Below are positions 1-64,000 of a stretch of 64,000 bases of DNA, piece by piece. Under the pieces are notes generated by a model. That model did no database searches, was not told where the DNA came from, and was given only the letters and a program-made list of their open reading frames with translations. Position numbers and translations under genes: made by a program. This stretch comes from Gemmatimonadaceae bacterium. Its GTDB lineage: Bacteria; Gemmatimonadota; Gemmatimonadetes; Gemmatimonadales; Gemmatimonadaceae. Location: contig JBJMOW010000004.1 of NCBI GenBank assembly GCA_045803545.1, positions 480,001 through 544,000 on the forward strand. Direction: 5' to 3'. Within the stretch, counting starts at the first letter, position 1. Every line of letters begins with the position of its first letter.

Positions 1-282
1 CCAAGCGGTGGCTCGACCAAGCTCTCGCTGAGTCGAGATACGGTGGCTGATTTGTCCGGGGCAGCTGTCGAGCAGCTTTTCTCCTCGAGTGGCGAGCTCA
101 ATCTGGGAACTACCCGGAGAAGAAGGCAGGACTGAACGCCTTTTCGGCCGAAAAAATCGCCTGCCTATCGTCGAATTGTTCGGCGACAGAATTTTTACAA
201 TGTATAAAGGAATCTTCTTAAACCCTTTGTACGTACTATGAGTCTAAGAGTGCAAAGACCGGAACTTCCCCTCTCCGGCTGC

Positions 283-333
283 ATGCAAGAAGCGCTACTG
301 GTCGAGCTTGTAGGACGGGTGGGCCACCAGTAG
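283..333 (+). CDS. Putative attenuator leader peptide MQEALLVELVGRVGHQ (an in-frame upstream ATG at 238 gives 31 aa)
   Basis: ATG at 283 to TAG at 331-333. Clustered Leu/Val codons (CTA CTG GTC, CTT GTA, GTG) overlap alternative hairpins and precede an intrinsic terminator. Confidence 0.6.
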   Translation: MQEALLVELVGRVGHQ

Positions 334-337
334 CCAC

Positions 338-367
338 CCCCGTACCCGAAAGGGTACGGGGTTTTTT
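338..367 (+). terminator. Intrinsic terminator
   Basis: Perfect 10-bp stem CCCCGTACCC-GAAA-GGGTACGGGG followed by T6. Confidence 0.9.
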
Positions 368-368
368 G

Positions 369-845
369 TTATCTGGCGGGCGCGGCCTCCGGATATCCGG
401 TATCCATGATCACGAGCCAGCGATTTCCTTCTCGACGCCACACTGTGACGTACCGACCGCGTGAGAGCTCTTTGCCGCTGGTCTCGACTTTTCTACTCAC
501 AGCCCAATACCTGCCTGTCGTCGAGCCGATCGTTCCACCGCTGAAAACGTACGCATCCGTTGGCTCCCAATTGAGTGTGTAGGTAGTGTCGGAGATGTTC
601 GGCAGGTCGAACGCGCGGACCGCATCGTAGCCCTTCACCATGTCGGCGCGGTAGCGAATGCGAATCGCGTCACGAGCGAAGAAAGACATCCAGCCATCGA
701 TGCCGTTGCGCTGCGTAGCGTCGGCAAAATCACGATCGACCTGCATCAGAGATGCCTCGGTGGCGCCGGGTGCGCTGTTGGAGTTGACCGCCATGCTGCA
801 CCCGGTAGCCAGCAGCAATACAAAAACTACTTTCAGCGATTTCAT
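369..845 (-). CDS. NTF2/SnoaL-like (YybH/DUF4440-type) lipoprotein
   Basis: Lipobox LLLATGC; C-terminal GRYVTVWRRE...WLVIMD is typical of the family. Confidence 0.75.
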   Translation of the reverse strand: MKSLKVVFVLLLATGCSMAVNSNSAPGATEASLMQVDRDFADATQRNGIDGWMSFFARDAIRIRYRADMVKGYDAVRAFDLPNISDTTYTLNWEPTDAYVFSGGTIGSTTGRYWAVSRKVETSGKELSRGRYVTVWRREGNRWLVIMDTGYPEAAPAR

Positions 846-864
846 CGGGCGGGTAGGTTAGGGA

Positions 865-1674
865 ATGACTGACGTATTCACACGCGAGCTGCTGACAGGG
901 AAGAGCGCGATCATAACGGGCGGTGGCAGCGGAATCAACTTCGCGATTGCGAAGCGTTTCGCCGAGCATGGCGCGAACGTAGCGCTGATCGGGCGCACGA
1001 AGGAAAAGCTCGATGCGGCAGCCGCGGAAATCCGTAAAACTGGTGTAAAAGCTTCAGGACATCCCGCAGATGTTCGGGATTACGACGCCTTGGCTGGAGC
1101 AATCAAGGCGGCGCGCGAGGAGCTCGGCGAAATCGATCTCGTTGTCTGTGGCGCCGCGGGAAATTTTCCGGCGCCCGCGCTCGGTATGTCGGCCAATGGT
1201 TTCAAGTCGGTAATCGACATCGATCTGCTCGGCACCTTCAACACTTGTCGCGCCGTATTCGAGCATCTGCGACGGCCCGGTGCATCGATCATCAACATTT
1301 CCGCGATGCAGGCATTCACGCCGATGCCGTTCCAGGCGCATGTGTGTGCGGCAAAGGCTGGCGTGGACATGCTGACTAAGTGTCTTGCAATCGAGTGGGG
1401 CAGTCAGGGCGTGCGGGTGAACTCGATTGCGCCGGGAGCAGTGGACGACACCGAAGGAATGCGACGCCTGGCACCGACGCCACAAATCCGCGAACAGTTT
1501 ACGCGGGGAATTCCATTGAGACGATTTGCTACAAAGGACGAGATCGCTGACTTGGCGGTCTTTCTTTCGAGCGATGGAGCGCGCTTCATCACGGGCGCGG
1601 TAGTCGTCTGCGACGGCGGTCAATCGCTGGCCGGACTCGGCGTGAATATTACCGCAGCGACGGGCGCGACCTAA
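865..1674 (+). CDS. SDR oxidoreductase, 2,4-dienoyl-CoA reductase-like
   Basis: [26 protein letters not shown] and [10 protein letters not shown] motifs. Confidence 0.85.
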
Positions 1675-2561
1675 CTCCAGGTCAGCTCGTCGATCGACTT
1701 GGGCCAGTCTCCTTTCAGCAGCCGCGATAGCGCACGGTCCGCCAGCAGCTTGCCATCGGTCTGACACCGCGGGCAGTAGTTGGTTTCGTTATCGGCGTAA
1801 CGTATGCGCTGCACCGGAGTGCCACAAACCGGGCAAGGCTTCCCGAACTTGCCGTGGACGGCCATCTCGTCACGAAATGCGGTGACCTTTGCAGGGAAAT
1901 TCGCCCCCGCTTCGTCGCGCAGCCGCTGAGTCCATTCGACCAGAATCTCCTTCGTCGCATCGAACAACGTCGCGATCTCGTCGTCAGTCAGTCGCCTGGT
2001 GTGCTTCACCGGTGATATCTTCGCGCGATGAAGTATTTCATCGGAGTACGCGTTCCCAATCCCGCTGAACAACCGTGGATCCGTGAGCGAACGCTTCAGG
2101 GTGTGATTCTCGCCAATCAATCGTTCCTTGAACTCCGCCAGCGTGGCGTCAAGGACTTCGAGTCCGCCCCGCGCGAATTGGTCGAGTGATTCCTTACCGC
2201 GCACGAGCCAGAGAGATGCACGACGCTTCGATCCTGCCTCGGTCAATATCAAAGTGCCGTTCGGAAAGTCAAACGCAGCCAACCCGAGCTTTCCCGGAAC
2301 CTTGGTGCCACTCGCCTGCCAGCGCAGTCTTCCGGCGATCATGAGATGAATGACCAGAAAGAGATCGTCTTCCAGCTCGAGGACGATTCTTTTCCCCATT
2401 CGACGGACCGCGACCACCTTCTTGCCATTGGCGGCGCTTATTGGCGGATCGACCGAGCGGAGGAGAAATGGCTTGGCGATGCGAATCCGCTCCAGCGGCT
2501 GGCCCACGATGCGTGCCTCGAGTGCTTCGATGTAAACAGTGATATCGGGTAACTCGGGCAT
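1671..2561 (-). CDS. Fpg/Nei family DNA glycosylase/AP lyase
   Basis: N-terminal MPELP, H2TH motif [11 protein letters not shown], zinc finger CPVC...CPRCQ. Confidence 0.93.
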
Positions 2562-2718
2562 CGATTGCTATTTCCGCCGAGCGAGTGCCGTCGTGGTCTG
2601 CTCGTGCGGCAACTGCGGCCAGTGCCTTCTTATAGTAGTCGGCAATGATCTGCCGATCGCGCCCCCTGGCCGGGCGGGAATGCGAAAGAATTGTGCGGTA
2701 TTCATTGAAAGATTGCAA

Positions 2719-3909
2719 TCAGACTGGGGAAAGTGCGCGATCGAAGTACTCGGTTGCCGCCTGTACATCTTCCGGGGAGAAATAGTCGACGCCAAGCGAT
2801 TCGGCGCCATCGAGCGCGATATCCGCAAGCGTACGTGCCATTCTCCGGAGCGCGGGATGTGAGAGGCCTTTGATTCCTGCCAACTCCAGCAAATCGATAC
2901 TCGGCGTTCCCACGATCTCGAATGCGCGTTGTGCGCTTTCGCGGTCGTAGGCGATCGCAGTCACGAACAGGACTGGCGCCGCCAGCCACCGAGGATCGAT
3001 GGTGTCCGCCGAGCGAAGCTCGAAGTACTGCTTGGGCCTGACCTCGGGAAAGAGTGTCGTCAGGTGAAAATCCCATTCTTCCATCCCCACCTTCGCGTCG
3101 CGCATCCATTCGCGAAATGTCTGGTAAGGCCTCTTCCCGTTCCCGCTGCGCATAGCGTACCCATCGAGCGCGAAGTCGACGTACTTGCGAATCGGGTCCT
3201 GCTCGTCGTAGGGAATGCCGGTGCGCGAATCGTCGAGAGTGCGCCAGAGATGAGCGCGATAGCTGGCGTGATCTGTCTTCCTGCCTGCGTAGTAGCTAGA
3301 GTTGGCGAAGAGGGCTGTCACTACCGGCGTAAGGGCGTTGAGCAGCAGCCAGCGACTCAGAGGATGCTCGCCGCGCTCGAGATTGATCTGGAGCGCTGCC
3401 GTCTGACGCATCATCCGCACGCCCGACGGGCCGATCGACTCGAAAAAAGCGTTCATTCCCGTGTAGCGTTCGCGGCGGAGCTGCAGCGGCACGGTGCCGA
3501 TGTCGTTGTACGGGTCCACACCCATGGTTACGAGCTCGATCCCCGCCTGTTGCATCGGATCGCGAATGGCATTCACCAGGTCGCGGGTGGCGGAGATGAC
3601 GGACGTCGCAGTTGCGGATGGGGTGCTGCTGATTTCTATCTGGCCGCCGGGCTCAAACGAGATGCGCGCGCCTCCACGCAGCTCCCACGACGGTGGATCG
3701 CTCCCATTTCGCTTTTCGGTCCAGGACTGTTTCCGTGCGAGGTCAGACAGCACACGAGTGGTCGCCAGAGGGAGTGCCGGCCTGCGCGTGAACTCGATTA
3801 CCGGAATGAGCTCAAGCTCGACACCCACCGCTCTTGGCGATGCCGACTCAAGGGGAGAGAAGAAGCGCTGCCGCACGTCCTCCAGCAACTGTGCCTCGGA
3901 GAGGCTCAC
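2719..3909 (-). CDS. egtA: Glutamate--cysteine ligase (GCS2 family), EgtA-like
   Basis: VGVELE, ISFEPGGQIEIS, MMRQTAALQINL and HLTTLFPEVRP motifs. Follows egtD; start taken at GTG 3909. Confidence 0.85.
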   Translation of the reverse strand: MSLSEAQLLEDVRQRFFSPLESASPRAVGVELELIPVIEFTRRPALPLATTRVLSDLARKQSWTEKRNGSDPPSWELRGGARISFEPGGQIEISSTPSATATSVISATRDLVNAIRDPMQQAGIELVTMGVDPYNDIGTVPLQLRRERYTGMNAFFESIGPSGVRMMRQTAALQINLERGEHPLSRWLLLNALTPVVTALFANSSYYAGRKTDHASYRAHLWRTLDDSRTGIPYDEQDPIRKYVDFALDGYAMRSGNGKRPYQTFREWMRDAKVGMEEWDFHLTTLFPEVRPKQYFELRSADTIDPRWLAAPVLFVTAIAYDRESAQRAFEIVGTPSIDLLELAGIKGLSHPALRRMARTLADIALDGAESLGVDYFSPEDVQAATEYFDRALSPV

Positions 3910-3917
3910 GTCGTTAC

Positions 3918-4907
3918 TCAGCTCTCCGCTCGGGCAAGTGCCAGCGCAAACGACCCATCCTGCGCCGGCATCCACCGCTCCATCAGCAGGCCGGAGGCGC
4001 ACAAGATGTCTTCGAGGATCCCGCGGTCGTACTTGTAACTCAGCTCGGTCCGGATGCTCTCGCCGGCGTCGAACGTAATCGTGCCGACCTCGGGGATGAC
4101 CACCTCGTGCGCTCTATGCGCGATCAGATGCATCTCGACTCGATGCTGTTCCTCGTTGTAAAACGCGCGGTGCTCATAGTCCGTGAGCGGAAAATCAGCG
4201 CCGAGCTCGCGGTTCAATCTCTGCAGAATATTGAGATTGAATGCGGCAGTGACTTCCTTCGAGTCGTTATAGGCACGGTGAATCACTTCCGGATCCTTGA
4301 TTAAATCTGCGCCGAGCAGGAATCTGTCGGTCGGTCCCATCGCGCGCGCAATGTGAGAGAGCAGGCTCACTGCCTGCTCGCGTGGGAAATTCCCGATGGT
4401 ACTGCCGAGGAAGGCGACGAGTGTGGGACTGGCCATCGGCGGCAATGAGAAGGGCTCGGTGATGTCGGACGCGACAGGCTTTATCTGAATGTCGGGATAG
4501 TCGGCGCGCAGCTGAATCGCCGTCGCTTCCAGAAAATCCTTGCTGACATCTATCGGTACATAGCACTCCGCGCAGCCATTGCTGCGCATCTGATCGAGAA
4601 TGATCCTGGTCTTTGTCGCACTGCCGGCCCCAAGCTCCACGAGCGAGCAGGGCTGCACGTGTGTCACGATCTCCTCGATTCGATTCTCCAGCAGCGAACG
4701 CTCGGCGCGGGTGAGGTAGTACTCTGGGAGCTGGGTGATCTCCTCGAACAACTCCGAACCTCGTTCGTCGTAGAAGTATTTTGGCGAGAGCTGTTTCGGC
4801 CGATGCGTGAGTCCATGCTGAACGTCGCGCACCATTTGCTGGCGCGAGCGCCGCACTGTGTACGGAGGCGTGCCGTTGACCAGATCGGAATGAATTCCGC
4901 TTTTCAT
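3918..4907 (-). CDS. egtD: L-histidine N-alpha-methyltransferase
   Basis: PKYFYDERGSELFEEITQLPEYYLTRAE, ELGAGS, FLGSTIGNF and IRTELSYKY motifs. ATG 4907 overlaps the egtB stop (ATGA). Confidence 0.93.
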   Translation of the reverse strand: MKSGIHSDLVNGTPPYTVRRSRQQMVRDVQHGLTHRPKQLSPKYFYDERGSELFEEITQLPEYYLTRAERSLLENRIEEIVTHVQPCSLVELGAGSATKTRIILDQMRSNGCAECYVPIDVSKDFLEATAIQLRADYPDIQIKPVASDITEPFSLPPMASPTLVAFLGSTIGNFPREQAVSLLSHIARAMGPTDRFLLGADLIKDPEVIHRAYNDSKEVTAAFNLNILQRLNRELGADFPLTDYEHRAFYNEEQHRVEMHLIAHRAHEVVIPEVGTITFDAGESIRTELSYKYDRGILEDILCASGLLMERWMPAQDGSFALALARAES

Positions 4908-6226
4908 GCGTCGCGCGCGCAGCGGAACCCGCTGAAGATCTGCCGCCGAATCGGATAGTCCCAATTCCGAAACGTGTTGCGGATCGCACCGGGGCGTGTG
5001 GCCCACGATCCCCCACGAAGGATTTTGTAGTCGGGGCCGAAGAATTCCTCGGAGTACTCTCGATATGGAAAGCTTCTAAAGCCGGGATAGGCGCGGAAAT
5101 CACTCGACGTCCATTCCCATACGTCGCCGATCATTCCGTAACAGCCGATCGGTGATACGTTTTCGTCGAAGGTCCCAACCGGTGCAGTGTCGAACGAAAG
5201 CTGGTCGATGTTCGCGTATCGTGAGTCAGCGCCATTCCCCCAGGGGAACGCCAGCGCGGTTCGCGAAGCTGGATCCCACGATGCGGCCGCCTCCCACTCG
5301 ATCTCGGTTGGCAAACGCTTGCCATCCCAGCGAGCGAACGCTTCAGCCTCATAGAAACAGACGTGACTTACGGGTCGCGTCGCATCTACTTCGCGTGTCA
5401 GCTCCATGACGCGGGTTGCCCACCGGCTCCCTTCGCGCTCCCAGTATTTCGGTGACTCCACGCCGCTGTCGGCGAGCCAGCGCCGCCCCTCCTCGGACCA
5501 CAGCTCCTCGCGCCTGTAACCGCCGTCGTTCATGAACTCAAGGTACCGTTCATTGGTCACAGGCAGGCGATCGATCAGAAACGGTTTTAGATCGACATAG
5601 TGCAGCGGCCGCTCGTTGTCGTACGCCGTGGTGCGGTCTTCGGTGCCAATGGTGACGCGAGAGCCCGGGAACTCCACCATCGCATTGGCAAATGATTTTT
5701 GCGGTCCGAAACGCCGGGCGCGCGGAGCGCGGTAAGGCTCGCCCTTCTTCAGCTGCAGCGTCTGCAGGATAGTCTCGTTGTGCTGGTACTCGTGCTGGAG
5801 CACCATGTGGTAGACGTAACCATCGCGCAGCAAAGGTTTCCTCTCGTCGAGCTCGATCGATTCGAGTCGATCCAGAACGCGCCCGCGAATTTCGTTCAGC
5901 CGCTCGATCATCTCTGTCAGAGTCGGCAGCTCGAGCGATGCGCGCGTTGATCGCGGATGCTCGAAGGGATTGTACAGCCCGGGCATCTCTGAGAACTCGA
6001 TCGGACCGTCGAGATTTCGCGTGAGCCACAATTCTTCGAAGTGCGCGATGTGACCAACGTCCCAAATGATTGGGCTCATCAACGGATCGTGCTGTCGATG
6101 CAAGTCCTCGTCGGACAGGCCGGAGAGGAGCAGCAGTGTCCGCTCGCGCGCTTCGCCAAGAAGACTTGCGATCTCCTGCTTCGAAGCTGCCGCAGTCGGT
6201 AGTGTGGGGATTGTGGAGATGTTCAT
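4904..6226 (-). CDS. egtB: Ergothioneine sulfoxide synthase (DinB-like plus FGE-like domains)
   Basis: SPIIWDVGHIAHFEE, HEYQHNETILQ iron ligands and RNWDYPIRRQIFSGFR. Start is 6226 or 6244. Confidence 0.92.
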   Translation of the reverse strand: MNISTIPTLPTAAASKQEIASLLGEARERTLLLLSGLSDEDLHRQHDPLMSPIIWDVGHIAHFEELWLTRNLDGPIEFSEMPGLYNPFEHPRSTRASLELPTLTEMIERLNEIRGRVLDRLESIELDERKPLLRDGYVYHMVLQHEYQHNETILQTLQLKKGEPYRAPRARRFGPQKSFANAMVEFPGSRVTIGTEDRTTAYDNERPLHYVDLKPFLIDRLPVTNERYLEFMNDGGYRREELWSEEGRRWLADSGVESPKYWEREGSRWATRVMELTREVDATRPVSHVCFYEAEAFARWDGKRLPTEIEWEAAASWDPASRTALAFPWGNGADSRYANIDQLSFDTAPVGTFDENVSPIGCYGMIGDVWEWTSSDFRAYPGFRSFPYREYSEEFFGPDYKILRGGSWATRPGAIRNTFRNWDYPIRRQIFSGFRCARDA

Positions 6227-6345
6227 TGGACCAGGCGGGCGCACCGCAAGTCTTGGAATGATACTGCTGGCGCGTAAACTTGCCAGACAAGCACGGTCGC
6301 CTACGTTCTTAGTGCGCTATAACCGTCCCTAACGGAAATAAAAAG

Positions 6346-7050
6346 ATGGCCGAGCAGAGAATTGCGCTCGTGACTGGAGGCAACAGAGGCATTGGTCTCG
6401 AGCTGTGCCGGCAACTCGGGCAACAGCGAATTCGTGTCATACTGTGCTCTCGCGACCCTGCGAAAGGTGTTGCAGCCGCTGCCGAACTAAAGGCGAATGG
6501 ATTACCAGTCGAGCCTCGCCAACTCGATGTCGCTAACGTTCAAAGTATCCGTGAATGTATGAACTGGGTTCGCCGCGAGGTCGGACGACTCGACGTCCTC
6601 ATCAACAACGCCGGCGTTATGGTCGAAGACGATGACGCTGATTCACTCGAAGAGCTCGAAATCGTGCGCGATACCATGCAAACCAACGTCTACGGTCCGC
6701 TGTTGTTGTCACGCCTCGCGATTCCGATCATGAAGACGCGCCGCTACGGCCGGATTGTGAATCTTTCCAGCGGCATGGGCTCGCTCAGTGAAATGGGAGC
6801 TGGGTACATCGCATACCGGATGTCGAAAGCGGGTATCAATGTGGTGACCCGGGTGCTTGCCGCGGAGACCGAAGGTATGGGGATTCTCGTCAATTCAGTC
6901 GACCCCGGCTGGGTGCGCACCGCAATGGGCGGACGAGGAGCGACTCGCTCTCTCGAGAAGGGCGTAGAAACCCCGGTATGGCTGGCGACACTATCTGACG
7001 ACGGGCCGACAGGTGGATTCTTTCGGGACAGGCGAGCGATTGCCTGGTAG
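6346..7050 (+). CDS. SDR oxidoreductase (carbonyl reductase-like)
   Basis: TGGNRGIG, NNAG, YRMSK and PGWVRT motifs. Confidence 0.9.
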   Translation: MAEQRIALVTGGNRGIGLELCRQLGQQRIRVILCSRDPAKGVAAAAELKANGLPVEPRQLDVANVQSIRECMNWVRREVGRLDVLINNAGVMVEDDDADSLEELEIVRDTMQTNVYGPLLLSRLAIPIMKTRRYGRIVNLSSGMGSLSEMGAGYIAYRMSKAGINVVTRVLAAETEGMGILVNSVDPGWVRTAMGGRGATRSLEKGVETPVWLATLSDDGPTGGFFRDRRAIAW

Positions 7051-7100
7051 AATTGCACTGACAAACTCGGCCCGGTAGGTTTTTCGCGTCGACGCGCAAC

Positions 7101-8855
7101 ATGGCAAATCCCAGTACTGCAGCACCCGGCCCGCCGGGCCGTCACAGCCCACTCATGCGAGTTTTCGAGCGGGTTCCGGTCATAGCAGGTATCAGCGTCG
7201 TTGCACTTGGCGCACTAGCTCTGATTGGGTGGTCGCTGAACACCCCGGCGATTGTCACCGCGCACGGCAGCGCTTATCCAATGCTGCCGCTCACCGCGGT
7301 CTGTTTCATTGTGGCCGGCGTGTCTTTGATCATCGCCACCCGAGCGAACCGAACGACGACGAGCGAGGCGGTTCAGCAAACTCTCGCTGCGCTCGTTTCA
7401 ACAATTGCCGGGCTCACCCTCTACGAATACTTGCGCGGCGGCGAATCCAGATTCGACCTGTTGCTGTTTGGCAGCCGCGTGCACCAGGTGTCGGCTGCAC
7501 CTCCAGGGCGAATGGCACTCAACACAGCAGGCACATTCCTGCTAATGGGTCTCGGTTTGCTGTCCCTCTCTCACGACCAGCGAAAGCGCGATTTCCGCGC
7601 GCAGCTTTTCGTCGCGCCCGGTCTGGTGATCGCGTTGGTTGCGCTGCTCGCGTACGTCTTCGCTGTCAGCGACGCGTACCGGTTTGCGCAAGGCTCCGGA
7701 ATGGCGCTGGCGACGAGTATCGGATTGCTGCTGCTTGGAAGTGGAATCCTCGTCGCGGTTCGCGAACGAGGTGTCGCATCGCTGTTGATGGATGAAGGCG
7801 CTGCAGGCGTCCTGACTCGTCGACTGTTACCGGCTGCGCTGGCGGCACCAATCATACTGGGCGTAATCAAAGTCGCGGGCGAGTCCGCGGGTATTTACGA
7901 ATCTGACTTTGGCGTTTCACTCTTTGCAATACTCAGCATCATCACCTTCGTCGGGCTCGTTCTCTGGTCAGCGCGCGTGCTGCGCGACACCGACCGTGAG
8001 CGGGTTGACCTCCTGGCGCTGGAGATGGAAGCCCGTGCTCACGCCGAGTGGGCACTGAAGGAAGCTGAGGAAGCACGCTCGGAAGCCGAGCGTGCCAACA
8101 ACAGCAAGACGGATTTCCTAGCTGTAATGTCCCACGAGCTGCGGACGCCGCTCACTGCGATCATGGGCTACGAAGAGCTTCTCTCAGATGGGATCACCGG
8201 TCCGGTCACCGAGCTGCAGCGTCAACAGCTGGGAAGAATCAACGCCAGCGCGCGGCACCTGCTCGGTTTGATCGACGAGATTCTGACCTTCGCGCGCGTC
8301 GATATCGGACGCGAGCGCGTGCGTTGGGAATCAATGTCCATCAATCACACACTCGGCGACGCGGCGGCGCTCGTCGAGCCGATGGCCGCCGCAAAAGACA
8401 TTCGGTTCGTCGTCGAGCTCCTCGAGGAAGATCAACCGATACAGACCGACGGCACCAAGCTGCGCCAGATGCTCGTGAATCTGCTGTCGAACGGCATCAA
8501 GTTCACGGATAAGGGTGAGGTTCGAGTCAGTTGTGTCGCAAACGAGGGCATGCTCGAGGTTAGAATCGCCGACACTGGTGTAGGCATCGCGGCGGAGAAC
8601 ATCGAGAACGTGTTCGAGCCTTTCTGGCAAGCTGAGCAAACCGCCACCAGAAAAACCGGCGGCACTGGCCTGGGCCTGAGTGTCACGCGCAAGCTCGCGC
8701 GGCTGCTGGGTGGTGATGTTACCGTGGCTAGCCGGCAATCAGCTGGCACCACGTTCCTTCTGAGACTTCCGATGAAGGCGCCAGCTGGCGAAACAGTGCG
8801 CCGTCGCGATACTCCGACGACGCCGCAGAGCGCGATTCCCGCGCTCCACATCTAG
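7101..8855 (+). CDS. Multi-pass membrane sensor histidine kinase (no adjacent regulator)
   Basis: About 7 hydrophobic segments, H-box SHELRTPL, N-box NLLSNGIKFT, G boxes DTGVG and GTGLGL. Confidence 0.92.
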   Translation: MANPSTAAPGPPGRHSPLMRVFERVPVIAGISVVALGALALIGWSLNTPAIVTAHGSAYPMLPLTAVCFIVAGVSLIIATRANRTTTSEAVQQTLAALVSTIAGLTLYEYLRGGESRFDLLLFGSRVHQVSAAPPGRMALNTAGTFLLMGLGLLSLSHDQRKRDFRAQLFVAPGLVIALVALLAYVFAVSDAYRFAQGSGMALATSIGLLLLGSGILVAVRERGVASLLMDEGAAGVLTRRLLPAALAAPIILGVIKVAGESAGIYESDFGVSLFAILSIITFVGLVLWSARVLRDTDRERVDLLALEMEARAHAEWALKEAEEARSEAERANNSKTDFLAVMSHELRTPLTAIMGYEELLSDGITGPVTELQRQQLGRINASARHLLGLIDEILTFARVDIGRERVRWESMSINHTLGDAAALVEPMAAAKDIRFVVELLEEDQPIQTDGTKLRQMLVNLLSNGIKFTDKGEVRVSCVANEGMLEVRIADTGVGIAAENIENVFEPFWQAEQTATRKTGGTGLGLSVTRKLARLLGGDVTVASRQSAGTTFLLRLPMKAPAGETVRRRDTPTTPQSAIPALHI

Positions 8856-8872
8856 GGATCAGCCACTTCGGA

Positions 8873-9778
8873 TCAACGACTTCGTTTCTTCGAGAGGCCG
8901 TTCAAGATTGGCGCGAGCTCGTTGCATAGCTCGCGGGCCAGAATGCCGATCGATCCAACACGACGCGTCAGCCGATTGCCAGCTTCGCCGTGCAGATACA
9001 CAGCCCATACGGCGGCCTGATCCAGTGTCGCTCCGCGCGCGAGCAATCCTACCAGCGCGCCGGCCAACACATCTCCGGAGCCTGATGTCGCCAATCCCAC
9101 TCCGCCTTCGGTGTAGCCAAACAGCTCGCCATACGGCGACGCTATAAAAGTTTCCGCGCCTTTCAGAGCAACAACGACGTTGAGATCCTCCGCCACTCGC
9201 CGCGCAACTGTCTGCGGATCCCGCTCGATCACTTCTCGCTTGTCGCCGGTGATCCTGGCCATCTCGTCGAAATTTGGCGTGAGCACGACACTGGTGTCTT
9301 CGCTGAAGCGATAGTGGCCACCGCGCAGCGCGTGCAAGGCCAGTGCGTCAATCACAAGCGTGCGATCCGCTACTCGGCGGATGATTTCGTCCATGAATCC
9401 GCGAATTGCATCGTCGTTGAGCATCCCCGGACCGATTAGCACCGCCTCTGCGTTGGCGACATCGCCGGCGCGTGAGCCCGATCTGCGATCGAGAAAGCCT
9501 TCGCCTGTCTCGGGCAAGCCAATCACCCGCGCTTCCGGCATCGCTACACCGAGTGCAGCGACTGTGCTTCGTGGACCGGCGAGCTTGAGTTTGCCGGCGC
9601 CTACGCGAAGTGCGGCGGTGCCCGCCAGAAGCAGAGCGCCGGGTACTTCTGCGGCTCCGCCAATTATCATGGCGACACCGCGATCCTGCTTGTCCGCCTG
9701 TTCGCCGGGTTCGGGCAGCGGCCAACGGCGCAGCAGCGCGCTCGTCACTGCGACCGGGCGTTTGTTAGCGCGCGCCAA
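8873..9778 (-). CDS. NAD(P)H-hydrate dehydratase-like protein (YjeF C-terminal/NnrD family)
   Basis: GAGKL, IGPGM, VIDALAL, LTPN..EMARI, LATSGSGDVLAG and LHGEAG motifs. Confidence 0.85.
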   Translation of the reverse strand: MARANKRPVAVTSALLRRWPLPEPGEQADKQDRGVAMIIGGAAEVPGALLLAGTAALRVGAGKLKLAGPRSTVAALGVAMPEARVIGLPETGEGFLDRRSGSRAGDVANAEAVLIGPGMLNDDAIRGFMDEIIRRVADRTLVIDALALHALRGGHYRFSEDTSVVLTPNFDEMARITGDKREVIERDPQTVARRVAEDLNVVVALKGAETFIASPYGELFGYTEGGVGLATSGSGDVLAGALVGLLARGATLDQAAVWAVYLHGEAGNRLTRRVGSIGILARELCNELAPILNGLSKKRSR

Positions 9779-10535
9779 CCTTTGCGTCCGGCTCTGACGT
9801 CACCGGGGCACCCGCTTCCTCGAGCGGGGCCACGAAGTTGAAAAGCTTTACACGGAGATTCCCGCGAGGGCCAAGCGTCTCGTCGTGCTCGTAGAGAGTC
9901 ACCGAGCAGTTTGCGATTTCCGATTTCTTGTCTATGGTGAGCAGCTCAGACTCGGTGAGGTGCTCGAGGATATAGCGCATGCACAAAACGACTACAGCAT
10001 GACAGACAATGAGCACGCGCTCTCCGCAGTATTCGCGTGAGATCATCTCGGTTGCGCTGCGCAGCCGGAGAATGACATCGCACCAGCTCTCACCGCCTGG
10101 TGGGCGGTGATAGAACTTGCCGAGTAGCCGGCGGAACTCGGCCTGGTCGGGGTACTGGTCGCGAATGCCGACGGCGGTGAGTCGATCGAGAATTCCAAAC
10201 TCCTTCTCGCGCAGCCGCTCGTCGACGATGAGAGAATAAGAATCCTCACGCATCCCAGCCGTCTTCACGATCAGTCCTGCGCTGTGCCGTGCGCGAAGAT
10301 AAGGAGATGTGAGGACAATGTTCGGCCGGCGATCTGTAGGAAGCGCGCCAAGCCAGCGGCCGAGCGCAATCGACTGACGCTGTCCGAGCTCGGAGAGCGG
10401 GACATCAATGTCCCGAATGTCGATGTCGATCATCGGCTCGCCGGCCTCGACCGCTGCGTCACGCGCGACGTTGCCGGCGGATTCGCCGTGGCGCACGAGG
10501 TAAAGAAGATCCGGCCAGATTTGGGTCGATTTCAC
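9765..10535 (-). CDS. Histidine phosphatase (phosphoglycerate mutase) family protein
   Basis: LVRHGES, SPYLRA, RLREKEFG, GGES and VCH motifs. Confidence 0.9.
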   Translation of the reverse strand: MKSTQIWPDLLYLVRHGESAGNVARDAAVEAGEPMIDIDIRDIDVPLSELGQRQSIALGRWLGALPTDRRPNIVLTSPYLRARHSAGLIVKTAGMREDSYSLIVDERLREKEFGILDRLTAVGIRDQYPDQAEFRRLLGKFYHRPPGGESWCDVILRLRSATEMISREYCGERVLIVCHAVVVLCMRYILEHLTESELLTIDKKSEIANCSVTLYEHDETLGPRGNLRVKLFNFVAPLEEAGAPVTSEPDAKVGAR

Positions 10536-10619
10536 GGTGTGGCAACGGTCAAGGAGCGTACCAGTTTCCTGATTGAGCGCACTCGCACTGATGGTGCGAA
10601 CATTGTAACTCGTTCAACC

Positions 10620-11081
10620 ATGCGATCAACGCCCGATCAACACGACCCGGACTGGCCGAAGTATCCGGAAACCATACTGACGTTCTCTACGACGCCGAAA
10701 GTCGAAATCGACCTCCGACAGAGCTTGTCTGACACAACGCTGACAGAATTGAGAGAGATCGGATTTGGCAGTCCATTCGCGGTGATGACTGCCTTCGACC
10801 CGGGCGGACGCGACCTGGCGGCCGCCGAGAATGAAAATCGCCGGCGCGATCTCAACGTGCAACTAAGAAAGGCGGGCTACAGATTCGTCGAGGTCGACGC
10901 CTGCTCGCCCGACCGCTCACACTGTGAGTGCAGCGTGGCGGTAGCGATGCCGCAGGACAAGGCGGTTGCGATGGCGAAGGAGCTGAAGCAGGTGGCGATC
11001 TTCTGGTTCGATGGCACTCGCTTCTGGATCCTTGGCGCACTAGTCGAAACGGATGCATTGATGCTGCCGAGGAATTCCTAA
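10620..11081 (+). CDS. Hypothetical protein, DUF3293-like
   Basis: FAVMTAFDPGG...ENENR and QVAIFWF pattern; start taken at ATG 10620. Confidence 0.6.
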   Translation: MRSTPDQHDPDWPKYPETILTFSTTPKVEIDLRQSLSDTTLTELREIGFGSPFAVMTAFDPGGRDLAAAENENRRRDLNVQLRKAGYRFVEVDACSPDRSHCECSVAVAMPQDKAVAMAKELKQVAIFWFDGTRFWILGALVETDALMLPRNS

Positions 11082-11094
11082 GAGCCCAAAACAG

Positions 11095-11121
11095 AACTGC
11101 CAGCTTGTGGCTGGCAGTTTT
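11095..11121. terminator. Hairpin between convergent genes, probable terminator
   Basis: AACTGCCAGC-TTGTG-GCTGGCAGTT 10-bp stem with short A and T flanks. Confidence 0.65.
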
Positions 11122-11147
11122 CAAACCTTCGGTCTGCGCCTTACTAC

Positions 11148-12650
11148 TCAGATGACCGGCTTATACCGGTATCCGAACACTCCGCCTTTCGTCGAAGTGA
11201 TCCGGAACGTTCCCGTCGACTTCGGTGCGACTGGTCCAACCGTTGTCGTCTCGGTTCCAACGACGTTGCCGCTCTTGTCGACGAGATCGACGCTGAGGGT
11301 GTAGGTCTTCGGCGTCGTACCGCGGTTCTCGATCCTGCCGGCGACGATGGTTCCATCGGCGCGGCGGGTGAACTCCCCAACCGTCACCTTGACCGGCGCG
11401 TTCTCTGACTTGCTGTTGAAGTAAACGAGCGAGTCGGTGTAGATCTTCTGCAGCTTCTTGTCCTTCGTTCCCTTGTACAATCCCTGATAGGCAAAGGCGT
11501 ATAGCAGTGGATTGTCCGGGTTGTTCGGATCCATTGCCATAAGCTTGTCGATCAGCGGAAACGCCTTCGAGTACTCGTTGTTCTGGATGTAAGTCGCGGC
11601 GAGGTTGTTGACGGCATCGCGCGAATACGGATTCTGGGCAATTGCTGCCTCGAACAACTTCTCTGCGTCCTTCGGGTGGCCGCTGCGCGTCGCGATCACA
11701 CCGGCGTGCACGAGTGAGAGCTCGCCGTACTTGGCCGGGCTTGTCATGAAGGGCGCGTACAGACTCGGTAGCGATGCGCTGTCACCAGCGACGTAGTAGG
11801 CGTGCGACGCCTGATCGATCGCATCAGCGAGCAACAGATCATTGTTCGCGGCGGCGATGTAATCCTGCCACGCCTTTTGAGCTTCCTTCGCTGCCGTGCG
11901 CTTGGCCGCTCCATTGGCTGCTTCAGCCTTGTCCGATGCGGCTGCGGCGATTTCGTACATCGTCTTGGTGCGAACGTCAGCGTACGTCGTATCTGCACCG
12001 GCTGCCTTCAGCGCCTGCTGCCAGTATTCGTTGGCCGCCGTCCAGTTCTGTCTGCTCTTCGCAATCGAGCCAAGCACCGAATACGCGTAAGGAGCCTTGC
12101 GATCCAGCAGCAGAGAGCGCTTCGCCAGCACCTCAGCGGAGTCGAGCTGATTCTGGTTGAGAGCGTTGATCGCTCCGTTCAGCGTGTTGAGCCACGGCTT
12201 TTGCTGGCGCCACTGTCCGATGACGGTCGCGCATTCAGGGGACGCCGTTTCGACGAGGTTGAACGCCGAGTCAGCAGCGGCATAAAGATCGATCGTGCCG
12301 GTTGGATTGGTCGTGAGGCCGAGCGAGCTGCGCGGCACGACTGCCTGCGCATTGGGCTGCATCAAGTAGATGATGTAGGCCTCGCCACGCAGATACGCGC
12401 GTGCAGTCGGATTGTCGTTGCCATTGTCGACGAGCCGCAGCGCGTCCTGCAGATCTTTGGTCGGACTGCCTTTGTTGATCGCCGAAATCGCGCGGGTCAT
12501 CGAAAATTGCGCTTTCGCGATGTCGCCTTTCGTGTTGGCAGTGGGGTCGCACTGCGGCGCATTCTGCGCGTTATTCTGCGCTGCCACCTGCGAGGCCATA
12601 ACGAGACCGATCGACAGCGCGGCCGCGGCTCTGGTCATAGTAACTCTCAT
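11148..12650 (-). CDS. Secreted TPR-repeat protein with C-terminal Ig-like (FxLYD-type) domain
   Basis: Signal peptide ending VAA-Q, TPR-like helical repeats, C-terminal GRIENRG...VDLVDKSGNVVG. Start taken at ATG 12650. Confidence 0.75.
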   Translation of the reverse strand: MRVTMTRAAAALSIGLVMASQVAAQNNAQNAPQCDPTANTKGDIAKAQFSMTRAISAINKGSPTKDLQDALRLVDNGNDNPTARAYLRGEAYIIYLMQPNAQAVVPRSSLGLTTNPTGTIDLYAAADSAFNLVETASPECATVIGQWRQQKPWLNTLNGAINALNQNQLDSAEVLAKRSLLLDRKAPYAYSVLGSIAKSRQNWTAANEYWQQALKAAGADTTYADVRTKTMYEIAAAASDKAEAANGAAKRTAAKEAQKAWQDYIAAANNDLLLADAIDQASHAYYVAGDSASLPSLYAPFMTSPAKYGELSLVHAGVIATRSGHPKDAEKLFEAAIAQNPYSRDAVNNLAATYIQNNEYSKAFPLIDKLMAMDPNNPDNPLLYAFAYQGLYKGTKDKKLQKIYTDSLVYFNSKSENAPVKVTVGEFTRRADGTIVAGRIENRGTTPKTYTLSVDLVDKSGNVVGTETTTVGPVAPKSTGTFRITSTKGGVFGYRYKPVI

Positions 12651-12780
12651 CAAGGATCTCCCTGACTTGTCAATTAATGATTCGGGTGGGAAACAGGTCC
12701 AGATAATATACCGTCTAGCAGGGATCGTTCCGGCGCACCGCCGGCGCCAGCGGAAGCTGCCAGCAGCGGGCAAATCGTTT

Positions 12781-14247
12781 TCAGTTATCCGCTCCAGCTG
12801 CGTCCTTCACCAAGTCGAACGCGTGCCGCACATGCGCTTCGGTCGTGTGAATATTGCCGACCGCGATGCGCAAGCCGTATTCGCCGCGGACACGCGTGTG
12901 GGAGATGAATACTTCGCGTTTCGCCAGAACCCGCTCCAGAATGCGCGCGTTGTGCGCGTCGAGCTCGGTCTCTTTCATTCCACGCGGCCGGTGGCGGAAC
13001 ACCACCGTTGAGAAATTGGCCTCGGCGAGACGCTCGAATTCGGGATCGGTGTCGACCCATTCGGCGAGACAGCCCGCGATCCGAATGTGTTCTCTGATCA
13101 TCGAGCGCAATCCTTCGACACCGAAGTTCCGGATCACGAACCATAGCTTGAGCGCGCGGAACCGACGGCCAAGCGCGATACTATAGTTCATGAGATTGAC
13201 GATGCCCGGCTCGTCCGGCACGATCAAATACTCCGGAATGTGCTGAAACGCCCGCCTCATTACCTCCGGCCGGCGCACATAGAGCACGGAGCAGTCGACC
13301 GGAGTGAACAACCACTTGTGAGGATTGACGACCAGTGAATCGGCGCGATCGCACCCGGCGAGAATTTCGCGCCGCTCGGGAAGAATCGCTGCGCTCCCCG
13401 CATACGACGCGTCGACGTGCAGCCAGATGCCGTACTTCTTACAGATCTCGGCGATCTCAGGTACAGGATCGACAGCCGTCGTCGAGGTAGTACCGACGGT
13501 GGCGACCACCGCCAGCGGGATTCGTCCCGCTTTTACATCATTTTCAATGGTGCTCCGCAAACTATTGGGATCCATCCGCATCGAAGAATCAGTGGGGATC
13601 TTCCGCAGTGATTCGAGGCCATAGCCGAGCGTCATCACCGCCTTGTCGACGCTGGAGTGGGCTTCCTCCGAGCAGTAGAAAGTGAGCCTCGGCAAATCCG
13701 CACGCCCTGACATTCCTTCTTCCCGCAACCGCAGCTCGGGGTGCATTTCACGCGATGCTACCAGGGCATAAAGCGTGTTCGCTGATGCGGTATCGGAGAT
13801 GAAGCCGAAGAATTCCTCGGGCAGTCCCATCAGTTGGCGGAGCCAGCCGAGCGTGTGCAGCTCGAGCTCGGTCCCGGCCGGCGTGGTGCGCCACAACATG
13901 GCGTTGACGTTGAGCGCGGCTGCCAGCGCTTCTCCGAGCACTCCCGCTCCGGTGGCGCTGTTCGGGAAGTACGCCATGAAATCGGGGTGATTCCAGTGCG
14001 TGTTCGCCGGCACGATTAGCTGTTTGAAGTCCGCGAGGATCTGTTCCATCGGCTCGCCATTTACCGGCGGCGAGGAGGGCAGTGCCTTCCGGAGATCACC
14101 GGGCTTCATACCCGGAATGACCGGCCACTTTTCCGGATCGGCCAGGTAGTCTGCGATCCAATCGATTACAGCATGTCCGTGCCGCCGAAACTCCTCGGGA
14201 GACATATCGGACGCAATTTGAGCGTCAGGAGGTGTTGGGAAAGACAT
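12781..14247 (-). CDS. Group II PLP-dependent decarboxylase (aromatic amino acid decarboxylase-like)
   Basis: THWNHPDFMAYF, AHSSVDKA, HVDASYAG, PLP-lysine motif NPHKW, LGRRFRALKLWF. Confidence 0.9.
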   Translation of the reverse strand: MSFPTPPDAQIASDMSPEEFRRHGHAVIDWIADYLADPEKWPVIPGMKPGDLRKALPSSPPVNGEPMEQILADFKQLIVPANTHWNHPDFMAYFPNSATGAGVLGEALAAALNVNAMLWRTTPAGTELELHTLGWLRQLMGLPEEFFGFISDTASANTLYALVASREMHPELRLREEGMSGRADLPRLTFYCSEEAHSSVDKAVMTLGYGLESLRKIPTDSSMRMDPNSLRSTIENDVKAGRIPLAVVATVGTTSTTAVDPVPEIAEICKKYGIWLHVDASYAGSAAILPERREILAGCDRADSLVVNPHKWLFTPVDCSVLYVRRPEVMRRAFQHIPEYLIVPDEPGIVNLMNYSIALGRRFRALKLWFVIRNFGVEGLRSMIREHIRIAGCLAEWVDTDPEFERLAEANFSTVVFRHRPRGMKETELDAHNARILERVLAKREVFISHTRVRGEYGLRIAVGNIHTTEAHVRHAFDLVKDAAGADN

Positions 14248-14374
14248 AAGTGGCTCAAATATAGAGGGTTGGCCGCACATCCTCGCAGCGCGGCCAAACG
14301 CGGACTAGAATACCTTTAGGCTGTTCGCTATCGACGAGTATCAGGTTCCACCACGCGCCTTACCACAAGCACGA

Positions 14375-15028
14375 ATGAAAGCCGCTGGTTCTACGAGTGT
14401 TGCTCGCAAGGCAGTCGCGCATTTACGCAAAGTCGATCCGGTTCTGGGCAGGGTGATCGACCAGGTAGGCCCGTACAAGGGTGCGCCGAACGACAATGGA
14501 ACGCACTTCGACGCTGTCGCCCGCTCAATCGTATTCCAGCAGCTGTCCGGCAAAGCCGCAGGTACGATTCACGGGAGATTCCAGGGCCTGTACGGTGGCA
14601 GGACCCCGCGTCCTGAGGAGCTCGCCACCACAACCGACGAGCAGTTGCGCTCAATCGGGTTGTCGCGGCAGAAGTCTGCGTACCTGAAGGATCTTGGCGC
14701 GCGCGTTGCTTCCGGACAGCTACCGATCGAAACGCTGCACGAGTTGACGGACGAAGAAATCATCTCCGCGCTGACGCAGGTCAAAGGGATTGGCCGATGG
14801 ACCGCGCAGATGTTCCTCATGTTCCGACTCGGCAGACTCGACGTGCTGCCTGATCTCGATTTGGGAATTCAGAAGGGAATGCAGAGAGCCTATCGTCTGA
14901 GAAAATTGCCGCCGCCGGAGCGAGTAAAAAAGATCGGTGCGAAGTGGGCCCCCTATCGAAGCGTCGGCTCGTGGTACATGTGGCGATTGGTTGATGGTCC
15001 AGTCAAAGTGCCGCGCTCAAGCGATTGA
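14375..15028 (+). CDS. DNA-3-methyladenine glycosylase II (AlkA/HhH-GPD family)
   Basis: SIVFQQLSGKAA, HhH motif VKGIGRWTA, LPDLDLGI, WAPYRS. Confidence 0.9.
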   Translation: MKAAGSTSVARKAVAHLRKVDPVLGRVIDQVGPYKGAPNDNGTHFDAVARSIVFQQLSGKAAGTIHGRFQGLYGGRTPRPEELATTTDEQLRSIGLSRQKSAYLKDLGARVASGQLPIETLHELTDEEIISALTQVKGIGRWTAQMFLMFRLGRLDVLPDLDLGIQKGMQRAYRLRKLPPPERVKKIGAKWAPYRSVGSWYMWRLVDGPVKVPRSSD

Positions 15029-16419
15029 TGCACACGACGCACGAGCTCACACTGGCTGCTGGCGCAGACAAGACCGCCATCGGGCGTTGTCGCGATGTGC
15101 TGGGTGCGCTTTTTGGACCTCCGCGCGAGCGCCCGTTCGATGTCCGCTTCTGGGATGGAACGACCGATCGGGGCAAGGAGCCGACTCCGCGTTTCACTCT
15201 GGTGCTCAATCGACCAGCATCGCTACGGCGCATGCTGATGCCGCCATCGGAGCTGTCGCTGGTAGAGTCTTACATCAGCGGCGACATCGATATCGAAGGC
15301 AGCATGGAAGCGGGCGCCATTCTCCAGCCTCTGATACGTGGGCGACTCGATTCGGCAGCGGCAGTGGCCAACCTCGTCAAGCTCGTGCTCAAGCTTCCCG
15401 GAAAGGCTGATGACGACCTGGCTGACGCACGATTCCCCGAGCACGCACGAAAGCTCGGGCCTCGACACACGCCCGTGCGTGACGCGGCGGCGGTACGCTT
15501 TCACTACGATGTCGGTAACGAGTTTTACAAACTCTGGCTCGACGACCGTATGGTTTACTCATGCGCCTACTTCCACACGCCGGACGACTCACTCGCCTCG
15601 GCGCAGGAAGCGAAGCTCGATTTGATCTGCCGCAAGCTTCGCCTGCAACCCGGCGAGCGATTCCTCGACATCGGCAGCGGGTGGGGCGGGCTGATCATGT
15701 ACGCTGCGCAGCACTACGGCGTCGACGCTACCGGCATCACGCTAAGCGAGAATCAGGCGAAGCTGGCCCGTGAGCGCATCGAGAAATCAGGACTGGCTGA
15801 TCACTGCCGCGTCGAGATTCGCGACTACCGTACGCTTGCCGCCGAGGATCGGTACGACAAAATCGCCAGCGTCGGCATGATCGAGCACGTCGGACTGAGT
15901 CATCTACCCGTTTATTTCGAGTCTGCGTATCGCGCACTGAAGCCGGGCGGTCTCTTTCTCAATCACGGTATCGTGAGCCTCGAAGCGGCGCGTCCGAAAA
16001 CGATGGGCGGCAAGCTGTGGGATCTGGTGTGGAAGAGCGGGTCGTTTATCGACACTTACGTCTTCCCTGATGGCAGACTGACTGCCGCTGCCGATGTCAT
16101 CTCCGCCGCCGAGTTGTCCGGGTTCGAGGTGCGCGACGTCGAGAGTCTACGCGAGCACTACGCGATGACACTTCGACACTGGGTGCGTTCGCTCGAGGAG
16201 AAGAGTGAGGCCGCGAAAGAGCTCGTTGGTGACCACACCTATCGGGTGTGGCGACTCTATATGTCGGGCTCGGCGAGGGCATTCGCGACCGCGGCTATCA
16301 ACATCATTCAGACACTACTCTCAAAGCCGAACGAGGCTGGGAAATCGAGCATACCTCTGACGCGCGAGGACATCTACAGCGGCCTCGACAAGAATCTGAG
16401 GGCGCCGAGAGTAGCTTGA
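15028..16419 (+). CDS. cfa: Cyclopropane-fatty-acyl-phospholipid synthase family methyltransferase
   Basis: HYDVGNEFY, MVYSCAYF, LDIGSGWG, SVGMIEHVG, HYAMTLRHW. Confidence 0.88.
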   Translation: MHTTHELTLAAGADKTAIGRCRDVLGALFGPPRERPFDVRFWDGTTDRGKEPTPRFTLVLNRPASLRRMLMPPSELSLVESYISGDIDIEGSMEAGAILQPLIRGRLDSAAAVANLVKLVLKLPGKADDDLADARFPEHARKLGPRHTPVRDAAAVRFHYDVGNEFYKLWLDDRMVYSCAYFHTPDDSLASAQEAKLDLICRKLRLQPGERFLDIGSGWGGLIMYAAQHYGVDATGITLSENQAKLARERIEKSGLADHCRVEIRDYRTLAAEDRYDKIASVGMIEHVGLSHLPVYFESAYRALKPGGLFLNHGIVSLEAARPKTMGGKLWDLVWKSGSFIDTYVFPDGRLTAAADVISAAELSGFEVRDVESLREHYAMTLRHWVRSLEEKSEAAKELVGDHTYRVWRLYMSGSARAFATAAINIIQTLLSKPNEAGKSSIPLTREDIYSGLDKNLRAPRVA

Positions 16420-17477
16420 GGGTCGCGACATTTCTGATTGGCGCCGCCGCTGTCGCCACAGCGTGCGCCAGTCCCCCGCCGCCGCCACCGCCACGGCCGG
16501 TTGTCAAAGGCCCGCCGACTGATACAGTCAAAGTCCCGCTCACCGATCTGCTGACGGGAACGTATTTCGGAAACCAGGGCGGACTTTATCCGGGCGGGAG
16601 CAACCAGCCGCCGCCCGATCACGATTCCGCGGTCAGGGCGCGCCGCAACACGATCAAGCCGCTCGACGTGAACGGAGACGAGAGTCCGTTCGGCAAGTAC
16701 GTGCTGCTGTCGATCGGTCGCTCGAACGCAACCCAGGAGTGGTGCAGCGCGACTACGCGTCCGCCATGCGCGCTATGGACGTTGATGGGACGCGCCGCTG
16801 CAGATATCAGTGTTAATCGCTACACCATGGTAATCGTGAACGGCGCTGACAGCGGCCGACAGGACGCGCGCACATGGGCGTCGGCGACATCGCCCAACTA
16901 CGAACGCATCAAGACCGCGCGGCTGACTCCGCTCGGGCTCAGCGAGAATCAAGTGCAGGTCATATGGGCGGAGCTCGACGATTTCTCGCCGGTTTACTCG
17001 CTGCCCGCCGACAGCGCGGACGCGCACATACTGATGTCCAGTCTCGGTCAGGTAATGCGCGCTTTACGCACCCGGTATCCACACCTTCAGCTGGTGTTTT
17101 TATCGAGCAGGCTTTATGCGGGATACTCGACAAACGACCAATGGCCGGAGCCATTTGCCTACGAGCAGGGGTTCGCGGTGAAGTGGCTGATTGAATCACA
17201 GATAACGGAGATGCGCGGCACTCCACCGAGTCCGTGGGCGGGGAGCCTGAACTACGTAAAGAAGGCGGCGCCGGTCATTGTATGGGGACCATACTTGTGG
17301 GCCGCCGGTGAGAAGCCGCGGTCAGATGGTCTATTGTGGCGGCGGACTGATTTCGAGGCGGATGGGACAACGCCATCGCAGGATGGCGAAAACAAAGTTG
17401 GCCTGGCCCTGCTTAATTTCTTCAAGACTTCTCTTTACACGCGTTGCTGGTTCGTCAACGGTCAATATTGCCTGTGA
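16416..17477 (+). CDS. Lipoprotein with SGNH-hydrolase-like fold
   Basis: TTG 16416 overlaps the cfa stop. Lipobox ATAC, poly-Pro linker, SIGRSN block I-like and DGTTP block V-like motifs. Confidence 0.6.
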   Translation: MRVATFLIGAAAVATACASPPPPPPPRPVVKGPPTDTVKVPLTDLLTGTYFGNQGGLYPGGSNQPPPDHDSAVRARRNTIKPLDVNGDESPFGKYVLLSIGRSNATQEWCSATTRPPCALWTLMGRAAADISVNRYTMVIVNGADSGRQDARTWASATSPNYERIKTARLTPLGLSENQVQVIWAELDDFSPVYSLPADSADAHILMSSLGQVMRALRTRYPHLQLVFLSSRLYAGYSTNDQWPEPFAYEQGFAVKWLIESQITEMRGTPPSPWAGSLNYVKKAAPVIVWGPYLWAAGEKPRSDGLLWRRTDFEADGTTPSQDGENKVGLALLNFFKTSLYTRCWFVNGQYCL

Positions 17478-17483
17478 GATAAA

Positions 17484-17990
17484 ATGCCCGTCGCTCCTTT
17501 TGAAAACCTGCCAGACGATTCGCGGGTGTGGGTGTTCGCCGCCGATCGCACGCTCGATGAGCAGCAGTCGAAACAAATGCTCGCGGAGGTCGATCGCTTT
17601 TTGCCGACCTGGACCGCGCATGGGTCGCCGCTGACGGTGGGACGCGATTGGCGCTACGGCCGATTTCTAACCGTCGCCGTCGATCAATCGACTGCCGGAG
17701 CGTCGGGATGTTCGATCGACGGACTATTCCGTTCGCTGAAATCGCTGGAGAGTAAGATTGGCGCCAGCATGGTGACGAGCGGGCTCGTCTTCTTTCGTGA
17801 TAAAGCCGGCGCGGTGCAATCGGCGGATCGCGAACGGTTCACCGAGCTGAGTGGTGAAGGCAAAGTCTCGACCGACCTGACCGCGTTCGATCCGACCGTC
17901 ACGTCACTCGGCGAGTGGCGCGCGCGGTTCGAGCTGCCGCTGCGTGACTCATGGCACGCCAAGCTGCTAAGACAAGACCAGCCGGCGTGA
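17484..17990 (+). CDS. Conserved-looking hypothetical protein (SRVWVF, WTAHG, SGCSID motifs)
   Basis: Clean 168-aa ORF in operon register; function not recognised. Confidence 0.75.
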   Translation: MPVAPFENLPDDSRVWVFAADRTLDEQQSKQMLAEVDRFLPTWTAHGSPLTVGRDWRYGRFLTVAVDQSTAGASGCSIDGLFRSLKSLESKIGASMVTSGLVFFRDKAGAVQSADRERFTELSGEGKVSTDLTAFDPTVTSLGEWRARFELPLRDSWHAKLLRQDQPA

Positions 17991-18409
17991 AGACCCACAC
18001 CAGCTACCTGACCTTCAACACCAGGAAGCGCCAGGAAATCATTGACATCACGGACGAAGTCGAGAAGTGTCGCGCGGCTGCCGGCATCGACGAGGGGATG
18101 GTACTCGTCTCCGCGATGCACATCTCGGCGTCGGTGTTCGTGAACGACCATGAATCGGGCTTGTGGAAAGACATTCTCGACTGGCTCGAGAACAGAATCG
18201 CCCCGTGGTCACCGGAAGACTATCGGCACAACAGCGGTACCGGTGAAGACAACGCCGCCGCACACCTGAGATCGCTAACGGTGGGTCACGAAGTCATCGT
18301 CCCGGTCACGAAAGGAAAGCTCGACTTCGGTCCGTGGCAGCGGGTTTTTTACGGCGAGTGGGACGGTCAGCGCGCCAAGCGCGTGCTGATCAAGGCGATG
18401 GGGGAGTAG
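17987..18409 (+). CDS. yjbQ: YjbQ/UPF0047 family protein
   Basis: HISASVFVND, YRHN...DNAAAHL and GPWQRVFYGEWDG motifs; GTG 17987 overlaps the upstream stop. Confidence 0.88.
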   Translation: MKTHTSYLTFNTRKRQEIIDITDEVEKCRAAAGIDEGMVLVSAMHISASVFVNDHESGLWKDILDWLENRIAPWSPEDYRHNSGTGEDNAAAHLRSLTVGHEVIVPVTKGKLDFGPWQRVFYGEWDGQRAKRVLIKAMGE

Positions 18410-18668
18410 TCGGAGGATTCGTGGCGTCGCTGGCCTCAACTGCGGCGGACGCTCCGATGAAACCGATGCGGCTGTGGGCGCCATCGCAGAACGGCTTGAT
18501 CACCGATCCGCCACAACGACATAAAGCGACGCGGGGTAATCCTTCCGGCGTCGTTTTTCTTTTGTTCTCGGGGACTTCGATTGGGTTGCCTTCAGCGTCG
18601 ACGAGCTTGAAATCGCCGATGATCCAGTACGGGCCGTTGTTGCGGCACAATACGGTGGTGTCTGACAT
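18390..18668 (-). CDS. CDGSH iron-sulfur domain protein
   Basis: NGPY and LCRCGGS..KPFCDGAH motifs. Confidence 0.92.
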   Translation of the reverse strand: MSDTTVLCRNNGPYWIIGDFKLVDAEGNPIEVPENKRKTTPEGLPRVALCRCGGSVIKPFCDGAHSRIGFIGASAAVEASDATNPPTTPPSP

Positions 18669-18672
18669 AGCG

Positions 18673-19278
18673 CTAACCGTTTGGGTGAGGAGTTGAGACT
18701 TTGAGATCCCGCAAAAGACCGTCGCGCAGATCGTAGATCCATCCGTGAACCTCGAGCGGCTGTCCCCGAGCCCAGGCGTCGCGCACGATTGTCGTCTGAC
18801 TGACGTTGATCACCTGTTCCATGACATTCAGCTCGCACAGCCGATTGTGCCGGGCGTCCTCAGAGGGAATGTGCTCCAGCTCCTGCTGATGTTTCCACCG
18901 GACGTCCTGAACGTGGCGCAGCCAGTTGTCGACCAGGCCGAGTCTGTCGTCGCGTAGCGCGGCGCGTACGCCGCCGCAACCATAGTGACCGCAAACGACC
19001 ACGTGCTGAACCTTGAGCACGTCGACGCCGAACTGCAGCACCGACAGACAATTCAGATCGGCGTGCACGACGACATTGGCGATGTTGCGGTGCACGAACA
19101 TCTCTCCGGGCGCGAGGCCGACGATCTCATTGGCCGGAACCCGACTGTCTGCGCATCCGATCCATAAATAGCGGGGCGCCTGTTGTGCGGAGAGGCGCAA
19201 AAAGAACTCGGGATCCTGGCGAGTGACTCTTGAAGCCCAAGCGCGATTGTTGTCGAACAGTTCCTTGATGACGGCCAT
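18673..19278 (-). CDS. can: Beta-class carbonic anhydrase
   Basis: WIGCADSRV and CGHYGCGG zinc-ligand motifs. Confidence 0.95.
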   Translation of the reverse strand: MAVIKELFDNNRAWASRVTRQDPEFFLRLSAQQAPRYLWIGCADSRVPANEIVGLAPGEMFVHRNIANVVVHADLNCLSVLQFGVDVLKVQHVVVCGHYGCGGVRAALRDDRLGLVDNWLRHVQDVRWKHQQELEHIPSEDARHNRLCELNVMEQVINVSQTTIVRDAWARGQPLEVHGWIYDLRDGLLRDLKVSTPHPNG

Positions 19279-19281
19279 GAC

Positions 19282-20223
19282 TTATTCGAGTCCGTCGGCA
19301 AAACCGATCCGCCAGCTTGGATAAATCGGCGCCCAATTGAGCTCGCGTTTCGCTTTCGCGTTCGAACAACCGCGAATCTGGGTCATCATCGAGACGCCGG
19401 CTTTGCCGGTCATCAGCTCGCCGAGCCAATGCGGAATCTTGTATGGCGGGCCGGCGCCGACTTCCTTCGCCAGCACCGGCAGCCAGGTCGCGACCTTCGC
19501 TGGCTCATCATCGACGACGTTGTAAACGCCCGCTGGTCCGCGCGAGATGGCCGCGATGGTTGCTCGCGCCGCGTCCATGACATGGATGAACGACCAGATC
19601 CCGCCACCGCCGCCGATAATCGGAAGGCGGCGCTTCTTGATCATCTTCACGACCACGCCTCCCTTTCCAATCGCGGTGCCCGGTCCGTAGAAATTTCCGT
19701 AGCGGAGGGTAATGCCCTCGAGAAATGTGGTGCTGCGCATCTTGTCCTCGAGGGAGCGAATTGCCGCGAGTGTCTTGCTAAAACTTTCCGGCGGTTTCGG
19801 ATCGAGCGGATCTTCCTCGGTCTTTACCGGGCCACCTTTTTTCGCATACGGCCATCCGCAGTAGCTCTGCGCGATGAATCGACGCGTACCGATAGTGCGT
19901 GCCGCGGCAAGCAGCGTATCCGTCACTTCGGTGCGAAAGCGGTTGGTGAGCACGAATTCCTGATCGAGCTTTCGAAAATTCCCGGCGGAGCTCAGCGCGG
20001 TCAGCTGATGAATGATGACTTCTGCCTCAGCGCGACGCACGGCCGCAGTGAGCGCCTGCTTGTCGAAAGGATCGGCGATGACGGGGGTGACGCCGATGTC
20101 GTCGAGCTTGCCCGCCTTGGCCGACGATCGAGTGAGCGCGACCACCTCGTGTTTGTTTTCAACCAGCAGCGGCAGCAGGAATTGTCCGATCGCGCCGGTG
20201 CCGCCGGTTACAAATACTTTCAT
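19282..20223 (-). CDS. NAD-dependent epimerase/dehydratase family oxidoreductase
   Basis: TGGTGAIG, LRYGNFYGPG, SFIHVMDAA, YNVVDDEP. Confidence 0.88.
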   Translation of the reverse strand: MKVFVTGGTGAIGQFLLPLLVENKHEVVALTRSSAKAGKLDDIGVTPVIADPFDKQALTAAVRRAEAEVIIHQLTALSSAGNFRKLDQEFVLTNRFRTEVTDTLLAAARTIGTRRFIAQSYCGWPYAKKGGPVKTEEDPLDPKPPESFSKTLAAIRSLEDKMRSTTFLEGITLRYGNFYGPGTAIGKGGVVVKMIKKRRLPIIGGGGGIWSFIHVMDAARATIAAISRGPAGVYNVVDDEPAKVATWLPVLAKEVGAGPPYKIPHWLGELMTGKAGVSMMTQIRGCSNAKAKRELNWAPIYPSWRIGFADGLE

Positions 20224-20332
20224 TTGGCAGTTGTGCGGATTGACTGATGCGCGGGCGAGAATTACGCCAAATCATCGCATCTCGGCTACTGCCAATCTAA
20301 CCGTGTCGGGTGTCGGACAGTATTTCGCCCGC

Positions 20333-20779
20333 TTAACGGGCGAAGAACTCGCCAGTCGCGGACAAGTCCCGATGGCGTGAGGTGTAAAACCTCCCGCCGA
20401 TCCAGGCCGCCGGCAGCGCCAGCACTATCAGCGCGATCGGATACCAGTGCGGACCGAATTGAGCTCCGCGATTCCAGGTGATCACCGCGCCGATTAATGA
20501 GGCCGCAAGATTGAGCCAACCAAGAAACATCGCGTGCCACATCGGTCGATTCGGCGCCAGTCGCGCGGCGACGTAGCTGCCGAGCACACTGTAGACGAAC
20601 CGATAAAAGGTCGCGACTGCCAAAGCCCCGTTCGAGGCGACTTGATCGTACGGCGGAAAGAAGCCGACTGCATGCAGAATTGCGTCTGTACCGAGCGTCA
20701 GCACCAAACCAACAACCAAACCGCCGACGATTGCGCCGATGGTGCGACCAATACTCCGTTGCGGCTGTGGTGACGTCAT
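20333..20779 (-). CDS. Small four-TM membrane protein of unknown function
   Basis: Four hydrophobic segments; GGAGG upstream of ATG 20779. Confidence 0.75.
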   Translation of the reverse strand: MTSPQPQRSIGRTIGAIVGGLVVGLVLTLGTDAILHAVGFFPPYDQVASNGALAVATFYRFVYSVLGSYVAARLAPNRPMWHAMFLGWLNLAASLIGAVITWNRGAQFGPHWYPIALIVLALPAAWIGGRFYTSRHRDLSATGEFFAR

Positions 20780-20805
20780 GACGTGGCCCTCCACGGTTGC
20801 TCCAA

Positions 20806-21372
20806 TCAGGCTGAGTCCGGTTTTGCCGCCTTGCGCTCCGCAGTCGCACCAAGCCTTTCACGGTCTGCCGCTGCCGGATCGAAACCATCCGCTCGTACAT
20901 CCAGCATCAAGGCGAACGGACTCTCGGGTGCGAATTCGTCACGAATCTTGATCTGCTCGCCTGCTTCCGCAACAGCCAGCTTCTGTTCCACCAGCTCGGC
21001 GAGGTGCGTGAGTGCGGCGAGCGAGCCACGCATGGCGTGGCCGTCGAAGCCAGGGTCTGGATAGGTCATGATCTCGAGCGAGCCATACGGATCGTAGTTC
21101 TGCTTCGATCCGTCCGTCGCGTTCGCAGCGTCATTGACGAAGCCAAGTAGCAGATCCGGGAAGTAGAGCAATCCAGCTCGCGAGCCGGTCAACGTCCACA
21201 GCCGCTTCTCCGCGTCGACCTCGCAGAAGAAGCCGAGCTTCCGCCAGCCCTGCTTGATTTGATCCTCGGTCAGCGCCGAGTGCGATGTCTGGACCGAGTC
21301 GCCTATCTCGCGCTGGCGCAGCAGGTAAATCGCGCCGGCGACCACGAGCAGTGTGCCGAGGAAGTAGAGCAT
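20806..21372 (-). CDS. Hypothetical protein with N-terminal membrane anchor
   Basis: 188-aa ORF co-directional with neighbours; one N-terminal hydrophobic helix. Confidence 0.7.
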   Translation of the reverse strand: MLYFLGTLLVVAGAIYLLRQREIGDSVQTSHSALTEDQIKQGWRKLGFFCEVDAEKRLWTLTGSRAGLLYFPDLLLGFVNDAANATDGSKQNYDPYGSLEIMTYPDPGFDGHAMRGSLAALTHLAELVEQKLAVAEAGEQIKIRDEFAPESPFALMLDVRADGFDPAAADRERLGATAERKAAKPDSA

Positions 21373-21410
21373 ACCCTATTCGACGCCGGGCGGTTGCCCA
21401 GCGCAACCGC

Positions 21411-21456
21411 ATCACATCTCGACGGTTCTCAAAATCACATCTCGACGGTGCTCAAA
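21411..21456. repeat. 23-bp tandem duplication (1 mismatch)
   Basis: ATCACATCTCGACGGTTCTCAAA followed by ATCACATCTCGACGGTGCTCAAA. Confidence 0.9.
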
Positions 21457-21944
21457 AGTGCGTCGTGGGGCCACTGGACCGAAAATCCATTCTGGCGTAG
21501 CACCGTTGCGATCTGACCCCAATGTCGAATGCCGTGCAGGAAAATATTGGACGCCATCTTGTGCTTGCTCGCGGTCACCTCTCCGGCCGTCACAGTCATG
21601 AAGGTCAGCACGCGATCGAGCTCATCGTCCGCCGCCGTCGTCAGAAAATCGACAAGCAGCGCTCGCGCATTGTCGCCAAATGCGAAGACGTCCTCGAGCG
21701 AAGTGTAGATGAGCAGTTCCTGCCAGTCGCTTACGGTTTCGTCACGCAGGCGCTGGGTGTAGCGGAGCTCGACACTGAAGACATGGTTGACGAGCGCCCC
21801 GACGGTGCCCATTGGCGGTGCGGCAAAAGAAACGTCCCAGGCTTTGGGATTGGCCTCGAACCAGTCATGCCAGTGATGCTGTTCCATCGATGTGAATTCG
21901 AGCAGGAAGTCGTAGCTCAAGGCGCAACGATGGATCGCGCTCAT
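21435..21944 (-). CDS. DinB/YfiT-like family protein
   Basis: His triad pattern NHVFSVE...HGIRHWGQI. Confidence 0.82.
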   Translation of the reverse strand: MSAIHRCALSYDFLLEFTSMEQHHWHDWFEANPKAWDVSFAAPPMGTVGALVNHVFSVELRYTQRLRDETVSDWQELLIYTSLEDVFAFGDNARALLVDFLTTAADDELDRVLTFMTVTAGEVTASKHKMASNIFLHGIRHWGQIATVLRQNGFSVQWPHDALLSTVEM

Positions 21945-21954
21945 ACGCGGTTTG

Positions 21955-22410
21955 TCACGCTGTCTGCTTTTCGGCTTCGCGGGCGTAGCGTTTCAGCCGG
22001 CTGATCATCGCGTTCAATCCCGGCTCGCGCGCGGCAAGACCAATGCTTTCCATCAGCGTGCCGACGAAATCGCCGGGGATGCCAACTGTGGTGGCCGCCG
22101 GCTGGCCGTTTACTGCGCCGAACACAATCGCCAGGACGGCGGCAATCGTCGGCGATTCGCGCGTGTTCAGGTCGGCGTAGAAATACATCTTCCCATCGCG
22201 CAACTCGGGAAATATGTCGACGCGCGTCTGGCACTCAGGAATGTTGAACGCCCCACGATCCAGGTTCTTGAACCGTTCGGGCAGAGGCTCGAGCTTCTTC
22301 GAGTATTGCACCAGCGCCTGCATTTTCTCTTCGCGACTCATCGAGCGAAAAAGTCGCAGCACGCGCTCGATCGATGGAGGAATGCCTGTTGTCATGGGAG
22401 CGCTTTCCAT
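21955..22410 (-). CDS. sufE: SufE family sulfur acceptor
   Basis: Conserved Cys in IPECQTRV, plus ESPTI. Confidence 0.8.
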   Translation of the reverse strand: MESAPMTTGIPPSIERVLRLFRSMSREEKMQALVQYSKKLEPLPERFKNLDRGAFNIPECQTRVDIFPELRDGKMYFYADLNTRESPTIAAVLAIVFGAVNGQPAATTVGIPGDFVGTLMESIGLAAREPGLNAMISRLKRYAREAEKQTA

Positions 22411-22464
22411 GTGGGCAATCTAATTAGCTTTCCTCAGAGATCATTCACAGCACGGAGACAGTAA

Positions 22465-22893
22465 ATGCCAACGAGAACGGCAAGCGCCAAATGGGAAGGC
22501 GGACTCAAGAACGGCAAAGGCAGCTTCAAGGGTGAGAGCGGTGCAGTCGCCGGTCAGTTCAATTTCAGCTCGCGCTTCGAGAGTGGAGTCGGCTCGAACC
22601 CCGAAGAGCTGCTCGCGGCGGCGGAGGCCGCTTGCTTCAGCATGGCGCTGAGCGCGGGTCTCGAAAAAAATGGAACTCCGCCGACGAAAGTGGAGACCAC
22701 CGCTTCCTGCACTGTTCAAGCGGTTCCCGGTGGCTTCGGCATCACGACGATGAAACTCAACGTGCAGGCGACGGTGCCCAAGATCGACAAAGTGAAGTTC
22801 GAGCAAATCGCCATGGAGACGAAGGAGGGATGCCCCGTCTCAAAGGCGTTGAAGGGGAACGTCGACATCCAGCTGGAGGCGCGCCTGCTTTGA
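22465..22893 (+). CDS. osmC: OsmC family peroxiredoxin
   Basis: W.G.LK.GKG, SRFE, NPEELLAAA.AACFSMAL and CPVSKAL motifs. Confidence 0.93.
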   Translation: MPTRTASAKWEGGLKNGKGSFKGESGAVAGQFNFSSRFESGVGSNPEELLAAAEAACFSMALSAGLEKNGTPPTKVETTASCTVQAVPGGFGITTMKLNVQATVPKIDKVKFEQIAMETKEGCPVSKALKGNVDIQLEARLL

Positions 22894-22894
22894 G

Positions 22895-22936
22895 ATTGAG
22901 GCGTTCGGCCCAATAGCCAGGTCCGAACGCCCCAAT
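22895..22936. terminator. Hairpin between convergent osmC and mscS-like genes
   Basis: ATTGAGGCGTTCGG ... CCGAACGCCCCAAT inverted repeat; no long T tract. Confidence 0.5.
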
Positions 22937-22939
22937 GCC

Positions 22940-23533
22940 TTACCGCGAGTAGTTCCGAATCTTCGACTTCAGCAATTCCCCATTGGCGAAGATGATCTGC
23001 TCCCCTGAATCGCTGCGCACGCGGGTGGTCTTCAGCCCGATGTGCTCGACTCTGCCCCGGTAGTTCTCAACTGAAATCTGGTCGCCAACCACGAAGGGCT
23101 TGTCCGTCACAATCGCGATAGCGGCGAACAAGTCGCCAAGAATGTTCTGAACTGCCAACGCCACCGCCAAGCCGCCGATTCCAAGACCGGTCAGCAGCGG
23201 CTTGATCTCGACGCCCACCTTCGACAGCGCATAGACGCCGAGGATTATCCAGACGGCCAGTCGCGCTACAACTCCCACCGCTTTGAAGCTCGTGATGTTG
23301 CTGCCGTCCGTCGCGTGCAACGCTACGAACCGCTGGATGTAGTAATTGACGATGATGTTGGTCCAGATCACGCCTTGTGTGAAGAGCGCGATGATGGTCG
23401 CGATGTTCGCCTTGTCCTGAGTCGCTTCCGAAAGCCCGAGCAGCTTTGGAGTGTATGAGGCGACGAGGGCGATGAAGAGAAACAGCGAGCCCCGGAGAAT
23501 TTTGACAGCTAGTGTGTTTTTCATGTCCGTCAT
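22940..23533 (-). CDS. MscS-family mechanosensitive channel, C-terminally short
   Basis: GLGIGGLAVALAVQNILGDLF, DKPFVVGD and IGLKTTRVR motifs; ends at KIRNYSR. Confidence 0.8.
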   Translation of the reverse strand: MTDMKNTLAVKILRGSLFLFIALVASYTPKLLGLSEATQDKANIATIIALFTQGVIWTNIIVNYYIQRFVALHATDGSNITSFKAVGVVARLAVWIILGVYALSKVGVEIKPLLTGLGIGGLAVALAVQNILGDLFAAIAIVTDKPFVVGDQISVENYRGRVEHIGLKTTRVRSDSGEQIIFANGELLKSKIRNYSR

Positions 23534-23569
23534 TGCTAAGTACAGACGGACACAGGCACCCAACTGCAA

Positions 23570-25081
23570 CTAGCTGGCGGCTAACTCAACTCCTTCTGAT
23601 TTGCGCTCTTTGGCCAGCATCTCGGTTTCGTCCATCGAGTCGCAGGCGTCGCAGTTTCTGCAGCGCCATTCGGTCTCGACCTCCTCGCCGAAGTGCTCGA
23701 GGATGTAGCGGGTGCGGCACTGGGTGGTCTGACAGAACTGGATCATCGTGCGGAGCTTTTCCTGATCCATTGCCCGTCGCTCCTCATAATCCTGCAGGTC
23801 GGCGCTCAGATCGACCGCGCAAAGATTGTCGCCGAGCCTCTCCCATTTGCCGCCGCGGTGCTCTCGCACCAGGCCGTGCCGCTTGAGCAACGCGAACACG
23901 ATCTTCGCTTTGCGCGAGGGAATTCCGGTGAGCTCGACGATGTCCTCGAGCAACACCGGGGTCTTGAGAGGATACTTCTCGAGGGCAAGCGCTACCTGCG
24001 CTGCCTCCTGAACTTCCGGGTACTTGCCGCCGAGGAAATAGGATTGAATGCGCTTGTCCTCAACCCGATATAGAACGCGACAGATCGCCGACTCCCCATC
24101 CCGCCCCGCTCGACCGGCTTCCTGATAGTAGGCTTCGATCGACCCCGGGAAATGGTAGTGCATCACCCAGCGCAAATCCTGCTTGTCGATGCCTAGCCCG
24201 AACGCATTCGTAGCGATGATCGCTTTGAGCTCGCCAGCCATGAACCGATCCTGAACATCCTTGCGATCGGCCGCCGGTCTCTTGCCATGATAGAGTCCGA
24301 CGCTGAAATCTTCCTTCAACATGTCATGCAGTCGCTCCGACTCCTTGACCGTCGCGACATATACAACGCCGGATCCATCGAACTCACGCAGCGCGTTACG
24401 CAGAACCGTGTCCTTGATCTGATCATTGACGGTGCGTACGACCTCGAACCGCAGGTTAGGTCTGGCGAATCCGGTGATGGTGATATGCGGGTCGTCCATT
24501 CCCAACTGTCGAATGATGTCGCCCTGCACGTGCTCGGTAGCGGTCGCTGTGAGGGCGAGAATCGGAGGACGGCCGAGTCGTTTGGCGATGGCGCCGAGTG
24601 AGAGGTAGTCGGGGCGGAAATCATGACCCCACTGGCTGACACAGTGGGCTTCGTCGACAACGAAAAGGCTGATTGGGCGGGAGATCAGGTGCTCGAAAAA
24701 CGCGCGATCTTTAAAACGTTCTGGAGTCAGGTAAAGGATCTCGCCCATTCCTTCAGCGATAAGTCGATGCGCCTCGCGGGCCTCTGATGTCGACAAGTGG
24801 GAGTGCATTGCCACCGAGCTGACGCCCTGCGCCGAGAGCTTGTCGTGCTGGTCCTTCATCAAGGCGATCAGCGGGCTCACTACTATGGTGAGTCCGGGGA
24901 GAAGGAGCGCGGGCAACTGGTAAATCATCGACTTGCCGCTGCCGGTCGGCATGACTACCAGTGCATCTTTGCCGGAAAGCACCGCATTCAGCGGTTCCCA
25001 CTGTCCAGGCCGGAAATCGGCGTGGCCAAAGCGTTCCTTGAGCAGCTGTCGGGCTGACTCTTTGGTTACTCGTTTTGACAC
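23570..25081 (-). CDS. RecQ-family ATP-dependent DNA helicase
   Basis: MPTGSGKS, VDEAHCVSQWGHDFRPDY, YYQEAGRAGRDG and zinc motif CRTR...CRNCDAC. Start taken at GTG 25081. Confidence 0.92.
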   Translation of the reverse strand: MSKRVTKESARQLLKERFGHADFRPGQWEPLNAVLSGKDALVVMPTGSGKSMIYQLPALLLPGLTIVVSPLIALMKDQHDKLSAQGVSSVAMHSHLSTSEAREAHRLIAEGMGEILYLTPERFKDRAFFEHLISRPISLFVVDEAHCVSQWGHDFRPDYLSLGAIAKRLGRPPILALTATATEHVQGDIIRQLGMDDPHITITGFARPNLRFEVVRTVNDQIKDTVLRNALREFDGSGVVYVATVKESERLHDMLKEDFSVGLYHGKRPAADRKDVQDRFMAGELKAIIATNAFGLGIDKQDLRWVMHYHFPGSIEAYYQEAGRAGRDGESAICRVLYRVEDKRIQSYFLGGKYPEVQEAAQVALALEKYPLKTPVLLEDIVELTGIPSRKAKIVFALLKRHGLVREHRGGKWERLGDNLCAVDLSADLQDYEERRAMDQEKLRTMIQFCQTTQCRTRYILEHFGEEVETEWRCRNCDACDSMDETEMLAKERKSEGVELAAS

Positions 25082-25112
25082 TCTGCCGGATACAGGCACA
25101 AAGTATTCCTTG

Positions 25113-26300
25113 ATGGAGATCTTCGTCGTCACCGCGCCCGGCCTCGAATCAATCGCGGCCGGCGAGGCCAAAGCCCTCAGCGCTCGGGGGAGTCAGGAGC
25201 CGGGCGGCGTCTCGTTCAGCGGCGATCTGCGGCTGCTCTATCTCGCGAACTTACATCTTCGTACCCCGAGCCGCGTCATTGTTCGACTTGGGCGCTTCCA
25301 CGCCAGCACCTTCTACGAGCTGGAGCGACGGGCGAAGAAGATTCCGTGGCAGAATTTCCTGCCTGCCAACGCCACGGTGGATTTGCGGGTCACCTGTCAC
25401 AAATCGCGCCTTTACCACTCTGACGCGGTAGCGGAACGAATTCTATCGGCGATGTCGGCTGGGAGTGGTGAGATTCGCGTGACTGCGGTGGGTAGCGAAG
25501 GCGACGACGATGCAGAAGGTGGAGCGATCAAAGCCGACGCGAACGCCCAACTCTTTGTCGTGCGGATCGTGGACGACGAGTGCGAGATCAGTGCGGACAG
25601 CTCGGGCGCCCTCCTGCATCGGCGAGGGTATCGACAGGAGGTGGCGAAGGCGCCGTTACGCGAGACGCTGGCGGCGGCAATGATTCTCGCGAGTGGTTGG
25701 CGCGTGAGCGACCTGCTGCTCGACCCGATGTGCGGCTCCGGCACCATTCCAATCGAAGCAGCAATGATTGCTCGGCGAATTGCGCCGGGACTGCGGCGGG
25801 ATTTTCAATTCATGCGCTGGCCAAGCTTCGACGCCGGTCTATGGAAGGAGCTCGTCATACGATCGGAGGGCGAGATCAGGAATTCGGAGGCGACGATTCG
25901 GGCAGCTGACCGTGATGCCGGTGCGATCGCAGCGGCGATACGCAACGCCGAGAGGGCTGGCGTGTCGTCAGATATCGAGTTCGCTACCCAACCGCTCAGC
26001 GCTTCGCTGGACACAATCACGGATAATGACCAGGGTCCCGGGTGGATACTTACCAATCCACCGTATGGGATCCGAGTCGGCGAGACCGGTGATCTGCGGA
26101 ATCTTTATGCGGGGCTCGGGTCCGTCACCAAAGAAAGCGGCTGGCGAGTCGGGCTGCTCACCGACGATCCACGTCTGGCTCGGCATGCTGGCGTTCCCTT
26201 GCGTTCCCGCTTCGAAACGCGAAATGGTGGAATCCCAGTGAGCTTCATGGCGAGTGAAAAGGCTGGAAACGTGACGACCAGTCGATCAGATTCCACGTGA
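25113..26300 (+). CDS. THUMP-domain class I SAM-dependent RNA methyltransferase (RlmL-like)
   Basis: TAPGLE, LHRRGYR, APLRETLAA, DPMCGSGTIPIEAA and NPPYG motifs; start at ATG 25113. Confidence 0.9.
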   Translation: MEIFVVTAPGLESIAAGEAKALSARGSQEPGGVSFSGDLRLLYLANLHLRTPSRVIVRLGRFHASTFYELERRAKKIPWQNFLPANATVDLRVTCHKSRLYHSDAVAERILSAMSAGSGEIRVTAVGSEGDDDAEGGAIKADANAQLFVVRIVDDECEISADSSGALLHRRGYRQEVAKAPLRETLAAAMILASGWRVSDLLLDPMCGSGTIPIEAAMIARRIAPGLRRDFQFMRWPSFDAGLWKELVIRSEGEIRNSEATIRAADRDAGAIAAAIRNAERAGVSSDIEFATQPLSASLDTITDNDQGPGWILTNPPYGIRVGETGDLRNLYAGLGSVTKESGWRVGLLTDDPRLARHAGVPLRSRFETRNGGIPVSFMASEKAGNVTTSRSDST

Positions 26301-26830
26301 TGAGCGCACCATCCCCGGCCGCCCACGCCACATCGGCCAGACCGTTAGACACGGGTCGAACAGGAACGATCAGCTCAATTAATCTCTCGCGCGGCGGCGT
26401 TCCCAAGAAGTCTGCTACTGACGCCCAAGTGGCGCGTTCAGGGCTCATTGGTGATGCGCACGATGAGACAATTCACCACGGTGGTCCGGAAAGGGCGATC
26501 TGCATTTATCCGCTGGAGTTGATCGGAAAGCTGCAACGCGAAGGGCATCCGATCGACGTCGGCACCACCGGTGAGAACCTCACCGTGGAAGGAATTGACT
26601 GGGATTTGGTCGTGCCCGGCGCGCGCATTAGGTGTGGGCAGGAGGTCGAGCTCGAGGTTGTCTCCTTTACGAGCCCCTGTAAGACCATCAAAGCCTCGTT
26701 CATCGACGGCCATTTCAAGCGGATTTCACAAAAAGTTAACCCGGGATGGAGCCGGGTTTATGCCCGGGTGCTCATTGAGGGGAAAATCCGCCGTGGCGAC
26801 CGGGTCCAAGTGATTCCCCCGGGCTTCTAA
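26300..26830 (+). CDS. MOSC domain protein (YiiM-like)
   Basis: GGVPK, HGGPERA, GENLT, SPCKTI, YARVLIEG. Confidence 0.88.
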   Translation: MSAPSPAAHATSARPLDTGRTGTISSINLSRGGVPKKSATDAQVARSGLIGDAHDETIHHGGPERAICIYPLELIGKLQREGHPIDVGTTGENLTVEGIDWDLVVPGARIRCGQEVELEVVSFTSPCKTIKASFIDGHFKRISQKVNPGWSRVYARVLIEGKIRRGDRVQVIPPGF

Positions 26831-26955
26831 ACCAACAGCTGCGTCCATCTCAGCAACGGCCCCGCTTTTGAACAATAGAACAGACCCTCCATCGCCGGAT
26901 TGAGCCGGCGGTTAACTAGGGTCCCCGTAAACGGGGAAGCAGACAAATAAAGGAG

Positions 26956-29900
26956 TTGGTCGTGGAGATAGGCGACACCATCGATTTGGAAGAACAGGGC
27001 GAAGAATCGGCCCGATCTTCCCCTAACCGGGCGTCGTCCCGCCGCAAAAACGGAAACGGACGGAACGGCAGGGGACGCCACGGAAAGCGAAACGGAAACG
27101 GCGACGGCAACGGTGCCGGCACTGCGCGCAAAGGTTCGGAGCGCGAAATCGGCCTGGCCACGCCAGGTGGAAATGTCAGAGACCTCGATCTGCGTCGGTT
27201 GCTGAGCGCAATGCGGGATATGAGAGATGGTGATTTCGAGGTCCGTCTCGCCTCCTCCGAAGAACCGTTGATTGCGGAGATCGCCGATGTATTCAACGGC
27301 ATCGCCAAGATGAACGAGCGGCTCTGCCACGAGATGAGTCGCGTCAGCACCACGATTGGCCGCGAAGGACAGATGAACGATCGCGCGTCCATCGGACCCG
27401 TAACAGGCGGTTGGCGCACGACTGTCGATTCAGTCAACACCCTCATCACCGATCTGGCTTCGCCCACGACCGAAGTAGCTCGCGTGTTGAGCGCTGTCGC
27501 AGAAGGAGATTTGAGCCGCAAGATGGTTCTGGAGATCGATGGCAAGCCGGTGCAGGGAGAGTTTCTCCGCATCGGTACGACCGTGAACACCCTCGTCGAT
27601 CAGCTCGGCTCGTTTGCGAACGAAGTGACTCGCGTCGCCCGCGAAGTGGGTACCGAGGGCAAGCTTGGCGGACAGGCTGAAGTCCCGGGCGTCGCCGGAA
27701 CGTGGAAGGATCTGACGGACAACGTAAATACTCTGGCCGGCAATCTGACGAGCCAGGTGCGCAACATTGCAGCAGTCACCACCGCAGTCGCGAAAGGAGA
27801 CCTGTCACAGAAGATCACCGTAGAAGCGAAGGGCGAAACGCAGGCGCTCAAAAACACCATCAACACGATGGTCGATCAGCTCAGCGCGTTTGCTTCTGAA
27901 GTAACCCGTGTAGCGCGCGAAGTCGGCACCGAAGGAAAACTCGGTGGTCAGGCGCAGGTGCCAGGTGTAGCCGGCACCTGGAAGGATCTGACTGACAATG
28001 TGAACGCAATGGCGTCCAACCTTACTGGGCAGATCAGAAACATCGCCGACGTTACGACGGCAGTGGCAAAGGGAGATTTGTCGAGAAAGATCACCGTTGA
28101 CGTCAAGGGCGAGATCCTCGAGCTGAAAAACACCGTGAACACGATGGTGGATCAGCTGAGCGCTTTTGCATCTGAGGTGACCCGCGTCGCGAAAGAAGTC
28201 GGTACCGAAGGGCGACTCGGCGGCCAGGCGGAAGTGCCCGGAGTCGCCGGAACGTGGAAGGATTTGACCGACAACGTGAACGCCATGGCGTCGTCGCTTA
28301 CCGGTCAGATCAGAAACATCGCCGATGTGACGACCGCGGTTGCTCGTGGAGATCTGTCGCGCAAGATCACCGCAGATGCAAAGGGAGAAATTCTCGAGCT
28401 GAAGAACACCATGAACATCATGGTGGATCAGCTAAGCTCGTTCGCATCCGAAGTGACTCGTGTCGCACGCGAGGTGGGCACCGAAGGCAAACTCGGTGGC
28501 CAGGCAGAAGTGCCAGGAGTCGGCGGAACGTGGAAGGACCTTACCGACAACGTCAACACCCTTGCTGGCAATCTTACCAGCCAGGTTCGTAACATCGCCG
28601 CGGTGACTACAGCAGTCGCTCGCGGCGATTTGTCTCAGAAGATCACTGCCGACGCGCGCGGCGAAATTCTCGAGCTGAAGAACACCGTCAACACGATGGT
28701 CGATCAGCTCAGCACCTTCGCATCGGAAGTAACTCGCGTCGCGAAAGAAGTCGGCACCGAAGGAAAGTTGGGTGGGCAAGGAGACGTTCCGGGAGTCGGT
28801 GGTACATGGAAGGATCTCACCGACAACGTGAACGCAATGGCGTCGTCGCTGACCGGCCAGATCAGAAACATCGCCGACGTCACGACGGCGGTAGCTCGCG
28901 GCGACCTGTCGAGGAAAATCACTGCCGAAGCGAAGGGTGAGATCCTCGAGCTGAAGCAGACGATCAACACGATGGTGGATCAGCTGAGTGCATTCGCTTC
29001 CGAAGTAACTCGTGTCGCAAAGGAAGTCGGTACCGAAGGCCGACTGGGCGGACAGGCGGAAGTACCGGGCGTCGCCGGAACGTGGAAGGACCTGACGGAC
29101 AACGTGAACTTCATGGCGTCCAACCTCACGGGTCAGGTGCGTAACATCGCCGACGTGACGACGGCAGTCGCGCGTGGCGATCTGTCCCGCAAGATCACCG
29201 TCGATGTGAAGGGCGAAATTCTCGAGCTGAAGAACACCGTCAACACGATGGTGGATCAGCTCAGCTCCTTCGCATCGGAAGTAACGCGTGTCGCACGCGA
29301 GGTGGGAACCGACGGCAAGCTTGGCGGTCAGGCGAACGTGCCGGGTGTTGGCGGTACGTGGAAGGATTTAACCGACAACGTGAACACTCTCGCCGGAAAT
29401 CTTACCGGCCAGGTTCGTAACATCGCGGCGGTAACGACAGCAGTCGCGCGGGGCGACCTGTCACAGAAGATCACGGTCGAAGCGCGCGGAGAAACGGCGG
29501 AGCTCAAAGACACCATCAACACGATGGTCGATCAGCTGAGTGCGTTCGCTTCCGAAGTAACGCGTGTCGCCAAGGAAGTAGGAACCGAAGGAAAGCTCGG
29601 TGGTCAGGCGAGTGTACCGGGCGTTGCCGGAACGTGGAAGGATCTCACTGACAACGTGAATGCGATGGCTTCGAACCTGACTGGTCAGATTCGTAACATT
29701 GCCGACGTGACGACGGCAGTCGCCAAGGGCGATCTGTCACGCAAGATCACCGTCGACGTCAAAGGAGAGATTCTCGAGCTGAAGCAAACGATCAACACCA
29801 TGGTCGACAGCTTGAGCGTCTTCGCGGGTGAAGTGACTCGAGTTGCGCGCGAGGTAGGAACGGAAGGGCGCCTCGGTGGTCAGGCCAACGTGCCCGGAGT

Positions 29901-32900
29901 CGCGGGCACGTGGAAGGATCTGACCGACAACGTGAACTTCATGGCCTCGAACCTGACGGGCCAGGTGAGAAACATCGCCGACGTCACCACCGCAGTCGCG
30001 AAGGGCGACCTCTCGCGCAAGATGACGGTCGACGTGAAGGGAGAGATCCTCGAGCTGAAGAACACCATCAACACGATGGTCGACCAGCTCAGCACCTTCG
30101 CCTCCGAAGTAACGCGCGTGGCGAAGGAAGTGGGAACGGAAGGCCGACTGGGCGGGCAGGCCAACGTGCCAGGCGTCGCTGGTACGTGGAAGGATCTGAC
30201 CGACAATGTGAACGCGATGGCTTCGTCACTTACCAGTCAGATCAGAAACATTGCGCTTGTCACGACTGCAGTCGCGCGCGGAGATCTGTCGCAGAAGATC
30301 TCCGTCGAAGTACGCGGCGAGATCCTCGAGCTAAAGAACACCGTCAACGCGATGGTGGACTCGCTGCGAGTGTTCGCCGACGAGGTGACTCGCGTGGCGA
30401 AGGAAGTAGGTACGGAAGGCAAGCTGGGCGGTCAGGCAGAGGTGCCGAATGCATCGGGCACCTGGCGCGCGCTCACAGACAACGTGAACGCGATGGCGAA
30501 CAGCCTGACGGTGCAGGTGCGCGCAATCGCCGACGTCGCAACGGCAGTGACACGTGGGGACTTGAGCAGACAGATCGCGGTGGAAGCACAGGGCGAGCTG
30601 GACGCGTTGAAGAACAACCTGAACCAGATGATCGCCAACCTGAAATCGACCACCGAGAAGAACGCCGAGCAGGATTGGCTGAAGACGAACCTGGCCAAGT
30701 TCTCGCGCATGATGCAGGGCCAGAAGGACCTCGAACAGGTTTCGAAACTCATCATGTCCGAGCTCACGCCGCTGGTGTCCGCACATCACGGCGCGTTCTA
30801 CATCATGGACGAGGAGAACGGCAACACACCCGTGCTGAAGCTCGTTGCAAGCTACGCTTACAAGGAGCGCAAGCACGTCGGCAACCGGTTCTACCTCGGC
30901 GAAGGACTCGTCGGGCAGGCTGCGCTGGAGAAGAAGCCAATTCTTCTTACCAATGTGCCGGACGATTATATCCGCATCACATCGGGTCTCGGCGAGGCGC
31001 CGCCGCGCAATGTTCTCGTTCTGCCGGTTCTCTTCGAAGGCGAAGTGAAAGCAGTCATCGAGCTCGCCTCGTTCCTGCCGTTCAGTCAGATCCACCAGCT
31101 GTTCCTCGATCAGCTCGCCGAGACGGTCGGCGTCGTGATCAACATGATCGCGGCGAATATGAGAACGGCGGAATTGCTCGAGCAGTCACAGAGCCTGACT
31201 CTCGAGTTGCAGAGTCAGTCCGAGGAGCTTCGCAAGCAACAGGAAGAGCTCAAGAAATCGAACGCCGAGCTCGAGGCGCAAGCGCAAACTCTGCGTACGT
31301 CAGAGGAGCTACTCAAAGACCAGCAGGAAGAATTGCAGCAGGTCAACGAGGAGCTCGAGGAGAAGGCGTCACTGCTCGCCGAGCAGAATCGCAAGGTCGA
31401 GCAGAAGAACGAGGAAGTAGAAGCAGCGCGTCTCGCGCTCGAAGAGAAGGCGGAGCAGCTGCAACTCAGCTCGAAGTACAAGTCGGAGTTCCTCGCCAAC
31501 ATGTCGCACGAGCTGAGGACGCCGTTGAACAGCCTGCTGATCCTGGCGCGTCTGCTCAGCGAGAACAAGGATGGCAACCTGACTCCGAAGCAGGTGGAGT
31601 TCGCGCAGACCATTCTGTCGTCGGGCAGCGATCTGCTGAATCTGATCAACGACGTGCTCGACTTGTCGAAGGTCGAGGCCGGCAAGATGGATGTGAGTCC
31701 GTCGGACGTCCGTCTCACCGAGGTCAAGGATTTCGTCGAGCGCAGCTTCAATCCGGTGGCGGAGCAGAAGGGCCTCACGTTCCACGTCGAAGTCGGTCCT
31801 GATCTGCCGCAAACGGTCTTTACCGATGGTGCACGACTGCAGCAGGTGCTCAAGAACCTGTTGTCCAATGCGTTCAAGTTCACTCAGGAAGGTGATGTCA
31901 GTCTGACAATGCGTCGCGCCGAGAAAGGCCGTCGCTTCCAGAATCCAACACTCGACTCGGCCGCGGACGTGGTGGCGTTCGCCGTGCAGGACACTGGTAT
32001 CGGGATCGCCAAGGACAAGCAGCGTCTGATCTTCGAGGCGTTCCAGCAGGCCGACGGCACGACCAGTCGCAAGTACGGAGGCACGGGACTGGGGCTATCG
32101 ATCAGCCGGGAAATAGCGCGACTGCTTGGCGGCGAGATCCGCGTCGAGAGCGCAGAAAGCAAAGGCAGCACCTTCACACTGTTCCTGCCGACGCAGTTCA
32201 AGGGCGTGCCGCGCGATCTCGATCGTGAAGAGTCGCAGGCAGCTGACCGCCGTGAGTCCTTCTCGGCGCCGACCGCAGGTCGTGAACGCCAGTCGTCGGC
32301 GTCCAATCGCGGGAACGTTACGAGAGGGCCGAGGCCGAACCAGCGCCGCAAGCCGATCGGTGATGCGATTCAGTATCAGCCGGAGCGCCGCGCCGTGCCT
32401 CAGACTGTAATTGCGGATGATCGTGATGCAGTCGAGGAAGGCGATCGAACGGTGCTCATCGTCGAGAACGATCAGAACTTCGCCAAGGTTCTGCTCGACA
32501 TGGCTCGCGACAAGGGTTACAAGGGCGTCGTCGAGCTAGACGGAGAGGCAGGACTCAAGGCAGCTCGCGAATTGCGCCCCGATGCGATCACGCTCGACAT
32601 CGACATGCCGGGGATGGATGGACTTCAGGTACTCGACAGACTGAAGCGTGATCCGGAGACGAGACACGTTCCGGTGCACATCATCTCGGGTGTCGAGCAG
32701 AAACGCGAGGGACTCAAGGCCGGCGCGATCGCTTATCTGACCAAGCCCGTCAGCAAGGAAGCCCTCGACAGTGCCTTCGCGCGTATCTCCTCATTCATCG
32801 ACACCGTTCCGAAGAAGCTGTTGGTCGTCGAGGATAATGAGGCGCAGCGGCAGAGCATTGTCGAGCTGATCGCGCATGAAGACGTCGAGATCATCGCGGT

Positions 32901-33621
32901 GCCGTCCGCTGAAGACGCGCTACAGAAGATCAGGGAGGAACATTTCGACTGTATGGTGCTCGACCTCGGCTTGCACAGCGGCCAGATGACCGGCTTCGAT
33001 CTGTTGGAGAAGGTGAAATCGGATGCGAACAATCACGACCTGCCGATCATCATCTATACGGGCAAGGAGCTGAGTCAGAAGGAGGAGACAGAGATCCGGA
33101 AGTACGCCGAGACCATCATTCTCAAGGATGTGAAGTCTCCGGAGCGCCTGCTCGATGAGACCGCGCTCTTCCTGCACCGAATCGAGGCGAAGTTGCCTGA
33201 GCAGAAGCGCAAGATGCTGGAACATCTGCACGATTCCGACTCGGTGGTTGCAGGCAAGGCAGTGCTCGTGGTCGATGACGATGTTCGCAACATCTTCTCG
33301 CTCACGAGTGTTCTCGAGGATCACGGCATGATCGTCCGGTTCGCCGAGACGGGCAAGCAGGCGATCGACGAGCTAAAGAAGGATCAGAATGTCGACGCGG
33401 TGCTGATGGACATCATGATGCCGGAAATGGACGGTTACGAGACGACGCGCGCGATCCGCAACATGGAGCAGTTCAAGACGCTGCCCATCATCGCGTTGAC
33501 TGCCAAAGCGATGAAGGGAGATCGCGAGAAGTGCATCGCGGCCGGCGCCTCTGACTACATCACCAAGCCAGTCGACACCGAACAGCTGTTGTCGTTACTG
33601 CGTGTATGGCTATACAGATAG
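26956..33621 (+). CDS. Poly-HAMP hybrid sensor kinase (HAMP array-GAF-coiled coil-HisKA/HATPase-3x REC)
   Basis: 92-aa repeats, GAF-like [10 protein letters not shown]-box [10 protein letters not shown] and three receiver domains. AAGGAG suggests the start is GTG 26962. Confidence 0.95.
27703..30600 (+). repeat. Intragenic 276-bp tandem repeat array (poly-HAMP)
   Basis: The Trp codon of W(K/R)xLTDNVN recurs at 27703, 27979, 28255, 28531, 28807, 29083, 29359, 29635, 29911, 30187 and 30463. End coordinate is approximate. Confidence 0.95.
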
Positions 33622-34487
33622 CAGAAGCGCGCCCTCCGCAAGCAGCGGCCGAAGATCCCCCGGCGTTTAAGCCTGATCTCGAGCGAATCGAGATCGAGCT
33701 GCTGCTGGAGGGAATCTTCCGTCATTACGGGTTCGACTTCCGCTCTTACGCCTACGCATCGATCCGGCGCCGGCTGTGGAAGCGAATCGAAGAAGAGGGT
33801 TTGTCGAGCGTGAGCGCGTTGCAGGAAAAGGTGCTCCACGATTCGGCGATGATGGAGAAGCTCCTGCTGGATCTCTCCATCAACGTCACGGCGATGTTTC
33901 GCGATCCCAACTTCTACGTGACGTTTCGCGAATACGTCGTGCCGTTGCTGCGAACGTATCCGTTCATCAGGATATGGCACGCGGGATGTTCGACGGGTGA
34001 GGAAGTTTATTCGATGGCGATTCTGCTGCGCGAGGAGGGGCTGTACGATCGAGCGCGCATCTACGCCACCGACATCAACGAAGTCGTGCTGCAGCGCGCC
34101 AAAGCCGGGATCTTTCCACTCGAGCGAATGCAGGAGTACACCGACAATTACATCAAGGCTGGTGGCAAGCGCTCCTTCTCGGAGTACTACACTGCCAAGT
34201 ACGGCGGCGCGCTGTTCGATCAAACGCTCACGAAGAACGTTGTCTTCTCGCAGCACAACCTGGTGACTGACCGCTCCTTCAGCGAGTTCAACGTCATCCT
34301 GTGCCGAAACGTTCTGATCTATTTCGACAAGGCTCTGCAGTCGAAGGTGCACAGTCTCTTCTATGACAGCCTGGTGATGTTCGGCGTGCTGGTGCTGGGC
34401 AGCAAAGAGACGCTGCGATTCATGGCGCACGAGGAGTGTTATCAGCAGATTGCGCCGCCCGAAAAGATTTTCCGGAAGGTCAAATAG
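33606..34487 (+). CDS. cheR: CheR-type protein-glutamate O-methyltransferase
   Basis: [27 protein letters not shown] and CRNVLIYF motifs. Confidence 0.93.
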
Positions 34488-35087
34488 ATGTTGTACTCCA
34501 TCGTCGCGATCGGAACATCCTGGGGCGGATTGATGGCGGTGTCGAAGCTGCTATCAGGGCTGCCGGCGGAGTTCCCGATCCCGATCGTGGTTGTTCAGCA
34601 TCGCGGGAAGGACTCCGACAGGTTGTTGTCGCAGTTGTTGCAGGACGCAACGCCGCTGACGGTCTGTGAGATCGAAGACAAGGATGTGCTCGAGCCGGGC
34701 AAGGTTCACGTCGCTCCCGCCGATTACCACGTGATGATCGAGCGTGGATATCTATCGCTCACGGTGGAGGAGCCCGTGCGGTACAGTCGTCCGTCGATTG
34801 ATGTTATGTTCACGTCGGCGGGAGACACGTATGGCAAGGAAGCAATCGGCGTGGTGCTGACCGGCGCGAACGAAGACGGCTCTCGTGGGCTGGCGCACAT
34901 CGCCAAGCGCGGCGGGAAGGCTTTGATCCAGTCGCCGAAGACCGCCGAGATCCCGATCATGCCGGAAGCCGCGGCCCGGGCGGTTCCGACGGCGGAGGTG
35001 CTGCCACTGCCACAGATCGGAAAGCGGTTGATCGAGCTTTCCCAACAAACAGCGGAACGGCTCACCGCACGGAGAGCAGGCGCATGA
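34488..35087 (+). CDS. cheB: CheB-type methylesterase lacking a receiver domain
   Basis: Catalytic triad motifs GTSWGG, VVQH and LTGANEDG, plus RPSIDV. Confidence 0.9.
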   Translation: MLYSIVAIGTSWGGLMAVSKLLSGLPAEFPIPIVVVQHRGKDSDRLLSQLLQDATPLTVCEIEDKDVLEPGKVHVAPADYHVMIERGYLSLTVEEPVRYSRPSIDVMFTSAGDTYGKEAIGVVLTGANEDGSRGLAHIAKRGGKALIQSPKTAEIPIMPEAAARAVPTAEVLPLPQIGKRLIELSQQTAERLTARRAGA

Positions 35088-36394
35088 GCGGCGAGCACAG
35101 AGAGAACGGCGCCGTGCGCGACGATCGTGTCAACATTCTGCTCGTTGACGACCGGCCGGAGAATCTGCTCGCCCTGGAGGCCATTCTGGAGCCGCTGACC
35201 CAGAATCTGGTTCGCGCGAACTCCGGCCCCGAAGCGTTGAAGCGAGTGCTGGAGATGGAGTTCGCGACGATTCTGCTCGACGTGCAGATGCCGGACATGA
35301 ACGGCTTCGAGGTCGCCGAGATCATCAAATCGCGCGAGAGATCACGCACCATTCCTATCATCTTCCTCAGCGCGATCAACAAGGAAGAGGCGTACGTCTT
35401 CAAAGGCTATTCGATGGGAGCCGTGGACTACGTCTTCAAGCCGTTCAATCCCGACGTGCTGCGAATGAAGGTCGCCGTATTCGTAGATCTCTTCATCAAG
35501 CAGCGCGAAGTGCAACGCCAGGCAGAGCTGCTGCGCAACGCCGAGAAGCGTGAGCTGGAGCTGGAGCATCGCACTTCTCTATTGGAAGCGGAAGCTCGCT
35601 CGGCGGCGAAGCTGGCGCAGATGAACGACGAGCTGCACCGACGGCAGGTGGCGCTGGAGCAGGCAATGGGTGCGCGAAACCGGTTCTATGCTTCGATGAG
35701 TCACGAGCTCCGCACGCCAATCAATGCGGTCATCGGATACAGCACGCTGATGCTGGATGGAATTTACGGACCGCTCAACGCGAAGCAGAAAGAAGGACTG
35801 CAGCGCACGCTCAAAGCGGCGCGACACCTGCTGGAGCTGGTGAACGACGTACTCGATCTATCGAAGATCGAAGCGGGTAAGATCGAGCTGTCGATTCAGC
35901 CGGTGCTCTTCCCGGCGCTGATCGAGGATCTGTTCGTAACGGTGCGCCCGCTGGCGGACGAGTATGGCTCGACGCTCAGTCTGGAGATGCAAAGTGAATC
36001 ATTCAACATCGTCAGTGATCCGCGGCGCGTACGACAGATCCTGATCAATCTGCTCTCGAACGCGATCAAGTTCGGCGAAGGGAAGCCGATTGTGGTTCGG
36101 TGCAAACAGACTGACCCCGGCGGTGTAGAAGTAGAGGTCATCGATCAGGGCGTTGGGATATCGCAGGACGACATTCCCCGAATCTTCGAAGAGTTCGTTC
36201 AGGTTTCTGAATCGAAGCAGCCGGGAACCGGACTCGGGTTGCCGATTTCGAGGCGACTGGCTCAGCTGTTGGACGGGTCATTGACCGTGTGTTCGACGCC
36301 GGGCCAGGGGAGCACTTTTCGTCTCAATTTGCCGCCCTCTCTAGAGGACGATTTGGCCGAAGAGCCCGTGTTATCCGCCGCTACCGTGGCCTAA
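35084..36394 (+). CDS. Hybrid receiver-histidine kinase
   Basis: N-terminal REC (LLVDD, LLDVQMP, KP), SHELRTP, NLLSNAIKF, GTGLGL. Confidence 0.93.
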   Translation: MSGEHRENGAVRDDRVNILLVDDRPENLLALEAILEPLTQNLVRANSGPEALKRVLEMEFATILLDVQMPDMNGFEVAEIIKSRERSRTIPIIFLSAINKEEAYVFKGYSMGAVDYVFKPFNPDVLRMKVAVFVDLFIKQREVQRQAELLRNAEKRELELEHRTSLLEAEARSAAKLAQMNDELHRRQVALEQAMGARNRFYASMSHELRTPINAVIGYSTLMLDGIYGPLNAKQKEGLQRTLKAARHLLELVNDVLDLSKIEAGKIELSIQPVLFPALIEDLFVTVRPLADEYGSTLSLEMQSESFNIVSDPRRVRQILINLLSNAIKFGEGKPIVVRCKQTDPGGVEVEVIDQGVGISQDDIPRIFEEFVQVSESKQPGTGLGLPISRRLAQLLDGSLTVCSTPGQGSTFRLNLPPSLEDDLAEEPVLSAATVA

Positions 36395-36408
36395 CTACAT
36401 CCTTTTAT

Positions 36409-36423
36409 TGGCATGTCACCTGC
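36409..36423 (+). promoter_or_regulatory. Possible sigma54 -24/-12 promoter
   Basis: TGGCATGTCACCTGC fits GG-N10-GC, 53 bp upstream of ATG 36477. Confidence 0.4.
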
Positions 36424-36476
36424 CCTTAATAGCCGGACCGTCGCGTCACGCGGGGGTCATTCCTGGAGGCTTTAAA

Positions 36477-36974
36477 ATGTTCAAAAAGATACTAATCCTT
36501 CCGGCCGCGTTTTTGGCGTTCGCTTGCTCAAAGGGCGACAACAAAATGACCGCGGCGGATAGCGCGCTCAATTCGGATCTTTCGACCGCAGCTGCGAGCC
36601 GCCCGTACACGCCGCTCGACAGCATCACTGCTGCGGAGCGTGCCGGAACGGCGACCACAACTGCCCCGACAACCGCGCTGAGAAGTACCGCATCGACTCC
36701 GCGTACGACGACCGTTCGCAGAACCTCGACCGCGCGTCGCAGCAGCAGCTCCTCGGGCGGGACGTACTCGTCGGCGCCTGTGTACAGCGCTCCAGCACCA
36801 GCGCCGGTCGTAGTGAAGCACACCAAGCGTGACGCCGCTATCGGCGCGGGCGCTGGTGCAGTAATCGGCGCAGTGACCAGCAGAAACAAGGTGAAGGGCG
36901 CGATCATCGGTGGCGCAGCCGGCGCAATTCTCGGCGGCATCATCGGGAACAACGTCGACAAGACGAAGCACTAA
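36477..36974 (+). CDS. Glycine-zipper lipoprotein
   Basis: GGAGG RBS, lipobox LAFAC, low-complexity T/S/R linker, C-terminal GAGAGAVIG...GGAAGAILGGIIG. Confidence 0.85.
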   Translation: MFKKILILPAAFLAFACSKGDNKMTAADSALNSDLSTAAASRPYTPLDSITAAERAGTATTTAPTTALRSTASTPRTTTVRRTSTARRSSSSSGGTYSSAPVYSAPAPAPVVVKHTKRDAAIGAGAGAVIGAVTSRNKVKGAIIGGAAGAILGGIIGNNVDKTKH

Positions 36975-36994
36975 CCCTCGCCGTTTGAACGTTG

Positions 36995-37030
36995 AAGCCC
37001 CGCACTAGCTCTAGTGCGGGGCTTTTTGTT
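36995..37030 (+). terminator. Intrinsic terminator
   Basis: AAGCCCCGCACTAG-CT-CTAGTGCGGGGCTT followed by TTTGTT. Confidence 0.9.
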
Positions 37031-37111
37031 ACGACTGAGCCGGTGCACGGTCTAGCTAGAGCTCCCGCCGTGCTTGCTTCCGTGGTCATCACGGCTTACG
37101 ATGGACCAGCG

Positions 37112-37591
37112 ATGCATTTAGAGAATGACAGAGGCCCCGGTCAGAACACGGTGCCTTCACTACCGATTCCAACTTCGCCATTGCGCGCGCTGTGCATTGC
37201 GCGCCATTGCATTTTGAGCGAGCACATAGCGCGCTACTTCGCTGCGATGGGCGTTCTGACAACGAACGCAGTCGGCCTGGAGTCGGCGGTCGCTGGCACT
37301 GCGGACTGGACGCCGGATGTCGTCATTTGCGACTACGATGTGCTGGCGACGGTGCCGCTCGATCAGTGGGAGCACGATCGGCTCCTTTCACGAACGCCGG
37401 TGGTTGCAGTGAGTCTGACCCGTCACGCCGAAGAGCTGCAATTGCTCGACGTCAATGGCATTGCGGGTTTCCTCTATCTGCCCACGCTCGATCGGTCGGC
37501 CGCTCTGAGGATTCTGTACGCCGCAGCTGCTCGTCCCCGCTACGTCCTTCCTTCGCTCGGCGCACCCGCGAGGGCTGTCGAGCACAGTTAA
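37112..37591 (+). CDS. Degenerate single-domain receiver-like protein
   Basis: Pattern ALCIA...PDVVICDYD...TPVVAVS...GIAGFLYLP follows REC topology. Confidence 0.6.
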   Translation: MHLENDRGPGQNTVPSLPIPTSPLRALCIARHCILSEHIARYFAAMGVLTTNAVGLESAVAGTADWTPDVVICDYDVLATVPLDQWEHDRLLSRTPVVAVSLTRHAEELQLLDVNGIAGFLYLPTLDRSAALRILYAAAARPRYVLPSLGAPARAVEHS

Positions 37592-37600
37592 ATTTCAGAC

Positions 37601-40444
37601 ATGAGTAACGACCCGATCACGGGCGCCTACAACGATGCTTTGATCGCTGAGGCGTACGAAGCCTATCGGCGCGACCCATCGTCAGTAGACGAATCGTGGC
37701 GTCAGTTTTTCCGATTTGCTGAAAGCATTGCCGGTGCACCGCGGCCGGGCGCGGGTGAAAGTCCTTCGGCAGCGGGAGATTTCGATCCCGCTTTTCTTCG
37801 CGATGTAGCCGCTGCTGCCGAGCTTGTCGATGCGATCCGCAGTTATGGGCACATGGCTGTTCCTCTCGATCCGCTCGGCACACCGCCTGAAGGGACGCCG
37901 GAGCTGACACCCGAATTCCACGGGCTTACCGAGGAAGATCTGCACAGCATTCCCGGCATTGCGCTGGGAGCGTCCGGCGGAAACGCCTCCGACGTCGTCA
38001 CGCGTCTCCGTCAGCTCTACTCCTCCACGATCGGGTTTGAGATCTCGCACGTTGGAAAGGCGGATGAGCGCGAGTGGCTGCGGTCGGAGATTGAAAGGGG
38101 GCGCCTCAATAAACCGCTGAGCCCGGAAGAGAAGAAAAGCATTCTCGAGCAACTGACGCGTGTCGACGGGCTAGAGCGTTTTCTCGGTCGCGCCTATCAA
38201 GGCTACAAGAGATTCTCCATCGAAGGCACCGACATGCTGGTGCCGATGCTCGATGTCGCGATCGAATCAGCGGCGCAACTGGGCGCGCGCGAAGTCGATC
38301 TGGCGATGGCCCACCGCGGTCGCATCAACGTGCTGACGCACACACTGGGCAAACCATACGCGACGATCTTCGAGGAATTCGAGGGCAAGCACGCGGCGAC
38401 GAATGCCGTCAGTGAAACTGGCGACGTCAAGTATCATCTCGGAGCAGTCGGCACGCGGCAGGCTGCGAATGGAAAGGAAATGGCGGTGGTGCTGATCCCG
38501 AACCCGAGCCATCTCGAAGTCGTGAACCCGGTGCTCGAAGGAGTAGCGAGGGCGAGGCAGGTGTTGGCGGGAGACGGGAGAGGGGAGGGGGGAAGCGGGA
38601 AGCGGGAGGCGGGAGGCGGACCGAGCCGGGATGAATCGGCTGTCATCCCGATTTGTGTACACGGTGATGCGGCGTTTCCGGGTGAGGGCGTGGTTCCGGA
38701 GACATTCAATCTTTCCGGGCTCGAAGGCTACCGCACAGGCGGGACGCTTCACATCATCGTCAACAACCAGGTCGGATTCACGACCGATCCGGTCGATGCG
38801 CGGTCGACGCGCTATGCGAGCGATCTGGCGAAAGGCTTCGAAGTGCCGATCGTGCACGTGAACGCGGACGATGCCGAATCGTGTGTGAGAGTCGTTCAGT
38901 TCGGTATCGAATACCGGGCGAAATTCGGCAAGGACTTCCTGATCGATCTGGTTGGCTATCGTCGGCACGGGCACAACGAGACTGACGAGCCCGCATTCAC
39001 CCAGCCGACGCTGTACCAAAAGATCAAAGCGCACCCGTCGCCGCGGGAAGTTTGGGGGAATCGTCTCGTCGCTGAAGGCGTCGTGTCGGCGGATGATGTG
39101 AAGAAGCTCGATGCAGATGCGGCTGCAGAATTCGATCGAATTCTCACCGCGATGAAGGCGGGCGAGCTACACACGCCGGAGCACAATCCTGCGAAAGACG
39201 CTCAGGCTGATCAGTCAGGCGCCGGGAGCGGTAACACTGCGGTCGATGGCGATCGCCTGCGCGAGCTGAATGAGAAGCTGCTCAAGTGGCCGGCAAATCT
39301 GAAAGTGAATCCGCGGTTGGCGAAGACTCTGATGCGTCGCGCCGATGCGCTGGGTGACGCTGGCGGAATCGACTGGGGTCACGCCGAGGCGCTGGCGTTT
39401 GCGTCGCTGCTCACTGACGGCACGTCGATCCGGCTGACCGGTCAGGATTCGGAGCGCGCGACGTTCTCGCACCGCCAGGCAGTACTGCATGATGCGGAAA
39501 CCGGTGAGACCTATTTCCCGCTGCAGCACGTTGTTGAAGGCGACGGCAATGGCAAAATCGAGATCTACAATAGTCCGCTCTCGGAGATGGGAGTTCTCGG
39601 ATTCGAGTACGGTTATAGCACGGCAGCCGAAGACACGCTCGTATTGTGGGAAGCGCAGTACGGAGATTTCGTCAACGTCGCGCAGCCGATAATCGATCAA
39701 TTCATCTCTGCCGATCGCGCAAAGTGGGGGCAGGATTCTTCGATCGTGCTGCTGCTGCCGCACGGATACGAAGGACAGGGTCCCGAACACTCGAGTGCGC
39801 GGCTCGAGAGATTCCTGCAGCTGTGCGCGGAAGGCAATCAGCGTGTCGCATGTCCGTCGACGCCGGCGCAGTACTTCCACATTCTGCGTCGGCAGGCGCA
39901 GCTGTACGAGCGCCGTCCATTGATCCTGATGCAGCCGAAGAGTCTGCTGCGTTTGCCCGAAGCTGCATCGAAACTGACCGACCTGGCCAGCGGCAGCTTC
40001 CGCCCCGTGATAGATGATCCGATTGCATCACAGAATCGCGAATCGGTCACGCGGTTGGTGTTCTGCACCGGCAAGATCTACTACGACATCATCGCCAAGC
40101 GTTCGCCCTTCATTGCGGTCGTGCGGATCGAAGAACTTTATCCGTGGCCAGGAACCCAGATTGCGCAGATCGTCGACCTTTATCCGGCGATCGAAGAAGT
40201 GGTGTGGGCGCAGGAAGAGCCGAAGAACCAGGGCGCGTGGTCCTATGCATCTCCTCGTTTGCGGATGTCGACCGGCAACGCTCTGCCTACTCGCTACGTT
40301 GGACGTCCCGATCGCTCCAGCCCCGCCGAGGGATACGCCGAGGCGCACAAGAAGGAGCAGGAGCGTATAATCTCCGAGGTTGTCGCACCGATGCCGCAGC
40401 TGGCCGGAGCAAAGGGCCGTCGCGGCATGACGGTCAAAACCTGA
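37601..40444 (+). CDS. sucA: 2-oxoglutarate dehydrogenase E1 component
   Basis: KRFSIEG, MAHRGRINVL, GDVKYHLG, TPP motif HGDAAFPGEG, WEAQYGDF, GQGPEHSSARLERFLQL. Confidence 0.97.
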   Translation: MSNDPITGAYNDALIAEAYEAYRRDPSSVDESWRQFFRFAESIAGAPRPGAGESPSAAGDFDPAFLRDVAAAAELVDAIRSYGHMAVPLDPLGTPPEGTPELTPEFHGLTEEDLHSIPGIALGASGGNASDVVTRLRQLYSSTIGFEISHVGKADEREWLRSEIERGRLNKPLSPEEKKSILEQLTRVDGLERFLGRAYQGYKRFSIEGTDMLVPMLDVAIESAAQLGAREVDLAMAHRGRINVLTHTLGKPYATIFEEFEGKHAATNAVSETGDVKYHLGAVGTRQAANGKEMAVVLIPNPSHLEVVNPVLEGVARARQVLAGDGRGEGGSGKREAGGGPSRDESAVIPICVHGDAAFPGEGVVPETFNLSGLEGYRTGGTLHIIVNNQVGFTTDPVDARSTRYASDLAKGFEVPIVHVNADDAESCVRVVQFGIEYRAKFGKDFLIDLVGYRRHGHNETDEPAFTQPTLYQKIKAHPSPREVWGNRLVAEGVVSADDVKKLDADAAAEFDRILTAMKAGELHTPEHNPAKDAQADQSGAGSGNTAVDGDRLRELNEKLLKWPANLKVNPRLAKTLMRRADALGDAGGIDWGHAEALAFASLLTDGTSIRLTGQDSERATFSHRQAVLHDAETGETYFPLQHVVEGDGNGKIEIYNSPLSEMGVLGFEYGYSTAAEDTLVLWEAQYGDFVNVAQPIIDQFISADRAKWGQDSSIVLLLPHGYEGQGPEHSSARLERFLQLCAEGNQRVACPSTPAQYFHILRRQAQLYERRPLILMQPKSLLRLPEAASKLTDLASGSFRPVIDDPIASQNRESVTRLVFCTGKIYYDIIAKRSPFIAVVRIEELYPWPGTQIAQIVDLYPAIEEVVWAQEEPKNQGAWSYASPRLRMSTGNALPTRYVGRPDRSSPAEGYAEAHKKEQERIISEVVAPMPQLAGAKGRRGMTVKT
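38569..38617 (+). repeat. Seven tandem GGGA(G/A)NN heptamers inside sucA
   Basis: GGGAGAC GGGAGAG GGGAGGG GGGAAGC GGGAAGC GGGAGGC GGGAGGC. Confidence 0.9.
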
Positions 40445-40463
40445 GCTCAACCTTCAGGGGACA

Positions 40464-42770
40464 ATGCAAAAGGCAGTAGCTGTCGCCGCGCTCGCTGCGG
40501 CATTCGTCGTTCCTTCATCGGCGATGAAGGCGCCAGCGCGGGTGTACGAGATTGCCGCGGCAGATTCCGTTGAGCGAATGCGCGTGTTGTGGATCGCTGC
40601 GCATCCCGACGACGAGGACACGAATCTGATTGCATGGCTGGCGCGCGGCCGCAATGTAGAGACGGCGTACATGTCGCTCACCAGAGGTGACGGCGGCCAG
40701 AATCTGATTGGCAACGAGCTCGGCGAGGCGCTGGGTGTCATTCGCACCGAGGAGCTGCTTGCCGCGCGGAGGATCGACGGCGCGCATCAGTATTTCGGGC
40801 GCGAGTACGACTTTGGTTTTTCAAAGAGCGCGGAGGAGACGTTGAGACATTGGCCGCGCGACTCGGTGCTCAACGACGTAATGACCGTGATGCGCGCGTT
40901 CCGGCCGCAAATCGTAATTACGACTTTCTCGGGAACGCCGAGGGATGGTCACGGGCATCATCAGGTGTCGGCGATCATTGCACGCGAGGCTTATGAGCGC
41001 GCCGCAGATACTGTCCGGTTTCCGGTGTCTCGGTTCGGAAAGCCGTGGACGCCACTCAAGCTTTATCGACTGGCGAGATTCTCACCGCAGGACAGGACGC
41101 TGGCGATCAATGTAGGGGAGTACAATCCGTTCCTCGGTCTCTCGTATCAGGAGATCGCGGCGGACAGCAGATCGCAGCACAAGTCGCAGGGCGAGGGCAC
41201 GCTGCGTCGCAAAGGAGTGGTCTATGACTATCTGATGCGCGAGGACTCGCGGGTGGCAGCGCCGCCGGCCAAGGAGGAGCAGACGATCTTCGCTGGTCTC
41301 GATACGACGAAGTTTCTGGTGCAGGATGGCAGAGTGACGCCGCCCTCGCTTGCACCACCCGTGCAGTTCGAGGCGGTTGCTGATCGGCGTGCCCTTGCAC
41401 TTGGCGAGGAAGCCAAAGTCACGATGACCGTCTACAACCGTGGAAAATCGCCGATCAGATTTTCTTACACGCACGCCGGTGATCTGGTCGAGACCAAGGA
41501 GCTTCCAGCCGATTCTTCCTTCAGGTGGGAGAACCTTTACGGCGATACCGCGATCACCCAACCGTGGTGGCTGGCAACGCCGCGCAGCGGTGACATGTTC
41601 ACTCCGAAACTGGACACGTTGTCGGAGGATCAACGCAGGAGCAATTCGGTGTGGCTGCTCTACACGGCCGACGGGAAGCAGTTCACACTAAAGACTCCGA
41701 TCGTGTATCACTACGTCGATCGGGTTCAGGGTGATGTACAACGTCCTTTGATTGTCGCGCCCGGAATCTCGATCAGCCTCGATCAGTCTGTAGCGATGGC
41801 ACGGGTGAATGCACCGCTCAATCAATTTGTGAAAGCGACGCTGAGGTCCGCATATATCGATTCCACGCCGGTGACCGTGACTTTATCGCTGCCGAACGGG
41901 TTGTCGGCGGATTCGATGTCGCGGACGGTGACGATGGCGCCTGGTGGAACACGAACTCTCGCATTCAGGCTGCGCGGCAATCTTACCCGCGGCATGCAGC
42001 AGATCACCGCAACAGCGACGGCGAAGGGAAAGACTTTTCAGAGCGGTTACGTTCCCATCGAGTATCCCCACATTAATCCGCAGCGCATCTATCGTCCGTC
42101 GACGCTGATGGTGAATGGGGTCGACGTCGTGCTGCCGGCGAGATTGAACGTCGCTTACATCCAGGGCGTGGGAGACAACGTTGCGCCGGTGCTCCAACAA
42201 CTCGGCGTACCGCTGACGATTCTCGATCCTGATGATATTCCGCAAACCGAGCTTGGTCGTTTCACGGCGATTGTCGTTGGACCGCGCGCTTATCAGGCGA
42301 ATCAGACGCTCATCGACAACAACGAGTATCTGCTGTCGTACGTGCGAAATGGCGGGCGAATGGTAGTGCAGTACGGGCAGGCGGAAATGCAGCGGCCGGG
42401 AATCATGCCGTATCCGATCACGCTGGGCCAACCGGCTGAACGCGTGACCGACGAAAACGCGCCGGTCGTCTTTACTGATCCGCGCTCGCCGCTGCTCAAC
42501 ACGCCGAACAAGATCACCCAGGAAGATTTCAACGGCTGGGCGCAAGAGCGGTCGACGTACATGCCGACGACATTCGATGCGCACTATCGGACGATGTTGT
42601 CGATGAATGATCCGGGCGCGCCGGCGAACAAGTCAGCGATACTGGCGACGCCGTACGGGCGCGGGAGCTACATCTACGTCCCATTGGCGCTGTTCAGACA
42701 GCTACCTGCGGGTGTTGCGGGTGGCGCGAGGATATTCGCAAATCTGCTTGGCGGGAACTCGGTCCGGTGA
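40464..42770 (+). CDS. Exported LmbE/PIG-L family deacetylase with C-terminal Ig-like and GATase-like regions
   Basis: Signal peptide, AAHPDDED, LTRGDGGQN, DFGFSK and HGHHQ motifs. Confidence 0.88.
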   Translation: MQKAVAVAALAAAFVVPSSAMKAPARVYEIAAADSVERMRVLWIAAHPDDEDTNLIAWLARGRNVETAYMSLTRGDGGQNLIGNELGEALGVIRTEELLAARRIDGAHQYFGREYDFGFSKSAEETLRHWPRDSVLNDVMTVMRAFRPQIVITTFSGTPRDGHGHHQVSAIIAREAYERAADTVRFPVSRFGKPWTPLKLYRLARFSPQDRTLAINVGEYNPFLGLSYQEIAADSRSQHKSQGEGTLRRKGVVYDYLMREDSRVAAPPAKEEQTIFAGLDTTKFLVQDGRVTPPSLAPPVQFEAVADRRALALGEEAKVTMTVYNRGKSPIRFSYTHAGDLVETKELPADSSFRWENLYGDTAITQPWWLATPRSGDMFTPKLDTLSEDQRRSNSVWLLYTADGKQFTLKTPIVYHYVDRVQGDVQRPLIVAPGISISLDQSVAMARVNAPLNQFVKATLRSAYIDSTPVTVTLSLPNGLSADSMSRTVTMAPGGTRTLAFRLRGNLTRGMQQITATATAKGKTFQSGYVPIEYPHINPQRIYRPSTLMVNGVDVVLPARLNVAYIQGVGDNVAPVLQQLGVPLTILDPDDIPQTELGRFTAIVVGPRAYQANQTLIDNNEYLLSYVRNGGRMVVQYGQAEMQRPGIMPYPITLGQPAERVTDENAPVVFTDPRSPLLNTPNKITQEDFNGWAQERSTYMPTTFDAHYRTMLSMNDPGAPANKSAILATPYGRGSYIYVPLALFRQLPAGVAGGARIFANLLGGNSVR

Positions 42771-43792
42771 GGCGCTTCGTTCTGATCGCGCTTGCCTTGC
42801 TCGCGGCATGCAGCTCGGATAATCGCAAGGTACTCATCGTTTACTCGCCACACGGAAAGGAGCTGCTCGAGTATTTCGAGAAACAGTTCGAGAAAGCGCA
42901 TCCTGATATCGACGTGCAGTGGGTCGACATGGGATCGCAGGAAGTTCTGGAGCGTGTGCGCGCGGAGAAGCCTAACCCGCAGGCCGACGTGTGGTTTGGC
43001 GCTCCGGCAGAGGCATTTGACCGAGCAACGAGAGAGGGACTACTCCAGCCTTACAAGCCGACGTGGTCAGCAGCTGTCGATGCGGAAGCGCACGATGCGG
43101 CCGACAACTGGTATGGGACCTATCTCACACCAGAAGTCATCGGATACAATCGCGACGCGATCAAGGCGGAGGATGCGCCGAAGGACTGGGATGACCTGAT
43201 CGATCCCAAGTGGCGCAACAAGATTCTCATTCGCGACCCGATTGCTTCAGGGACAATGCGAGCGATCTTTGGAGCGATCATGGCTCGTTCGATCGCGCAG
43301 ACGGGGAAACCCGACGCCGGTTACGAGTGGCTGCGCAAGCTGGACGCGAACACCAGGGAGTACACGCTGAACCCGACGATCCTTTATCAGAAGCTCGGTC
43401 GGCAGGAAGGGGTAGTCAGCATGTGGGACATGCCCGACTTCGCCACGCTGGAGCAACGGACGCACATTCCCATCAACTACATCATTCCGAAGAGCGGAAC
43501 GCCGTTGCTCGTCGACGGAATCGCACTTGTACGTGGTGCGAAGCATCCAGTGGAAGCAAAGGAGTACTACGAGTTCGTCACGACGCCTGAAGCTATGATT
43601 GCCGCGGCAGACTCATTTCTGCGCATCCCAGCGCGCAAGGACATTCCCGTGACAAACCTTCCGGATTGGATACGCAACGCGCTGAGTCAGATCAGGCCAA
43701 TGCCAGTCGATCGACAGGTGATGGCTGCGCATTTGGATGAGTGGATGAAGTACTGGGATGCGAACATCCGGAACCGCGGAAAGAAGCAGTGA
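42767..43792 (+). CDS. ABC importer substrate-binding lipoprotein (Fe3+/thiamine/polyamine-like class)
   Basis: Lipobox LAAC, RVRAEKPNPQADVWFG, PKDWDDL, DPIASGT. Confidence 0.88.
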   Translation: MRRFVLIALALLAACSSDNRKVLIVYSPHGKELLEYFEKQFEKAHPDIDVQWVDMGSQEVLERVRAEKPNPQADVWFGAPAEAFDRATREGLLQPYKPTWSAAVDAEAHDAADNWYGTYLTPEVIGYNRDAIKAEDAPKDWDDLIDPKWRNKILIRDPIASGTMRAIFGAIMARSIAQTGKPDAGYEWLRKLDANTREYTLNPTILYQKLGRQEGVVSMWDMPDFATLEQRTHIPINYIIPKSGTPLLVDGIALVRGAKHPVEAKEYYEFVTTPEAMIAAADSFLRIPARKDIPVTNLPDWIRNALSQIRPMPVDRQVMAAHLDEWMKYWDANIRNRGKKQ

Positions 43793-44877
43793 GCGACGCG
43801 CCGCAGGCGCGCCCTGATGGGCAGAGTGGCGCTCTTGCTCTTGAGGGCATAACTCGCCGGTTCGGCGATTTCACAGCTGTAGATAACGTTTCTTTCCAGG
43901 TTGGGCCCGGCGAATTGCTGGCGCTTGTAGGCGCGTCGGGCTCGGGCAAGACGACGACGCTGCGTATCGCTGCCGGTTACGAAGTCCCGGACGCCGGACG
44001 CGTCTCACTCGGTGGCACTGATTTGACGCGACTCCCGCCGGAGCGGCGGGGATTTGGGATGGTCTTCCAGCACTACGCGCTCTTCCCGCACATGTCGGTC
44101 GAGGACAACGTCGCGTTCGGACTCGAGGCACGTGGCGTCAGCAAAGTCGATCGCCTGATCAAGGCGCGCGCGGCACTCGCCAACGTGGGTCTCGAAGGTG
44201 CCGGCAATCGGCCGATTCAGTCTCTTTCCGGCGGTGAGCAACAGCGCGTGGCGCTCGCCCGAGCTCTGGTTATCGAGCCGAGGGCGTTGCTGCTGGATGA
44301 GCCATTGTCGAATCTCGATCCAAATTTGCGCGAAGCGATGCGCGACGATCTGCGTCGGATGCTGCGACGGGTTGGCGTGCCGGCGCTGTTCGTCACGCAT
44401 GATCAGGAGGATGCATTCGCTATCGCCGACCGGATTGCGCTTCTTAAGCGTGGAAGGATGCTGCAATGCGGAACGCCTGAGGAGTTGTACCATTCGCCGG
44501 CGAATCGCGAAGTCGCTGCATTCATCGGACGTGGTGCGATGGTTCCCGCGATCGACAAAGGCAGCACCGCTGAAGTGACAATCGGAGGCGTGAAGCGCGA
44601 GCTGCCAGTGACACGCCCGAAGGATGCGGCGCCGAAGCTGGATAATGCCTTCGTGGTAATGCGGCCCGACTCGATCGAGATGTCGAAGGGCGCCGGCGTC
44701 TTTGCGTGGCGCGGAAAGATCGTGAATCGCCGATTTGCCGGCGGAGTCGAGGTTTATCGGGTCGAGCTTGCCGACGGTATCACAGTCGATGTCGAGTCCC
44801 AGATTGTGGACGCCCATGAGGGCGACAGTGTGTCGGTATCGCCGTTGAAGCGGGAGTTTCCGGTAGTGGCGGGATGA
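43789..44877 (+). CDS. ABC importer ATP-binding subunit (PotA/FbpC-like)
   Basis: GASGSGKT, VFQHYALFPH, LSGGEQQRVALARAL, LLDEPLSNLD; start at GTG 43789. Confidence 0.92.
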   Translation: MSDAPQARPDGQSGALALEGITRRFGDFTAVDNVSFQVGPGELLALVGASGSGKTTTLRIAAGYEVPDAGRVSLGGTDLTRLPPERRGFGMVFQHYALFPHMSVEDNVAFGLEARGVSKVDRLIKARAALANVGLEGAGNRPIQSLSGGEQQRVALARALVIEPRALLLDEPLSNLDPNLREAMRDDLRRMLRRVGVPALFVTHDQEDAFAIADRIALLKRGRMLQCGTPEELYHSPANREVAAFIGRGAMVPAIDKGSTAEVTIGGVKRELPVTRPKDAAPKLDNAFVVMRPDSIEMSKGAGVFAWRGKIVNRRFAGGVEVYRVELADGITVDVESQIVDAHEGDSVSVSPLKREFPVVAG

Positions 44878-44920
44878 GGGATGAGGGAGGCGGGAGGCGG
44901 GGAGGCGGGAGGAGGGAAAA
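44871..44920 (+). repeat. Seven tandem GGGANNN heptamers filling an intergenic spacer
   Basis: GGGATGA GGGATGA GGGAGGC GGGAGGC G GGGAGGC GGGAGGA GGGAAAA, then ATG. Confidence 0.9.
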
Positions 44921-46579
44921 ATGAATGCGTCGTTGCGGGGGAACCGCAGTAGTTGGCTGATTGCGCTGCCGGTGATCGCGCTGCTGGTGTGGGCCGTCAT
45001 TTATCCCAACGCGGCGGTCATCGCGGGCAGTTTCGAGGACGGGCTGGGACACTGGCGGGAATTCTGGGCGAGCCCGGCGGATCACGAAGCTCTGATCACC
45101 AGCCTGGTCATCTCCGTCGCATCGGTCTTTGCTTCGCTGGCGATTGTCGTGCCGTTGGCATTCCTGCTGGGGCGATTTGAGTTTCCGGGTCGGCGTTTGC
45201 TGCGCGCAGTCGCGACTTTGCCAGCGGCGCTGCCGCCATTGGTCGGCGTTATCGCCTTCCTGTTTTTATATGGTGAGAGCGGAGTTGTTACGCGCGCGGT
45301 CCAACGGACATTAGGCATGGCGGAGGCGCCGTGGCAGCTGCGTGGGATCGGCGCGATCGTGTTCGTCCACGCGTACACGATGTACGTCTACGTTTTCCTG
45401 TTCGTCTCCGCCGGTCTCGAGCGGTTCGACGCTTCGCTGGACGAATCAGCATCCGGACTCGGCGCGAGCACCTGGCTGCGTCTGCGTCGCGTGACGATTC
45501 CTCTGCTCATGCCAGCAGTCGCCGGATCGGCGCTCCTTGTCTTCATGAACGCACTCGGTTCTTTCTCGGCGCCGTACGTGTTTGGCGGTGGGCTGCGAGT
45601 GCTGTCGACCCAGATCCTGAACTCGAAGACGAACGGGGCGATGGGACTCGCTTACGTCGAGACGACGGTGCTGGCACTTAGCGCGGTCGCGGGACTGGCG
45701 TTGTTCCGCTGGCTGGATCGGAAGCGCAAGTACACTCTGGCAAGCAAAGGAGGTCGAGTGCGCCGAACCATCAGGTCCAGAAGAGTCCAGCTGCTGACGA
45801 CGATCGGAGCCGCGATGATCGTGATCGCTCTGGTGCTGCCGCATTTGATGGTGATTCTGGTGTCGTTCGCGCGAGATGGATCGTGGACGACGCAAGTGCT
45901 GCCGCCTGAATACACGTTCGAGAATTATCGGCGGCTGTTCTCGGAGGCCGAGCTTTGGCGGCCGATCACGAACAGCGTATCGATGGCGTTGATCGCAACT
46001 GGCGCGAATCTCGTTGTTTGTTTCATCGCCGCGTACCTGATCGTGTTTCGCAAGTTTGGCGGGCGCAGATTCCTGGAGCTGCTGGTGGCGTTGCCGTGGG
46101 CGATTCCCGCGACTGCGATTGCACTGGGACTGGCAGCAACGTTCAATCGGAATGATCCGCTTACCGGGCGGGTGCTGCTCGTCGGCACGTTCTGGATTCT
46201 CCCGCTCGCTTATTTCATTCGCGATACGCCGCTCGTCTCATCTGCTGTCGAGTCGTCGCTGCGACAGATGGACGCGTCCCTCGAAGATGCGGCGCGCGGA
46301 CTCGGCGCGTCGTGGCTGATGACGATGCGGCGTGTGATCATTCCAGCAGCTCGGCCCGGTCTCGTTGCGGGTGGTTTGCTGGCAGCTGTCGCCGCCGTTG
46401 GTGAGTTTGTAGCGAGTGTGGTGCTCTACACGCACGCAAATCGCCCGATTTCAATGGAGATCCTGGCGCAGCTGCGTGCGCTCGCGTTCGGTACTGCGGC
46501 GGCCTACAGTGTGCTGCTCATTCTGCTCGTATTGCTGATGACGTTAGCGGCTCGCTCGTTCGAGGAAAGACTTGCCTAG
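44921..46579 (+). CDS. ABC importer permease (double-domain FbpB/ThiP-like)
   Basis: About 12 TM segments and two EAA-like motifs (LDESASGLGA, LEDAARGLGA). Confidence 0.9.
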   Translation: MNASLRGNRSSWLIALPVIALLVWAVIYPNAAVIAGSFEDGLGHWREFWASPADHEALITSLVISVASVFASLAIVVPLAFLLGRFEFPGRRLLRAVATLPAALPPLVGVIAFLFLYGESGVVTRAVQRTLGMAEAPWQLRGIGAIVFVHAYTMYVYVFLFVSAGLERFDASLDESASGLGASTWLRLRRVTIPLLMPAVAGSALLVFMNALGSFSAPYVFGGGLRVLSTQILNSKTNGAMGLAYVETTVLALSAVAGLALFRWLDRKRKYTLASKGGRVRRTIRSRRVQLLTTIGAAMIVIALVLPHLMVILVSFARDGSWTTQVLPPEYTFENYRRLFSEAELWRPITNSVSMALIATGANLVVCFIAAYLIVFRKFGGRRFLELLVALPWAIPATAIALGLAATFNRNDPLTGRVLLVGTFWILPLAYFIRDTPLVSSAVESSLRQMDASLEDAARGLGASWLMTMRRVIIPAARPGLVAGGLLAAVAAVGEFVASVVLYTHANRPISMEILAQLRALAFGTAAAYSVLLILLVLLMTLAARSFEERLA

Positions 46580-47858
46580 CATTTTGAAGCGGCCGCGAGT
46601 GGTCATCATCGGTGGCGGGTTCGGCGGGCTGGCCGCCGCACGGAAGCTCGGTCACGACAATCTCGACCTGACCGTCATCGATCGCACCAATCACTTCACC
46701 TTTCAGCCGCTCCTGTACCAGGTCGCGACGGCGGCGCTCGCGCCGAGTGATATAACGGCACCGATCAGGCACATCCTCCGTCACCAGCGGAACACCGAAG
46801 TGTTGATGGCGGAGGTGCGCGAGATCGATCCTGAGAAGCAGGTCGTTCGAATCGACGACGAGCTACGTGAGATCTCGTACGACTATCTCGTAGTCGCCAC
46901 GGGTTCGCGTCACGCCTACTTCGGCCACAACGAGTGGGAGCCTTACGCGCCCGGACTCAAGGCCATCGAAGATGCGTCGGAGATTCGTCGTCGCTTTCTG
47001 CTGGCGTTCGAGAACGCGGAGAAAGCAACGGATCCGCGTGAACGTGAAGAGTATCTGACGTTCGTGATCGTCGGCGGCGGTCCCACTGGCGTGGAGCTGG
47101 CGGGCGCGATGCCCTTCATCGCCAGGAAGGCGCTGGCGCCGGATTTCAGAACTGTTGACACTCGACGCACACGAGTGATTCTGGTTGAAGCCGGGTCAAG
47201 GTTGTTGCCCAGTTTTCCGGAGCACCTGGCGGCGCGCGCGACCAGGGATTTGCAGGAGCTCGGCGTCGAGGTGCGCGTCAACTCCGCGGTGACAGCCGTG
47301 AACGCAGACTGCGTTTGCATAGGGAAAGAGGAGATCCGCGCCAGAACGAGCTTCTGGGCAGCGGGCAACAAGTCATCGCCGCTCGGCCAGTTTCTCGGTG
47401 CTCCACTCGATCGCGCTGGCAGAATCAACGTCAGTCCCGATCTCTCTGTTCCGGGGCGCCCGAACATTTTCGTGATTGGCGATCTGGCGACGGTGATGCA
47501 CGATGGCAAGCAAGTCCCGGGCGTCGGACCGGCCGCGATTCAGGAGGGGAAAGCGGCGGGAAAGAATATTCTGCGCGATCTGCACCACCAGCCTCGGAAG
47601 AATTTCCGTTACTTCAACAAAGGCGACTTGGCCGTGATAGGTCGGTCGCGCGCAATCGCCGACCTGGGTTGGATAACATTCTCGGGACGCCTTGCGTGGT
47701 TCTTTTGGCTTTTTGTCCACATCATGTATCTGGTAGGCTTCCGCAACCGGGTCATCGTGTTTTTCGACTGGGCGTACTCGTACTTCACCTATCAACCCGG
47801 CGTGCGTCTCATCACCGACGTGGAGCGCTACAAGCCTCCGGCTGCAGTTTCGGGCTGA
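46572..47858 (+). CDS. ndh: Type II NADH dehydrogenase family flavoprotein
   Basis: GGGFGG, FQPLLYQVAT, VGGGPTGVELAG, FVIGD. Confidence 0.88.
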   Translation: MPSILKRPRVVIIGGGFGGLAAARKLGHDNLDLTVIDRTNHFTFQPLLYQVATAALAPSDITAPIRHILRHQRNTEVLMAEVREIDPEKQVVRIDDELREISYDYLVVATGSRHAYFGHNEWEPYAPGLKAIEDASEIRRRFLLAFENAEKATDPREREEYLTFVIVGGGPTGVELAGAMPFIARKALAPDFRTVDTRRTRVILVEAGSRLLPSFPEHLAARATRDLQELGVEVRVNSAVTAVNADCVCIGKEEIRARTSFWAAGNKSSPLGQFLGAPLDRAGRINVSPDLSVPGRPNIFVIGDLATVMHDGKQVPGVGPAAIQEGKAAGKNILRDLHHQPRKNFRYFNKGDLAVIGRSRAIADLGWITFSGRLAWFFWLFVHIMYLVGFRNRVIVFFDWAYSYFTYQPGVRLITDVERYKPPAAVSG

Positions 47859-48658
47859 GGATCGAGAACTTGTCTCGGCCGTGATCCGCCCAATACCGCG
47901 ACACGTTTGGTGAGATTGGGGTGCGTTGCGAGGACCTCGGCGAAGCGGACGAAGAATCCTCGTTCCGTCTGGCGCTGTTCGGCGTAGACCTCAGCGTCGA
48001 CCTGATTGTAGAGATCTCGCCCGGCGGCCAACACTAGCAGACCGTCGACGCTGCCTGCCGGCTCGAGTGCATTGCCGATCTTGTCACACGTGTATTCGCA
48101 CGCTCTCGAATAAGCGGAGCCGAGGAACGGAAACATCATCGCGGGATAGAGAAGGGAACGGCGCGTCATGTGATGGCGTTTGACGTGCCCGAGCTCGTGA
48201 CCGAGTACGAAGCTCACCGCCTTCTCCCCTTTCTGGGTTGCCAGCGCGAGGACATCGGAATAGAGCACGACGAAATTGCGACCGAGGAATCGCGTCGCAA
48301 AAGCGTTGAGAATCCCTCCGGACTGGAGCACGAAGACGTCGGGGACTTCCATGTCAAGTCGACGGGAGTGCTGTTTTGCCATCGCCATCAGCTCGGGGAA
48401 CTGGCGCTCGGACACGCGCACGCCGTTGCCGCGGATCCGGCCGATCATGATGCCGTGAAGCATGAAATAGCCGACGACGAACAGGATCGCATAGAAGAGG
48501 ATAACCCCGGCTACTGGGCTGCCGGAGACAATGATCATCGCCAAGAGTAGATAGAGTGCGATGCTGACCAGGACGCAGACCGCGAAGTAGACTTTCTCTT
48601 TCGGGCTTACAAGAGTGTCGACGTAGACTGGACGCTCCGATCGCGGATCGGTTGGCAT
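47828..48658 (-). CDS. M48 (HtpX-like) membrane zinc metallopeptidase
   Basis: NAFA, HELGH, YSRACEYTCD and THP motifs; two N-terminal TM helices. Confidence 0.9.
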   Translation of the reverse strand: MPTDPRSERPVYVDTLVSPKEKVYFAVCVLVSIALYLLLAMIIVSGSPVAGVILFYAILFVVGYFMLHGIMIGRIRGNGVRVSERQFPELMAMAKQHSRRLDMEVPDVFVLQSGGILNAFATRFLGRNFVVLYSDVLALATQKGEKAVSFVLGHELGHVKRHHMTRRSLLYPAMMFPFLGSAYSRACEYTCDKIGNALEPAGSVDGLLVLAAGRDLYNQVDAEVYAEQRQTERGFFVRFAEVLATHPNLTKRVAVLGGSRPRQVLDPQPETAAGGL

Positions 48659-48821
48659 AGGGTGTTCTCCGGTGATGGTTTGCGGCCGGAAATACTAATG
48701 TCGATGCCGAGTATCTGCCTTTTTCGAGGGGACGTCAATAGCACGGACTCCAAACCGAGAACAGTAAACTGCGAACTGCCGACTTTAGTTTTCGGGATGC
48801 TCAGGTGAGCGATGACGGTCT

Positions 48822-50042
48822 TTACGCCGAAGCCGGCAGCTCGGCTTTCCTGCCATCGTCGATCCCATAACCAAGCGCGATGGTGGCGAGGACGAGTCCG
48901 GCGGATGTGAACATCGGGACGGAGCGACCGAGATGGTCGTAGGAGAATCCTGCCCAGAGCGGCACGATCACGCGGGCAAGTCCGCCGAACGTCTGTTGCA
49001 CGCCCATGTACAGACCGCGCTCCCGACTCGAGATGACGCGCGAGAGCATTGACGTTACGCACGGGAAGGTGAAGGCGGTGCCGAGAGGCACCAGCGCCAC
49101 GGCAATCGCGAGACTCACGTAGCCGCGCGCGAGCGGAAGCGTCGCCAGTCCGGTCGCCAGCATCGCCAGACCGATTCGCGACAGATACGCCTCTCCGTAG
49201 CGATCGACCATCCGACCCAGAATGCCGGCGCGCGTGATTACCGCGATGGTTCCGACATAAGTGTAGAAAATCCAGATGCGATCCTTGCCGACGCCGAATT
49301 GATCGGCGAGGAACAGCGCGAGGATTGCCATCAATCCAGAGAAGGCGCCCATCGCGATCGCGTAAATCCAGATCAACCGTGGCGCCGGCTCATTCGGATG
49401 CGTGACTACGTGCGTAATGGCAGTACGTGATGCAGTTGGTTTTTTGCCATGCGCCTCTGTCATGTCGCGCGATTCGCGCAGGAATCGCCAGGCGAAGAAG
49501 ATGTTGATCGCGCACAGCAAGGCTGCCGCGACGCCCGGGCCGTGCGGTCCAAACCTGAGTGCTGCGGATCCAATCGCGGGACCAATTGCGACGCCAACGT
49601 TGGTTGCCGCTGATAACCAGCCGAGCGCTTTCGCTCTATTCTGCGGCTCGACAGAATCCGCGACGTAGGCTTGAATCACACCCACGGTCCCGCCGCCCGC
49701 GCCCTGCACCAGTCGTGAGAGCAGGAGCAACCAAATCGAATTTGCGAAGGCGAAGACGAGATAGGCGATGCCGGCTGCCGTGAGACCCACTAGCAACGCG
49801 GGCCGTCTCCCATACTTATCCGAAAATCTGCCCCAGATCGGTGCGCTGAGTAATTGCGCGGCAGTGAACGCTCCCATGAGGATCGCGACGACAAGCGCGC
49901 CGCCACCCATTTCGCGAGCGTAGAACGGCAGCAGTGGGATGATCATCAGCAATCCCACCATGTCTACGAAATTCGTGACGATCAGCACGGCCAGCTTCGC
50001 GTTCGCCGCACGAGAGATTTGACCGCGCACTCCGGACGCCAT
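48822..50042 (-). CDS. MFS transporter (TetA/DHA1-like)
   Basis: Motif A GRFSDKYGRRP and about 12 TM segments; ATG 50042 overlaps the upstream TAA. Confidence 0.9.
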   Translation of the reverse strand: MASGVRGQISRAANAKLAVLIVTNFVDMVGLLMIIPLLPFYAREMGGGALVVAILMGAFTAAQLLSAPIWGRFSDKYGRRPALLVGLTAAGIAYLVFAFANSIWLLLLSRLVQGAGGGTVGVIQAYVADSVEPQNRAKALGWLSAATNVGVAIGPAIGSAALRFGPHGPGVAAALLCAINIFFAWRFLRESRDMTEAHGKKPTASRTAITHVVTHPNEPAPRLIWIYAIAMGAFSGLMAILALFLADQFGVGKDRIWIFYTYVGTIAVITRAGILGRMVDRYGEAYLSRIGLAMLATGLATLPLARGYVSLAIAVALVPLGTAFTFPCVTSMLSRVISSRERGLYMGVQQTFGGLARVIVPLWAGFSYDHLGRSVPMFTSAGLVLATIALGYGIDDGRKAELPASA

Positions 50043-50911
50043 TAAGCCTCTGCCTTGCCAAGCGCCGCCGGCGGCACCGCTCGGCCGACGACTCCGGCCA
50101 ACGCAATGATCGTGAGGACGTAAGGAATCATCTCCACGAACTGCGAGGGAATAGCGTGGCTTCCCTGCAGCTGGATCTGGAAAGTTTCCGCGGCAGCGAA
50201 CAGCAGGCACGCGAAGGCTGCGCGAACGGGATCCCATCTTCCGAAAATCACCGCGGAGATGGCGATGAATCCGCGACCGGCCGTCATCTGGTCAGTGAAC
50301 TGGTGCTGGTCGAGCGCGAGGTAGACACCGCCGAGCGCGGCGAGAACTCCCGAAATTGCGACAGCGAGGTAGCGCACGCGAGTTACGCTGACGCCTACAC
50401 TCTCAGCAGCTTCCGGATGCTCGCCCACCGCGCGTACACGCAAGCCAAACGGCGTCTTGTAGATCACGAACGCGACGACAGGGGCGCTGATCAAGCCAAG
50501 CCAGAGCAGCGGATTGTCGAATCCCGCGGCTTTGATATTTCCGCCGAAGCCTGCGACACGCGGTGAGTTCGAGGAGCTGGCGAAAAAGAGCTTGAGGAAA
50601 AATCTCGTCACACCGATTGCCAGCAGGTTGATGGCGACACCAACGACAACCTGGTCGGCGCGATATCGAATGCTGGCGATCGCGTGAATGGCGCCGAATA
50701 TCAGCCCACCCATCATGCCGGCAAGCACTCCGATCCATGGATTTCCGCTGTAGTTCGTCCCGACAACGGCGGCGAATGCGCCGGTGAGCATGAACCCTTC
50801 GAGCGTCAGGCTCACGATTCCCGCGCGCTCGGCGACAACGCCTCCGCTTGCCGCGAACAGATACGGCACAGCGATGCGGATCATCTGCGTGATGAATGAG
50901 ACCGGATTCAC
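50042..50911 (-). CDS. ABC importer permease (nucleoside/CUT2-type)
   Basis: ERAGIVSLTLEG, KTPFGLRVRAVGEHP, AGRGFIA; start at GTG 50911. Confidence 0.9.
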   Translation of the reverse strand: MNPVSFITQMIRIAVPYLFAASGGVVAERAGIVSLTLEGFMLTGAFAAVVGTNYSGNPWIGVLAGMMGGLIFGAIHAIASIRYRADQVVVGVAINLLAIGVTRFFLKLFFASSSNSPRVAGFGGNIKAAGFDNPLLWLGLISAPVVAFVIYKTPFGLRVRAVGEHPEAAESVGVSVTRVRYLAVAISGVLAALGGVYLALDQHQFTDQMTAGRGFIAISAVIFGRWDPVRAAFACLLFAAAETFQIQLQGSHAIPSQFVEMIPYVLTIIALAGVVGRAVPPAALGKAEA

Positions 50912-52011
50912 GCGTCGCTCCTGTGCCGCGCGCCGCGGAGAATGCTGCGCACTTCGGGTACCGCCATCGCGACGGCGAGAATCACCACGCCCTGCAAAAC
51001 GTCCATCATCTGCTTCGGTACGAACGCATGGATGGCGAGCCCGCCCTGTGACAGGGTCGCGAAGAAAAAGGCGGCGATGAGAACGCCAAAAGGATGGTTT
51101 CGTCCCACCAACGCGACGGCGATACCGAGGAATCCGGCGCCGCTCGCAAATCCATCTTCGTAGTAATGCTTGTAGCCGAGGACGTAGTTGATGCCGCCGA
51201 TGCCAGCAAGTACACCAGACCACGTCATCGCGCGCATCCATACTCGGCCGACACTGATGCCCCCGTACTCCGCGGCATCGGGTTGCAGCCCAACGGCGCG
51301 CAGCTCGTACCCGCCGCGCGCGCGAAACAGGTAGAACCAGACGGCGACCGCCGCGACAATCGCCACTATCAAGGAGAGATTAGCAGCCGAGCCGTGGAAA
51401 TCCGCATCGAGATTGGCAAGGCGAGGCAGGAAGCCGGCGTGAATCTCTGGTGTGTGCAGCGTCTCAGGCACGTGCAGATGTCCGGCGATGAACCAGTTGA
51501 GAAGCGCCAGCACGATGAAGTTGAGCATGATTGTCACGATCACTTCGTGCGCGCCAAATCTCGTTTTCAGATAACCTGGAACGGCGCCGACAACTCCCCC
51601 GGCGGCTCCGGCCGCAACGATGCAGATCGGCAGAGCGAGAATAAGCGGAGTTCCGATCGGGAGAACGAGACCGATCAGCGCAGCGGCGAATCCGCCCGCT
51701 GCGAGCTGACTCTCTCCTCCGATGTTGAACAATCCGGCGCGCAGGCCGAATGAGACGGCGAGTCCGGTGAAGGCGAGGGTCGTCGCTTTGTATAGAACCT
51801 GGCCGAATCCGTATGCATTGCCCCACGTCCCATCCAGCAGAAGGCGATAGACATTGGCCGGTGACTGACCATAGCTGAGGATAAGAAGGTCACCGCAGAC
51901 AAGCGCGATGAGCAGTGCGACGAATGGCGGTAACAGTGCTTCTTCGGCTCGCTCGCGCCACGGCGTCGAGGAGAAAGTCGGCGTGCCTCCAGGGAGAACC
52001 GACTCCGTCAC
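50908..52011 (-). CDS. ABC importer permease (nucleoside/CUT2-type)
   Basis: GLFNIGGESQ, EVIVTIMLN, GYELRAVG, GFLGIAVAL. Confidence 0.9.
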   Translation of the reverse strand: MTESVLPGGTPTFSSTPWRERAEEALLPPFVALLIALVCGDLLILSYGQSPANVYRLLLDGTWGNAYGFGQVLYKATTLAFTGLAVSFGLRAGLFNIGGESQLAAGGFAAALIGLVLPIGTPLILALPICIVAAGAAGGVVGAVPGYLKTRFGAHEVIVTIMLNFIVLALLNWFIAGHLHVPETLHTPEIHAGFLPRLANLDADFHGSAANLSLIVAIVAAVAVWFYLFRARGGYELRAVGLQPDAAEYGGISVGRVWMRAMTWSGVLAGIGGINYVLGYKHYYEDGFASGAGFLGIAVALVGRNHPFGVLIAAFFFATLSQGGLAIHAFVPKQMMDVLQGVVILAVAMAVPEVRSILRGARHRSDA

Positions 52012-53645
52012 GCGGCAGACCCTTTTCTGGTGCCGATCATGTACTCGCCGAGTGATTCCTCGGTTGCTTCGGCAGCGGGCATTACGACTGCGAATTTCCC
52101 GCGGTACATCACCGCGATGCGGTCAGACAGAGCGAGGACCTCGTTCAGCTCAGCGCTCACCAGCAGAATCGCTTTCTCCTTTGCGCGCGCTTCGAGCAGC
52201 TGTTGATGAATGAATTCGATCGCGCCGACGTCAACGCCACGCGTAGGCTGTGAAGCGAGCAACACCGAGAAGTCACGCCCCATCTCTCTCGCCACGACGA
52301 CCTTCTGCTGATTACCGCCGGAGAGGGCGCGGGCGGGAAGAATGGGATTCGGCGGACGAATGTCGAAGGAGCTTATCTCCCGCTGCGCATTGTCCATAAC
52401 CTGATCCTTGTCGATGATGCCGCGCTTCGAGAACGCGCGCTCGAGTCCGAGAATCAGGTTGTCACCGACCGTGTACTCGAGGATCAACCCACGACGGTGA
52501 CGGTCTTCAGGAATGTGTGACAGGCCGGCGTCGTGACGTTTGGCGACACTGCGTCGCGTCACGTCGACGCCATCGATCAGCACATCACCGGCGAAAACAG
52601 AACGCAAGCCTGCGATTGCTTCTATCAGCTCGGTCTGCCCATTTCCCTCGACTCCGGCAATCCCAAGTATCTCGCCGGGCTTTACGCTGAAGCTCACCTC
52701 ATCGACGACGCGAATTCCCCGGGAGCCCATCACGGTAAGGTTGCGCACCTCGAGCCCCTGATTGGGACGCGGACTTTCCGGGCGCGCCGTCGGTTGCACG
52801 CGCTTGCCAGCGGACAGTGAGACTTCGCGTCCGACCATAAGACGGGCGATCTCCGACGGATTGGTTTGCGCAGTTTTCAGGCGAGCAACCGTCTGGCCGG
52901 CGCGCATCACGGTGATGGTGTCCGACAAATCGACTACTTCGTCGAGTCGATGGGTGATCAGCACGATGGTGTCGCCGTTGTCGCGCAAACGACGCAGCAC
53001 TGCCCACAGCTCGCGTACCTCGGGCGGAGAAAGCACCGCCGTCGGCTCGTCGAGCACCAGAATCCTGGCGCCGCGGAAAAGCACCTTGAGGATCTCGACA
53101 CGCTGAGCCTCGCCGACGGACAGATCCGAAACCAGTCGATCGGGGGCAATGACGAGTCCTGTGTCGTTCGAGAGCTCACGGACGTCGTCGGCGGCGCGAG
53201 CGTAATTCATCATCACGCCCCTCGTCTTCGGCTCGCACCCCAGCACGAGATTCTCGGCGACGGTCAGTGTCGGAACGAGCATGAAGTGCTGGTGGACGAT
53301 GCCGATTCCGGCGGCGATCGCTTCGCTGGTCGACCAGCCGGTAACGTCCTTCCCGAAGATCTCGACCTTGCCGGCATCTGGTTTCGTAAGCCCACCGAGT
53401 ATGCGCATCAACGTCGATTTGCCAGCGCCGTTCTCGCCGACGAGAGCATGGATCTCGCCGGACATCACTTCGAGCGAAGCGCCGCGGTTCGCTTTGACGG
53501 AGCCGAATGTCTTTTCGATGGCATCCAGACGGATAGCGGGAGGCGGGAGGGGGGAGGCGAGAGGCGATGACGAGGACTTCGACTCGTTTCGCCGATCTGT
53601 CGCGCCTTCCATCGCCTCCCGCCTCCCGCCTCCCTCCTCCCTCAT
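52008..53645 (-). CDS. ABC importer ATP-binding subunit (double-domain)
   Basis: GENGAGKST, LDEPTAVL, LSGGNQQKV, QPTRGVDVGA; true start may be ATG 53612. Confidence 0.92.
   Translation of the reverse strand: MREEGGGRREAMEGATDRRNESKSSSSPLASPLPPPAIRLDAIEKTFGSVKANRGASLEVMSGEIHALVGENGAGKSTLMRILGGLTKPDAGKVEIFGKDVTGWSTSEAIAAGIGIVHQHFMLVPTLTVAENLVLGCEPKTRGVMMNYARAADDVRELSNDTGLVIAPDRLVSDLSVGEAQRVEILKVLFRGARILVLDEPTAVLSPPEVRELWAVLRRLRDNGDTIVLITHRLDEVVDLSDTITVMRAGQTVARLKTAQTNPSEIARLMVGREVSLSAGKRVQPTARPESPRPNQGLEVRNLTVMGSRGIRVVDEVSFSVKPGEILGIAGVEGNGQTELIEAIAGLRSVFAGDVLIDGVDVTRRSVAKRHDAGLSHIPEDRHRRGLILEYTVGDNLILGLERAFSKRGIIDKDQVMDNAQREISSFDIRPPNPILPARALSGGNQQKVVVAREMGRDFSVLLASQPTRGVDVGAIEFIHQQLLEARAKEKAILLVSAELNEVLALSDRIAVMYRGKFAVVMPAAEATEESLGEYMIGTRKGSAA
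53538..53641. repeat. Inverted pair of four-unit GGGAGGC heptamer arrays
   Basis: 53538-53565 GGGAGGC GGGAGGG GGGAGGC GAGAGGC; 53614-53641 GCCTCCC x3 plus TCCTCCC. Confidence 0.9.
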
Positions 53646-54679
53646 CTAGTGCTCGGAACCTTAATCCGTCCCGCGATTATCTCCTGCTTTAGCTCTTCGA
53701 CGCGGGCGCGGGCGCTGTCGGGAATGAGCGCACGGTTGCGATTGTCGTAGATGTACCCGACACCGCCTTCCTTCAACCCGAATGAGTAAATGCCGCCCTG
53801 GAAATTGCCGTTCTCAACTCGGCGAATCACATCGAACGTCGCTGTGTTCACTCCTTTCACCATCGATGTCAGGACGTGACCGGGCGCTTCATCGTTCTGA
53901 TCTGAATCGACGCCAATGGCGAGCTTGTTCGTGGCGCGTGCTGCTTCGAATACTCCCTGTCCCGTCGCACCGGCAGCGTGGAAGATCACTTCGACGCCCT
54001 GATTGTACTGACTTAGCGCCAGCTCCTTTCCCTTGCCGGGATTCTTGAATGCATCCGGTGTCACGCCGGCGTATTGAGCGATGATCTGACAGTTTGGGCA
54101 AACTTTCAGCACACCGGCGCGGTAGCCCGCCTCGAATTTGTGAATCAGCGGAATGTCCATTCCGCCGACGAATCCGATTTTCCTGTTGTGGCTGACGAGA
54201 GCAGCCAGTGCGCCGACGAGATAAGAACCTTCTTCTTCTCGAAACTTGAGAGCGGCGACGTTCGGCGGCGGTGGTATGACCTTGCCGGTACTGTCGGTCG
54301 CCAGCGCGTAGTCGATACCGGCGAAGGCTGTCTTCGGATACTCCTTAGCGAGGTTCGCGAGATCGTCGGTGAAAATGAAGCCAACGCCGATGACGAGGTT
54401 CATTCCTTCGGCAGCGAGCAGTCTCAACCCGGCTTCACGATCGGCGCCTTCCCCGGGCTCGATGAAGCGGACGTTGGAGCCGAGCATTTTGGTCGCGCTG
54501 TCGGCGCCGGCGTAGGCGCCATCGTTGAAGGACTTGTCGCCTCGCCCCCCGACGTCCAGCACGATACCGATTTGGACTTTCGAATTTTGTTTCCCCTCTG
54601 CCTGGGCGCTCCGTCGTGTGAAAAGGAGGGCGATGTGAACGGCGAGGAAGAGGGAGGTGACGACGATCAGCTTTCTCAT
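53642..54679 (-). CDS. BMP-family ABC substrate-binding protein (PnrA/TmpC-like)
   Basis: GGRGDKSFN, FREEEGSYLVG, GFVGGMDIP, IGVDSDQ, LTSMVK; start at ATG 54679. Confidence 0.9.
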   Translation of the reverse strand: MRKLIVVTSLFLAVHIALLFTRRSAQAEGKQNSKVQIGIVLDVGGRGDKSFNDGAYAGADSATKMLGSNVRFIEPGEGADREAGLRLLAAEGMNLVIGVGFIFTDDLANLAKEYPKTAFAGIDYALATDSTGKVIPPPPNVAALKFREEEGSYLVGALAALVSHNRKIGFVGGMDIPLIHKFEAGYRAGVLKVCPNCQIIAQYAGVTPDAFKNPGKGKELALSQYNQGVEVIFHAAGATGQGVFEAARATNKLAIGVDSDQNDEAPGHVLTSMVKGVNTATFDVIRRVENGNFQGGIYSFGLKEGGVGYIYDNRNRALIPDSARARVEELKQEIIAGRIKVPSTR

Positions 54680-54776
54680 CTGTTGAGAAGAATCGCCCGA
54701 AACACAAGCGCGTGCAAGACAATCGGCCGCTGACAACCCCTTCAAAAGGCATCCTCCCACGCGTTGATTTCACTGC

Positions 54777-56288
54777 ATGGCAGAGCGAGTACGAACGCGC
54801 TTTTTGGTAGTGGGTAGTGGCGTTGCCGGGCTTCACACCGCCTGGCGCGCTTCGACTGGTGGCGACGTCGTGGTGCTGACAAAACGCTCGCTCTTCGACA
54901 GCGCTACAGCGTACGCGCAGGGCGGAATCGCCGCCGCACTCGGCGCTGGAGACTCGCCCGAGCTGCATCGTCAGGATACTCTGGCGGCCGGTGCGGCGCT
55001 CTGTGACTCGAAGGCCGTCGAAGTTCTGGTTGAAGAAGGACCGGCGCGCGTGCGGGAGCTGGCGACAGCCGGCGCCCACTTCGACCTCGAGCCCGGCGGC
55101 AACTTCAAGCTTGGCCGTGAAGCCGCACACTCGCGTCGTCGCATCGTTCATGCGCACGGCGATCAGACCGGCGCCGAGGTGGCGCGCACTCTGATCAAGC
55201 GCGTCAAGGAGAGCGACGACATCGAGGTATACGAGAAGACTCGCATTCTCGAACTCATCGTCGAGGGTGATGCAGTTGCTGGCGTGCGCGCGGCGGTCGC
55301 GGGGAAGCCAGTCGAATTCATTGCAGACGCCACCGTGCTCGCAACCGGTGGCTGTGGTCAGGTATTCCGCTACACCACCAATCCGCAGGTTGCTACCGGT
55401 GACGGATTCGCGATCGCGCATCGCGCGGGCGTGAAGCTCGCCGACATGGAGTTCGTACAGTTCCATCCGACGGCTCTCGACACTCCTGAGAATCCGCTGC
55501 AGCTAATCTCCGAGGCAGTACGTGGCGAAGGTGCGATTCTGATCAACGACGAAGGAAAGCGCTTCATGCTCGAGAAGCACCGCCTCGCCGAGCTTGCACC
55601 GCGGGACGTTGTCGCGCGCGAAATCTTCCGGGAGAAGATCGGTGGAAAGCATGTCTGGCTGGACGCGCGCTCACTCGGAAAGAACTTCGAGCAGCGCTTT
55701 CCGGGAATCTTCGCCATCTGCAGGGCGCGCGGCGTAAATCCGTCGACAGATCTGATCCCGGTCACCCCCGCAGCGCATTACATGATGGGCGGTATCGTCA
55801 CTGACCTGCGTGGGCGCGCGAGTCTGAATCGGTTGTATGCAGCGGGTGAGGTGTCTCGCACGGGCGTGCACGGCGCGAACAGACTGGCGTCGAACTCTTT
55901 GCTGGAAGGCCTGGTGTTCGCCGAGCGTGTGGCGCGTGACATGATCGATTGCCCGACGCTTCAGGCATCCCCACGCAAGAAAAAATGGGAAGTGCCGGTG
56001 CTGCGTGATCGCGGAGCGGCGCAGGTCGCCGCCGACAGCATCCGCCAGGTGATGTGGGACCACTGCGGCATCGATCGCAGCGCGAAGGGACTAAGGTTGG
56101 GGCTGACCAAGCTTCAGGAAATCGAATCGCGGCTGCCGACGGGCGCGACCGAAGAAGCCAACATGGTGCAGACCGCTCGGCTCATTGCCGAAGCCGCCCT
56201 GTTGAGAAAGGAGTCGCGGGGCGGCCATTATAGAAGTGATTTCCCGCGCGCCAAAAGGAAGTGGAGCGGCAAGCACATCGAATGGTAG
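54777..56288 (+). CDS. nadB: L-aspartate oxidase
   Basis: GSGVAG, AQGGIAA, EAAHSRRRIVH, QFHPT, GVHGANRLASNSLLE, ESRGGH; adjacent to nadA and nadC. Confidence 0.95.
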   Translation: MAERVRTRFLVVGSGVAGLHTAWRASTGGDVVVLTKRSLFDSATAYAQGGIAAALGAGDSPELHRQDTLAAGAALCDSKAVEVLVEEGPARVRELATAGAHFDLEPGGNFKLGREAAHSRRRIVHAHGDQTGAEVARTLIKRVKESDDIEVYEKTRILELIVEGDAVAGVRAAVAGKPVEFIADATVLATGGCGQVFRYTTNPQVATGDGFAIAHRAGVKLADMEFVQFHPTALDTPENPLQLISEAVRGEGAILINDEGKRFMLEKHRLAELAPRDVVAREIFREKIGGKHVWLDARSLGKNFEQRFPGIFAICRARGVNPSTDLIPVTPAAHYMMGGIVTDLRGRASLNRLYAAGEVSRTGVHGANRLASNSLLEGLVFAERVARDMIDCPTLQASPRKKKWEVPVLRDRGAAQVAADSIRQVMWDHCGIDRSAKGLRLGLTKLQEIESRLPTGATEEANMVQTARLIAEAALLRKESRGGHYRSDFPRAKRKWSGKHIEW

Positions 56289-57298
56289 ATACCACGGACA
56301 AGCTGTACAAAGAACTGCAGGAAGAGATCAAGCACCTCGCGCGCGCGAGAAACGCGGTCATCCTGGCGCACAACTACGAGCGCGCGGAGGTGCAGGATGT
56401 CGCCGACTTTGTCGGCGACTCGCTGGGGCTGAGCCGCGAAGCCGCAAAGACAGAAGCCGATGTCATCGTGTTCTGTGGCGTACACTTCATGGCAGAAACC
56501 GCCGCGGTGTTGTCTCCGCAGAAGACAGTTCTTCTGCCCGATCTTGCTGCCGGCTGTTCGCTTGCAGCGACGATCGATGGTGATCAGCTGCGGCAGTGGA
56601 AGTCTGAGCATCCCGGTGCAGTCGTCGTTTCTTATGTCAACACGACTGCTGACGTGAAAGCGGAGAGTGATTATTGCTGCACGTCCGGCAACGCGGTGGA
56701 AGTCGTGAACTCCATTCCTGCCAATCAGGAGGTCCTCTTTCTTCCTGACATGTTCCTCGGCGCGCACGTGAGACGCATCACAGGCCGCAAGAACATGCAC
56801 GTGTGGATGGGTGAGTGTCACGTTCACGCTGGGATCGATCCGGAGGACATTCGGTTGCAGCGCGCCGAGCATCCGGGCGCGGAGTTTCTGATTCATCCGG
56901 AGTGCGGCTGCGCGACGAGCGTGGTGGAGGCGGTGTCGGCCGGCGACGTGGATCCGGTTGGGGTTCAGATCCTGTCGACCGAAGGGATGATCAAGCGACC
57001 GAAGATATCGACAAATGACGAGTTCATCGTCGCCACAGAGGTCGGGATTCTGCACCGGCTGCGCCGTGAGAATCCGACCAAGAAATTCCATCCGGCAAAT
57101 CGTGAGGCGGTCTGCGCGTTCATGAAGGTGACGACGCTGCCTAAAGTATTGAGATCGCTGCAGCGGATGGAGCATCGGATCACTGTGCCGGAGGATATCG
57201 CCAATCGGGCGCGCGGAGCGATCGAGCGCATGATCGCGATTGGTGGACAGACGCCGCTCTCGCCGGTTCCAGAGGCGTCGGACGACCCGGGCGAATGA
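56282..57298 (+). CDS. nadA: Quinolinate synthase
   Basis: LAHNY, GDSL, CGVHFMAET, GCSLA, CHVH, HPEC; start at ATG 56282. Confidence 0.95.
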   Translation: MVDTTDKLYKELQEEIKHLARARNAVILAHNYERAEVQDVADFVGDSLGLSREAAKTEADVIVFCGVHFMAETAAVLSPQKTVLLPDLAAGCSLAATIDGDQLRQWKSEHPGAVVVSYVNTTADVKAESDYCCTSGNAVEVVNSIPANQEVLFLPDMFLGAHVRRITGRKNMHVWMGECHVHAGIDPEDIRLQRAEHPGAEFLIHPECGCATSVVEAVSAGDVDPVGVQILSTEGMIKRPKISTNDEFIVATEVGILHRLRRENPTKKFHPANREAVCAFMKVTTLPKVLRSLQRMEHRITVPEDIANRARGAIERMIAIGGQTPLSPVPEASDDPGE

Positions 57299-58197
57299 CC
57301 ATTCATCGTGACAAGGAGTTAGCCAAGCACGGATTCTTCTGGGAAGAAGGGCTTCACTTCCCCTTGACCAAAAAAGAGCTGACTAAGCTCGTAGCGCAGG
57401 CGCTGCAGGAAGACGACACCAAGCACGACATAACGACGGCGGCGACGGTGTTGTCGAATCGCCGAGCCCGGTGTCGGCTGGTGTCGCGACCGAGCGGAGT
57501 GATATCGGGTCTGCCGTTGGCAATAGAGGCGTTCGAGCAGCTGGACCCCGCGGTGACGGTGCGAGTAGACCATCCGGATGGGTCGCGGATCCCGGCGCAG
57601 ACGCCGGTGATGTTTCTGTCAGGGCACGCACGCGCGTTGCTATCGGCCGAGCGTGTAGCCCTCAACTTCGTGCAGAAGCTGTCGGGGATTGCGACGATGA
57701 CTGCGCGTTATGTCGACGCCGTAGCCGGCACCGGCGCGTACATTCTCGACACGCGCAAGACGACGCCGTTGTATCGTCACCTCGAGAAGTATGCAGTTCG
57801 CTGCGGCGGCGGATTGAACCACCGCATGGACCTGGCGTCTTCGGTATTGATCAAGGACAATCACCTGGCGACGGTGGAATACGACATTTTACTGGCAGTC
57901 CGACGCGCGAGAGCGCTGGCGCCGGCGGGGGTGAAGGTCGAAGTGGAGTGTGAGACGCTCGATCACGTTCGGGCAGCGCTCGATGCCGGCGTCGACGTGA
58001 TCATGTTCGACAACATGCAGCTGGTTGAGCTGCGCGAGGCGGTAAAGCTCGTAAATCGCCAGGCGGTCACGGAGGCGTCGGGCGGTGTCACACTGGATAC
58101 TGTGCGGCTGATTGCGGAGACTGGTGTCGACTGGATCTCGATTGGGGCACTGACGCACTCTTCGCCGGCTTTGAATGTCGGGTTGGACTTCGATTAG
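57295..58197 (+). CDS. nadC: Quinolinate phosphoribosyltransferase
   Basis: DITT, ERVALNF, DTRKTTP, LIKDNH, EVECE, EASGG, GALTHS. Confidence 0.96.
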   Translation: MTIHRDKELAKHGFFWEEGLHFPLTKKELTKLVAQALQEDDTKHDITTAATVLSNRRARCRLVSRPSGVISGLPLAIEAFEQLDPAVTVRVDHPDGSRIPAQTPVMFLSGHARALLSAERVALNFVQKLSGIATMTARYVDAVAGTGAYILDTRKTTPLYRHLEKYAVRCGGGLNHRMDLASSVLIKDNHLATVEYDILLAVRRARALAPAGVKVEVECETLDHVRAALDAGVDVIMFDNMQLVELREAVKLVNRQAVTEASGGVTLDTVRLIAETGVDWISIGALTHSSPALNVGLDFD

Positions 58198-58313
58198 GGC
58201 TGCGGACTAACAAACGGTAGGCGTCGCAGAAAGAACTCATAAGGACAGTTGGCAGCGTAGGAATGAAGGCTGAGAGTTTCATCTACCACGCCCACCCAGT
58301 GGAGTGAACGACA

Positions 58314-59951
58314 ATGGATCGTAGGGATTTCTTGCGGCTTAGCGCGGTCGGCGCTGCGCTCGGAGTCGGCGGCGTGCCGCTCGTCGGTGAACAATCTCGG
58401 TTTGGCTCGAGAACCGGCGAAGCGACGGGTTTCAACATCGCCGCGTTCGAGCTGGAAGAGGCGACGCTTGACGATCTGCAGAAGTGGATGGCGTCGGGGA
58501 GGATGACGTCGCGATCGATCACTCAGCTCTACCTGAATCGCATCGCGGCTCTGGATCGCAAAGGTCCGTCGCTCCACCACGTGATCGAGGTCAATCCCGA
58601 TGCGTTGTCGATTGCGGCATCGCTCGACCGCGAGCGTAAAGCGGGTCATGTGCGCGGGCCGCTGCACGGGATACCGGTTCTGGTCAAGGACAACGTCGAC
58701 ACCGCGGATCGGATGACGACGACAGCGGGATCACTGGCGCTGGCGGGCTCCATTCCTCTGCAGGATTCGACAGTTGCGGCGAAGCTCCGCGCAGCTGGCG
58801 TAGTGCTGCTCGGCAAAACGAACCTCAGCGAGTGGGCTAACTTCCGTTCGTCGCACTCGACCAGCGGATGGAGCGGTCGCGGCGGTCAGGCGAAGAATCC
58901 CTATGTGCTCGATCGCAATCCCTGCGGCTCGAGCTCTGGATCCGGGGGAGCCGTTTCCGCAAATCTCTGTGCAGTTGCAATCGGCACCGAGACCGATGGG
59001 TCGATCGTTTGTCCCTCGTCGACGAATGGGATCGTCGGTATCAAGCCCACTTTGGGGCTGGCCAGTCGGGCCGGAGTGATACCAATTGCCCACAGCCAGG
59101 ACACCGCCGGCCCGATGGCGAGAACGGTGCGCGATGCCGCGATTTTGTTGAACGCAATTGCCGGCGTCGACGCGCGCGACCCGGCAACTTCGGCACTGAG
59201 CGCGCGCCAGCCGGTTGACTACACCCGCTCGCTCGACGCGAATGGCCTCCGCGGCGCGAGAATTGGTGTGGCGCGCACCAAGTTCTTTGGCTACAGCGAC
59301 GTCACCGACAAAGTCATCAACGACGCAATCGATCTGATGAAGCGACAGGGCGCGGTGATCGTCGACCCGGCGAACATTGAGACCGCAGGGAAGTTCGATG
59401 ACAGCGAGTTCGACGTCCTGCTCTACGAGTTCAAGGCGGATCTGAACAACTATCTCGCGTCACTTGGCCCAAAAGCGCCGGTGAAATCGCTACAGGATAT
59501 CATTGCGTTCAACGAGGCGCACAAGGACCAGGAGATGCCCTGGTTCGGACAGGAGATCATGATCCAGGCGCAGGCGAAGGGACCGCTAACCGAGCAGAAG
59601 TACATCGACGAGCTGGCGCAGGATCTCAAGATGTCGCGCACCGATGGTATCGATGCGACTATGACCAAGTACAATCTCGATGCGATCGTCGCGCCGACCG
59701 GTGGGCCGGCGTGGGTGACGGATCTGGTCAACGGCGATCACTTCAGCGGCGCTAGCTCGACACCCGCGGCGGTGGCGGGTTATCCCAACATCAATGTCCC
59801 GGCAGGATTCTCACACGAACTGCCGATCGGGATTTCGTTTTTTGGGAGAGCGTGGAGTGAGCCGACGTTAATTCGGCTCGCTTATGCGTTTGAGCAGGCG
59901 AGCAGACATCGTCGAGCGCCAAAGTTCATTCCTACACTAGGGATATCGTAG
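58314..59951 (+). CDS. Amidase-signature family enzyme with Tat signal peptide
   Basis: DRRDFLR twin-arginine motif, GPLHGIPVLVKD, GSSSGS, GTETDGSI. Confidence 0.92.
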   Translation: MDRRDFLRLSAVGAALGVGGVPLVGEQSRFGSRTGEATGFNIAAFELEEATLDDLQKWMASGRMTSRSITQLYLNRIAALDRKGPSLHHVIEVNPDALSIAASLDRERKAGHVRGPLHGIPVLVKDNVDTADRMTTTAGSLALAGSIPLQDSTVAAKLRAAGVVLLGKTNLSEWANFRSSHSTSGWSGRGGQAKNPYVLDRNPCGSSSGSGGAVSANLCAVAIGTETDGSIVCPSSTNGIVGIKPTLGLASRAGVIPIAHSQDTAGPMARTVRDAAILLNAIAGVDARDPATSALSARQPVDYTRSLDANGLRGARIGVARTKFFGYSDVTDKVINDAIDLMKRQGAVIVDPANIETAGKFDDSEFDVLLYEFKADLNNYLASLGPKAPVKSLQDIIAFNEAHKDQEMPWFGQEIMIQAQAKGPLTEQKYIDELAQDLKMSRTDGIDATMTKYNLDAIVAPTGGPAWVTDLVNGDHFSGASSTPAAVAGYPNINVPAGFSHELPIGISFFGRAWSEPTLIRLAYAFEQASRHRRAPKFIPTLGIS

Positions 59952-59954
59952 GAT

Positions 59955-60074
59955 GAGTCCGAGTTGCGAGCTGAGTCCGAGATGCGAACCTAGTCCGAGG
60001 TACGAGCCAACTACGAGCGTCGCTCGCAACTCGTAATAGGCTCGGTCTTCGGACTTAGATCGTAACTCGGACTC
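59955..60074. repeat. Imperfect palindromic element built from 18-bp units
   Basis: Three direct units (GAGTCCGAGTTGCGAGCT-like), a central hairpin and two inverted units. Confidence 0.8.
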
Positions 60075-60092
60075 GATCTACTCCCAGATCAA

Positions 60093-60941
60093 CTAACGCG
60101 TCGCCGCCTGTACGATACTCGCGGCCAACACCTTGCCCGCTTTGGACAGCGTGTATTGCACTATGGCATTCGTCGCGGCATCGCGCGCGCGTTTGACGAG
60201 ATTGCCGGCGGCATCGGTGGCCTGACTAAGCACTGGTAGCTGAGTGATGTTGCCGACGACTTTCTCGGCGGCGTTCTGGCCGGCGGCGGTGACTGCCTTC
60301 TCGAGAATGTTACCGGTGGCGGGATCGATCAGGCGCTGAACGCCATTGACGGTTCCCATCAGCAATCGATTCACCAGTCCACCGACGGCACCAACGGTGT
60401 TCTGCAACGTGCTGCCGAGTTGCTGCACGATCTCGGGATGGTTGTCGAGGAAAGTCAGCGTGTTATCGACGATGTAGTAGACGTCGTCGAGATCGACGAG
60501 CAGCAGAGCCTGCGCGCGCACACCCTGAATTGTCAGATCGACATTGCCGATCAGAACGTCGGCGCCCGCATCGACGCGCACGAGATTGGCGACCCGCGCG
60601 TTGAGATTGAGCTTCGCCGTCACGCTATCGACTTTGAGAAAGATTCTCTGGACACAGAGATTCGGAATGTCGAGCACCACGTCGTATTCCGGATACTCGT
60701 GTGAGCGCCCAGTTCCACCGGTGACCTGCGCAGCGCCGGCAACGCCGCCCGCGGCTCGCTGCGCAGCGAGACTGTCAACACGTAATCCTCTATTGAACGC
60801 GCGCGCGGAGTCGGTCGGCTGACACTGCCATGGTTGTCCGGCGCCTGGTCGCGTCGCAGTTCGCTGTTGCGCGAAAGTGATCGACGGGGCCAGTGCTGCT
60901 ACTGTCAGCACTGAGGTGACGACACGCGTGGTGGTGCGCAT
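60093..60941 (-). CDS. Secreted hypothetical protein A (long beta-hairpin module plus C-terminal domain)
   Basis: GAGG RBS and signal peptide ending TFA-Q; paralogous to 62202-62663. Confidence 0.85.
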   Translation of the reverse strand: MRTTTRVVTSVLTVAALAPSITFAQQRTATRPGAGQPWQCQPTDSARAFNRGLRVDSLAAQRAAGGVAGAAQVTGGTGRSHEYPEYDVVLDIPNLCVQRIFLKVDSVTAKLNLNARVANLVRVDAGADVLIGNVDLTIQGVRAQALLLVDLDDVYYIVDNTLTFLDNHPEIVQQLGSTLQNTVGAVGGLVNRLLMGTVNGVQRLIDPATGNILEKAVTAAGQNAAEKVVGNITQLPVLSQATDAAGNLVKRARDAATNAIVQYTLSKAGKVLAASIVQAATR

Positions 60942-61012
60942 ATGCAGATCCTCTGGACGGAACGACGCCGGACTCGTCTCACATCACAACCCGACTAACG
61001 TCGAATGCGAAT

Positions 61013-61053
61013 TGCAAAAAGCTCGCCCGACCGGTGTAAGGCACGGATGTTGA
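61013..61053. promoter_or_regulatory. Back-to-back sigma54-like elements
   Basis: Minus strand GGGCGAGCTTTTTGCA (61028-61013, GG-N10-GC); plus strand AGGCACGGATGTTGA (61039-61053, GG-N10-GA). Confidence 0.45.
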
Positions 61054-61082
61054 ACTCCGTGACTCCGTTCCTGGGGAGCATC

Positions 61083-61688
61083 ATGCGCAGAAAGTCAAAA
61101 ATGTACACAGCGCTGGTCTGGGGAACGTCGCTCGTGGCGATGTCACCCGCCTTGGTACGCGCGCAGGTCGCGGCTAGTGATGCGAACAACCAGACGTGCG
61201 CGGCACTGCTGTCGAACGACGGCAGTGTCGGCGCGCGAGTCGGGCCCGGGCTCACCGACACCGCATCGCGGCGCGATACTACGACCCGCGCTCGAGCGGA
61301 TAGCGCATCGTTTGGCATTGGCGGCGCCCGTACAGGCACAACCAATCCGACAGTGCATCTCCTCGTCGGTGTTCAGGCGGACCAGGTCACATTCGCCAAA
61401 CAACCGCAGGTGCGAGTGCGGCTTTGCTGGGGCGGCGACACGCTGAGAGTAGTGCAGCGAACGAATCTCCCGTCGCCAGTGGTCGCCGGTACTACCTATA
61501 GAAACGTATACGTCGCGGTCGAGTTGATCGGCCGATTGAACGGCCAGTGCCTATCGGACGCGATTGGCGTTGGCAATCAGCAAACGCAACCACGTGCGGG
61601 CGCCGCGCCGACATCAGCTGCCAATTGCGCGTTCCTCGGCGGGAATGCGAGCGCCGGTCAGGGAAGTCCGAGACCGCCAGTCCCATGA
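61083..61688 (+). CDS. Secreted hypothetical protein B (beta-rich, 4 Cys)
   Basis: GGGGAG RBS before ATG 61083, signal peptide ending VRA-Q, motif RTNLPSPVVAGTTYRNV. Confidence 0.8.
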   Translation: MRRKSKMYTALVWGTSLVAMSPALVRAQVAASDANNQTCAALLSNDGSVGARVGPGLTDTASRRDTTTRARADSASFGIGGARTGTTNPTVHLLVGVQADQVTFAKQPQVRVRLCWGGDTLRVVQRTNLPSPVVAGTTYRNVYVAVELIGRLNGQCLSDAIGVGNQQTQPRAGAAPTSAANCAFLGGNASAGQGSPRPPVP

Positions 61689-62185
61689 TCAGTCATCATT
61701 GCTCGATCACTGGCGCAGCGATGTTTGTGCTGAGCTCGGTTGCGATCGGACAAACGCCGCCGCGACCGACTCCGATTCCAAATCAGGTCCCACCGCGATC
61801 ACTCACTGCACAGGGCGCGCTTTCGGACTCGACGGCCGGAACGGCCGCGGGCTGCCCGGGCGGGAACGGCATTCACATCTCGACAACTGGCGGGACTGGA
61901 ACCGACTCATCCTCGGGAACGAATCAATTCATAGGGCTCGGGCAGTCGGTCGACACGACCTGGGTCTTCAATATTCAGCAGCGAACCTGGACGCGCACCA
62001 ATCTTGCGGCTGCGCTGAGTGTCGGACTCGCAGATGAAACGCGCGGACGATACGCGATATGTGCGGGAGTGACGGCGATAATGCCGAGTGCAACGCTGAC
62101 ACTTCGAGGTGCGCGCGGTCGTGTGCACTTCGCGGCATCACTCAAACAACTGAGCGATGCTCTTCGGTTAGGTCCGGGGCGATGA
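61685..62185 (+). CDS. Secreted hypothetical protein C (divergent beta-hairpin module)
   Basis: ATGA overlap with gene B, signal-like N-terminus ending AIG-Q, C-terminal half aligns with A and D. Confidence 0.75.
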   Translation: MISHHCSITGAAMFVLSSVAIGQTPPRPTPIPNQVPPRSLTAQGALSDSTAGTAAGCPGGNGIHISTTGGTGTDSSSGTNQFIGLGQSVDTTWVFNIQQRTWTRTNLAAALSVGLADETRGRYAICAGVTAIMPSATLTLRGARGRVHFAASLKQLSDALRLGPGR

Positions 62186-62201
62186 GCCTTCAACCTGGGA
62201 G

Positions 62202-62663
62202 ATGGTGACGATGCGTGGTGGAATCCTGATTACCGGACTCTTTCTCTGTGCCGCCGCAGTGCCGGCGTTTGCACAACAGCCAACCGGACAGCGCACGTTC
62301 ACCAGTAACGCGCAGGTAACTCCGAATCGCGATGTGATCCTCGAGATTCCGGAACTGTCGGTCGATTCGATCGGCCTGACGGTTTCCGATGTACGCGCTC
62401 ACGTCGCGCTCGACGCCAACGCGATGAACCTCGTCCAGTTGACGGCAGGCGTCGATGTCGGGATCAAGAAGGTGCAGCTCGGCATCGTCGGTGTGATGGC
62501 GGAGGCTTACCTCTACGTCGACCTCGATAACGTCGCCAGGATCGTGAACCGCGTTGTGCAGACCCTCGACCGGAATCCGCAGATTCTGATTCAGGTGCTC
62601 AAGACTGTTGATACCGCGGTCAATTCGATTACGGGACAGCCGGGACAGCCGCCGCGGCCGTAA
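62202..62663 (+). CDS. Secreted hypothetical protein D (minimal beta-hairpin module)
   Basis: Signal peptide ending AFA-Q; 42/91 ungapped identities to protein A by hand count. Confidence 0.85.
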   Translation: MVTMRGGILITGLFLCAAAVPAFAQQPTGQRTFTSNAQVTPNRDVILEIPELSVDSIGLTVSDVRAHVALDANAMNLVQLTAGVDVGIKKVQLGIVGVMAEAYLYVDLDNVARIVNRVVQTLDRNPQILIQVLKTVDTAVNSITGQPGQPPRP

Positions 62664-62690
62664 CGGCACTGCGAACTGATAACTGCAACC

Positions 62691-62831
62691 AAAGGTAGGG
62701 AGTCAGCAGAGAGCTCAGGCCAGAGTTGGCAGCTACGATCCTGGCGATCCAGGCGCAACGCGCTTCGAATGCGCGTAACAACGCCGCGAACTGAGTTCTG
62801 AGCTCTCTGCATTCTGCCTACCTTTTTTTTT
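62691..62831 (+). terminator. Long branched stem-loop with T9 tail
   Basis: AAAGGTAGG/CCTACCTTT and GCAGAGAGCTCAG/CTGAGCTCTCTGC stems enclose two small hairpins. Confidence 0.6.
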
Positions 62832-62842
62832 CGTCCTCAGTT

Positions 62843-64000
62843 CTACTCGTCGAGAATAGAGTCGGTAACGAAGTACCCATTCGCAGCCCGTACCGACTCC
62901 GCAACCGCGCGCCGGGTATCGTCGACCTCCTCTTCGCGAGAGTCGAGCATTCCGCGGTTAGTCCGGAATCGCCGCCCCCCCTCGACGCAGAACAAATCCG
63001 CTAAGGCAATCTCGCGGTCGCACATCTCGACACCGCGCTCATCGATCAAACTCTGGGTGCGCGCGATGACTGCGGCCGTGGCGAAAAGATCGATCGCCAT
63101 GTTCGCCAGCCGTTCGAGCACGAACTGGCTCTCGACGATTTTCTCGCGGTGGCGAATGATCACGCGATCGGTTGCCGCGCCCAGCTCGGCGACGTGCTTC
63201 TGGAAGTACTCCTTGTTCTTCTTGAGCCGGTCGTGGACATCGATGTCAAGCGTGGATGTCTGCCCCAGCCGCAGTCGCACGCGTGAGGTCGCATACCCAC
63301 CGAGCATACCGAGATTGCGCAGCGGGCGGCGAAGCGCTGAGCCGACTTCCTTCAACGCCTGCGCTGGCGCCTGCACTCCGTTGAGCGCGATGAAGAGGCG
63401 CAGCACTTCGTTCGCCCCCTCGAAGATGCGATTGATGCGGGAGTCGCGCAGCGCGCGCTCGTAGGGATACGGTTTGACGTAACCGCGGCCCCCGGCGAGC
63501 TGCACCATGTCGTCCGCTGCGCGCCACACCAGATCACTGGCGAACACTTTCGCGCAAGCAGCCTCGAGGGAAAAGTCGGCCTCGCCACGATCGACCAGGG
63601 ACGCGAGTATCCCGAGCATCGCGTCAGCTGCGTAGGTCTCACTCGCCATTTGGGCGAGCTTGCGCTGCGTAATCTCGAAATCGGCAAGCGGATGACCAAA
63701 CTGCACCCGCTCTTCAGCGTAAGTCGTCATCCGCTTCACTGTCGCCTTTGTCGCTCCGGTACAGCCCGCGGCAAGAGTCAGTCGCCCCGCGTTTAACACG
63801 TGTACAGCGACGCCGAAACCGCGGCCAACCGCGCCGAGCAAATGATCCGCGGGCACCTCGAGCCCCTCGTAAGCGAGCTCGGCCTGGGTCGACCCGCGAA
63901 TGCCCAGTTTGTGGACAGTGCCGACGACACGAAAGCCAGGCATGTCCGGACGGATAATGAAAGCGGTCATGCGCGGCACATCCTCTCCGCGACGGCGGAC
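62843..64000 (-). CDS. Acyl-CoA dehydrogenase (long, VLCAD/ACAD9-like), 5' end outside the window
   Basis: KLGIRGS, LNAGRL, RVQFG, QLAGGRGY, RDSRINRIFEGANEVLR and a C-terminal extension. Confidence 0.93.
   Translation of the reverse strand, partial: VRRRGEDVPRMTAFIIRPDMPGFRVVGTVHKLGIRGSTQAELAYEGLEVPADHLLGAVGRGFGVAVHVLNAGRLTLAAGCTGATKATVKRMTTYAEERVQFGHPLADFEITQRKLAQMASETYAADAMLGILASLVDRGEADFSLEAACAKVFASDLVWRAADDMVQLAGGRGYVKPYPYERALRDSRINRIFEGANEVLRLFIALNGVQAPAQALKEVGSALRRPLRNLGMLGGYATSRVRLRLGQTSTLDIDVHDRLKKNKEYFQKHVAELGAATDRVIIRHREKIVESQFVLERLANMAIDLFATAAVIARTQSLIDERGVEMCDREIALADLFCVEGGRRFRTNRGMLDSREEEVDDTRRAVAESVRAANGYFVTDSILDE

Follow-up and report, generated by a model that had tools for sequence, protein, structure and literature searches.

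The four neighbouring genes A–D at positions 60093..62663 of the window (the whole 64,000-nt stretch of Gemmatimonadaceae DNA under analysis) are, judging from their sequences and neighbourhoods, supported as a functional unit, and our leading, still tentative reading is that they specify a Sec-exported, non-enzymatic structure of the cell envelope that may assemble by itself. According to the ORF list, A lies on the minus strand and B-C-D on the plus strand, and the locus comprises the following features:

59955..60075, no strand assigned: long imperfect palindrome (inverted repeat) between the convergent amidase gene and A; fold –73.8 kcal/mol, z –7.8
60093..60941, minus strand: gene A, ORF of 282 aa with signal peptide, linker containing Cys40, module (aa 87 to ~190) and C-terminal extension of ~90 aa
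60372..60683, minus strand: hairpin-helix module within A, from BLASTP of A against D (42 of 91 residues identical without gaps)
60942..61082, no strand assigned: divergent A-B intergenic region, from gene geometry; presumed promoter site
61083..61688, plus strand: gene B, 201 aa with signal peptide, disordered linker, conserved core of ~75 aa and Pro-rich tail
61685..62185, plus strand: gene C, 166 aa with signal peptide, linker and conserved core of ~85 aa
62211..62663, plus strand: gene D, 150 aa with signal peptide and module only
62331..62639, plus strand: hairpin-helix module within D, from BLASTP against A, the AlphaFold2 model and conservation analysis
62690..62835, plus strand: structured hairpin, fold –75.5 kcal/mol, z –5.2, followed by nine T (U9)

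All four ORFs were found where the first-pass annotation had placed them, each with a signal-peptide-like N-terminus ending before Gln (...TFA/QQ in A, ...VRA/QV in B, ...AIG/QT in C and ...AFA/QQ in D; cleavage was judged by eye and with a crude script). The longest ORFs of B and D begin at 61005 and 62202, respectively, with likely starts at 61083 (internal, after GGGGAG) and 62211 (after GGGAG), while the ATG of C at 61685 overlaps the TGA of B (ATGA); these assigned starts are consistent with the N-termini of orthologues in the B and C family alignments (A3, 49 sequences, and A4, 57 sequences). In the B alignment, conservation of the Ala-Gln junction is at least 90%, and in the C alignment this junction is the consensus. 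Among homologues, a crude test run on ORFs with the longest possible starts called signal-like N-termini in 72 of 79 C ORFs, 50 of 76 B ORFs and 61 of 84 module ORFs. From these N-termini we infer that A–D are exported via Sec. The earlier suggestion that paired Cys residues form disulfides after export needs qualifying: positions outside the signal peptides leave even Cys numbers in mature A (40, 96), B (39, 115, 156, 182) and C (57, 126; Cys6 lies within the signal peptide), but these residues are lineage-specific and mostly missing in homologues from other phyla. The only Cys of D, at position 13, falls within its signal peptide.

The structured elements said to bracket the cluster are both real by their folding z-scores. 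The left one, however, has 12 further matches in at least seven other places of the genome; as a copy of a dispersed repeat it is not cluster-specific, and it lies outside the system proper. The right one is the likely terminator of B-C-D. No Rfam family was detected over 59800–62950, the only hit being a chance miRNA match at E 0.35, and a promoter scan of the A-B intergenic region did not find a sigma-70-like consensus. Contigs from RNA libraries extend across the start of A to 60973–60983, and exact pieces of A, B and D occur in contigs of four soil RNA runs, which are uninformative on transcription, strand, level and the uncovered parts.

A and D share a module of ~105 aa. BLASTP aligned the two proteins at 42% identity over 129 aa (E 3e-22), and the 42 identities over 91 ungapped residues previously counted by hand were reproduced exactly. 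AlphaFold2 modelled D as two strands (residues 45–74 and 78–106) followed by two helices (109–124 and 127–143), with a block pLDDT of 71–94 over residues 41–150 and a pTM of 0.40, in agreement with the pattern of two ~30-residue strands plus a helix first read from the sequence. The module is predicted to consist of a hairpin with ~30 residues in each strand, ~100 Å long if extended, and of two amphipathic helices behind it. The description of this hairpin as long and one-sided needs correction in its second half: the model shows a long hairpin plus helices and no compact globule, yet the hydrophobic face switches sides twice, in register (55/56 opposite 96/97, and 62/63 opposite 89/90). In pairs across the two strands (i+j=152), both residues are hydrophobic. 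Nearly invariant Ala, Leu and Val make up the hydrophobic face, with A66 present in 141 of 147 sequences, L70 in 143 of 148, A72 in 138 of 148 and A100 in 139 of 147; G83 is near-invariant as well (146 of 146). We infer from the near-invariant hydrophobic positions a protein-protein interface rather than a lipid-facing surface.

A has 794 homologues at E≤1e-3, the best of them 78–98% identical and from Gemmatimonadaceae records, and D has 1060, the module family amounting to 1020 clusters at 50% identity. The cluster is rare within Gemmatimonadota and its locus variable; in all three other cluster-bearing genomes of the genus the four genes stay together, once with inverted order. A search with a 12-row alignment recovered related loci from other phyla (mostly Acidobacteriota, and two cyanobacteria), and a conserved co-directional operon of B, C and a module protein occurs in 71 of these 80 loci; most of the supporting loci share one acidobacterial lineage and cannot be counted as independent. 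Wherever all three were found, their order was B-C-module on one strand, and 43 of 73 B/C pairs overlap by 4 nt, suggesting coupled translation. As flanking genes vary between phyla, only this triad is constant. The gene-neighbourhood check proposed in the first-pass annotation hence returned co-occurring families, both in other phyla and within the genus.

The same loci bear on the roles of the two paralogues. Outside Gemmatimonadota, the single module gene at the position of D is of the A type, encoding ~300 aa with a C-terminal extension, so that D looks like a lineage-specific short duplicate and the A-type protein is the universal form. The earlier casting of D as the major subunit is therefore doubtful.

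Gene C, in turn, had been taken for a minor subunit. Comparison of its family with the module by hhalign gave a probability of 57% (E 1.1e-4) over 68 columns outside the signal peptide and in register, and the C-family HMM matches 79 of 84 module ORFs at E≤1e-3, a score to which signal peptides contribute. C is thus probably a shortened hairpin-helix relative of the module rather than just a minor component. B showed no relation to the module or to C by hhalign beyond the signal peptides. Its AlphaFold2 model, confident in the core only (block pLDDT 64–94), places strands at 91–103, 120–127 and 138–150 and a helix at 154–161, an open three-stranded sheet with a short helix and without a core of its own; fold searches with this model returned no match (best Foldseek E 0.48; best VIA wide Z 3.4).

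Searches for known families bore out the first impression that the proteins carry no assignable motif. A–D had no Pfam match at E≤1 and no NCBIfam family, and comparison with PHROGs and PADLOC gave zero families at E≤0.1, that is, no phage structural or anti-phage defence match. No catalytic family or motif turned up in A–D in any of these four collections, nor in 30 long relatives in Pfam. No PDB sequence match was obtained for A–D (D alone: best LexA at E 0.09). Against PDB chains, the A2 profile matched a tape measure protein at E 0.0056 and amphipathic-helix proteins at E 0.15–0.6, the B profile had zero matches and the C profile one at E 0.54. The D model retrieved nothing from the PDB at E≤0.001 in Foldseek (best E 0.24, TM 0.14), its best VIA wide Z of 4.3 concerned helices only, and in the ESM Atlas D fell in unnamed clusters only and A in no usable named cluster. 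A full-text literature search returned nothing on the module family, a thin basis for calling it unpublished.

The geometry of the hairpin invites another explanation, namely an oligomeric β-barrel channel or pore, in which the distal 11–12 residue pairs (64–74, 78–88), strictly alternating and ending in a hydrophobic tip, would insert as a multi-subunit barrel on the principle of CsgG, MspA and the β-pore-forming toxins. The alternation itself, a charged face (R65, H67, D/Q71, E/R73, K79, D85) and a membrane-spanning length suit such a barrel, and the only Foldseek neighbours of the D model are stems of pore-state aerolysin, lysenin, CDTb and alpha-hemolysin (E 0.24–1.4, TM 0.11–0.19), matches that are not significant and reflect long-hairpin geometry only. 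A self-made outer-membrane channel would also explain why the triad comes without a transporter gene. The module, however, lacks an aromatic girdle, nearly invariant small Ala residues occupy the positions that would face lipid, and the two changes of hydrophobic side in the proximal half of the hairpin are not what a barrel wall shows. Cytoplasmic-looking members in actinobacteria likewise do not suit an outer-membrane role, and we regard a pore as quite improbable.

Those members belong to a wider set of relatives. The earlier mention of similar proteins in actinobacteria and fungi proved right for both groups: the module family includes fungal proteins as well as actinobacterial proteins without signal peptides, the latter with acidic N-termini and basic C-termini. 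Approximately 100 of 150 family representatives, named actinobacterial proteins among them, begin without a signal-like segment; no fewer than 11 of the ~100 are short fragments or have few residues before the module. With so many representatives of this kind, the module is not tied to the envelope.

A module found with and without signal peptides is what would be expected of a generic surface binder. In such a scheme, the amphipathic hairpin and helices would cover a hydrophobic surface, be it a membrane leaflet, a lipid body or an air-water interface, and give it stability, e.g. during drying, much as apolipoproteins, LEA proteins, phasins or GvpA do; no free-standing fibre would form. C-terminal extensions of actinobacterial relatives do give sub-threshold Pfam matches to Apolipoprotein (E 3.8e-5 to 2.4e-3), Senescence (7e-5) and chlorosome CsmC (1.7e-3), the A2 profile weakly matches PDB entries for apolipophorin-III, ApoA-I and alpha-synuclein (E 0.3–0.5), and the carriers listed by name are the soil and dry-habitat Deinococcus, Sphingomonas, Streptomyces, Crinalium and Pyrinomonadaceae. 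The amphipathic-repeat matches nevertheless stay far below curated cut-offs (~23 vs. 90 bits) and are individually not significant: Apolipoprotein (PF01442) scored 18–24 bits, its cut-off being 90, and did so in four of the 30 relatives but in none of A–D. As A and D are without such helical repeats, a near-invariant hydrophobic face is unusual for lipid contact and a coat would not account for the conserved requirement for B and C, we consider this reading unlikely.

The C-terminal extension of A (~90 aa) contains YD/RHS-like hairpin repeats and aligns with a matching unit in relatives, the long ones among which (525–1146 aa) carry it 4–5 times. One of them, P0255, passes the Pfam RHS_repeat model (PF05593; 26.8 bits vs. 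a cut-off of 22), P0268 and P0269 score below it (16.8 and 12.1 bits), and three relatives are named 'YD repeat-containing protein' by JGI. In addition, a diguanylate cyclase gene and type II secretion or type IV pilus-like genes adjoin ~45 acidobacterial loci, the pilus-like matches being sub-threshold. These repeats, their multiplication and such neighbours would fit a surface adhesin or binding protein, with the module as stalk or oligomerisation stem, the YD-like repeats binding polysaccharide, mineral or another cell, and B and C as helpers. Yet A itself matches no RHS model threshold in Pfam or NCBIfam, D has no extension, the module is the conserved part, and the neighbour genes in question are limited to one lineage, leaving an adhesin the least probable of the explanations weighed here. 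The N-terminal 248 aa of another relative, P0266, look like an outer-membrane barrel by appearance; Pfam gave nothing for them at E≤10, and the likeness is no more than an impression.

For the envelope assembly, the following course can be envisaged. The ancestral unit would have been an operon of three genes, for B, C and a single module protein whose C-terminus carries a YD-like extension; in the lineage studied here, the module gene may have duplicated, one copy, A, keeping its full length but being read divergently today and the other, D, retaining the module without the extension. Once exported, hairpins would pack by their conserved, Ala/Leu/Val-rich hydrophobic faces onto one another and onto B and C, through sheet-to-sheet packing and edge-strand pairing, to give a homo- or hetero-oligomeric β-sheet assembly (a fibre, sheet or ring) in the periplasm or envelope. 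C might nucleate or cap it or serve as an adaptor, with B taking part as a partner in its assembly.

Counted in favour of such an assembly are the A/D paralogy, the signal-like N-termini, retention of the gene set, the B-C-module operon with its 4-nt overlaps, the long hairpin plus helices with its near-invariant hydrophobic face, the lack of a catalytic family, the open sheet of the B core and the register between C and the module. By analogy, the repetition of the YD-like extension in long relatives resembles fibrous proteins and points the same way. Against it stand the composition of the triad, which comes without an outer-membrane transporter, usher or sortase-like partner to place a polymer outside the cell, the many module relatives without a signal-like N-terminus, the low pTM of the D monomer, a B model confident in its core only, the derivation of most supporting loci from one acidobacterial lineage and the judging of signal cleavage by eye and script. 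A complex prediction for B (85–168), C (80–166) and D (40–150) with alignments scored 0.02 against a mark of 0.32, a result that weighs neither for nor against binding.

A broader and more doubtful proposal is that the module represents a new, widespread self-assembly fold, at work in the actinobacterial cytoplasm, in the bacterial envelope (as the B-C-module operon) and in fungal secretomes, which together with B and C builds a β-ribbon polymer or lattice of the diderm envelope and may aid survival in dry soil.

New in this analysis are the large size of the family and its actinobacterial and fungal members, the B-C-module operon in other phyla, C as a probable module relative and the rarity of the cluster within Gemmatimonadota. 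The module and its two partner families make up a conserved operon in the abundant soil phyla Acidobacteriota and Gemmatimonadota and in some cyanobacteria, with no entry in Pfam, NCBIfam, PHROGs, PADLOC or the PDB and no structural relative detected. If the proposed envelope structure is real, it would introduce a new building principle, a very long amphipathic β-ribbon with helices, among the few bacterial extracytoplasmic polymers and would provide a handle on the envelope biology of poorly cultured soil bacteria. Its presence in actinobacteria and fungi makes the module testable in tractable organisms.

Several known systems share individual traits with the cluster. GvpA builds a large wall in the cytoplasm from an amphipathic β-hairpin flanked by a helix, with small paralogues encoded nearby, both traits recurring here; its hairpin, however, is much shorter and the proteins described here carry signal peptides. 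The Pfam Gas_vesicle model had no match in A–D at E≤1 or in the 30 long relatives at E≤0.01, and the genes annotated on either side include none that is gvp-like. The stems of β-pore-forming toxins (aerolysin 9fm6, lysenin 5ec5, alpha-hemolysin 3anz) are likewise long two-stranded amphipathic hairpins, but similarity is limited to E 0.24 or worse and TM 0.11–0.15, a cap or receptor domain is missing here, and the Ala-rich module, with its twofold change of side, does not show the strict whole-length alternation and variable lipid-facing side of a toxin stem. Bactofilins polymerise through a β-helical core flanked by disordered charged tails. The tails resemble the acidic N-termini and basic C-termini of actinobacterial module proteins, whereas the fold predicted here is a hairpin plus helices, not a β-helix, and no Pfam match links the two. 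For chaperone-usher and type IV pilin systems there were no family matches in A–D, whose N-termini are of the ordinary Sec type with no prepilin motif. The Bacillus Ena appendage genes ena1A/B/C form a comparable three-gene set of small β-rich structural proteins; in contrast to these, the cluster has no DUF3992 match and a non-spore context, and VIA comparison of the B core with Ena-type structures stayed at noise level (8pdz Z 2.7, 7a02 Z 2.4, 9t3p Z 2.2).

The tapA-sipW-tasA operon of Bacillus subtilis produces biofilm fibres from a Sec-exported major subunit and an accessory or nucleator protein, held together by β-strand complementation. It differs from the present cluster in that no sequence or fold similarity was detected, no signal peptidase gene is present here and the hosts here are diderm; in common, both are small operons for proteins that leave via Sec, putatively so in the present case. 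In the functional amyloids curli (CsgA/CsgB) and Pseudomonas Fap, the genes for the major and minor subunits are paralogous and clustered, and the outer-membrane channels CsgG and FapF serve secretion. No channel family of this type and no subunit repeats were found among the cluster proteins or annotated neighbours, and where curli and Fap subunits have imperfect Q/N-rich repeats, the present module has one very long predicted hairpin plus helices. The likeness to curli and Fap lies in paralogous subunits encoded together and in the non-enzymatic β-sheet assembly that they would form.

The cluster comprises four neighbouring genes for putatively exported proteins, one on the minus strand (A) and three on the plus strand (B, C and D), and lies between two structured elements:

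Features of the four-gene cluster and its flanks (window coordinates)
59955–60075: palindromic element of ~120 nt between the convergent amidase gene and A; fold z –7.8 versus shuffles
60093–60941, minus strand: A, ORF
61083 (likely start), plus strand: B, ORF; start just 3′ of GGGGAG
61685 (start), plus strand: C, ORF; its ATG overlaps the TGA of B
62211 (start), plus strand: D, ORF; start just 3′ of GGGAG
62690–62835: large structured hairpin, then nine T, between D and the acyl-CoA dehydrogenase gene; –75.5 kcal/mol, z –5.2

The starts of B, C and D accord with orthologue N-termini in the family alignments, and the first Met of D in an ESM Atlas record is the same as start 62211. All four proteins open with a basic or neutral stretch, followed by a hydrophobic stretch and a small-residue/Gln junction, bearing out the signal peptide-like N-termini before Gln described in the first-pass annotation; the mature chains contain two (A), four (B), two (C) and no (D) cysteines. 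Long antisense ORFs opposite A (60420–60704, plus strand) and D (62190–62669, minus strand) are expected in DNA of ~60% G+C and were treated as non-coding. Stretches identical to parts of A, B and D occurred in contigs from RNA libraries of four soil runs, which is compatible with transcription of the cluster.

As judged by BLASTP (42% identity over 129 aa, E 3e-22), A and D are paralogues, and a recount exactly reproduced the 42 identities counted earlier by hand along 91 ungapped residues. Common to both is a hairpin–helix unit of ~105 aa (the module), which makes up D and to which A adds a C-terminal extension (A-type). A phmmer search, run exhaustively against 1.84 billion representatives, retrieved 1020 module clusters at E ≤ 1e-3, of which 659 also passed E ≤ 1e-10; the proteins that contain the matched stretch range from 66 to 1146 aa in length. 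Columns each conserved at 90% or more are D44, V45, L47, P50, V54, L59, V61, A66, L70, A72, G83, V91, L93, G97, V98, A100, L104, L108, N125 and P126. Of 150 aligned module sequences, 50 possess a signal-like N-terminus and 100 lack one according to a crude test of hydrophobicity; at least 11 of the latter are short fragments or have just a few residues before the module, and many others carry acidic disordered N-termini, Gly/Ala-rich repeats and basic tails. Members without the signal include named proteins of Actinomycetospora and Streptomyces. Together with the named fungal members, from Borealophlyctis nickersoniae (51% identity to a metagenomic member) and, more weakly, Mycena species, these bear out the first-pass annotation, which named actinobacteria and fungi as holders of similar proteins.

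Related loci were sought in a scan that took a single genome for each species; of 558 candidate stretches, 456 were confirmed, and the best 80 loci were analysed. Most are from Pyrinomonadaceae and Blastocatellia, the majority belonging to a single acidobacterial lineage; the others stem from two cyanobacteria, one MAG labelled Clostridia, Deinococcus hohokamensis, Sphingomonas lenta, Allosphingosinicella and Streptomyces. When every ORF of these 80 loci was searched iteratively with profiles, the B family was recovered in 73, the C family in 76, and B, C and module together in 71, which answers the call of the first-pass annotation for a check of neighbourhood conservation. Wherever all three were found, the order was B–C–module on one strand, without exception; of 73 B–C pairs, 43 have a 4-nt overlap. 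Four loci (Deinococcus, Sphingomonas, Allosphingosinicella and Streptomyces) hold a solo module without B or C. A single ORF in L016 (3685–4611) matches both the B and C families, and is either a natural fusion or an indel error of the long-read assembly. The module protein of the triad loci is A-type, ~300 aa long with the C-terminal extension present. As this is the universal form, the findings do not support the earlier proposal that D would be the major subunit; more likely, D represents a copy specific to its lineage and lacking the extension.

The surroundings of the triad vary. In cyanobacteria its neighbours are zwf–opcA at one end and a cobyrinate-diamide-synthase-like gene at the other; in the window, they are the amidase and acyl-CoA dehydrogenase genes. 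In ~45 acidobacterial loci, a gene for an FHA–GGDEF diguanylate cyclase lies upstream, and co-directional PilN-like, GspM-like (sub-threshold), TIG/choice-of-anchor-Z repeat and pseudopilin-like genes follow downstream (e.g. L013, 425–7094, of Pyrinomonadaceae type). These neighbours may point to a link with export or regulation that is specific to the lineage, or may simply be syntenic. With flanks that change from lineage to lineage, the triad is the sole constant part. A strong match occurred in only 17 of 121 sampled genomes of that acidobacterial order; the system is therefore patchy everywhere examined. The three families span at least three bacterial phyla, with the module also reaching fungi.

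The closest A and D homologues were found in Gemmatimonadaceae records and in numerous contigs from soil metagenomes. Three homologues of D (P0044, P0066, P0085) bear the JGI name 'transcriptional accessory protein Tex/SPT6', which has no sequence support and is probably an annotation artefact. The host genome (3.7 Mb, 6 contigs) encodes A and D as its only module copies. Three of 24 other genomes of the genus contain the module, each time as an A-like and D-like pair, and tblastn detected all four genes in each. Two share the order of the window (amidase, A on the minus strand, B, C and D on the plus strand, acyl-CoA dehydrogenase on the minus strand); in the third, B–C is divergent from an adjacent A–D pair between the same flanking genes. 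In three genomes of the genus that lack the cluster, nadC lies next to the acyl-CoA dehydrogenase gene (gap of 43–795 nt) with neither amidase nor cluster genes in between, and in one the amidase is followed by unrelated Ada-like and GNAT-like ORFs. This makes the cluster an accessory unit and its locus a variable one: the stretch from nadC to the acyl-CoA dehydrogenase gene differs within the genus (window 56261–59951; loci L096–L099) and in the window holds the amidase and the four genes. Phylum-wide, one of 200 other genomes carries the module (L100, G137:C12:33000-41000), as two A-type copies on opposite strands with a short-chain dehydrogenase gene between them and a B-like gene upstream; a C homologue was not detected at this locus.

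Compared with shuffled sequences, the intergenic regions on either side form much more stable folds, so the cluster is indeed bracketed by structured elements, as the initial reading had it. The palindrome is one copy of a dispersed repeat found in at least seven other places in the genome (72–91% identical), a REP- or MITE-like family. The hairpin, ending in nine U, looks like a terminator of B–C–D; it exceeds an ordinary intrinsic terminator in size. No Rfam family fitted either element.

AlphaFold2, run on a 150-row alignment, modelled D as two strands (45–74, 78–106) followed by two helices (109–124, 127–143), with a mean pLDDT of 76.8 (blocks of 71–94 over residues 41–150) and a pTM of 0.40. 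Column statistics fit this hairpin register: partners with i+j=152 are hydrophobic in both strands, polar doublets (55/56 with 96/97, 62/63 with 89/90) mark a shift of the hydrophobic side at the matching place in both, and the helices are amphipathic. The hydrophobic positions are near-invariant and Ala-rich, suggesting a protein–protein interface rather than lipid contact; that the module proteins serve as an interface or membrane coat is an unlikely alternative to the assembly proposed below. The C core aligns with a span of the module running from the latter half of strand 1 through the turn and strand 2 into the start of the helix (hhalign, 68 columns, E 1.1e-4, probability 57%), and a C-only HMM recovered 79 of the 84 module ORFs (E ≤ 1e-3), a score inflated by signal peptides. 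For B, a conserved core of three strands and a short helix was predicted, the remainder being disordered, and outside the signal peptides hhalign found no relation to C or the module.

Searches of A–D returned nothing above noise in Pfam or NCBIfam and zero matches in PHROGs and PADLOC, in keeping with the earlier remark that no motif could be assigned; sequence and profile searches against PDB chains gave none significant. Among 30 longer module proteins, one RHS_repeat match was the only Pfam domain above the cut-off, alongside sub-threshold matches to apolipoprotein, senescence, chlorosome CsmC and RHS repeats. In two very long members (P0266, 1146 aa; P0269, 1048 aa), visual inspection suggests that the N-terminal ~250–320 aa resemble an outer-membrane beta-barrel, a part for which Pfam returned nothing; downstream of the module follow Gly/Ala/Thr-rich 17-mers and four to five YD-like units, of which the C-terminal extension of A contains one. 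No publication on the family appeared among the results of full-text literature searches.

The set is, tentatively, best explained by a homo- or hetero-oligomeric beta-sheet assembly. Extended hairpins with conserved hydrophobic faces would bury their beta-sheet surfaces mutually, the open three-stranded B and C, probably a short paralogue, would take part, and all components would be exported and co-translated, giving an assembly located in the envelope, in the periplasm or at the surface, that may take the form of a fibre, sheet, ring or closed hetero-complex. The lack of an enzyme signature points to such an assembly, as do the multi-repeat fibrous relatives; for the module proteins to be adhesins with the module as stem seems very improbable.

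Neither the D nor the B model had a significant structural neighbour. The weak Foldseek rows for D were stems of pore-state toxins, which resemble it in the long hairpin and in nothing else, and an oligomeric barrel of module proteins appears improbable. The three co-occurring families have no counterpart among curated families or solved structures in the libraries searched, and the system, whose function we infer, stands by sequence, fold and gene set outside every known system tested.
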